From IMG/VR virus record IMGVR_UViG_3300045595_000033: a stretch of DNA of 31,021 nt, one strand, 5' to 3'. A program made the position numbers and the translations under genes. This document shows, in pieces, positions 1 through 31,021 of this stretch. Under the pieces are notes generated by a model, which was given only the letters and a program-made list of their open reading frames with translations, was not told the origin of the DNA and searched no databases. Source of the stretch: a virus. Position 1 is the stretch's first letter. Every line of letters begins with the position of its first letter.

Positions 1-127
1 GATGGCTTTTATTAGCCGTCTCTATATTAACACAAAAAGGAGACTATGAAAATGGCATCAACAACAATTACAAGGAAACAACAGGTTCAAGTTCAACTTG
101 CGATACTTGACAGAATCAAGTATTTAT
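1..127. repeat. Terminal direct repeat, copy 1 (identical to 30895-31021)
   Basis: gatggcttttattagccgtc...caagtatttat read at both window ends, 127/127 identical by eye. Confidence 0.9.
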
Positions 128-276
128 CAGATCTCGCAAAAAGTAATGAAGAAATGGGAGCTGATCAAGATGCTTCTGAAGATAACGAAAATGTAGAAGT
201 TCTGAAAGATGCTTATAAAAAATCTATTCAGTTTGATGAATGGAAGGCACTGCCATGGCCAAAAAGAGAAGATTGA
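46..276 (+). CDS. Hypothetical early protein
   Basis: ORF with AAAGGAG RBS 6 nt upstream of the ATG. No recognisable motif. Confidence 0.6.
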   Translation: MKMASTTITRKQQVQVQLAILDRIKYLSDLAKSNEEMGADQDASEDNENVEVLKDAYKKSIQFDEWKALPWPKRED

Positions 277-449
277 GGCCAGTATTCGCGGTTACTCTGG
301 ATGTGATCATTGCAACAGTCATGGCATGCGGAATGCTATATATTTTCGCACAAGCAGTTTTACAGGAATCCTATCGCAACTATCCGCCAACACAGGAAGA
401 GGTTGCCAATGATCCAAACTTAAAAATCTATATGGAGGAGAACAAATGA
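255..449 (+). CDS. Small membrane protein (one predicted TM helix)
   Basis: Internal ATG of the 240..449 ORF gives MAKKRRLRP followed by the hydrophobic stretch VFAVTLDVIIATVMACGMLYIF. Start choice is uncertain. Confidence 0.45.
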   Translation: MAKKRRLRPVFAVTLDVIIATVMACGMLYIFAQAVLQESYRNYPPTQEEVANDPNLKIYMEENK

Positions 450-823
450 AAATAGCAATTGTACTAATTTTAATATCACTGATCATTATCGCTTGCGTAC
501 TTGTAGTGATAATCCAGCAGATGAACAAAACAATTCGAGAAATAAGAAAAGTTCGTTTCGATCTTAGATTAACAATCTCAGATGTAAGCAATAATCATAG
601 CCAAATAGAAAGCATTCTGAAAATCGTGGATAGTCTCAACAAGATATCGGATTCTCAGCAAAAGATGATCGATCTTTCTCAAAAACAAGTTCAGCAGATG
701 CAGAAAGAAGTGAATAAATTTTCAAAAATGGCTATCATGGCCAACAATCATGCTGCATTTGTTAATACTGAATGGATCAAGATAAAAAACAGAACATTGG
801 AGGTTAAACATGCCAAACAATGA
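446..823 (+). CDS. N-terminally membrane-anchored coiled-coil protein
   Basis: Hydrophobic N-terminus IAIVLILISLIIIACVLVVII, then a heptad-like polar region. ATGA overlap with the upstream ORF. Confidence 0.55.
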   Translation: MKIAIVLILISLIIIACVLVVIIQQMNKTIREIRKVRFDLRLTISDVSNNHSQIESILKIVDSLNKISDSQQKMIDLSQKQVQQMQKEVNKFSKMAIMANNHAAFVNTEWIKIKNRTLEVKHAKQ

Positions 824-1106
824 AGACAATGCATTCAATCCATCATTCAGCCAGAATCTTCAGAAAGAAGTTTCTATGAATGCTGCCATTGATGATGTAA
901 GCAATGCTGTAGATGATACAGATGATCAGCTTGATGAAATCAACTGTTCAGATGCATCCATGGAAGAAATGGATGCTCATATCGTTCAATTATTTGGCGA
1001 AGCATTAAAGCAAATGTCTTTAGCAGAACTTCATTTTGCTATGGAGACTTACGGAGATAGCTTGTATGTCTTGATAGAACAGGAGATGCAAAACCGCAAT
1101 GAGTAA
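810..1106 (+). CDS. Acidic hypothetical protein
   Basis: ORF in the co-directional operon, very D/E-rich. No motif recognised. Confidence 0.5.
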   Translation: MPNNEDNAFNPSFSQNLQKEVSMNAAIDDVSNAVDDTDDQLDEINCSDASMEEMDAHIVQLFGEALKQMSLAELHFAMETYGDSLYVLIEQEMQNRNE

Positions 1107-1332
1107 ACGCTGCCCGTTATGTAAAAACGGATCTATGAGATTTGAAACAGACTTCGAGCACAAACGCGATAAATACCACATCATATATGCCCGTTGCCCG
1201 CTATGCGGAGCAAGGACAGCTTCATATCCTTCTATGGTAACAGCAGAATCAGCGTGGGATGAGGGAAAGGTAACAAGCGGTGATTTATACCAGGCGAGCA
1301 TTTTCGAGCCTGTGGAGGCTAATAATGGCTAG
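1099..1332 (+). CDS. Zinc-ribbon protein, Lar-like (restriction alleviation family-like)
   Basis: Two CPLC pairs (CPLCKNG ... ARCPLCGA) followed by ...AESAWDEG, resembling the Lar-family layout from memory. Confidence 0.4.
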   Translation: MSKRCPLCKNGSMRFETDFEHKRDKYHIIYARCPLCGARTASYPSMVTAESAWDEGKVTSGDLYQASIFEPVEANNG

Positions 1333-1489
1333 AAAGACCATTGATAAAGATATTGACCGTGAAGAAGTTATTGGCAAATGTGCAGATCAGATTATTGCAT
1401 TGGCCAGAAGAAACAAGCTCACGGTAGATGAATTGGCAAAAGTTATGCGTAGGACACGTAAAGCAGACGTTACAAATGCAAAAGTATAG
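1325..1489 (+). CDS. Small hypothetical protein
   Basis: In-frame ATG at 1325 of the 1280..1489 ORF, overlapping the upstream stop. Start uncertain. Confidence 0.4.
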   Translation: MARKTIDKDIDREEVIGKCADQIIALARRNKLTVDELAKVMRRTRKADVTNAKV

Positions 1490-1558
1490 AAAAAGAAAGG
1501 TATGTTCTGGACAAACGGCCCTTCGGTTGATTTATTGTCCTACGCGAAAGGAGGGCCA

Positions 1559-2437
1559 ATGGCAAGCAATCGGAACGGATTCATAGCTATAGATAGAAAA
1601 TTGCTTGAATGGCAATGGTTCTCTGATCAGAGCGTTCTGAAAGTTTGGATCCTGTGCTTATTGCGGGCAAACTGGAAGGATGGAATGTTCAAGGGAATTC
1701 TGGTTCCCAGGGGATCATTTATAACATCTGTTAGGCATTTGAGTGAAGATGCCAATCTTTCTCCAATGACAATTAGACGTTGTCTAAAATGCCTAGAATC
1801 GACTGGAGAAATAACACACCAATCAACACATGATTACACAATCATAAATGTTGTTAAATACAAGCAATATCAGAATTTTATTTCAGACAGTAACACACGT
1901 AACAACAAGCAACCTAGCACGCCACCTAGCACGCCACCTAGACACAATAGAATAAATAAACAAAGTAACAATAAAAGATTAGATGATGATAGGGATTTTT
2001 ATTTGAATCTCTACCATGTCGGTTTTGAAGAGGACCCATCCGTAGACGAATTAAGTAAACTGGAAGAGATGGTCTCGAAGAATGGATATGCAAACGTGCT
2101 ATCAGCGTTGAAACAATCTAGGAAGTTTCATGGAGAAGGGATTGCATATACCATCAGCATCATGAAGAACCGCAAAGGCAAAGCAAAACCATTTGATCCA
2201 GACAGAGATATCAGCAAAGTTATTGACATTATTTCAATAGAAGCTGATCAGCAAGGACCGGATCAGAAAAACGAATTGCAAGCCGCAGCTGAAGACTCAA
2301 AAAAATATTATACAGATTACGAAATGCTGATGGCACTTAGAAGCTGTGAGGTTTACAACGCGTTTGATGCCGAATCGTTTTGTAAGGAAATAAGAAGCCA
2401 ATTTCTAGAGCGAAAGGATGAATCATTCTATGGTTGA
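1559..2437 (+). CDS. Phage replication initiation / replisome-organiser protein (N-terminal winged-helix domain)
   Basis: IAIDRKLLEWQWF...VWILCLLRANW...RGSFITSVRHLSEDANLSPMTIRRCLKCLE is typical of phage replication-protein N-terminal wHTH domains. ATG 1559 has an AAAGGAGGG RBS; the alternative start is 1502. Confidence 0.6.
   Translation: MASNRNGFIAIDRKLLEWQWFSDQSVLKVWILCLLRANWKDGMFKGILVPRGSFITSVRHLSEDANLSPMTIRRCLKCLESTGEITHQSTHDYTIINVVKYKQYQNFISDSNTRNNKQPSTPPSTPPRHNRINKQSNNKRLDDDRDFYLNLYHVGFEEDPSVDELSKLEEMVSKNGYANVLSALKQSRKFHGEGIAYTISIMKNRKGKAKPFDPDRDISKVIDIISIEADQQGPDQKNELQAAAEDSKKYYTDYEMLMALRSCEVYNAFDAESFCKEIRSQFLERKDESFYG
1912..1941 (+). repeat. 12-bp tandem repeat (acctagcacgcc x2.5) encoding the PSTPPSTPP linker inside the replication gene
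   Basis: Read directly: acctagcacgcc acctagcacgcc acctag. Confidence 0.8.
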
Positions 2438-2475
2438 GATTACTGTGATGGCTCTTATGGCTGCTTCTAGAGAGG

Positions 2476-2664
2476 ATGATCATGGAAGAAACAGAAGACC
2501 TTAAGGCAAGGATTCAATACCTAGAAAAGGTAATAAGTGGGCAGAATGAAGTAATTGATCAGCAATATCAGACAATCCTTCACCAATCACAAGAAATTAG
2601 GCTTATGGAAAAGGAGAGAGAGTATGCCAGACTACAAGGAAAAATTAAAGAGCAAGGATTCTAA
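2476..2664 (+). CDS. Small coiled-coil protein
   Basis: 62-aa ORF rich in E/Q/K heptads. It overlaps the next gene start by 41 nt. Confidence 0.4.
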   Translation: MIMEETEDLKARIQYLEKVISGQNEVIDQQYQTILHQSQEIRLMEKEREYARLQGKIKEQGF

Positions 2665-3013
2665 TGCGAGTGTTATCTGTGATCACCTTGCTGAATTGTG
2701 CAGCCAAGATGAATCATTTAGGAATGAAGTAGAATCCAGAGAAGATAGGAACGTTCCGGGAATGACGAAATATATCAAAGGCCTTGCCAAAAAGCAAGCG
2801 CAATCTGGAGTTGCAATGATCCAGGATCAAACAGTCTTCAATTGGGCTTTTGATTATTTCCATGATCAGAACATTAAAGTTGAATCTGTTGCGGATACTG
2901 GGGATGAAGAAACTGAAGAAATAGTTAAAAAAGAAAAGCCTGTTAAGAAGGCAAAGCAGGAAAAGAAAGATGAAATTCCAGGTGTTGAAAGGCTCCAGTT
3001 GTTTGACCTATGA
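2624..3013 (+). CDS. PcfK-like protein (family that includes the Cas9 inhibitor AcrIIA9)
   Basis: ATG 2624 follows an AAAGGAGAGAG RBS. The pattern ...ICDHLAELCSQDESF...MTKYIKGLAKKQAQSG...QDQTVFNWAFDYFHD matches my memory of PcfK-like proteins, and it sits immediately upstream of a PcfJ-like gene, the usual pairing. Confidence 0.5.
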   Translation: MPDYKEKLKSKDSNASVICDHLAELCSQDESFRNEVESREDRNVPGMTKYIKGLAKKQAQSGVAMIQDQTVFNWAFDYFHDQNIKVESVADTGDEETEEIVKKEKPVKKAKQEKKDEIPGVERLQLFDL

Positions 3014-4359
3014 AGCTAACTTCAGAGGAAAGAAGTTTGATGGCAAAAACAATCGTTGCCATAGACCCGAAAATATACGTGAAGCCGTTTCACGGAAAAT
3101 ATAAAAAATGTTTCTGCACTATGTGCCAGAAGACTTTCAAAATAACAGATGATCAGTTAAAGGAGATTCGCAATTCTCACATGTGCCCAATCTGCTGGAG
3201 AAGCATAGATAAAATTTGTGATCATGATTATAAGTATCTTGATTATATAAAACTTGATGACCATGAATACAGCAATGTAGAAAATGGATTTCAAATTTCA
3301 TTCGATTGGAATTTTGACCATCCAAAAAATTTAAGAATAAAATGGGTAGCAAAATGGGTATGGGGAAAGCCAAAAGAAACAAAGTACGGAACTGAGTACA
3401 ATGCCACTACATATGTTCGTGATATTGTCCTTGGAATGTATGCCCACAATATTTATCCGGCGTGGGATCCAACAGGGAAGTGGAGAATCTCAAAAAGTAG
3501 CAATTATTATTACAACATGCATAATGTTGTTAAATTTGATCAAGATCATTCATTGAAGACAAGAGATTACACAGTGTTCGATAATCCTAAAAAAACATAT
3601 CTTGAAGATACTCTTGGTGGTCTTAATATAAAGTCTTCACAGCTTGAAATAGCTAGAAAACATATCCTAAATCCATTGCAGCTACGAAGAATGTTGATGT
3701 TTGATCTTAACGATTACAAAGACGTTAAAAAGAGCAACTACAAATATGACAGTTATTGGTGGCAAAGATATGGTGAAGATTCCGGAATCGGAGAAGTAAA
3801 AGAGTGCATGGATTTTCATCTTAACAAATATGATCAACAGTATTTGCTTAAGAATGGTTTGTCTTTGAGTGATTTCTTGGATTATCTAAAGCAATGCAAG
3901 AAACTTGGAATAAAGAACAAGCATCCTAAGTGCTTCACAGAAGAACATGCAAAGCTTTCTGAAAAATGCAGAGAGATTGAAGTAATGGAACATAAAGAGA
4001 TGATGAAGAACTGTAAGAAAATCATCAACAGCATAGTGAAAGAGCTTCCGGAATATAAGAACGGAGATATGACAATCAGACCTGTGAAGAGTGCTGATGA
4101 ATTGAAGAAGAATGCTAAATATATGCATAATTGCATTTATGGATATTTAGATGAATATCTTGAAAGAAAATGCATTCTATACATAGTCCGAAAAAAAAGA
4201 AAGATTGTGGCAAACGTTGAGCTCCATGGTTCTAATATCATCCAGATAAGAGCGAGATTCAACGAAGATCCTTCAAAGGATATCAGCAAGGCTGTAGAGG
4301 AAATGGTAGTTAATAACAGAAGAGTATTAAACGAAGCAGCACTAAATAGGGAGGCTTGA
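3010..4359 (+). CDS. PcfJ-like protein
   Basis: C-terminal ...ELKKNAKYMHNCIYGYLDEYLERKCILYIVRKK...VELHGSNIIQIRARFNEDP resembles the PcfJ domain core (EG..M.HCV ... Q.RG..N). N-terminal CxxC...CPxC zinc-ribbon-like pairs. Confidence 0.6.
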   Translation: MKLTSEERSLMAKTIVAIDPKIYVKPFHGKYKKCFCTMCQKTFKITDDQLKEIRNSHMCPICWRSIDKICDHDYKYLDYIKLDDHEYSNVENGFQISFDWNFDHPKNLRIKWVAKWVWGKPKETKYGTEYNATTYVRDIVLGMYAHNIYPAWDPTGKWRISKSSNYYYNMHNVVKFDQDHSLKTRDYTVFDNPKKTYLEDTLGGLNIKSSQLEIARKHILNPLQLRRMLMFDLNDYKDVKKSNYKYDSYWWQRYGEDSGIGEVKECMDFHLNKYDQQYLLKNGLSLSDFLDYLKQCKKLGIKNKHPKCFTEEHAKLSEKCREIEVMEHKEMMKNCKKIINSIVKELPEYKNGDMTIRPVKSADELKKNAKYMHNCIYGYLDEYLERKCILYIVRKKRKIVANVELHGSNIIQIRARFNEDPSKDISKAVEEMVVNNRRVLNEAALNREA

Positions 4360-4360
4360 A

Positions 4361-4942
4361 ATGGTAATACACGTTCTTAAATTGCAGTTTCAATTCTGTG
4401 ATCTTGTAGAGAGTGGAGTGAAGAACTTTGAAATCAGAAAGATGGATAGAAATTTTCACACTGGAGATCTTATTAAATTCCATCCAATAGATCAAAGCGG
4501 TAATGATGTTATTCATTCAATCAGCAAAAAAATTTATCAAATTACGTTCATTCTTGAAGGATGGGGAATTGAAAAAGGATATGCTGCGTTGGCTATAAAA
4601 GAATGGAAACCTTCCATTCACCTTATGAACATTGGACATATTAAAAATCTGAATATGGACCTATTAAACAGATTGGTTAAAAATTCAATCCCTGAAAATG
4701 GTTGGTGTTCTGATTGCGTATTGTTTGATCTTAATGAAAACAGTGAAGAATGGGAATGCAAATGTGGGATGCTTAATACATATGATGATGGAAAAAATGC
4801 TTATACAGAATGTGCTGTAAGGGAGCATGCTTACAACATGGTAAAAGCGGTTGATTATATTGCATCAGAGCTGTTAAGGGAGAACGTTGATCATGGCAAT
4901 GACCAGGAAGAAAAAGAAACGCATAAGAATTCAGAAAAATAA
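4361..4942 (+). CDS. DUF3850 / ASCH-like (PUA-fold) domain protein with Cys-rich C-terminal extension
   Basis: N-terminus HVLKLQFQFCDLVESGVKNFEIRKMDRNFHTGDLIKFHP matches the DUF3850 signature (K..p.yF..v..G.K.fEiRkNDR.f..GD). Confidence 0.55.
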   Translation: MVIHVLKLQFQFCDLVESGVKNFEIRKMDRNFHTGDLIKFHPIDQSGNDVIHSISKKIYQITFILEGWGIEKGYAALAIKEWKPSIHLMNIGHIKNLNMDLLNRLVKNSIPENGWCSDCVLFDLNENSEEWECKCGMLNTYDDGKNAYTECAVREHAYNMVKAVDYIASELLRENVDHGNDQEEKETHKNSEK

Positions 4943-5153
4943 GATCAGGAGATATTGCCGGTGGAAAAAGATATCAGTTGAAGAATACTGGTTACGGAAA
5001 TCTGGCCTATATCATCTTGCAGAACAAGTATCTAAACTTGGAGTATCTTTTATGAAAATGGTATCTTCTATTTCAAAGATTGTGGGAAATTCATTTGTTG
5101 GTTACGGGAATTATTTATTAGGAGTAGGAGAAAGATTGGATGAAGAGAGTTGA
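4887..5153 (+). CDS. Hypothetical basic protein (weak call)
   Basis: Only ORF filling the 4943-5139 gap. Very basic N-terminus, no clear RBS. Overlaps the upstream gene. Confidence 0.3.
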   Translation: MIMAMTRKKKKRIRIQKNKIRRYCRWKKISVEEYWLRKSGLYHLAEQVSKLGVSFMKMVSSISKIVGNSFVGYGNYLLGVGERLDEES

Positions 5154-5373
5154 TCTAGAAAAATACTTGGGTAAGAGAGTGAATTTGATATTTTTTGATG
5201 ATCAATCAATTTCTGGAATATTGTGCAGCACATCAGACAAAAGGGTTTCAAAAGAAATGGAGAGGGAAAGACTAAAGAATTACTATTTTTTAGTTAAAGA
5301 AAACATTTATGAAAAAGGGAATCTTTACTTCAAATGTTCTCACGTTAAGAAGCTTTCAAAATTGGAGGGATAG
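5140..5373 (+). CDS. Hypothetical protein
   Basis: ORF with a GGAGAAAG-type RBS region. No motif recognised. Confidence 0.5.
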   Translation: MKRVDLEKYLGKRVNLIFFDDQSISGILCSTSDKRVSKEMERERLKNYYFLVKENIYEKGNLYFKCSHVKKLSKLEG

Positions 5374-5376
5374 AAT

Positions 5377-5571
5377 ATGAACGCTAAAAAATGTGACAGA
5401 TGCGGAAGATATTATGATGAAAATCAATTTTGTTTTGCTGGATCAATCAAATATCAACGTCCTGGCCATGTAACAGATGATTATGAATTATGCCCTGATT
5501 GCTGCCATAAGCTTCAAAGTTTCTTAAAGTTTAAGGATACAACAATTGCATTTCCGGCAGATTTGAAATGA
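5377..5571 (+). CDS. Small zinc-ribbon protein
   Basis: CDRCGRYY ... CPDCCHK four-Cys arrangement. GGAGGGATAGAATATG RBS. Confidence 0.55.
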   Translation: MNAKKCDRCGRYYDENQFCFAGSIKYQRPGHVTDDYELCPDCCHKLQSFLKFKDTTIAFPADLK

Positions 5572-6092
5572 TGAATATTCCGCAGCCAAATATTGAGTTT
5601 GTATCAAAAGAACGGTATGAAGCTTTGCAGAAAATGGACGAATACGAAGCAGATCTGCATGATAGGCTTGTAATTGCTGGTTATTGGCCATGGTGGAGAA
5701 GATTGCTACATCCTTACAAGCCAATAACAGTTGATCAATATGCAACGATAATTCCTCCACGCCAAAACATGGAAACAAAGCAAATGGAGAAAGAATTTGA
5801 AAACGGAAAAGGGGATGATACGCCAGAAAATGTAAAAATGCTGATTAAAGTTCCTTGGAACATGAGCGTAAATGATGTTAGAGATATGGTTTTTACGAAC
5901 TGCCATCCAGATATAGAAGTGCTTGCACGTTCTGTTATACGTGGTGATTACGGCAATGGAGAAGAGCGTAAGAACAAACTGGGAGTTTATTATTATGCAG
6001 TCCAGGCTAGGGTAAACGAAATAATGGATCAAGAAAATATTACAACATGGGATTCAGTGAAATCTGCCGATCCAGTAACACAAATAAGATAA
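5568..6092 (+). CDS. Stand-alone CW_7 (Cpl-7-type) cell-wall-binding repeat protein; paralog of the endolysin C-terminus
   Basis: PDIEVLARSVIRGDYGNGEERKNKLGVYYYAVQARVNEIM (nt 5913-6026) is near-identical in pattern to the three repeats of the endolysin at 26726-27130. No amidase motifs. Confidence 0.65.
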   Translation: MMNIPQPNIEFVSKERYEALQKMDEYEADLHDRLVIAGYWPWWRRLLHPYKPITVDQYATIIPPRQNMETKQMEKEFENGKGDDTPENVKMLIKVPWNMSVNDVRDMVFTNCHPDIEVLARSVIRGDYGNGEERKNKLGVYYYAVQARVNEIMDQENITTWDSVKSADPVTQIR

Positions 6093-6108
6093 GAAATGAG
6101 GAATAGTT

Positions 6109-6372
6109 ATGCAACAAGTTAAAAGATTGGTTGTCAACAGTGCATTAGCAATGCTAATAGAAAGCCATGAAGAAGATAGACACGTAATAGCACTTAGAGG
6201 ATTAGGAATGCCACATTTTGGAAGTGGCAAGCAACTTTATGATTGGCTCATGTCGGATTATAAAGAACAAACTTCTTGGAGTAATGAGGAGCTTGGAACA
6301 ATGAAGTCCTTTTTTGACCGTTATAAAAAATTCAGAAGTGAAGATGGTTATGTTGAAGTATCCAGAAAATGA
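6109..6372 (+). CDS. Hypothetical protein
   Basis: ORF with a GAGGAA RBS. No motif recognised. Confidence 0.5.
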   Translation: MQQVKRLVVNSALAMLIESHEEDRHVIALRGLGMPHFGSGKQLYDWLMSDYKEQTSWSNEELGTMKSFFDRYKKFRSEDGYVEVSRK

Positions 6373-6382
6373 AAGGGGTAGC

Positions 6383-7120
6383 ATGATGGCCAGATATGAA
6401 GGCTCAAGCAGATCAAAGAAAACAAAGGTAGTTCCAAAGGGAATGCCAAAGCGGATGGATAATCCGAATGACGATTACCAGCGGAAGACCTCAACGAAGA
6501 TGGGGAAGCAAACCATGTGGTACTTCGAGAAGGAAGACTTTGAGAAGATGCAGCGTGCATGCCTGGTCCATATGCAGAAAGCAAAGAAAGGATCCAACAA
6601 CGAATACCGTTGGGAACGGAACTACCTTCTGTTGATGGTTGGAGTGAATATGGGCTGTAGGACAACCACAATCCTTGAGATTACGCCAAGATCGTTCGCG
6701 GGTGGTAGATTCTACGTCAAGGAGCACAAGACCGGTAAAACGCAAAATTATGAGCTGAAACAGGCCATCTATAAACTGCTTGATGATTTCACAACAAAAT
6801 GGGGGTTCACTAAAGATGAATTCATCTTCCGCACAAGGATGGATTCGCAGAACAAGCCTTTGACCCGTGAGCAAGCCTGGCATGTTGTTAAAGGGCTGGC
6901 AGAAGAAGTTGGCATCAAATATAACGTGGGAGCTTACAGCCTCCGCAAATCGTTTGCCAGGTGGCTCTATGACGATACTCACGATATCTTCAAAGTAATG
7001 AGAGTGATGCAGCATTCGGATCCGATTGTAACAGCACGGTATATCTGTCTGGAAGAAGATGAGGTAATGAAGATCCGCGAAAATATCCTGTTTGGGTTCG
7101 ATAATTTCAAGAACATTTAA
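6383..7120 (+). CDS. Small tyrosine recombinase (second phage-integrase-family gene)
   Basis: Catalytic-domain pattern: ...GCRTTTILEI..., YSLRKSFARWLY (Arg), MQHSDPIVTARYI (His...Tyr). ATG 6383 follows a GAAAGGGG RBS. About 245 aa, so it lacks a long N-terminal arm-binding domain. Confidence 0.7.
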   Translation: MMARYEGSSRSKKTKVVPKGMPKRMDNPNDDYQRKTSTKMGKQTMWYFEKEDFEKMQRACLVHMQKAKKGSNNEYRWERNYLLLMVGVNMGCRTTTILEITPRSFAGGRFYVKEHKTGKTQNYELKQAIYKLLDDFTTKWGFTKDEFIFRTRMDSQNKPLTREQAWHVVKGLAEEVGIKYNVGAYSLRKSFARWLYDDTHDIFKVMRVMQHSDPIVTARYICLEEDEVMKIRENILFGFDNFKNI

Positions 7121-7271
7121 CGCATTTAGTTATGTTAAATAAATCTTTTAATAAGTAAAAAGAAATCCGCATGAATAGAGAACATATTAACAGGATTACG
7201 AAGTCAAAAAGATTTAACTTAACTGTAGTTCTGTTAAATGTTTGAAGAAAGAGAGAAAGGGAAAATGAACC

Positions 7272-7592
7272 ATGAATTTTGAACCAGAGATCCAGGAAAT
7301 AGAGCGTAGGCTAAAAGCTGATGGTAATACGACATGCACAGACGATATCATCAACGGATTAGGATTTTTAGAGTCAAAGCACTATGATATGAGCAAGCTT
7401 GATAGTTCATTAAGCTATAAAGAAAAGAAACGTATCATTGGAAGAGATTGCTTAATAAGGAAGCTCCGTGATGATGGATATATTGTATGGATCAGATTTG
7501 CAGGCAGTGATAACATCCCTGTTATTGAGCTGAATGAGATACTCAATACAAGTGATGCAGAAGCAAACAAGGTAAGAAAAACACATAATTGA
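7272..7592 (+). CDS. Hypothetical protein
   Basis: ORF after an AT-rich 150-bp gap, with a GAGAGAAAGGGAAAA RBS region. Confidence 0.5.
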   Translation: MNFEPEIQEIERRLKADGNTTCTDDIINGLGFLESKHYDMSKLDSSLSYKEKKRIIGRDCLIRKLRDDGYIVWIRFAGSDNIPVIELNEILNTSDAEANKVRKTHN

Positions 7593-7605
7593 GGGGATAG
7601 CTGGA

Positions 7606-8013
7606 ATGACTAAAGAAAAATTGGAATCCTATATCGGTTTAATGAGAGAAATAGCAGCATTACAATTGCAGATTAAAACGCTCTACAGGCCGATTAAGAG
7701 TCCAACGTCCAGCGAATCACATTCAACAACGCCGGGAGATCCAACCGCCAGAGCTGCTGATAGGATTATGGAGCTGAAGAGAAAGGTATCAGAAGAAGCG
7801 GATGAGCTGGCTGATCAGGCAAAAGAGATAGAAGACTGGCTGCATACCATCAAGGACCATGAGATCACAGCAATCATTAGAAACCACTACATCAATGGTA
7901 TGACATGGGCGGAAGTTGATGAGGCAATGTATGGCCAGGGTGATGGATCATTGAGCCGTAGGAAGTTCAAAAAGTTCATGAAAAGGCTTAACAACAAGAG
8001 TTCTCAGCATTAG
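7606..8013 (+). CDS. Late-gene transcriptional activator, RinA/ArpU/DUF1492-like (sigma-70 region-4-like HTH)
   Basis: Layout matches the DUF1492/RinA-type proteins encoded just upstream of terminase genes in Firmicute phages. It comprises an N-terminal coiled segment, TPGDPTARAADRIMELK, and C-terminal ITAIIRNHYINGMTWAEVDEAM (HTH). Confidence 0.55.
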   Translation: MTKEKLESYIGLMREIAALQLQIKTLYRPIKSPTSSESHSTTPGDPTARAADRIMELKRKVSEEADELADQAKEIEDWLHTIKDHEITAIIRNHYINGMTWAEVDEAMYGQGDGSLSRRKFKKFMKRLNNKSSQH

Positions 8014-8040
8014 TGAGGGCTCTTTTTATTATGCTTAGGG

Positions 8041-8140
8041 TGTCCGCAAATGTCCGCTTTTGCCCGCAAATGTCCGTAAGTGTCCGCAAATGTCCGCTTT
8101 TGCCCGTTATTGCCCGCAAATGTCCGTAATTGCCCTCTAG
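8041..8140. repeat. Ten contiguous 10-bp direct repeats (consensus TGTCCGCAAA; core TGYCCG)
   Basis: Read directly: tgtccgcaaa tgtccgcttt tgcccgcaaa tgtccgtaag tgtccgcaaa tgtccgcttt tgcccgttat tgcccgcaaa tgtccgtaat tgccctctag. The first 26 nt of 8041-8080 recur at 8081-8106. Confidence 0.9.
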
Positions 8141-8175
8141 TAAGTGCTTGCATAAAGAATAATATTAGAGTGAAG

Positions 8176-8212
8176 AAAAGCCTCAGAGAGATGAAATCTG
8201 ATGGCTTTTTCT
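8176..8212 (+). terminator. Rho-independent terminator closing the early/middle operon
   Basis: aaaagcc-tcaga ... tctga-t-ggctttt stem (one bulge) followed by TTTTTCTT. Confidence 0.6.
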
Positions 8213-8217
8213 TAATC

Positions 8218-8268
8218 GGTGATGGCTATTTGTACTCATTGTAATCCCTCAGAATTGCAGCCATCACC
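8218..8268. promoter_or_regulatory. Perfect 10-bp inverted repeat (ggtgatggct / agccatcacc) with 31-nt spacer in the leader of the late operon
   Basis: Read directly, located between the terminator and the first late ORF. Confidence 0.5.
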
Positions 8269-8303
8269 AGCAAGAGAATAGATAAACATCTAGAGGAATA
8301 GTT

Positions 8304-8456
8304 ATGAAGAAAGATAAGATGCCGAAGCGGAAATCTAAATCCATGAGATGCCCATGTGGTGAGTGCAAAGCAAAGGATGATTGCACCAGGACATGTAAGG
8401 AATATAAGATCTGGCGAAGGGTCTATCTGGGTGGAGTACATGGAACGGGATATTGA
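8304..8456 (+). CDS. Cys-rich mini-protein A (50 aa; below the ORF-track cutoff)
   Basis: ATG 8304 after a GAGGAA RBS. MKKDKMPKRKSKSMRCPCGECKAKDDCTRTCKEYKIWRRVYLGGVHGTGY, translated by hand. Confidence 0.5.
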   Translation: MKKDKMPKRKSKSMRCPCGECKAKDDCTRTCKEYKIWRRVYLGGVHGTGY

Positions 8457-8640
8457 TCAGGAACATGACCTCACATCTGATGAGGATTACAAGAAGAAGA
8501 TGAAAGAGATTGAAGATTCCCAGCAATGCCCATGCGTAAAGTGTGGAAAACAATGCGAGAGTGTGGATAAGTTCTACTGCCTTAAATATAAGAAGTGGAG
8601 AAAGATGATGTACATGTCTTCTTTGGGAGTGTTCAAGTAG
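8440..8640 (+). CDS. Cys-rich mini-protein B (paralog-like of A)
   Basis: In-frame ATG of the 8356..8640 ORF after GGTGGAG. Contains CPCVKCGKQCESVDKFYCLKYKKWRK, the same CPCxxC...C..YK.WR(R/K) pattern as protein A. Start uncertain (8356 GTG or 8377 ATG also possible). Confidence 0.45.
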   Translation: MERDIDQEHDLTSDEDYKKKMKEIEDSQQCPCVKCGKQCESVDKFYCLKYKKWRKMMYMSSLGVFK

Positions 8641-9096
8641 ATGCTTAAACTCTGTGCCAATTGTGGAAAACCTATTCCATATGGTCAACGATACTGCAAG
8701 GCATGTGCAGCCAAACTGGCGGATGGTAATAAGACCCGCCGGAAGAACTGGAAGAGGCACGTTGATCCAGCGATTAAAGCCTTCTATGATTCCAAGGATT
8801 GGGATCTGGCGAAGGGCGGATACTATCACCTTCATGGCGGTTGGTGCATTGACTGCCTGAATGAATACCGCCTAGGATTACGCGATAAGAAGGACATAGG
8901 GCCAGCCGTTGAGGTTCACCATATAGTTCCTATCTCTTTGTCTTATGAAGGCAGATTGGATCAGAACAACCTCATAGGCCTATGCCATGAGCACCATGAT
9001 ATTAGACACGGAAGGCGTAAGCCTTTTTTTCGTGAATATGATACTTATCAACAACAGATGATGCATGAACCCGGGGGGTATGTGGAAAAGTTTTAG
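8641..9096 (+). CDS. HNH endonuclease (packaging-associated)
   Basis: N-terminal CANCGK...YCKAC zinc ribbon. VEVHHIVPIS...NNLIGLCHEHHDIRHG HNH motif. Positioned directly upstream of terS/terL. Confidence 0.85.
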   Translation: MLKLCANCGKPIPYGQRYCKACAAKLADGNKTRRKNWKRHVDPAIKAFYDSKDWDLAKGGYYHLHGGWCIDCLNEYRLGLRDKKDIGPAVEVHHIVPISLSYEGRLDQNNLIGLCHEHHDIRHGRRKPFFREYDTYQQQMMHEPGGYVEKF

Positions 9097-9134
9097 GCGC
9101 CGTTGGAGAACGGCGCACAGGAGAACAACGCACA
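9097..9134. promoter_or_regulatory. GC-rich hairpin plus tandem 15-bp direct repeats between HNH and terS (candidate cos/terminase recognition site)
   Basis: gcgccgtt-ggag-aacggcgc forms a perfect 8-bp stem (9097-9116). ggagaacggcgcaca (9105-9119) is followed by ggagaacaacgcaca (9120-9134), 13/15 identical. Confidence 0.4.
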
Positions 9135-9181
9135 AAGACTCCCTGATGAGAAAAATCCCTAATGGATGATTAGGAGGAGAA

Positions 9182-9649
9182 ATGCCTACAAAAACGGTGG
9201 CTGTGGAAAAGTCAAAAAAACACTACACAAAAGCCCAAATTCAAGCCAAAAAAGCATTAAAAACAAGGGTTACGGCACTGAAAAATTCAATCGAGCCTCC
9301 GGCATATTTGACGGATGATCAGAAGATTGAATTCCAAAATGTCGTAGAACTGCAAGCAAAGATCGGCCTGATATCCGCATTGGATGCGGATACGATTGCC
9401 TCATACGTCATTTCTAGGGAGAATTATTACAAAATTTCAGCCGAAATGAACAAGCAGAGTGTTACTTCAGAAGAATATGGCGGTTTGTCCAGACTCCAAG
9501 ATAGATATTTCAAGCAGATGCGTTCTACGCAGAATGCTCTTGGTATGTCTCCAGAATCGCGGAACAGATTAGCTGTTTCTAATCCAGATCCAGTTGCCGA
9601 TACGGAGAAAAAGGTAAATAAGTTTGACAAGTTCGTTATATCGCACTGA
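9182..9649 (+). CDS. terS: Terminase small subunit (P27-family-like)
   Basis: Position upstream of terL, TAGGAGGAGAAATG RBS, and ...ALDADTIASYV...YY... RLQDRYFKQMRSTQNALGMSPESRNRL typical of P27-type small terminases. Confidence 0.7.
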   Translation: MPTKTVAVEKSKKHYTKAQIQAKKALKTRVTALKNSIEPPAYLTDDQKIEFQNVVELQAKIGLISALDADTIASYVISRENYYKISAEMNKQSVTSEEYGGLSRLQDRYFKQMRSTQNALGMSPESRNRLAVSNPDPVADTEKKVNKFDKFVISH

Positions 9650-11351
9650 TCCGGTTACTGCTTACGCAAAAGATGTTGTGGATTACAAGATACCATCCAA
9701 CAGATATCACTATTTAAGCTGCAAGAGGCATCTTGATGATCTAAACAAACAGGATACTCCAGGCTTTCCGTTCCATTGGGATAGGAAAGCAAGCAACCGT
9801 ATTCTTAATTTTTCAAACGAATTAACACTGATTGAAGGCAATGAACCTAGGCCTCTTAAATTGCTGCCATGCCAAGTCTTTGACATTGGATCAAGATTTG
9901 GCTGGATGAACAAGAAAGGAAACCGAAGATTCAGACGTTCTTATAAGAGCATGGCACGGCAAAACGGTAAGACCATGGAGAACGGCATCATGGGCGTTTA
10001 TATCGGCGGTTTCTGCGGATATAACGAAGGGAAACTGTTCACGGCAGCAACCAAAAAACGCCAGGCAAAGCTGGCATGGGAAGATATGGAGAAATTCATC
10101 CAAGGTGATCCTGATCTTCTCGATAAATTTATTATTAAAGATTACTTATCCATAATCATCAGCAAGGATACCAAATGCACAATGGAAGCATTGTCTAAAG
10201 AGGGTGGCCTTGATGATGGTTTCAGAAGCATTTACAGCTCAATTGATGAAATACATCAGCATCCGGATAACAGTGTCTATAAAGCTCTATACAACGGCAC
10301 AATGGCATTGCCGGAAACGCTGGTATCAATGATTACTACCAGAGGCAAGCAGAAGAATGGCTTCTGCCATGAAATGGATACGCTTGCGATTGGTGTTTTG
10401 ACCGGTGCAGCACAGCTTGACGATTTCTATGCTGATATCTATTGCATGGATGAAGGTGATGATAGGTTTGATCCAAGCTTATTTTGGAAACCGAACCCGT
10501 ATCTTAGCACGACTGACGAAGGAATGCAGAACCTTATTGATGCAATGAATTCCGCTCGCCAGGTTGGCGGAACGGATCTATCTGATTTCTTTTGCAAGAA
10601 CCTGAATATGTGGTCCGAGGAATTCGATAGAAAATTTGTAGATTCATCCGCATTTGAACACAGTGCTTGTGATCTAACGCTGGATGATATGCACGGAAGA
10701 GAATGTTACTTAGGATTAGACTTCTCATCAGGCGGAGACTTAACCAGCATCCATCTAGAGTTTCCTTTGGATGATGGAACATTCTTTGAATGGTCTCATT
10801 CATGGATGCCAAGAGGAAGACTGGAGGAGCACATCAGATCTGATGTAGCACCTTACGATATCTGGGAACAGTCCGGCCAGATTACAGTTACCGGTGGAGA
10901 AACAGATTTTAAGAACGATTACAGCTTCATTTTCAAAATGCTCAGAGATCTTATTAAGACATATCAGATAAAACTGGGAGCGATTGGATACGATCCCCAT
11001 AACGCTGATGGTGTCATGAAAGACCTTGAGTCTTTTGGCGTTCCACTGCTTGAGATCCGGCAGAGCTGCCGTTTCCTGAATGATGCAACAGTCGATATTC
11101 AGCTATTGGTTAAATCCGGGAAAGTTAAATACAACAAAGAACAGCAGTTATTTAGATGGAGCGTTGTTAATGCCATCACAGTTTCAAACAGCTTTGATGA
11201 AATCAAGATAGATAAAATGCCAAATGCCAGGACCCGCAGAATTGATCCGGATGATGCCTGGGTAGATGCCCATACAGCATTTATGAAGCTTGGGAAATCA
11301 AAAGTTTCAGCAGCATCTTCATTAGAAAGATTCCTAAATATGGATATCTAG
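9624..11351 (+). CDS. terL: Terminase large subunit (Terminase_1-like)
   Basis: 575 aa with a Walker-A-like MARQNGKT. Size and position fit. TTG start at 9624 as given by the ORF track, overlapping terS. Confidence 0.85.
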   Translation: MTSSLYRTDPVTAYAKDVVDYKIPSNRYHYLSCKRHLDDLNKQDTPGFPFHWDRKASNRILNFSNELTLIEGNEPRPLKLLPCQVFDIGSRFGWMNKKGNRRFRRSYKSMARQNGKTMENGIMGVYIGGFCGYNEGKLFTAATKKRQAKLAWEDMEKFIQGDPDLLDKFIIKDYLSIIISKDTKCTMEALSKEGGLDDGFRSIYSSIDEIHQHPDNSVYKALYNGTMALPETLVSMITTRGKQKNGFCHEMDTLAIGVLTGAAQLDDFYADIYCMDEGDDRFDPSLFWKPNPYLSTTDEGMQNLIDAMNSARQVGGTDLSDFFCKNLNMWSEEFDRKFVDSSAFEHSACDLTLDDMHGRECYLGLDFSSGGDLTSIHLEFPLDDGTFFEWSHSWMPRGRLEEHIRSDVAPYDIWEQSGQITVTGGETDFKNDYSFIFKMLRDLIKTYQIKLGAIGYDPHNADGVMKDLESFGVPLLEIRQSCRFLNDATVDIQLLVKSGKVKYNKEQQLFRWSVVNAITVSNSFDEIKIDKMPNARTRRIDPDDAWVDAHTAFMKLGKSKVSAASSLERFLNMDI

Positions 11352-11362
11352 AGAGGAAAACT

Positions 11363-12604
11363 ATGGGATTTAGAAAATCAATCAGCAATATGTTCCGTGG
11401 AAATAGATCTAAATCTGCCACAGAACTTACAGATTCCATGAAAACATGGCTTCAATTCCTTGGCGTATCGGATATTGATAAATCAGTTCTTTCCGAAGCC
11501 ACTTATTTTGCCTGTTTGAAGATATTATCAGAATCCGTTGGCAAGCTTCCGTTAAAACTCATTCAGACAATACCTAACCAGGGATCAAGAGAAGCATATG
11601 AAGATCCGCTGTATCACGTTCTCAGGGTCCGGCCAAACAAATTTATGACTGCATCAACGTTCTGGAGCACGGTTGAGATCAACCGCAGCCATTACGGCAA
11701 TGCTTATTGCTTGATAACTGGAGCTGGAACAACATTACAGCTATGGATTCTGCCTTCAAATCAAGTGAGAGTCTACTATGATGATCAGCTCATCATGAGT
11801 GATGTTCCGGATATCTGGTACATCTATGACGTTGGAGGGAAACGATATAAGTTCGGCTCAGAACAGATCCTACATTTCAAGACTGCAACAACGTTTGATG
11901 GAATTGTTGGATTGTCCGTTCAGGACCAGCTGGCAAGTTCAATCAGAGGAAACATTTCTGCACAAAAGGTTGTTAATGATTCCTATGAGAATGGAATGTC
12001 CGCCCGCAATGTTGTGACTTATACATCAGAGCTGAATGATGATCAGGAAGCAAAGCTTCTGGCCAAGATTGAAAAGTATGCGACAGGGAAAGCGAATGTA
12101 AAAACGCTTATTCCTCTGCCACAGGGCATTGATATCAAGGACCTGAAGCAGAACAATCTGGCAGATAGCCAGTTCTTAGAGATCAAGCAGTACACAGCAT
12201 CACAGATCTGTGCAGCATTCGGTATAAAACCTTACCAGGTAAACGACCTATCCAAGAGCTCTTACTCTTCGGCAGAGGCACAGAATCTGGCTTTTTATAC
12301 GGATACTCTTTTATACATTCTGAAACAGTATGAAGAAGAGATTGAATACAAGCTGTTATCAGATAAGCAGATGGCTCAAGGGTTCAAGCCTAAATTCAAT
12401 GTAAATTCCGTTTTAAGAGCCGATTCAAAATCTCAGATGGAATATCTGGTATCTGCTGTAAGTAATTTCGTATTAACGCCAAATGAAGCAAGAGACTATT
12501 TGGATCTTCCTCATAAAGATGGCGGTGATCAGTTGATTGGAAACGGATCAACAATTCCATTGATATCCGTTGGAGCACAGTATGGCCAAGGAGGAACCGA
12601 ATAA
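11363..12604 (+). CDS. Portal protein (HK97-family-like)
   Basis: 413 aa immediately after terL. The pattern ...YFACLKILSESVGKLPLKL...VRPN..MT...FW..V...GNAY is typical of HK97-type portals. Confidence 0.8.
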   Translation: MGFRKSISNMFRGNRSKSATELTDSMKTWLQFLGVSDIDKSVLSEATYFACLKILSESVGKLPLKLIQTIPNQGSREAYEDPLYHVLRVRPNKFMTASTFWSTVEINRSHYGNAYCLITGAGTTLQLWILPSNQVRVYYDDQLIMSDVPDIWYIYDVGGKRYKFGSEQILHFKTATTFDGIVGLSVQDQLASSIRGNISAQKVVNDSYENGMSARNVVTYTSELNDDQEAKLLAKIEKYATGKANVKTLIPLPQGIDIKDLKQNNLADSQFLEIKQYTASQICAAFGIKPYQVNDLSKSSYSSAEAQNLAFYTDTLLYILKQYEEEIEYKLLSDKQMAQGFKPKFNVNSVLRADSKSQMEYLVSAVSNFVLTPNEARDYLDLPHKDGGDQLIGNGSTIPLISVGAQYGQGGTE

Positions 12605-13464
12605 TGCCAGAATTAGAAAAAAAGATCATTCCGGATGATCTGTTTGAGAAATCCGCAAAGATCAAAGCACTGAAGGTAACAAAAGATGATTTGAAGAAGA
12701 TCAATTCTTACACAATGAAAGATGTAACCGCTGAAGATATCTTTGTCTTCAAGCTGGCAATGGAGAACAACTGCGTAGATCGCCAGTTCGAGAATGTATC
12801 TGATTCCGGCCTGGAAGAGATGGCAGCAGCGTTTACCGGAAGGCCTCTGATCAAGAACCATGATTGGAGTGATGTAGATAACGAAGTAGCCCGCATCTTT
12901 GATTGTGAGATTGAAGAATCCGATACTGAAAAAAATAGTTTTGGGAATCCAGTAAAAACATTGGTTGCGAAGCTATACATGGTACGCACAGATACAAACA
13001 AAGATCTGATTGCGGAGATACAGGCGGGAATCAAGAAAGAATGCTCCGTTGGATTCTCTGCTGGATCTGCTGTTTGCAGCATTTGTGGAAGAGACAATCT
13101 GAAGGATGGCTATTGCAGCCATTATCCAGGATTTGAATACGAAGGAAAAACATGCACGTTTGAGCTAGGCAATATCAAGGATGCATATGAAGTTTCACTG
13201 GTTACAGTTCCAGCCGTGAAAGATGCCGGAGTGGTCAAGAACATGGAGCTGAAAAAAAAGGATATCTCAGAAAAAACTGTAGAGGAAAGTGCAACGGAAG
13301 AGCCGACAGAAGAGCCAACACCAGCACCAGAGACTACAGCGGAAGCTGATGATATAAGCCTGGCGGTCAATATCGCACAGGCAGAAGTCGACTTAGAAAG
13401 TGAGTCGGCTTTTTGTTCTGAAAGTAAGGAGGATGAAAAACTAGATGAACAAGAAGATGCGTGA
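12604..13464 (+). CDS. Prohead (maturation) serine protease, S78-like, with acidic C-terminal tail
   Basis: Position between portal and capsid. ...RPLIKNHDWSDVDNEVARI... and ...KKECSVGFS... resemble the His and Ser regions of HK97-type proteases. Confidence 0.6.
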   Translation: MPELEKKIIPDDLFEKSAKIKALKVTKDDLKKINSYTMKDVTAEDIFVFKLAMENNCVDRQFENVSDSGLEEMAAAFTGRPLIKNHDWSDVDNEVARIFDCEIEESDTEKNSFGNPVKTLVAKLYMVRTDTNKDLIAEIQAGIKKECSVGFSAGSAVCSICGRDNLKDGYCSHYPGFEYEGKTCTFELGNIKDAYEVSLVTVPAVKDAGVVKNMELKKKDISEKTVEESATEEPTEEPTPAPETTAEADDISLAVNIAQAEVDLESESAFCSESKEDEKLDEQEDA

Positions 13465-14581
13465 GTTGCTGGCCGCAATGCAGAAGCATTTGGCAGCAGC
13501 CAAAGATTTCAATTCTCAGAAGAAAACTGAGGATGCTCAGAAGGAGATGGATGCCTACAACGAGACTGCCAAAGAATATGCAGTTGAAAAGGCTATCTAC
13601 ACTGCTGAAGCAAACGCTCCAACTGATGATCAGCTGGATGCGGCAGAAAAGAAAGCAATGGAAGGCCAGAACGCAAACCCATGGGTTGTTATGGCCAAGA
13701 TTCTTTCTCACAGAAAGCTCTCTGAAGTAGAAGGAAAGAGCCTTGTATGGTCTGATTCAGATGCTACAAATGCTATTGTTCCAAGTGAAATTGCTACTAA
13801 GATCAATGAACTCCGTAAGAGCTATGTTTCTCTCCGTGATGTAATCACAGTTGAGAATGCATCCGCTTTAACAGGCAGCATGGCTGTAGAAGATTCCACA
13901 GGAACATTCACAGGATTGATTGAGTTTGAAGATGGTGGAGATATTGACTCTACAGAAGCTCCAAAGCTGAAGAATGTAAAGTGGGTTATCAAGCACTATG
14001 GCAAGCTGATTCCTATCGGAAACATCCTTGCTGGTGCTGAACAGGCTGATCTGCTTGGCTATCTGGATAGATGGTTCGTTAAGAATGCTGTTTTGACAGA
14101 GAACACAAAGATCATTGCAAAGCTGAAGGATGGCAAAACTGCCACTGCATTAGCTGGATGGAAGGCTCTTAAGAAGTCCATGAACAAGGATCTTGATCCG
14201 TCTGTTAAACTGGATGGCTACATTGTTACCAACCAGACAGGATTCACTATGCTGGATGAAGAGGAAGATAAAGAAGGAAGACCAGTTCTTCAGCCAAATC
14301 CTCTGAATGCTACAGAAAAGATGTTCCAGTCTATGCCAATCTTCGTAGTACCAGATGCTCAGTTGCCAATGATTGATGCTACTCATGCACCAATGTTTGT
14401 TGGATCTGAAAAGGCAGCTGTTACTATGAAGCTTTATAAGGATCTGGAATATGCAACATCTGATCAGTATATGTTCGGCAAGAACACAAACTGCTTAAGA
14501 GTTATTGAAGGATTTGATCTTGTAAAGGTAGACGATACCGCTTACGAATATGTATCCTTCTCCGCTACTGCCACAGCTTAA
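13445..14581 (+). CDS. Major capsid protein (HK97 fold) with N-terminal coiled delta/scaffold domain
   Basis: 378 aa after the protease. The coiled N-terminal ~100 aa then a beta-rich body are the canonical arrangement. Confidence 0.8.
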   Translation: MNKKMRELLAAMQKHLAAAKDFNSQKKTEDAQKEMDAYNETAKEYAVEKAIYTAEANAPTDDQLDAAEKKAMEGQNANPWVVMAKILSHRKLSEVEGKSLVWSDSDATNAIVPSEIATKINELRKSYVSLRDVITVENASALTGSMAVEDSTGTFTGLIEFEDGGDIDSTEAPKLKNVKWVIKHYGKLIPIGNILAGAEQADLLGYLDRWFVKNAVLTENTKIIAKLKDGKTATALAGWKALKKSMNKDLDPSVKLDGYIVTNQTGFTMLDEEEDKEGRPVLQPNPLNATEKMFQSMPIFVVPDAQLPMIDATHAPMFVGSEKAAVTMKLYKDLEYATSDQYMFGKNTNCLRVIEGFDLVKVDDTAYEYVSFSATATA

Positions 14582-14604
14582 TTTGTGAGATTGGAGGATA
14601 AACA

Positions 14605-14949
14605 ATGCTGACATTTGAAGAATTGACCGATTATATCGTGCTTGATCTTGATGAAAACTCTACGGATGAAGCTGATAAGCCGTTAATCCGTAGGCTTAAC
14701 AACTTGATCAAAGTTACGGATGAATATGCCAAGGCTGCTATCAGCACGACCTATCCTTCTGATGATCATAGGGTTAAGGAAGCCCAGCTTATTCTTGCGG
14801 ATGATCTATACACTCATGGAGAAGCTAGATCAGACAAAGCAACCGCAAGGATCAAAGAGATTGTTAGTTCTATGCTCATGCAAGTGAGACTTGAACTACA
14901 GGAGGTATCAACTAGTGCTGAAAGTACAGATACAGCATCAGGATCCTGA
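14605..14949 (+). CDS. Head-tail connector (gp6-like) protein
   Basis: Size, position and N-terminal LTFEELTDYI.LD pattern. Confidence 0.6.
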   Translation: MLTFEELTDYIVLDLDENSTDEADKPLIRRLNNLIKVTDEYAKAAISTTYPSDDHRVKEAQLILADDLYTHGEARSDKATARIKEIVSSMLMQVRLELQEVSTSAESTDTASGS

Positions 14950-15217
14950 TACAGAGACATGGGCTTTATACAAAACGTTTCATACTGTGAGTGAAAACAG
15001 AACCGGTAGCAACGAATATGCTGTTGCCGGTTCTGAATATAGCTCCGATATGATTACGTTAAAGCTTCGGTATACTCCAGCTTTAGCAAAGATTGATGGC
15101 AACACTCAGGTTTACAGGGCAATGATTGATGGAATTGCATTCGATATTAAATCTTATGATGATATCGAATACAAGCATCAGTTTGTTAAGCTTGTAATAA
15201 GAAAGCTATATGGCTAA
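14915..15217 (+). CDS. Head closure protein
   Basis: GTG 14915 lies 9 nt after AGGAGG (14900-14905) in the frame of the 14891..15217 ORF. The pattern ...ITLKLRYTPAL...YRAMIDGIAFDIKSYDD is typical of head-closure proteins. Confidence 0.55.
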   Translation: MLKVQIQHQDPDTETWALYKTFHTVSENRTGSNEYAVAGSEYSSDMITLKLRYTPALAKIDGNTQVYRAMIDGIAFDIKSYDDIEYKHQFVKLVIRKLYG

Positions 15218-15614
15218 TTCATTAACCGCTGATCAGTTTTCTGCTGAATTCATGAAGCTCATGGAATCACAGGAACCGGAAATCAGAAAAATAGCATCTG
15301 AAGAAGCCAAAAAATCTGCACAAAAACTGGTTGATGATACGAAATCATCAGCACCTAGAGAAGCTGGGAGCAAAAGATCAGGAACATACGCAAAACATAT
15401 AGCAATGAAAGAGCTTGAAGGTGATTCTCTTCAAGTTGGTTCAATGTGGTATGTAAAATCTCCGGATTATAGGCTTACACATCTTTTGATAAATGGTCAT
15501 TTAACTAGAAATGGCGGAATGACAAAAGCAAAAGATTTCCTAACAGAGCCTACAAAAAAGAATGAAGAAGAATTTGTCAATAACGTAAAAGAAAGGATTG
15601 AAAAAAATGGCTAA
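15210..15614 (+). CDS. HK97 gp10-like tail-component protein
   Basis: Position and size. ...AKKSAQKLVDDTKSSAPREAGSKRSGTYAKHI... fits the gp10-family pattern. Confidence 0.55.
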   Translation: MANSLTADQFSAEFMKLMESQEPEIRKIASEEAKKSAQKLVDDTKSSAPREAGSKRSGTYAKHIAMKELEGDSLQVGSMWYVKSPDYRLTHLLINGHLTRNGGMTKAKDFLTEPTKKNEEEFVNNVKERIEKNG

Positions 15615-15924
15615 ATTATACGACCTCTTGAAAAAAGCTGGATTGAATATAAAAGAAAACCATTATTCCAAGCCTTCACTTCCTTACGGTATTTTTATTG
15701 ATGATATTTCTACTTCTGGCCCGGATTCAAAACCCGGCATGATAGTTGACCATGGAATTACTGTTCTTTGGGCATCTGAGTATGTTGATACTGATAATGA
15801 AGCAAAAATTGAAAGCTGCATCAATGCAGCCGGATTGAATTTTGCACGAACCAGAGACTGGCTCGATACCGAAAAAATGTATCAAACAACGTACGATATA
15901 TCGCTGAAAGCGAAGAAAGGATAA
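15598..15924 (+). CDS. Tail completion / tail terminator-like protein
   Basis: Position immediately upstream of the major tail protein. No specific motif. Confidence 0.45.
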   Translation: MKKMAKLYDLLKKAGLNIKENHYSKPSLPYGIFIDDISTSGPDSKPGMIVDHGITVLWASEYVDTDNEAKIESCINAAGLNFARTRDWLDTEKMYQTTYDISLKAKKG

Positions 15925-15926
15925 AA

Positions 15927-16484
15927 ATGTCTACTAACGCAAATGACGAAAGAATTATCTTAGGTTCTGCTGATGTTTACATCCAGCAGTTCTCAGGATT
16001 ACTCCCGGATATTTCTGCATTATGTGTTGAGGCCAACAGGCTTGCTTATATTTCAGGTGGTGCATCTGTTGAATATAAGCCAACATATTACACAGCAGAA
16101 GATGATCGTGGAGTAAAGGTTAAGAAGATCATCACAAAAGAAGAGGCTACAGTCAAAACAGGAGTATGCACCTGGAACGGGAACAAGCTCAAATACTTGA
16201 CCGATACAGCCAGAGTTACAGAAGATGCAGAGAAGAAGCTCCGCACTGTTAAGATTGGTGGCACAAAGAACTATACTGGCCAGAAATATGTTATCTGCTT
16301 GCATCATGTTGATGAAACAGATGGCGATATCTGGGTAATGATCGTTGGTTCTAATGAATCCGGATTCACATTGAAGTTTGATCCTTCCAAGGAAACAACT
16401 GTAGATGCTGAATTCAAGGCTATGCCACAGGATACAGATGGAACGCTGATTACATATCAGGAAGAAATCATTCCAGCAGCGTAA
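15927..16484 (+). CDS. Major tail protein
   Basis: 185 aa, followed by a strong terminator/attenuator and then the chaperone pair and tape measure. Confidence 0.7.
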   Translation: MSTNANDERIILGSADVYIQQFSGLLPDISALCVEANRLAYISGGASVEYKPTYYTAEDDRGVKVKKIITKEEATVKTGVCTWNGNKLKYLTDTARVTEDAEKKLRTVKIGGTKNYTGQKYVICLHHVDETDGDIWVMIVGSNESGFTLKFDPSKETTVDAEFKAMPQDTDGTLITYQEEIIPAA

Positions 16485-16487
16485 TTG

Positions 16488-16524
16488 AATAAGGCAGAGG
16501 TTTGATATCTCTGCCTTATTTTTT
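16488..16524 (+). terminator. Rho-independent terminator/attenuator after the major tail gene
   Basis: Perfect 12-bp stem aataaggcagag / ctctgccttatt, 9-nt loop, then a T-run. Confidence 0.75.
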
Positions 16525-16541
16525 CTAAAGGAGGAGCCTAT

Positions 16542-16868
16542 ATGGCAACGAGTTTTAGCTTTAACAACATCAAGCGTAAATACTGGAGAGTTGATCTTAA
16601 AGATAATAGATCTTTGACGGTTCGCATGCCATCAAAGAAAGTTTTCGATAAGATGAATAACATTTCTGAACTTGGAAATGATCAAGAAGGCGTTACCGCA
16701 CAGATTGGTGAATTGCATGATCTTTGTGCTGCCATTTTAAGCAATAACATGGAAGGGATCACAGTTTCCAAAAAAGAAATGGAAGATTATGAGCTTGAAG
16801 AAATGATGGCTTTCATTATCGGATATAAAGACTTTATTTCTTCATCCGTTCAGAAAGACCCAAACTAA
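16542..16868 (+). CDS. Tail assembly chaperone (G-like)
   Basis: Position between the major tail and tape measure genes. Ends at a slippery heptamer. Confidence 0.7.
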   Translation: MATSFSFNNIKRKYWRVDLKDNRSLTVRMPSKKVFDKMNNISELGNDQEGVTAQIGELHDLCAAILSNNMEGITVSKKEMEDYELEEMMAFIIGYKDFISSSVQKDPN

Positions 16869-17155
16869 TACTCCCCTACTATCCAGGGGGTATGCCATCA
16901 CAAGGTAAATATCAGATCAGATATCAAACAACAACAGGTTTAGAAAAATTGGTCATTGATTATACAGGATTGAATCTATTACAGATTCAAGAAATGCAGA
17001 TTGATGATTTTTTGTTTTTAGCCCGTGAGTCGTTCATTAACGAAATGAACGCAACGGAAGATGGAAGAGAATACCTTGAAAATTGCTGGCGGTTGACTCA
17101 GACCAAGCCGGATAGGGAGGCAATTAGATCTCATTTTAAGAAAATAGAAAGGTGA
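16542..17155 (+). CDS. Tail assembly chaperone G-T fusion made by -1 programmed frameshift at 16859-16865
   Basis: The ORF at 16892..17155 is in the -1 frame relative to 16542..16868, and that frame is open from 16829. CCCAAAC is in the correct zero-frame phase (C CCA AAC) just before the TAA. Confidence 0.6.
16859..16889 (+). promoter_or_regulatory. Recoding signal: slippery heptamer C CCA AAC plus downstream cccct/agggg stem
   Basis: Heptamer at 16859-16865. 5-bp GC stem at 16873-16877 / 16885-16889, beginning 8 nt downstream. Confidence 0.55.
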
Positions 17156-17164
17156 TATCGGCAT

Positions 17165-19780
17165 ATGGCAGATGTAGTAAAGGGAATTACCGTTAAATTT
17201 GGTGGCGATACCACAGAAGTTTCAAAAGCTCTGAAATCCATTAAGGACGAATCCAAATCTGTTGAAGCTCAGCTGAAAGCTGTAGATAAAGCACTTAAAC
17301 TGGATCCGAAAAATACAGAACTTGTTAAGCAGAAGCAAGAGCTTCTGAAAGAATCAATCAGTAAGACAACAGAGAAATTAGACGTTTTGAATCAGGAGCA
17401 GAAGAAGCTCCAGGATATAGCTGCCAAAGGCGGAGATGTTCCTGTTTCAACAATGAATAATGTTCAAGCCTCTATCCAGTCAACAAAAAATGAGCTTACA
17501 AAGCTTCAGAAAGAGCTTGATACATCAACCAGTAAATGGCAAGAGTTCTCTAACAAAGCAAAAAAGACTTCAGAAGATGCCGGCAAAACAGGTGAAGCTT
17601 TAACAAAAGGAGTAACAGCTCCGATTATTGCCACAGGTGCAGCTGGTGTTCTTGCCTTTGAGAGTGTTGATAAAGGCATGGATATTATCGTTGAGAAGAC
17701 TGGTGCTTCTGGAGATGCTCTCAAAGGCATGGAAGACGTAGCAAAAGATATTGCTGCCGAAATTCCAACAGACTTTGAAACAGCCGGAACGGCAGTTGGT
17801 GAAGTAAATACAAGATTTGGATTAACGGGAGATACGTTGAATACGTTGTCTTCACAGTTTATTAAATTTGCGAAGATAAACAATACGGATCTAACCGGTT
17901 CAATTTCAAATACACAGAAAATCTTAAGCCAGTACAACATGGATGTTTCTGATGCTGGCAATCTGCTTGGATTATTTACTTCTGTTTCTCAGAAAACGGG
18001 AGTTTCTGTAGATGATCTGATGAATTCTATTCAGACCAACGGTGCTACATTCCAGGAAATGGGATTATCCGCATCAGATGCAGCTGTTATGATTGGCAAA
18101 TTTGAACAGAACGGCCTTAATGCTGATCAGATGCTCACTGGTTTGAAAAAGGCAGCCACAAACTATAGCAAGGAAGGAAAGAGCATGAGCGAAGGCCTTA
18201 ACGGCTTAATCACAAGGCTCCAGGATTCCTCTACAAGTTCAAAGGCTACAGCAGAAGCTTACGATATCTTCGGCGCGAAGGCCGGGCTTGCGTTTGTGAA
18301 TGCAGCAAAATCTGGAAAGATTAACCTTTCGGATCTTGGAACAACCTTAAGCAATTATGGATCAACGGTAGATACTACATTTGGAAATACTGTTGACGGT
18401 ATGGATACTTTGAAGACCGCCGGAAATGCCGTTAAGGAGGCTCTGGCGACTCTTGGAAGTGCAATCGGTGAAACACTCGCACCAATGCTAAATGCTGTTG
18501 CAGACGTTATGAGAAGCATTAGTAAGTGGTTCGGCAATCTATCTCCAGAAATGCAGAAAACAATCGTTCAAATTGCTCTTGTGGCAGCTGCGATAGGGCC
18601 AGTAATAATGGCTGTTTCAAAAGTAACCAAAACAATAGCGGGATTAAAAGCTGGAATTGGAATGCTCAACAATCCAATAGTGCTTGTAGTGTTAGCTATT
18701 GCAGCGGTTGTAGCTGCTGTTATTTATCTGTGGAATAACTGTGCATGGTTCCGTGATATGGTAACCAATGCATTTCGCTATATTCAGCAGGTTGTTTCTA
18801 TTGTTTGGCCTTACATTCAGAATGCAATAACGACTGTATGGAATGTTGTTTCTTCCATTTGGAATGCATGTGCTCCATTCTTCCAGGCATTATTTCAGGG
18901 AATATGGAATATTGTTCAGACAGTATGGCCATACATACAGGCAGCAGTTGTTACTGTGTGGAACGTTATTCAGACTATCTGGAGTGCATGCCAGCCGTTC
19001 TTTGAAGGCATGTTCAAAGCCATCAATTTCACAGTTGGCGTTGTGTTTGCCATCATTGGTGCAGTTGTAACAGGAGTTTGGAACAATGTTATCAAGCCTG
19101 TTTGGGACTTTGTAGAGCCGTTCTTCTCTGCACTGTTCAATGGTATATCAGCGGTTGCTGGTCCTGTATGGAACGCAATTGCGGGATTTGTGACAGGTGC
19201 ATGGGATACAATCAAAGCTATTTGGGATGGTGTTTCTGGATTCTTTGGAGGCATTTGGGATGCTATTTCTGCACCAGTCGAAGGAATATGGGATGGTATT
19301 AAAAACACATTCTCTGGAGCCATTGACTGGATCAAGGGATTGTTCAATTTTGATTGGCATTGGCCATCAATACCGCTTCCACATTTCTCTTTGAATCCTC
19401 CAGACTGGCAGATCACGGATCTGTTCAGCGGATCATGGCCAACAATCGGCATTGATTGGTACGCAAAAGGTGGCATTTTAACAGCTCCTACAATCTTTGG
19501 TGCTTCTGGGAATTCATTGCAAGTAGGTGGCGAAGCGGGAAATGAAGCTGTGCTGCCATTGGATGAATTTTATTCCAATGTTAGAAGCTATGTTCAGGAT
19601 GCTATTGATACAACACGGGTGATTGTTCAGACGGGTGGATCAGGCTCAAGTGGTGAAACACAGTCTGCCGGATTTACACAGAACAACCATTTCTACAGTC
19701 CAAAAGCACTTGATCCTTCGGAATCTGCTAGGCTGGCCAAGATTGAAGCACAGAAAATTGTTCAGAAAATCAGAAAGTGA
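17165..19780 (+). CDS. Tape measure protein
   Basis: 871 aa with an N-terminal coiled coil, central hydrophobic segments and W/F-periodic repeats. Canonical position. Confidence 0.9.
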   Translation: MADVVKGITVKFGGDTTEVSKALKSIKDESKSVEAQLKAVDKALKLDPKNTELVKQKQELLKESISKTTEKLDVLNQEQKKLQDIAAKGGDVPVSTMNNVQASIQSTKNELTKLQKELDTSTSKWQEFSNKAKKTSEDAGKTGEALTKGVTAPIIATGAAGVLAFESVDKGMDIIVEKTGASGDALKGMEDVAKDIAAEIPTDFETAGTAVGEVNTRFGLTGDTLNTLSSQFIKFAKINNTDLTGSISNTQKILSQYNMDVSDAGNLLGLFTSVSQKTGVSVDDLMNSIQTNGATFQEMGLSASDAAVMIGKFEQNGLNADQMLTGLKKAATNYSKEGKSMSEGLNGLITRLQDSSTSSKATAEAYDIFGAKAGLAFVNAAKSGKINLSDLGTTLSNYGSTVDTTFGNTVDGMDTLKTAGNAVKEALATLGSAIGETLAPMLNAVADVMRSISKWFGNLSPEMQKTIVQIALVAAAIGPVIMAVSKVTKTIAGLKAGIGMLNNPIVLVVLAIAAVVAAVIYLWNNCAWFRDMVTNAFRYIQQVVSIVWPYIQNAITTVWNVVSSIWNACAPFFQALFQGIWNIVQTVWPYIQAAVVTVWNVIQTIWSACQPFFEGMFKAINFTVGVVFAIIGAVVTGVWNNVIKPVWDFVEPFFSALFNGISAVAGPVWNAIAGFVTGAWDTIKAIWDGVSGFFGGIWDAISAPVEGIWDGIKNTFSGAIDWIKGLFNFDWHWPSIPLPHFSLNPPDWQITDLFSGSWPTIGIDWYAKGGILTAPTIFGASGNSLQVGGEAGNEAVLPLDEFYSNVRSYVQDAIDTTRVIVQTGGSGSSGETQSAGFTQNNHFYSPKALDPSESARLAKIEAQKIVQKIRK
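18803..19042 (+). repeat. Tandem 40-aa (120-bp) duplication within the tape measure gene
   Basis: VWPYIQNAITTVWNVVSSIWNACAPFFQALFQGIWNIVQT is followed by VWPYIQAAVVTVWNVIQTIWSACQPFFEGMFKAINFTVGV. More degenerate W-x10 units follow. Confidence 0.75.
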
Positions 19781-19789
19781 GGTGGCGGA

Positions 19790-20668
19790 ATGGCAGTTAA
19801 AGTTAAATGTCTCAATGAAGACAATGTTTCAATTGAATTTTCCGCCACTGAAACTGCTGAATACTTTCTTGAAGAATTGGATGGTGTAAGCAGTGTTTCA
19901 AATGCGGTTAGCACATCAGACAACACAATGACTGATGGAGCAACATACCAAGGTTCAGTAACAAAAGCACGTAATATCTTGATTAAGGGCTTCATTGATG
20001 ATGATTACATCAATCGAAGAAATTTCTTATATAACGTTGCTTTCAAACCAAAATCTTTCGGAACATTTACTTATTATGAAGATGATGAAGTAAAAAATAT
20101 TCCGTATGTTTTGGAAAGCATTGAAGTAGAAACAACGGGTATTGTTAGGCACTTTACAGTTTCGATTATTTGTCCTGATCCATTCTTTCTTGATCTGGAT
20201 GATACAGTTGTTACAATGTCCGGCTGGCAGTCTTTGTTTGAGTGGCCGCATACATTCTTAAATGAAAAAGAAGAGTTTGGCAGACGAATAAAATCTGTTT
20301 CAAAGGACATTGCAAATAATTCAGCAGCCGATTACATAGGCATTAAGATCAGCATTACAGTTGATGGAACCGTAGTTAATCCGGCGGTGTATCATCTGGA
20401 ACAAGCTGAATTCATTAAGCTTGGAAACACTTCTGATCCATTAACTATGGTTTCTGGTGATGAATTGGTAATAACAACTGGAGACAATAAAAAAGATATT
20501 TATCTGATTCACAATGGTGTGAAAACTAATGTGAATAAATATCTTGATCAGCAGTCTCAATTCATTCAGCTTGTTCACGGAACAAATACTCTCAAATATG
20601 ATGCGGATTCTGGCGTTGACTATATCAATTGCTCTATTACTTATCGGTTCCGCTATCTTGGAGTCTGA
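19790..20668 (+). CDS. Distal tail protein (Dit-like, siphovirus tail component)
   Basis: First gene after the tape measure, 292 aa. Confidence 0.6.
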   Translation: MAVKVKCLNEDNVSIEFSATETAEYFLEELDGVSSVSNAVSTSDNTMTDGATYQGSVTKARNILIKGFIDDDYINRRNFLYNVAFKPKSFGTFTYYEDDEVKNIPYVLESIEVETTGIVRHFTVSIICPDPFFLDLDDTVVTMSGWQSLFEWPHTFLNEKEEFGRRIKSVSKDIANNSAADYIGIKISITVDGTVVNPAVYHLEQAEFIKLGNTSDPLTMVSGDELVITTGDNKKDIYLIHNGVKTNVNKYLDQQSQFIQLVHGTNTLKYDADSGVDYINCSITYRFRYLGV

Positions 20669-20670
20669 TC

Positions 20671-21702
20671 ATGGAAATTAGAGTATATGATAGCAATCTA
20701 TCATTGCTAGGGTTTGTAGATAATTCTACTTCGCTGCTATGGAATAGAAGATTCTATAAGCCAGGTGCATTTGAACTGCATCTGCCGGCAACAGATTCAA
20801 ATTTGGAATTATTGGTTGAAGGAAACGTGGTTCATATATACGGGAAGAAAGAAGCCGGGGTTATAGAGCACAAGGATATTGAAAATGATAGCCTTGTTGT
20901 TTCCGGGAACTTTCTCAGCAATTACATGGATCGGAGACTGATCAAAGGAACATTCAATTTTAATGGATTAACCGAAGTTGCTATGCGGGATATCCTCACG
21001 AATGCAACAGCAATTCCAAATGTAGAGCTTGGAACATTGAATGGATTTACGCCAAGAGTACAGTTTCAGGCAACATATAAAAATCTACTTACATATGAAG
21101 AAAAGCTTTCTGTTTCAAGCAATATTGGCTTTCGTTTTAGGCCTGATTTTGTAAATAAAAAGATAATCTTTGAAACATATGAAGGAGTAGACAGAACATC
21201 CAGCCAAGCAGTCAATTCAAGAGTTGAATTTTCGGAGAACTATAAGAACATAGCAAATCCTAAATATTCATATGATGATTCTAACTTGAGAACAATTGCC
21301 TATGTTGGAGGAGAGGGAGAGGGATCCGCAAGAACGTTTGTTACGGTAGGCGGTGGATCCGGCCTCGGTCTTCGTGAGCTGTTTGTTGATGCAAAGGATA
21401 TTCAAAAGGGGGACTTGACGGATGATCAGTATAAGGCTCTTCTAGTCCAGCGTGGAAATGAAAAGCTTGCGGAGAATATCATCAATGAATCGTTTGATGC
21501 AGATGCTCTTCCGGATATTAACTTTGTTTATACTCAAGATTATGACCTGGGAGATATTGTTACCATCAAAGAAAAGAAATGGAACAAATCAATGGATAAG
21601 AGGATAACAGAGGTCCAAGAGGTATATGAACATACAAATATGTTCATCAGATTGACCTTCGGAGATCCTCTGCCTGAAACAATAGATTGGAGTGATAGTT
21701 AA
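20671..21702 (+). CDS. Tail-associated protein (Sipho_Gp37-like / Tal-like)
   Basis: ATG 20671 follows the Dit stop. MEIRVYDSNLSLLGFVDNSTSLLWNRRFYKPGAFELHLP resembles the ReqiPepy6 Gp37-like N-terminus. Confidence 0.55.
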   Translation: MEIRVYDSNLSLLGFVDNSTSLLWNRRFYKPGAFELHLPATDSNLELLVEGNVVHIYGKKEAGVIEHKDIENDSLVVSGNFLSNYMDRRLIKGTFNFNGLTEVAMRDILTNATAIPNVELGTLNGFTPRVQFQATYKNLLTYEEKLSVSSNIGFRFRPDFVNKKIIFETYEGVDRTSSQAVNSRVEFSENYKNIANPKYSYDDSNLRTIAYVGGEGEGSARTFVTVGGGSGLGLRELFVDAKDIQKGDLTDDQYKALLVQRGNEKLAENIINESFDADALPDINFVYTQDYDLGDIVTIKEKKWNKSMDKRITEVQEVYEHTNMFIRLTFGDPLPETIDWSDS

Positions 21703-22574
21703 TGGGTATAACATCATACTTTTACAACTCTATTGATAACGATAGAACATACGACAGTTCATCCATGGAGAACTGGTTGAAGAAATTCTTTACAACCGGT
21801 GTTTTCAAAGATGATTATGCAGTTGTTTCTGGGTCCGGAATGGCGGTGAGCGTTGGATCCGGATACGCTAACATAAACGGAAAGGTTGCTATGTCTGATG
21901 CGGATGCGTCTTTAGACCTTGCAACAGCTTCCGGAACACTGAATCGTATTGATTCAATCGTTCTCAGAAGAGACGATACAAACAGATTGTGCAGCCTGGT
22001 GGTTATCCAGGGGAGCAATGCATCAACGCCTACTCCGCCGGATATCATCAGAGCAAACGGTATCTATGATCTGAGATTGGCCAATATCTATGTTAAAGCC
22101 GGAGCAATCAAGATTACTCAGGCAGAGATCACAGATATGCGGGCTTATTCGGAATGTGGAATCGTAGCATCTACGGTTACACAGATGGATTTCAGCCAGT
22201 TTGCAGCACAATTCTCAAGCTATTTTGATCAGTTCAAAGATAACAAAGAGGTTGAGATTACAACCTGGTTCGCAGATAAAGAATCTGCATTCAACACATG
22301 GGAAGACAATCGGAAGGCAGACTATGAAACATGGTATACGGATCGGCAGTCTAAATTTGATACATGGTATGCAAGCATCATTGGAAAACTATCCGGAGAC
22401 GTTGCCACAAAGCTCACAGAAGCCACAACAGAATTGGACGGTAGAATTACCGCCCTCGAGCATATGGTCATTGATAACGATATTACAGCTCCTCTAACAG
22501 ATGATGATGGAGCTATCCTCGTTGATGATGATGGTTATGCATTACTTGCCGATTGGCAATATGTTCAGAAATAG
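21702..22574 (+). CDS. Tail/baseplate structural protein with W-periodic coiled C-terminal region
   Basis: ATGA-coupled to the upstream gene, positioned before the fibre. No catalytic motif. Confidence 0.5.
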   Translation: MGITSYFYNSIDNDRTYDSSSMENWLKKFFTTGVFKDDYAVVSGSGMAVSVGSGYANINGKVAMSDADASLDLATASGTLNRIDSIVLRRDDTNRLCSLVVIQGSNASTPTPPDIIRANGIYDLRLANIYVKAGAIKITQAEITDMRAYSECGIVASTVTQMDFSQFAAQFSSYFDQFKDNKEVEITTWFADKESAFNTWEDNRKADYETWYTDRQSKFDTWYASIIGKLSGDVATKLTEATTELDGRITALEHMVIDNDITAPLTDDDGAILVDDDGYALLADWQYVQK

Positions 22575-22588
22575 AAGGAGAAAACAAA

Positions 22589-23548
22589 ATGGCAGATATA
22601 CCTACAAAAAAATTGGATCAGCTTAATGCTGCAAGTGCTGTTGGATCGGATGATGATATTGTCGTAATCCGCTTCGCAGATGGCTCCGGTGTTAAGAAAT
22701 TAACGGTTGCTGAATTGCGTAAAGCAATGGCCGGAGATATTGCTACTCTTGGAACTACAGATAAAACATCTGCGGTGGCAGCCATCAATGAATTGAATAC
22801 AGCAGAGAAAGGCACAGCAGATCTTCTGGCTCCGCTTGTATTCGCAAATGCTGGTTCGCATAACGGCGTATTCAGAGGAAAAGATATCACTGCAAACGTA
22901 AATGATGGGAGTTTCTATACAAACATCAAGAATGGCACGTTCAAAGATATCTATATCGGTGATTACTTCACAAAAACAGTGAACGGAACGGCATTTGTAT
23001 TCCGCGTTGCCGGATTAGATGTTTATCTGCATAGAGGAAGCACAGAGTTCACATCACATCATGCAGTTATTGTTCCAGATGGAATCTTTGGAAAGTTCCA
23101 GATGAACTCTTCTAATACAACAGCCGGTGGATATGTTGCAACCGCAATGTATACAAACGTGCTGCCTACATGGGCTGGATATCTTGCAACTGCATTTGGA
23201 TCCAATCTCTTAACAAATAAAGAATTGTTATCAAATGCAATTAGCGGTGATCTTCCTAGTGGCTGGGATTGGTATGATTCAAAAGTTAATCTCATGACTT
23301 CTGAAGAGGTTATTGGCCATGGCGGATTTGGCATGTCTGGTCATAACTATGGCTATAACATTGGCATTGCCTATGGGCAGCTTCCGTTGTTCAGATTGGC
23401 TCCAGAGTTTATCTGTAACCGTGAGGTTTGGTGGCTCCGCAATATTACAACTGCTGCCGACTTCGCGGATGTGGGCAGCGGCGGCGATTTGGGCGGCGGC
23501 TACGCTTCCGGCACCTGGGGTCTTCGCCCTCGTTTCCTGCTTGGCTAA
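22589..23548 (+). CDS. Tail fibre / receptor-binding protein; DGR target gene carrying the VR at its C-terminus
   Basis: ATG 22589 follows a GAAGGAGAAAAC RBS. C-terminus ...EVWWLRNITTAADFADVGSGGDLGGGYASGTWGLRPRFLLG; its last 28 codons match the TR except at adenines. Confidence 0.85.
   Translation: MADIPTKKLDQLNAASAVGSDDDIVVIRFADGSGVKKLTVAELRKAMAGDIATLGTTDKTSAVAAINELNTAEKGTADLLAPLVFANAGSHNGVFRGKDITANVNDGSFYTNIKNGTFKDIYIGDYFTKTVNGTAFVFRVAGLDVYLHRGSTEFTSHHAVIVPDGIFGKFQMNSSNTTAGGYVATAMYTNVLPTWAGYLATAFGSNLLTNKELLSNAISGDLPSGWDWYDSKVNLMTSEEVIGHGGFGMSGHNYGYNIGIAYGQLPLFRLAPEFICNREVWWLRNITTAADFADVGSGGDLGGGYASGTWGLRPRFLLG
23452..23536 (+). repeat. DGR variable region (VR)
   Basis: 85 bp aligned to 24168-24252 at a fixed offset of 716. 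67/85 identical, and all 18 differences lie opposite TR adenines. Confidence 0.9.
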
Positions 23549-23555
23549 ATCTTTA

Positions 23556-23580
23556 ATCAGGCCCTCTTGTAGGGCCTGAT
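23556..23580 (+). promoter_or_regulatory. Perfect 10-bp stem / 5-nt loop hairpin 8 nt after the target stop codon (DGR homing-enhancing hairpin/cruciform candidate; may also terminate)
   Basis: atcaggccct-cttgt-agggcctgat read directly. Confidence 0.65.
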
Positions 23581-23598
23581 ATTACTTGAAAGGAATCT

Positions 23599-24147
23599 AT
23601 GTCTGTACCTAAATCCAAAAGATCTTTATCCGAACTAGAGTTCTACCACAATGCATATGTATTAAGAAAATCCATTACAGAATTGCTCCTCAAAGATTTT
23701 GGGATCAGAGATAAGCAGAGAAATATCAGAGCTTATGTTTCTATGAAACATTTTGATGCCAATGATAGAGAAGAATTCTTAAGGCTATGTGATAAATACA
23801 AGATCAACGATAACCTCATTGAATCGTATCCTACATGGCTCCTGGATCACTTTAGAACAAGCTTGATGGATTCCATGAACAGCTTGATCAATAACATCAC
23901 ATATGCAAACAGCGTATATCCCACAAGAGAATCTGAATATGATCAGCGGAGATTGTATCAGAACAGAGCAATTGCAAACTGCTATCAGATGCTACAGGAA
24001 ATGCAGTACGTGATCAGTGTTCTCCCAGTAGATGCCGAAAGATATATGAATTACGTTGGAATGATAGAACGTGAAATAGTTCTTCTAAAAGGATGGCGTA
24101 AATCAGACAACAGGATCCTGAAAGCTATCAAATCAAAAAATGAATAG
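23599..24147 (+). CDS. avd: Avd-like DGR accessory protein (helical bundle), unusually long at 182 aa
   Basis: Position between VR and TR. Helical, basic, with LEFYHNAYVLRKSITELL and ...NNITYANSVYP...RRLYQNRAIANCYQMLQEMQYV resembling four-helix-bundle Avd proteins. Confidence 0.6.
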   Translation: MSVPKSKRSLSELEFYHNAYVLRKSITELLLKDFGIRDKQRNIRAYVSMKHFDANDREEFLRLCDKYKINDNLIESYPTWLLDHFRTSLMDSMNSLINNITYANSVYPTRESEYDQRRLYQNRAIANCYQMLQEMQYVISVLPVDAERYMNYVGMIEREIVLLKGWRKSDNRILKAIKSKNE

Positions 24148-24380
24148 GGCATTGTTTACAAGAAAAGTGCTGCCAACTTCGCGAATGTGAACAACAACGG
24201 CAATTTGAACAACAACAACGCTTCCAACACCTGGGGTCTTCGCCCTCGATTCTATTGGCCATACTATGTGTAGGCTATAAGCCGATATGGCACAAGCAGA
24301 AGGAAACAATGTCCTTCCTTAATTGGTAAATATTATGGCAGATGCCAGCGGATACGTCCACAAGCTGAAACTGCCTACAT
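24148..24380 (+). ncRNA. DGR RNA (TR plus ~130-nt structured spacer preceding the RT gene)
   Basis: No ORF or RBS. Nested stems are visible, e.g. gccata...tatggc (24258-24291) enclosing ggct-ataa-gcc, and gaagga-aacaatg-tccttc (24300-24318). Confidence 0.6.
24168..24252 (+). repeat. DGR template region (TR)
   Basis: Non-coding copy of the VR. In the VR frame it reads AANFANVNNNGNLNNNNASNTWGLRPRF with 11 AAY codons. It holds 24 adenines, 18 of them substituted in the VR. Confidence 0.9.
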
Positions 24381-24386
24381 TTGTTT

Positions 24387-25625
24387 ATGAAAACTATTGA
24401 AGATGTATGCAATGCAAACAAACTTATTGAAGCTTTCCACAATGCCCAGAAAGGCTGCATATGGAAAGAATCGGTCCAGCGTTATGAATGTAACCTATTA
24501 TTGAATACTTACGATTTGCAGAAATCAGTACGGGAAGGGCATTATTCCCAGAGAGAATTCTATGAGTTCAAGATCAATGAAAGAGGGAAATGCAGAGATA
24601 TCAAATCCATGTATATATCCGATAGGGTATTGCAGAGATCTCTTTGTGACAACATCATTACGCCAGCGATTGAGCCATATCTAATCTATGACAATGGAGC
24701 AAGCTTGAAAGATAAAGGCGTTGATTTTACCAGAGCCAGATTAGAGCATCATCTTCATAGTTATTTTAGAGAGAACGGATCCAATGATGGATTCGTTTTA
24801 TTGATTGATTTCAGCAAATATTTTGACAACATACAGCACGAAGAGCTGTATGAAATGCTATGCGATAGAGTTCCGGATAAAGAAGTCCGCAAACTGCTAA
24901 AGAATATTCTCGAAGGATTCAAGATAGATGTTTCCTATTTGTCTGATGAAGACTATCAGAACTGCATGAATGTTGTTTTCAACAGTCTGGAATATTCAAA
25001 GCTTGACCGGAGCATGATGATCGGCGAAAAGATGATGCCAAAATCTGTTGGCATTGGAAGCCAGATCAGCCAAAGTTCCGGAATCTATTATCCCGGCAGA
25101 ATGGATAACTATTGCAAGATAGTTAAAGGCATCAAGTATTACGGAAGATATATGGATGATACATACATTATTTCTTCTGATAAAGAGTATTTGCTGAAGC
25201 TATTGAACGATATTACGGATATCTGTAATGATCTGGGCATATTCATTAACAAAAAGAAAACTCAGATTGTGAAGCTATCTCATGGGTTCAAATTTCTGAA
25301 GATTCATTATATTTTGACGGATTCCGGTAAGGTTCTTAAAAAGTTTGATTCAGGAACATTCACCAGGGAAAAACGCAAGATCAAGAAATTCAGAAAGAAA
25401 TATGAATCTGGCGAGATGCTGTATGAAGATATTGTTCATTCATATCTCGGATGGCGTGGATCTGTTAAGAAGTTCAAAGCAAACACAAGAACTTTGCACG
25501 AAGTAGATCGTATGTTCCTGGAACTTTTTCCAGAGTACATAGAAGAGAACAAGAAAGAGAGGAAGATCTATTATGAAGATTCTGGACGAAAACGGAAAAG
25601 TATTAAAAACGACCCCGGATTTTAG
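24387..25625 (+). CDS. rt: DGR-type reverse transcriptase
   Basis: Motifs ERGKCRDI, SDRVLQRSL, NGASLKDKG, LLIDFSKYFDNI, GIGSQISQSSGIYY (DGR signature I/LGxxxSQ) and YGRYMDDTYII (YxDD). ATG at 24387; the ORF-track start at 24381 is TTG. Confidence 0.9.
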   Translation: MKTIEDVCNANKLIEAFHNAQKGCIWKESVQRYECNLLLNTYDLQKSVREGHYSQREFYEFKINERGKCRDIKSMYISDRVLQRSLCDNIITPAIEPYLIYDNGASLKDKGVDFTRARLEHHLHSYFRENGSNDGFVLLIDFSKYFDNIQHEELYEMLCDRVPDKEVRKLLKNILEGFKIDVSYLSDEDYQNCMNVVFNSLEYSKLDRSMMIGEKMMPKSVGIGSQISQSSGIYYPGRMDNYCKIVKGIKYYGRYMDDTYIISSDKEYLLKLLNDITDICNDLGIFINKKKTQIVKLSHGFKFLKIHYILTDSGKVLKKFDSGTFTREKRKIKKFRKKYESGEMLYEDIVHSYLGWRGSVKKFKANTRTLHEVDRMFLELFPEYIEENKKERKIYYEDSGRKRKSIKNDPGF

Positions 25626-25797
25626 CACTGGAAGATATCTTCAGGACGAAAACGGAAACCTTGTTTTTACAAAGTGGACGGATGAAGAACTGAAAGAAAT
25701 CAAAGAAAAAGAAAATGCAACATTAGGAGCCCGCGTAACTCAGGTTGAAAGTGCTGCCATGGAGCTTGCTCAGATGATCGGAGGAAATGCAGCATGA
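25573..25797 (+). CDS. Hypothetical tail-fibre-module protein
   Basis: 74-aa ORF overlapping the RT 3' end by 53 nt and ATGA-coupled to the next small ORF. Confidence 0.5.
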   Translation: MKILDENGKVLKTTPDFSTGRYLQDENGNLVFTKWTDEELKEIKEKENATLGARVTQVESAAMELAQMIGGNAA

Positions 25798-25913
25798 AAT
25801 ACATCTATGTAAGATGGATCATGGCTGGGAAGATCACCATTGATGATGTTCCTTCTCATTGGAAACAAGAAGTAGAAGACCTGTTAAAACAGGAACAGAA
25901 TAATGCCGGATGA
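25794..25913 (+). CDS. XkdX-like small protein (39 aa; below the ORF-track cutoff)
   Basis: Hand translation MKYIYVRWIMAGKITIDDVPSHWKQEVEDLLKQEQNNAG. Size, the ...G.ITIDDVP.. pattern and the position before the lysis genes resemble the XkdX family. Confidence 0.45.
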   Translation: MKYIYVRWIMAGKITIDDVPSHWKQEVEDLLKQEQNNAG

Positions 25914-26070
25914 ATCAACGCAGATCTTATGTGATGTGTGTGAAACGCTCATTGAGTGCATCCGTAAGCAAGATTCTATTATTCAGCAGTCTAAAATCTC
26001 AGTTTGCGATAAGCAAGAATCAGCACGTTTGGCAGAAAATGCGGAACGTGCTTTTAAGTTCGGGAAGTAG
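25903..26070 (+). CDS. Small Cys-containing hypothetical protein (55 aa; below the ORF-track cutoff)
   Basis: Hand translation MPDESTQILCDVCETLIECIRKQDSIIQQSKISVCDKQESARLAENAERAFKFGK. Overlaps the upstream stop. Preferred over the 25910..26131 track ORF. Confidence 0.4.
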   Translation: MPDESTQILCDVCETLIECIRKQDSIIQQSKISVCDKQESARLAENAERAFKFGK

Positions 26071-26087
26071 AAAGGAAAGGCTCATAT

Positions 26088-26195
26088 ATGGGACCAGAAG
26101 AAAATTCAGAAGTAACAGAAGCAGTAAATGAAGAGTTTGAAAACGGCAAAGGAAACGATACGCCGGAAGAAGTAGATAAGGAGGCAACAAAATGA
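26088..26195 (+). CDS. Acidic 35-aa micro-ORF, ATGA-coupled to the endolysin
   Basis: GAAAGGAAAGG RBS. MGPEENSEVTEAVNEEFENGKGNDTPEEVDKEATK shares the EFENGKG(N/D)DTPE motif with the ORF at 5568-6092. Confidence 0.4.
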   Translation: MGPEENSEVTEAVNEEFENGKGNDTPEEVDKEATK

Positions 26196-27151
26196 CATTT
26201 TCAAAGCTTGTTAGTTCAACACATTTTACAGATAAGTATAACGGCAGAAATGGTAATCCTATCTGTAAGATCACGCCTCATCACATGGCCGGCGTTATGT
26301 CCGGTGCAGCATGTGGAGCATATTTGCAGAGCACGCCTCGCCAGGCTAGTGCCAATTATTGTATTGGCGTAGATGGTGATATTGATTGCGAAGTCGAAGA
26401 AGAGAACAGAGCATGGACCTCTAGCTCATGGGATAACGATAAGAACGCAATTACCATTGAATGTTCTGATTGTGATGGAAATTGGAATATCTCTGATGCT
26501 ACATTTAACGCTCTGGTAGACCTCTGCGTTGATATTTGCCAGAGATATGGATTCTCATTGAACTATGATGGAACGCCTAATGGATCACTTACCGAACATA
26601 GAATGTTCGCTAACACTGATTGCCCAGGCGAACCATTCCATAACAGATTCCCTGAATTGGCAGAGAAAGTAAATGCAAGGTTAGGCGTAAGTCCTACTCC
26701 GGCACAGCCTTCAGCAGATGCTTCCATTGAAGAACTGGCACAGGAAGTTATTGCCGGCGTATATGGCAATGGTGATGAAAGACGTGCTGCACTTGGCAGC
26801 AACTATGATGCAGTACAGGCAAGAGTAAATGAGATCCTTGCGGGTGGCTCATCCGCTGCTCCATCCGTTGATATTGATGCATTGGCCAAAGCAGTGATTG
26901 CTGGCCAGTACGGAAATGGTGAAGACCGCAAGAATGCTCTTGGAGCTAATTATGATGCGGTCCAGGCAAGAGTAAATGAGATTCTTGCCGGTGGAAATTC
27001 AGACACAAAACCAGATATCGAAGCTCTGGCAAAGTCTGTTATTCATGGTGATTATGGAAACGGTGAAGACCGTAAGAACGCTCTTGGAGATAACTATGAT
27101 GCAGTACAGGCCCGGGTGAATGAAATCTTATCCGGGAACCATGGAGAATGA
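26192..27151 (+). CDS. Endolysin: N-acetylmuramoyl-L-alanine amidase (Amidase_2/PGRP-type) with three C-terminal CW_7 repeats
   Basis: ITPHHMAG, ANYCIGVDG, RAWTSS, NAITIECS and LTEHRMFANTDCPG (Zn ligands H...H...C), then three copies of VI.G.YGNGE(D/E)R...LG.NYDAVQARVNEIL. Confidence 0.85.
   Translation: MTFSKLVSSTHFTDKYNGRNGNPICKITPHHMAGVMSGAACGAYLQSTPRQASANYCIGVDGDIDCEVEEENRAWTSSSWDNDKNAITIECSDCDGNWNISDATFNALVDLCVDICQRYGFSLNYDGTPNGSLTEHRMFANTDCPGEPFHNRFPELAEKVNARLGVSPTPAQPSADASIEELAQEVIAGVYGNGDERRAALGSNYDAVQARVNEILAGGSSAAPSVDIDALAKAVIAGQYGNGEDRKNALGANYDAVQARVNEILAGGNSDTKPDIEALAKSVIHGDYGNGEDRKNALGDNYDAVQARVNEILSGNHGE
26726..27130 (+). repeat. Three tandem CW_7 (Cpl-7-type) cell-wall-binding repeats, period 144-147 bp
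   Basis: Repeat cores at 26726-26839, 26873-26986 and 27017-27130, computed from residue positions 179-216, 228-265 and 276-313. Confidence 0.8.
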
Positions 27152-27175
27152 AGAAAGAAAGGCGGTGGCTAGATC

Positions 27176-27565
27176 GTGGATTTCGGAAATCTTGTAACCG
27201 CAATTGTTGTGGCTGTTTCAGTTCCTATTGTTCAATCACTGATAGAAGGCATCAAACACAAAAGGAATAGGAAAGAGCACAAAGAGGATTCAAAGGAAAT
27301 GGATCACACCATTGTGATCCAGGACCATGAAGACATCAAAGAAATAAGAGACAGCATGCTCACCTTAAAGATTGCCCAGCTTGTTGTCTTGCATGACCGC
27401 CTTTATTACTTGCTTAGAAAGGTAAGGAATAAAGGAAATTTTGCTCCGGGTGAATATAACAATCTGAAGAGTATGTATGATAGCTATGTTGCACTTGGAG
27501 ATGGTGATAAAGAAGTCCATAAATTATGGGCACAAGTTTCAAGCTTCAATATAAAAGGAGATTGA
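27176..27565 (+). CDS. N-terminally anchored membrane protein (lysis accessory / holin-like)
   Basis: GTG start. TM segment FGNLVTAIVVAVSVPIVQSLI followed by a charged helical region. Lies between the endolysin and the holin. Confidence 0.45.
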   Translation: MDFGNLVTAIVVAVSVPIVQSLIEGIKHKRNRKEHKEDSKEMDHTIVIQDHEDIKEIRDSMLTLKIAQLVVLHDRLYYLLRKVRNKGNFAPGEYNNLKSMYDSYVALGDGDKEVHKLWAQVSSFNIKGD

Positions 27566-27567
27566 CT

Positions 27568-27906
27568 ATGAAGATCAATTGGAAAGTAAGAATTAAGAGC
27601 AAAGCATTCTGGCTGGCTCTTGTTCCGGCAGTGCTGCTGTTTGCCCAGGCTGTAGCAGCTCCATTTGGCTACAAATGGGATTTTGTTGTTCTGAATCAGC
27701 AGTTGGCATCTATTATCAACACATTGTTTGCGGTTCTTACGCTTCTCGGTGTTGTTACTGATCCAACAACTCCTGGGTTATCAGACAGTGCAAGAGCATT
27801 AACCTATGTAGCTCCTGGAGTAACTCCAGCAACAGAAAACACGGTTGCCGGATCTACAACAGAAACATCACAGGCAACAGATCATTACGCAGATTCTGGA
27901 AAGTAA
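27568..27906 (+). CDS. Holin (phi LC3-family-like)
   Basis: ATG 27568 follows an AAAGGAG RBS. MKINWKVRIKSKAFWLALVPAVLLFAQAV...INTLFAVLTLLGVVTDPTTPGLSDSARALTY matches the phiLC3-type holin pattern. Confidence 0.75.
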   Translation: MKINWKVRIKSKAFWLALVPAVLLFAQAVAAPFGYKWDFVVLNQQLASIINTLFAVLTLLGVVTDPTTPGLSDSARALTYVAPGVTPATENTVAGSTTETSQATDHYADSGK

Positions 27907-27912
27907 ATATTA

Positions 27913-27945
27913 AAAAACGGAGCTTTTAAGGCTCCGTTTTTTTTG
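27913..27945 (+). terminator. Rho-independent terminator ending the late operon
   Basis: aacggagc ... gctccgtt stem followed by an 8-T run. Confidence 0.8.
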
Positions 27946-28160
27946 TTGCTTTGCAGCAGTTGAAAACCAGTTTATTTTTTATAAAATGTAGTAATTTTTA
28001 GTAAAAACTAATATGTTCTAATATCAAAAAGTATTGATTTGTAGCGAAAAGTAAAAAAAATATCATTCCTGCCAATCGGCATTGAAACTTAAAAGTACGC
28101 TTAAATAGCGTACTTTTTTGTTATACATTGTATAAAACAGTTTATCTACAGTTTACTTTT
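27946..28160. other. Candidate attP region (AT-rich, repeat-bearing, adjacent to int)
   Basis: Sits between the late terminator and the integrase 3' end. CAGTTTA motif at 27968, 28138 and 28149. Palindrome ttataca-t-tgtataa at 28121-28135. Confidence 0.4.
28091..28117 (-). terminator. Hairpin flanked by A/T runs (bidirectional terminator candidate downstream of int)
   Basis: aaaagtacgc-ttaaata-gcgtactttt, a perfect 10-bp stem including the A/T runs. Confidence 0.55.
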
Positions 28161-29198
28161 TCAAAATTTTACGTTTTTAAGGACATTCAAAGTCGCATTC
28201 TGCTTGTTATCAAATATGTGGCTATATGTCCGCATTGTCTGCGCCGGGCTGCTATGGCCAATCCGCTTTGAGATTTCCGGAACTGGAACTCCAGCATTCC
28301 ATAAAAGTGAAACGTGGCTATGCCTTAAATCATGTATTCTTGTATCTTTAGATAATCCGGCAGATATCAGATCGGCTTTGAAGTGGTCTTGAAGCGTTGT
28401 AAGACATGCCGGAACATAATCACCAAACATATATTTTCCTGGCATTTTTGAATGTCTTTCAAAAATTTGTGCTGTTGTGTCATCAAGAGGAACATATCTT
28501 ATTGAACCTCTTGTTTTTGGTTCTTTTAGAGATTTTTCTCCTCTCCGCATAGCCTTTGTTATGTGTATTTGCTTTGTGCTCGGGTTATAGTCTTCTTTTA
28601 GAAGAGCACGAAGCTCTCCTTTTCTTGCTCCAGTCATATACAAAGCGGTGAAGAAATCTTTGCATAGCGGATCATCTTCTGCATTCATCATATTTTTGAA
28701 ATTTTCTGTTGTTATTATCATGATTTCTTTTTCATCCTTTAACGTTTTTGGATAATGCTTCAAAATTTTAGATGCATCATATGTATCATATGTTTCATAC
28801 GAATATCTAAATATCATCTTGATTAGATCAATAACATCATTTTTTGTATCGGTGCAAATAGGGAAATCATTTAATGTGGTTCTCCATGATTGAAGCATTT
28901 CTTTAGATATTAAGTGCATTGGCTTTTGGTAGATAGATTCTGCATATTTTTTTAGGCGGCCTCTCCGAAGCTCTGTGGTTTCGCTGTTGGCTATATTATG
29001 AGCAGACATAGCTTCAAACGCTTGTATCATAGTCATGTGTTTAGATAAAGTTTCTCCTTTATGATCAAGCTCATATTGCTTTGCCTCATCCGCTGTTTTG
29101 AATCCCCATTTGCATTTGTGCTTCAAATCTCCATTTGCATCTTTAACGTAGAACTGGCAATCCCATAGCTTTGTTTTTTTGTTTTTTTTAACAGACAT
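28161..29198 (-). CDS. int: Tyrosine integrase
   Basis: 345 aa with an N-terminal SAM-like/arm region. ...GARKGELRAL..., HDLRHSHVSLLWNAGVP and GHSSPAQTMRTYSHI supply the R...HxxR...Y catalytic set. Confidence 0.9.
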   Translation of the reverse strand: MSVKKNKKTKLWDCQFYVKDANGDLKHKCKWGFKTADEAKQYELDHKGETLSKHMTMIQAFEAMSAHNIANSETTELRRGRLKKYAESIYQKPMHLISKEMLQSWRTTLNDFPICTDTKNDVIDLIKMIFRYSYETYDTYDASKILKHYPKTLKDEKEIMIITTENFKNMMNAEDDPLCKDFFTALYMTGARKGELRALLKEDYNPSTKQIHITKAMRRGEKSLKEPKTRGSIRYVPLDDTTAQIFERHSKMPGKYMFGDYVPACLTTLQDHFKADLISAGLSKDTRIHDLRHSHVSLLWNAGVPVPEISKRIGHSSPAQTMRTYSHIFDNKQNATLNVLKNVKF

Positions 29199-29267
29199 GT
29201 TTATTCCTCCATTTCAAAATGTTAAAATAAGCATAAGAAAAACATCTTAACGGGTGGATTTCTTACA

Positions 29268-29300
29268 GGTGTTCCTGCCTCTTACAGGAGCACCATTTTT
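29268..29300 (+). terminator. Hairpin plus T-run oriented on the + strand inside the lysogeny module
   Basis: ggtgttcctg-cctctta-caggagcacc (9/10 pairing) followed by ATTTTTTATTT. It would stop + strand read-through that runs antisense to the repressor operon. Confidence 0.35.
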
Positions 29301-29590
29301 TATTTCTTTGCTATTTCTTCCAATTGCTTGCTTATTCTGTCAAGCTGCCGAATAATAATGAAATTTTGCTCAACTGCTGTGACTGATAACACATCATGCG
29401 TTTTGTTAAAATCCATTGCCGTTTGAAGCATCGGCTTCTTTATCCCTTTGAATTCGTTCAGAATAGTTATTATTGATTCTCTATCCTGTGGATCAGACAA
29501 TTCGTTCATTCCAAATAAGCTTAAAAGTTCTTCTGTTTTACGTTCTTTTTTCTCTTCTTTAGATTCCTTTTCTCCACCAAAAATTCCCAT
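29300..29590 (-). CDS. Hypothetical lysogeny-module protein
   Basis: 96-aa ORF with a GGAGGA RBS between the repressor and the integrase. No motif recognised. Confidence 0.55.
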   Translation of the reverse strand: MGIFGGEKESKEEKKERKTEELLSLFGMNELSDPQDRESIITILNEFKGIKKPMLQTAMDFNKTHDVLSVTAVEQNFIIIRQLDRISKQLEEIAKK

Positions 29591-29611
29591 GTTTTGCGTC
29601 CTCCATTACGC

Positions 29612-30244
29612 TTAGTGTTTATGTAAAGAGTATGCTAATACTCCTATACATCTAAAATGTTCATTTTCTACGTCCACAAGTATTGGGTCAAATTTATCAT
29701 TTGCCGGAAGCAATACGATTTTCTTATCATTAGTTACGTGATATTTCTTACACATTGCATAATTATCATCAATGCAGAAGCATCCTATTTTCCCGTTATC
29801 TATATGGCCAGATTTTTTGAATACCAATATATCCCCATCCTTTATTCCTTCTCCAATCATGGAATTTCCATTTGCTATTTGAGCGAAATATTCATAATGA
29901 TTGTTTAACATGTTCGAAGGCAAAGATATGTAATCTGTTATATTGTCTTCCGTGAATCCTCCATTTCCGCAGCATATTGGAGAATATAGTGGTATACGAA
30001 TAGAAATAATTTGTTGATCATCTTTTACTTCTTCTTGACTGTTAGTCCATCCCATTAAATATGCTGGATCGACATGGAGAAATAATGCTATCTTTTCAAC
30101 GTTATCATTTGGAATGTTGGTAATTATATTGTTTTCATATTTATATATATTTTGTCTGGTTGATTTAACGCATTTTGCCAGATCGTCCAATGTATAGCCT
30201 TTTTCAATTCTTATTTTCTTTATTCTTTCTCCAACCGTCTCCAT
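29612..30244 (-). CDS. CI-like repressor: XRE-family HTH fused to an S24 (LexA-like) autopeptidase domain
   Basis: N-terminus IKKIRIEKGYTLDDLAKCVKSTRQNIYKYEN (HTH). C-terminus ANGNSMIGEGIKDGDILVFKK ... MCKKY (Ser/Lys dyad pattern). Confidence 0.85.
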   Translation of the reverse strand: METVGERIKKIRIEKGYTLDDLAKCVKSTRQNIYKYENNIITNIPNDNVEKIALFLHVDPAYLMGWTNSQEEVKDDQQIISIRIPLYSPICCGNGGFTEDNITDYISLPSNMLNNHYEYFAQIANGNSMIGEGIKDGDILVFKKSGHIDNGKIGCFCIDDNYAMCKKYHVTNDKKIVLLPANDKFDPILVDVENEHFRCIGVLAYSLHKH

Positions 30245-30281
30245 AATCAGTGCTCCTTACAGCTTGAATTATATCATTATT

Positions 30282-30372
30282 AACTTAACAAGATACAAAA
30301 ATATATGAAATTAAATCAAAAATAACTTGACGGGCTACGTTTATGGAGTAATATGTAACTTATAAAGATACA
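30282..30372. promoter_or_regulatory. Immunity switch region with two 16-bp direct repeats (candidate operators)
   Basis: aacttaacaagataca (30282-30297) and aacttataaagataca (30357-30372) are 14/16 identical. A third taactt half-site lies at 30323. Confidence 0.45.
30327..30354 (+). promoter_or_regulatory. Sigma-70-type early promoter for the Cro-like gene
   Basis: TTGACG (30327-30332), 16-nt spacer, TAATAT (30349-30354). AAAGGAG RBS and the ATG at 30386 lie downstream. Confidence 0.55.
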
Positions 30373-30385
30373 GAAAGGAGAAAAG

Positions 30386-30595
30386 ATGATTGATACAAAT
30401 GCTTTGAATGGATTGATCCACGAAAAGGGATATTCCAAAAGAAGTTTTGCAAATGCAATTGGAATGGGTGAGCAAAGGTTTTATAGATGCATGAAAAAAG
30501 GCGTTTTTGGAAGTGATGACATGGAAAAGATGGTAGATCTTCTTGGCATTGAAAATCCGAAACCTATTTTTTTTGCAAAGCGTGTAACTCAATAA
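30386..30595 (+). CDS. Cro-like / HTH early regulator
   Basis: 69 aa, divergent from the repressor. ...KGYSKRSFANAIGMGEQRFYRCMK HTH-like segment. Confidence 0.6.
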   Translation: MIDTNALNGLIHEKGYSKRSFANAIGMGEQRFYRCMKKGVFGSDDMEKMVDLLGIENPKPIFFAKRVTQ

Positions 30596-30615
30596 GTTAC
30601 TAGAAAGGAGACTGG

Positions 30616-30852
30616 ATGCATACCAATAAAGAAAAAGCGATAGTTCTATCGCAATCTGTTCTTCGAATAAAGGATATTAGGATTTTGTTGGATTGTGGCC
30701 CAAATGTTGCTTCCGATACTGCAAAAGAATTCAAACGTTGGTATGAGCAGAAGACAGGATATGCAACTAAGCAAGTTCCAACAGAGATGTTCATTCAGTA
30801 TAAAAAAATAAATGAAAAACGCATATTGCAATACGCAGAACGTGGGTATTAA
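30616..30852 (+). CDS. Small DNA-binding protein (excisionase/HTH_17-like, tentative)
   Basis: 78 aa. LRIKDIRILLDCGPNVASDTAKEFKRW resembles Xis/AlpA-type winged helices. GAAAGGAG RBS. Confidence 0.4.
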   Translation: MHTNKEKAIVLSQSVLRIKDIRILLDCGPNVASDTAKEFKRWYEQKTGYATKQVPTEMFIQYKKINEKRILQYAERGY

Positions 30853-30855
30853 AAA

Positions 30856-30890
30856 GAGTGCTTAGTCCGTAGGAAGACTGTTAAGCACTC
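30856..30890 (+). terminator. Stem-loop after the Xis-like gene (no clear T-tract)
   Basis: gagtgctta ... taagcactc is a 9-bp stem. The loop can pair further (agtc/gact). Confidence 0.3.
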
Positions 30891-30894
30891 AATG

Positions 30895-31021
30895 GATGGC
30901 TTTTATTAGCCGTCTCTATATTAACACAAAAAGGAGACTATGAAAATGGCATCAACAACAATTACAAGGAAACAACAGGTTCAAGTTCAACTTGCGATAC
31001 TTGACAGAATCAAGTATTTAT
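30895..31021. repeat. Terminal direct repeat, copy 2 (identical to 1-127)
   Basis: Same 127-bp string as 1-127. It truncates a second copy of the ORF that starts at 46. Confidence 0.9.

Follow-up and report, generated by a model that had tools for sequence, protein, structure and literature searches.

Components and cis elements of a diversity-generating retroelement in the tail module of a temperate siphovirus

The prototype diversity-generating retroelement (DGR) is that of Bordetella phage BPP-1, arranged as mtd-avd-TR-brt, in which the VR lies at the 3' end of a receptor-binding gene of C-type-lectin fold and the template (TR) is rich in AAY codons. DGRs with DUF6273-type targets are already known from phages of gut Bacillota, such as phages nd4 and nd12 and the Faecalibacterium prophages Lelie, Roos and Pioen (PMC10743442, PMC11792537). 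The cultured phages closest to the one described here are Acutalibacter phage Fontainebleau (ON453893), in whose record the DGR target and Avd-like genes carry no annotation beyond 'hypothetical', and Roseburia phage Shimadzu (LR596903).

The window analysed here is the full 31,021-nucleotide stretch of IMG/VR virus record IMGVR_UViG_3300045595_000033, from a temperate siphovirus of ~30.9 kb. Region 22589-25625, in the tail module, is very probably a complete DGR in the common order target-avd-TR-RT (Table 1). An earlier note on this DNA had proposed this reading, with three ORFs, an Avd-like helical protein and a reverse transcriptase (RT) bearing a DGR-specific IGSQxSQ motif and a YMDD box. 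Each of these components is present and every independent test proved DGR-like, including two of the checks set out in that note, for a C-type-lectin-like target fold and for VR variation concentrated at TR-adenine positions in relatives with a conserved TR.

Beyond gene order, the locus shares with BPP-1 the position of the VR and the AAY-rich TR, an RT with the [I/V/L]GxxxSQ and YMDD motifs and equivalents of R74 and I181, a basic Avd-type protein, a GC-rich IMH-like end, and a GC-rich hairpin shortly after the VR (PMC3240598). It also has a colinear spacer RNA composed of a 5' stem-loop, a primer strand, a long-range duplex and a long interrupted 3' stem-loop (bioRxiv 10.1101/2023.10.23.563531). 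In contrast, its RT is only distantly similar to bRT (phmmer E 1e-16, two aligned segments), its 182-aa Avd carries an insertion of ~45 residues and has no detectable sequence match to bAvd, its target is DUF6273-like rather than Mtd-like (Mtd is absent from the fold matches), and the phage is a siphovirus of a Gram-positive host. With the DUF6273-target DGRs it has in common the C-type-lectin-like DUF6273 domain lineage with a C-terminal VR, RTs 28-32% identical to its own, a temperate lifestyle and, probably, gut Bacillota hosts. It differs from them in a target under the Pfam DUF6273 threshold, in a single target gene with no Ig-domain 'tentaclin', and in an Avd-like protein from another, longer subfamily. 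Fontainebleau is syntenic across minor tail, structural protein, target, 184-aa Avd-like protein, TR, RT and lysis genes, with matching TR end and spacer motifs (RT 40%, Avd-like protein 32% identity), and Shimadzu has the series tail fibre-Avd-TR-RT, an annotated Avd and an adenine-only TR/VR pair. Protein identity to these two phages is only 32-40%, there is no nucleotide similarity to the window, and Shimadzu differs further in its short 136-aa Avd and myovirus-type baseplate.

Table 1. Features of the DGR region, in window coordinates.
Feature	Position	Strand	Basis or detail
Target gene, receptor-binding/tail-fibre protein, 319 aa	22589-23548	+	ORF, genome context, AF2 model, fold matches
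VR	23452-23536	+	substituted sites span 23459-23511
IMH-like 3' end of VR	23514-23548	+	GC-rich, adenine-free CCTGGGGTCTTCGCCCTCG (23514-23532) common to TR
GC-rich hairpin/cruciform after VR	23556-23580	+	10-bp stem ATCAGGCCCT/AGGGCCTGAT, loop CTTGT
Accessory gene, divergent Avd homologue, 182 aa, pI 9.1	23599-24147	+	PHROG match, predicted fold, locus association
5' strand of long-range RNA duplex bracketing TR	24147-24157	+	GGGCATTGTTT; pairs with 24304-24314
TR, non-coding	24168-24252	+	24 adenines, 22 in 11 AAY codons of the VR frame
TR-specific A24249 and TTCT (24250-24253)	24249-24253	+	family covariation, BPP-1 analogy
Spacer (Sp) RNA between TR and RT	24253-24386	+	alignment of 40 family spacers, folds
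Spacer 5' stem-loop	24258-24291	+	
Primer-like strand AGAA, before conserved GG	24298-24301	+	
3' strand of long-range duplex	24304-24314	+	
Conserved spacer motif GGTAAATA	24325-24332	+	
Long interrupted spacer stem-loop	24337-24375	+	UACG cap at 24353-24356
DGR reverse transcriptase, 412 aa	24387-25625	+	Pfam RVT_1; IGSQISQ, YMDD

The VR and TR, which form the top repeat in a repeat search of the region, align without gaps over 85 positions at an offset of 716. All 18 mismatches fall at TR adenines (16 A-to-G, 2 A-to-T), 6 of the 24 adenines are unchanged and 61/61 non-adenine positions are the same in the VR; the probability that all 18 mismatches would fall on the 24 adenine positions by chance is 1.1e-13. 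Read in the VR frame, the TR gives AANFANVNNNGNLNNNNASNTWGLRPRF and the VR gives AADFADVGSGGDLGGGYASGTWGLRPRF, with 11/11 AAY codons recoded, and one more mutable adenine lies outside these codons, in an ACC. Realignment and the repeat search thus confirmed the earlier claims of a gapless alignment differing only at adenines and of complete AAY recoding, while two further claims required correction. The VR had been described as the last 85 coding bases of the target, whereas the gene continues past it for 9 coding bases (LLG) and a stop codon, at 23537-23548. All 18 differences had been ascribed to mutagenesis, which stands for 17 of them; at 23533/24249 (VR T, TR A) the VR base is T in all four close-relative alleles, and almost every more distant member of the family has C or T there, so this pair is read from the alignments as a fixed TR/VR boundary difference (IMH vs IMH*) that mutagenesis did not produce. 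The mutable adenines then number 23, of which 17 are changed. Information passes from TR to VR up to a 3' limit between 23527 and 23533. Across the family, substitution affects 57% of the 1516 TR adenines (G 355 or 41%, T 292 or 34%, C 219 or 25%), a level near the 52% misincorporation found for bRT-Avd (PMC7826257). A-to-G accounts for 16 of the 17 substitutions in the present VR, far from this family spectrum.

Three phages that are 95-96% identical carry different VR alleles, which differ pairwise at 10-17 of the 24 adenine sites vs 1-5 of the 61 other sites, so that the VR is hypervariable beside a conserved TR. Compared with relative L028, the window differs at 6/863 sites in the part of the target preceding the VR and at 14/85 sites within the VR, and avd has no differences (0/549). 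The TR is the same in relative L003 and shows two non-adenine differences in L028 (positions 70 and 76); because both recur in L028's own VR, they reveal TR-to-VR transfer with co-conversion of non-adenine markers. Ordinary duplication followed by base-specific mutation or selection, for example A-to-G editing or deamination acting in the absence of reverse transcription, would suit the strong A-to-G bias of this one allele (16/18 changes), but is extremely improbable given that A-to-C and A-to-T changes also occur in sister alleles and all three bases are well represented in the family spectrum, that none of the relatives has a change at a TR adenine while its VR varies, that non-adenine TR markers are copied to the VR, and that the arrangement with RT and Avd recurs in dozens of loci.

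The DGR thus appears, from these comparisons, to have been used recently in this lineage. A different view is that the cassette is intact but inactive or very rarely active, the VR being a frozen relic whose differences reflect old events and recombination. The window's VR allele indeed recurs in 100% identical contigs from four sequencing runs, P0209 and P0002 have one VR allele in common despite three scaffold differences, L001-type prophages hold a VR allele without any cassette, so that frozen VRs do exist, and single non-adenine differences between cognate TR and VR in L003 and L028 suggest time since the last homing. We regard this view as rather unlikely, since the ORFs are all intact with catalytic and mutagenesis-promoting residues kept, conservation of the TR, the hairpin and the VR-to-avd interval is perfect in relatives differing by 1-7% elsewhere, phages with target scaffolds as little as 0.7% apart carry three alleles, and the L028 TR markers moved to the VR after divergence. 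Because of the alleles shared among the four runs and between P0209 and P0002, VR alleles can be stable, and diversification of a recently used DGR may be rare or episodic.

The locus contains the cis elements described for BPP-1, and across about 50 related loci they covary, which backs both the hairpin and the RNA helices. Following CCTGGGGTCTTCGCCCTCG, the VR has its own T23533 and diverges from the TR starting at 23537; the pattern of a GC-rich element with a TR-specific A behind it holds across the family. The hairpin begins 19 nt 3' of the VR and has a DNA fold z of -4.2 (0/200 shuffles folding as well); a terminator scan does not score it. It is the same in L003 and L028 and missing from the cassette-less L001 type, and perfect stems of 6 bp or more form at 38/49 family loci vs 1/49 control segments, with stem sequences varying between loci. 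The hairpin is likely a target-recognition element. In the BPP-1 hairpin, which has a 4-nt GRNA loop consensus, both loop size and sequence matter (PMC3240598). The loop here has 5 nt (CTTGT vs GAAA/GRNA in BPP-1), off that consensus, which counts against a BPP-1-like reading.

In the RNA, the 8 nt after the conserved spacer GG pair with a site upstream of the TR in 36/37 family loci (23 perfect Watson-Crick pairings, at least 10 distinct octamers; control rate 26/1216), and this duplex, 24147-24157/24304-24314, occupies the place that the avd:Sp 'cPRT Stop' duplex has in BPP-1. By analogy, TTCT (24250-24253) would pair with Sp 24298-24301 as the template side of a template:primer duplex, with A24249 as the first templated nucleotide. 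The BPP-1 counterparts are TR118-121:Sp53-56 and G117 (bioRxiv 10.1101/2023.10.23.563531), so the putative initiating nucleotide is adenine here instead of G. The TTCT/AGAA-type duplex occurs in seven covarying versions across the family, and the nucleotide 5' of it is A in 45/51 loci, against C or T in the VR. The support for this short duplex (3-6 bp) consists of those seven variants and analogy only. In the alignment of 40 family spacers, 94% of cells are paired vs 26-50% in slid controls, and the covariation score is 0.54 vs 0.06-0.13 (0/500 shuffles reach it); independent single-sequence folds recover the 3' stem-loop in most loci, and a search of the spacer RNA against Rfam gave no match.

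The accessory ORF encodes a divergent Avd homologue, as judged from its PHROG match, its predicted fold and the adenine-only TR/VR pairs at related loci. It matches phrog_3206 'Avd protein of DGR' (E 1e-6) and is 34% identical to the annotated Avd of Shimadzu, with the LKGWRKxD motif in common; no Pfam or PDB sequence match of its own was found. The AF2 model (pLDDT 90) is an Avd-like four-helix bundle (helices 14-31, 79-105, 111-141 and 146-169), with the insertion at about residues 32-78. Its top Foldseek matches, 2rld and 2gsc, belong to the S23-ribosomal/23S-IVS family, which Avd resembles (bioRxiv 10.1101/2023.10.23.563531); bAvd is absent from the best 50 fold matches. Relatives are encoded at 233 IMG/VR loci, and 68 of the 80 fetched for TR/VR analysis have an adenine-only TR/VR pair in the same positions, flanking the Avd-like gene.

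The RT bears IGSQISQ at aa 223-229 and YMDD at aa 255-258, and its R70 and I223 are the aligned counterparts of bRT R74 and I181, which promote adenine mutagenesis (PMC7826257). An RT from another retroelement or defence system (group II intron, retron, DRT/UG or Abi), next to an unrelated duplication, could account for the generic RVT_1 domain, the weak matches to group II, Drt and retron models and a best PADLOC match to only a generic RT. All those model matches lie far under the NCBIfam cut-offs (group II, 74 bits vs 300), the motif is not QGxxxSP (PMC7826257), Rfam gave no intron RNA or msr/msd match, and the best PDB sequence match is BPP-1 bRT (8ub7), 12 orders of magnitude ahead of group II intron and retron RTs (about 5e-4). 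An adenine-only TR/VR pair also always flanks this RT lineage, so that a non-DGR identity is effectively refuted and retains only a negligible probability. Among the matches listed in the phage collection, relatives of this DGR-type RT include Shimadzu, nd4, nd12 and Faecalibacterium phage Lelie, DGR-bearing by description or annotation, and Bordetella phages as well.

The target directly follows genes for Dit (19790-20668), Sipho_Gp37 (20671-21702) and a virion structural protein. In its AF2 model (pLDDT 87), a helical attachment part at the N-terminus is followed by a C-type-lectin-like globular domain (residues ~85-319), with the VR at the C-terminus. In the PDB, the fold is closest to the T. 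ramosa IgA peptidase, with its C-type-lectin-like NTD (PMC12237041), and to the Legionella Lcl C-terminal domain; the best matches in BFVD are gut-phage receptor-binding proteins and DUF6273 proteins. The protein has no Pfam or PDB sequence match of its own, while 50/121 homologues match Pfam DUF6273, and homologue N-termini carry Mtd_N, BppU_N or PTR. These matches and the model point to a C-type-lectin-like receptor-binding protein of the DUF6273 lineage.

In the mechanism proposed, an RNA running from the end of avd through the TR and spacer would fold so that the long-range duplex brackets the TR and the short duplex brings the 3' end of the TR to the active site of the RT. In complex with a pentameric Avd-like protein, the RT would then copy the TR into cDNA by self-priming from the spacer RNA, putatively at A24301 with initiation at A24249, misincorporating at adenines; pentamer formation and the roles of individual stem-loops are proposed on the BPP-1 model. 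The GC-rich IMH-like end and the hairpin would guide the cDNA in replacing the VR from 23452 to about 23530, and up to 11 AAY codons and one ACC codon would be recoded on the C-terminal face of the receptor-binding domain.

Taken together, this DGR is a well-formed instance of a well-known system and no new kind of system. The phage is temperate and of gut type, its Gram-positive host is probably a gut or oral member of the Bacillota, and the DGR rewrites the tip of its receptor-binding tail protein. By analogy, the biological outcome would be receptor switching by the phage, within an accessible target repertoire whose size is likewise inferred.

The stretch 22589-25625 is a complete diversity-generating retroelement (DGR) with the layout target-avd-TR-RT, the commonest one among DGRs (PMC5758913), and every part that the earlier note had listed in this order was found. 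At its core lies the repeat pair formed by the variable repeat (VR) and the template repeat (TR), which align without gaps over 85 nt at an offset of 716 nt and came out of a repeat search as the top direct repeat of the region. All 18 mismatches fall on TR adenines (16 A->G, 2 A->T), six of the 24 TR adenines are unchanged and the non-adenine positions are identical (61/61); the chance of all 18 mismatches hitting the 24 adenine positions is P = 1.1e-13. Translated in the target frame, the TR reads AANFANVNNNGNLNNNNASNTWGLRPRF and the VR AADFADVGSGGDLGGGYASGTWGLRPRF, with 11 of 11 AAY codons recoded, so that both the adenine-only differences and the complete recoding of these codons described in the earlier note are borne out. 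Its placement of the repeats also holds as far as the coordinates are concerned, but the VR, which codes for residues 288-316 of the 319-residue target, does not form the last 85 coding bases, as nine more coding bases and the stop (LLG*, 23537-23548) come after it.

Reading the mismatches as products of mutagenesis, as had been proposed, is correct in general and fails for a single pair of positions. At 24249/23533 the TR carries A and the VR carries T; because this T recurs in all four VR alleles of close relatives, and because the matching TR position is A in 45 of 51 family loci (those with a related Avd-like protein) where the VR has C or T, the difference is a fixed one at the TR/VR boundary rather than a mutagenesis product. 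At the mutable adenines (23459-23511), 16 of the 17 substitutions in the window are A->G, with a Gly/Asp/Ser-rich tip (DFADVGSGGDLGGGYASG) as the outcome; this excess contrasts with the mixed spectrum seen in the sister alleles and in 61 family pairs. Over these 61 distinct TR/VR pairs, substitutions affect 57% of the 1516 TR adenines (G 355, T 292, C 219; 41%, 34% and 25%, respectively), close to the 52% misincorporation measured for bRT-Avd, the BPP-1 enzyme with its accessory protein (PMC7826257).

Coordinates and composition of the mapped features, in window positions
Feature	Position	Strand	Size or make-up	Context or basis
Target gene	22589-23548		319 aa	3' of Dit, Sipho_Gp37 tail protein and virion structural protein
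VR	23452-23536		85 nt	
GC-rich hairpin	23556-23580		10-bp stem, loop CTTGT	starts 19 nt past VR
Avd-like ORF	23599-24147		182 aa, pI 9.1	between target and TR
Long-range duplex	24147-24157 with 24304-24314		11 bp, brackets TR	complementarity search
TR	24168-24252		85 nt	
Spacer	24253-24386			
Primer-like duplex	24298-24301 with 24250-24253		AGAA with TTCT	window version
3' stem-loop	24337-24375		loop UACG 24353-24356	folding and covariation
RT	24387-25625		412 aa	Pfam RVT_1
Integrase	28161-29198	minus		with S24-type repressor
Structural genes			terminase, portal, capsid, tape measure, then Dit-Gp37 tail-tip module	
Endolysin			Amidase_2 + CW_7	

The reverse transcriptase (RT) comes closest to DGR enzymes in a nearest-neighbour comparison, in which its best solved relative is the BPP-1 DGR RT (8ub7, E 1e-16) and retron-type and group II RTs follow at 4e-4 to 8e-4. 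Scores against group II, retron and Drt models are far under their cut-offs, and the best PADLOC match is a generic RT only. The DGR motif and YMDD box that had been claimed for this protein are present as IGSQISQ (aa 223-229) and YMDD (aa 255-258), the former aligning on IGSLTSQ of the BPP-1 enzyme (bRT) and corresponding to the signature [I/V/L]GxxxSQ that DGR RTs carry in place of QGxxxSP (PMC7826257). R70 aligns on bRT R74, which together with I181 has been shown to promote adenine mutagenesis (PMC7826257). Among the RT matches listed in the phage collection are Roseburia phage Shimadzu, nd4, nd12 and Faecalibacterium phage Lelie, for which DGRs have been described or annotated (PMC10743442, PMC11792537), and Bordetella phages are also among the matching records.

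Sequence searches gave nothing meaningful for the Avd-like protein and the target, and both therefore called for a comparison of folds. The Avd-like protein has no sequence match in Pfam, NCBIfam or PDB, either as a single sequence or as an 86-sequence profile. It does match phrog_3206, 'Avd protein of DGR', with residues 84-178 (E 1e-6), and shares 34% identity over residues 89-170 with the annotated Avd of phage Shimadzu, a LKGWRKxD motif included. Its AF2 model (pLDDT 90) is a four-helix bundle, for which Foldseek returned 2rld and 2gsc, both of the 'S23 ribosomal protein' family, as top PDB folds (probability 0.9-1.0, target-normalised TM 0.57-0.67; rmsd to 2gsc 1.6-2.3 A); the BPP-1 protein bAvd is absent among the top 50 Foldseek matches, and Avd has been described as similar to S23 ribosomal proteins (bioRxiv 10.1101/2023.10.23.563531). 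Reported Avd proteins are small (~128 aa) and basic (pI 9.5 +/- 0.7) (PMC5758913), a range which the window protein fits by its pI but not by its length, the additional residues being accounted for by an insertion that spans roughly residues 32-78. In IMG/VR, 233 loci code for relatives, and in 68 of the 80 loci fetched the Avd-like gene is flanked by an adenine-only TR/VR pair, the VR lying shortly before it and the TR shortly after. The product is thus an Avd homologue missed by standard profiles, and the Avd-like helical protein postulated at this site is supported by the PHROG match, the four-helix fold and the TR/VR-flanked relatives.

The target itself has no sequence match of note in Pfam, NCBIfam or PDB, and Pfam DUF6273 does not match it even at E <= 10. 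Of its homologues, 50 of 121 do match DUF6273 (E <= 0.01), in their C-terminal 40-70 residues, and N-termini among the homologues carry Mtd_N, BppU_N or phage-tail-repeat domains. For the AF2 model of the target (pLDDT 87), the best PDB folds are the T. ramosa IgA peptidase (E 1e-5, 282 aligned columns), whose N-terminal domain is C-type-lectin-like and resembles Lcl (PMC12237041), and the C-terminal domain of Legionella Lcl. The best predicted viral structures in BFVD are gut-phage proteins labelled 'Receptor Binding Protein' and 'DUF6273 domain-containing' (E 1e-27 to 1e-5), DUF6273 proteins specifically matching at E 3e-9 to 3e-5. In gut Bacillota phages this C-type-lectin-like domain is a known DGR target and has the VR at its C-terminal end (PMC10743442, PMC11792537). 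An Mtd-like target is unsupported, Mtd not being among the PDB fold matches although some homologues possess Mtd_N. The protein is best described as a divergent relative of the DUF6273 lineage, and the VR sits at the 3' end of an ORF with a predicted C-type-lectin-like fold.

The DNA next to the VR agrees well with an element of this kind. The VR ends in an adenine-free, GC-rich 19-mer common to the TR, after which come the A24249/T23533 difference and, past 24252/23536, VR-specific and diverging sequence; the two ends are an IMH/IMH*-type arrangement. Downstream of the VR lies a GC-rich hairpin with a DNA fold z of -4.2, which none of 200 shuffles equalled in folding, and which is identical in the related cassette-bearing phages L003 and L028 and missing in cassette-less relatives. 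Perfect stems of at least 6 bp occur in 38 of 49 distinct post-VR segments of the family, as against 1 of 49 control segments, with stem sequences that vary and with loops mostly of 5 nt (CTTGT, TTTAT, TATAT) and in a few cases of 4 nt (GATA, GTAA, GCAA). As a plain intrinsic terminator the hairpin fares poorly, being unscored in a terminator scan and having no T-run, besides its absence from cassette-less relatives. BPP-1 retrohoming needs a hairpin/cruciform with a 7-10 bp GC-rich stem, located 4-34 bp past the VR and closed by a 4-nt GRNA loop (PMC3240598); the window hairpin agrees with it in stem and distance but has the 5-nt loop CTTGT instead. A 4-nt GRNA loop marks a subset of DGRs and does not define the class as a whole.

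On the RNA side, a MAFFT alignment of 40 non-redundant loci, covering TR 3' ends and spacers, yielded a consensus structure in which 94% of cells are paired, compared with 26-50% after a shift of the partners by 1-3 columns; covariation scores 0.54 versus 0.06-0.13, and 0 of 500 column shuffles match it. The structural claim rests on this covariation, since the single-sequence fold of the spacer is not significantly stabler than shuffles (z = -1.35). The long, twice-interrupted 3' stem-loop, recovered by per-sequence folds in most loci and mostly capped by UACG or UAAG, has double-sided changes in 9 of 9 pairs. In 36 of 37 loci the 8 nt past the conserved spacer GG pair with a site just upstream of the TR; 23 of these pairings are perfectly Watson-Crick and comprise at least 10 different octamers, whereas mismatched combinations of loci pair in 26 of 1216 cases. 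Directly 5' of the GG, 3-6 nt pair with the TR flank that follows the TR-specific adenine, and this primer-like duplex exists in seven covarying versions (GAAA/TTTC, TTAAAA/TTTTAA, GCA/TGC, GAA/TTC, AGAA/TTCT, GGAA/TTCC and AAGCA/TGCTT). The first spacer stem, misaligned by 1-2 columns in some MAFFT rows, is backed by inspection and per-sequence folds only.

Two other pairings were weighed and set aside. Single-sequence and alignment folds propose a local hairpin GAAGG/CCTTC (24299-24303 with 24313-24317), whose pairs never covary; it was dropped because its 'loop' covaries instead with sequence upstream of the TR. RNAalifold offers a helix of 24242-24244 with 24325-24327, which was not adopted as the primer duplex because 24243 has been co-converted into the VR in L028. 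This same pairing, between GCC of the GC-rich TR end and GGU of GGUAAAUA, could form in 95% of the family sequences, with one-sided changes only, its TR side lying within the segment copied into the VR.

The spacer thus presents, in order, a 5' stem-loop, the primer-like strand, the strand of the TR-bracketing duplex, the conserved single-stranded GGUAAAUA and the long interrupted 3' stem-loop. The BPP-1 DGR RNA is built of an Avd-binding stem-loop, the template:primer duplex (priming at Sp A56), the avd:Sp cPRT-Stop duplex, the thumb ring and a bRT-binding stem-loop, with which the window elements are colinear (bioRxiv 10.1101/2023.10.23.563531). By position and by analogy, the window elements would take the same roles as their BPP-1 counterparts, with cDNA priming predicted at A24301 and initiation at A24249. 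Rfam holds no family that matches the TR/spacer region, and a tRNA search of the window found none.

Two relatives that are 95-96% identical to the window, L003 (same contig as L002, L023 and L029) and L028, document past activity of the element. Each has its own VR allele; the TR of L003 equals that of the window, and that of L028 differs at two positions. Against its own TR, the L003 VR has 12 adenine mismatches and one T>C, and the L028 VR 12 adenine mismatches and one G>T. Altogether four VR alleles exist among close relatives with a conserved TR, and pairwise comparison of them shows 10-17 differences at the 24 adenine sites and 1-5 at the 61 others. Between the window and L028, differences number 6/863 in the part of the target gene before the VR, 14/85 within the VR itself, 0/62 in the VR-to-avd interval and 0/549 in avd; among relatives overall, VR divergence amounts to 16-20% versus 0-7% in flanking genes. 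Alignments of the target proteins likewise display a conserved scaffold and a hypervariable C-terminal tip. The comparison with related genomes that the earlier note had called for therefore turned out as a DGR predicts, with variation concentrated at TR-adenine sites and the TR conserved.

The two non-adenine changes of the L028 TR, at its positions 70 and 76 (window 24237 and 24243), also occur in the L028 VR and read as the signature of TR-to-VR copying after the lineages split; from these mirrored markers, the 3' limit of transfer lies between 23527 and 23533. Judging by the sequences, the DGR has evidently been used recently. P0209 and P0002, targets of L003-type phage, have an identical VR allele and differ at three scaffold residues; VR alleles can therefore last some evolutionary time, and this speaks against continuous diversification. 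The VR allele of the window also recurs in contigs from four sequencing runs that match it at 100% identity, each assembly representing one consensus VR allele per sample. These contigs (L111-L114, from four independent runs) all end inside or just after the TR (24217, 24287). The TR/VR repeat is evidently a breaking point for assemblers, so that cassettes of this kind would often be split in short-read assemblies.

The fourth VR allele comes from a different prophage. At L001:4706-5470 (also in L004, L005 and L011), this prophage has the target C-terminal domain equivalent to window 22841-23549 at 96% nucleotide identity; in two cases the prophage lies on a bacterial contig (326 and 638 kb). 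In the L001 prophage, avd, TR and RT are absent within 5 kb, as is the post-VR hairpin, and the adenine-free 19-mer, required in any cognate TR, has a single copy on the whole contig. The homology with the window stops exactly at the stop codon. This VR is an orphan, apparently relocated through an exchange of modules, and after it comes a second target paralogue (38% identity) at L001:5849-6673.

The DGR is carried by what looks like a whole temperate phage genome. The window begins and ends with the same 127 nt (1-127, 30895-31021) and is for this reason a circular assembly of 30,894 bp; its gene content (tail, endolysin, integrase, repressor) indicates a siphovirus that is temperate and infects a Gram-positive host. 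For the target and the Avd-like protein, the nearest homologues with a name come from a Solobacterium sp. MAG (71% and 77% identity, respectively) and a Lachnospiraceae MAG. A GTDB scan for the host with the adenine-free 19-mer gave only unrelated matches in GC-rich genomes, with no similarity to the window; 7 of 12 metagenome matches of the scan were likewise unrelated. Two tyrosine-recombinase genes are present: 28161-29198 is a typical integrase with an Arm DNA-binding domain that adjoins the S24 repressor, and 6314-7120 is a shorter Phage_integrase-family ORF amid early genes. A 74-aa ORF (25573-25797), without any family match, shares 53 nt with the RT 3' end and has within it a direct repeat of 19 nt (25580, 25640). 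Its conservation in L003 and L028 is 97-99%, and in Shimadzu the RT is likewise followed by an ORF of about this size. In the endolysin gene, 26788-26994, the ~60-nt direct repeats at 147-nt spacing correspond to the three CW_7 cell-wall-binding repeats and are ordinary.

A nucleotide search of the phage collection with the cassette gave no match. Among cultured phages, Acutalibacter phage Fontainebleau and Roseburia phage Shimadzu come closest, both with adenine-only TR/VR pairs. In Fontainebleau the synteny is the same, the RT shares 40% identity and the Avd-like protein, of 184 aa, is labelled hypothetical; the Shimadzu RT is 38% identical and its annotated Avd has 136 aa. The Fontainebleau cassette (L110, ON453893: 33554-36376) consists of target, the 184-aa Avd-like protein, TR and RT, of which only the RT is not annotated as hypothetical. 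Fontainebleau is a prophage of Acutalibacter muris, an OMM12 strain, and is both cultured and inducible; no DGR is mentioned in the paper that describes it.

Knowledge of how DGRs work is unchanged by the window element, whose target domain lineage is already tied to gut-phage DGRs and whose cis elements match the BPP-1 paradigm. It adds one clean, complete DGR with mapped TR, VR, hairpin and RNA cis elements, from an uncultured temperate phage of a Gram-positive host. Of modest interest are the long Avd variant, the RNA scaffold with a candidate priming site on a template adenine, the 5-nt hairpin loops, the A->G excess of the window VR and the orphan VR without a TR. The main practical value is comparative, in that, together with about 50 related loci, the element provides Bacillota phage DGRs with a covariation-backed TR-bracketing duplex and a likely priming site. 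Recognition of the long unannotated ORF between target and TR as an Avd homologue would improve annotation, for example of Fontainebleau, which could also serve as an experimental model for the DGR lineage of the window.

One tentative reading, a little short of probable, places the window in a distinct and widespread DGR lineage of Bacillota siphoviruses, the long Avd-like protein being encoded at no fewer than 233 IMG/VR loci. This lineage would be characterized by the Avd insertion of ~45 residues and a covarying RNA scaffold absent from Rfam, with cDNA primed at the adenosine before the spacer GG and started on the TR-specific adenine, at which TR and VR show their first fixed difference. 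If this is true, the priming site itself would set the IMH/IMH* boundary, and the RNA model could predict where cDNA starts and stops in hundreds of DGRs of uncultured gut phages.
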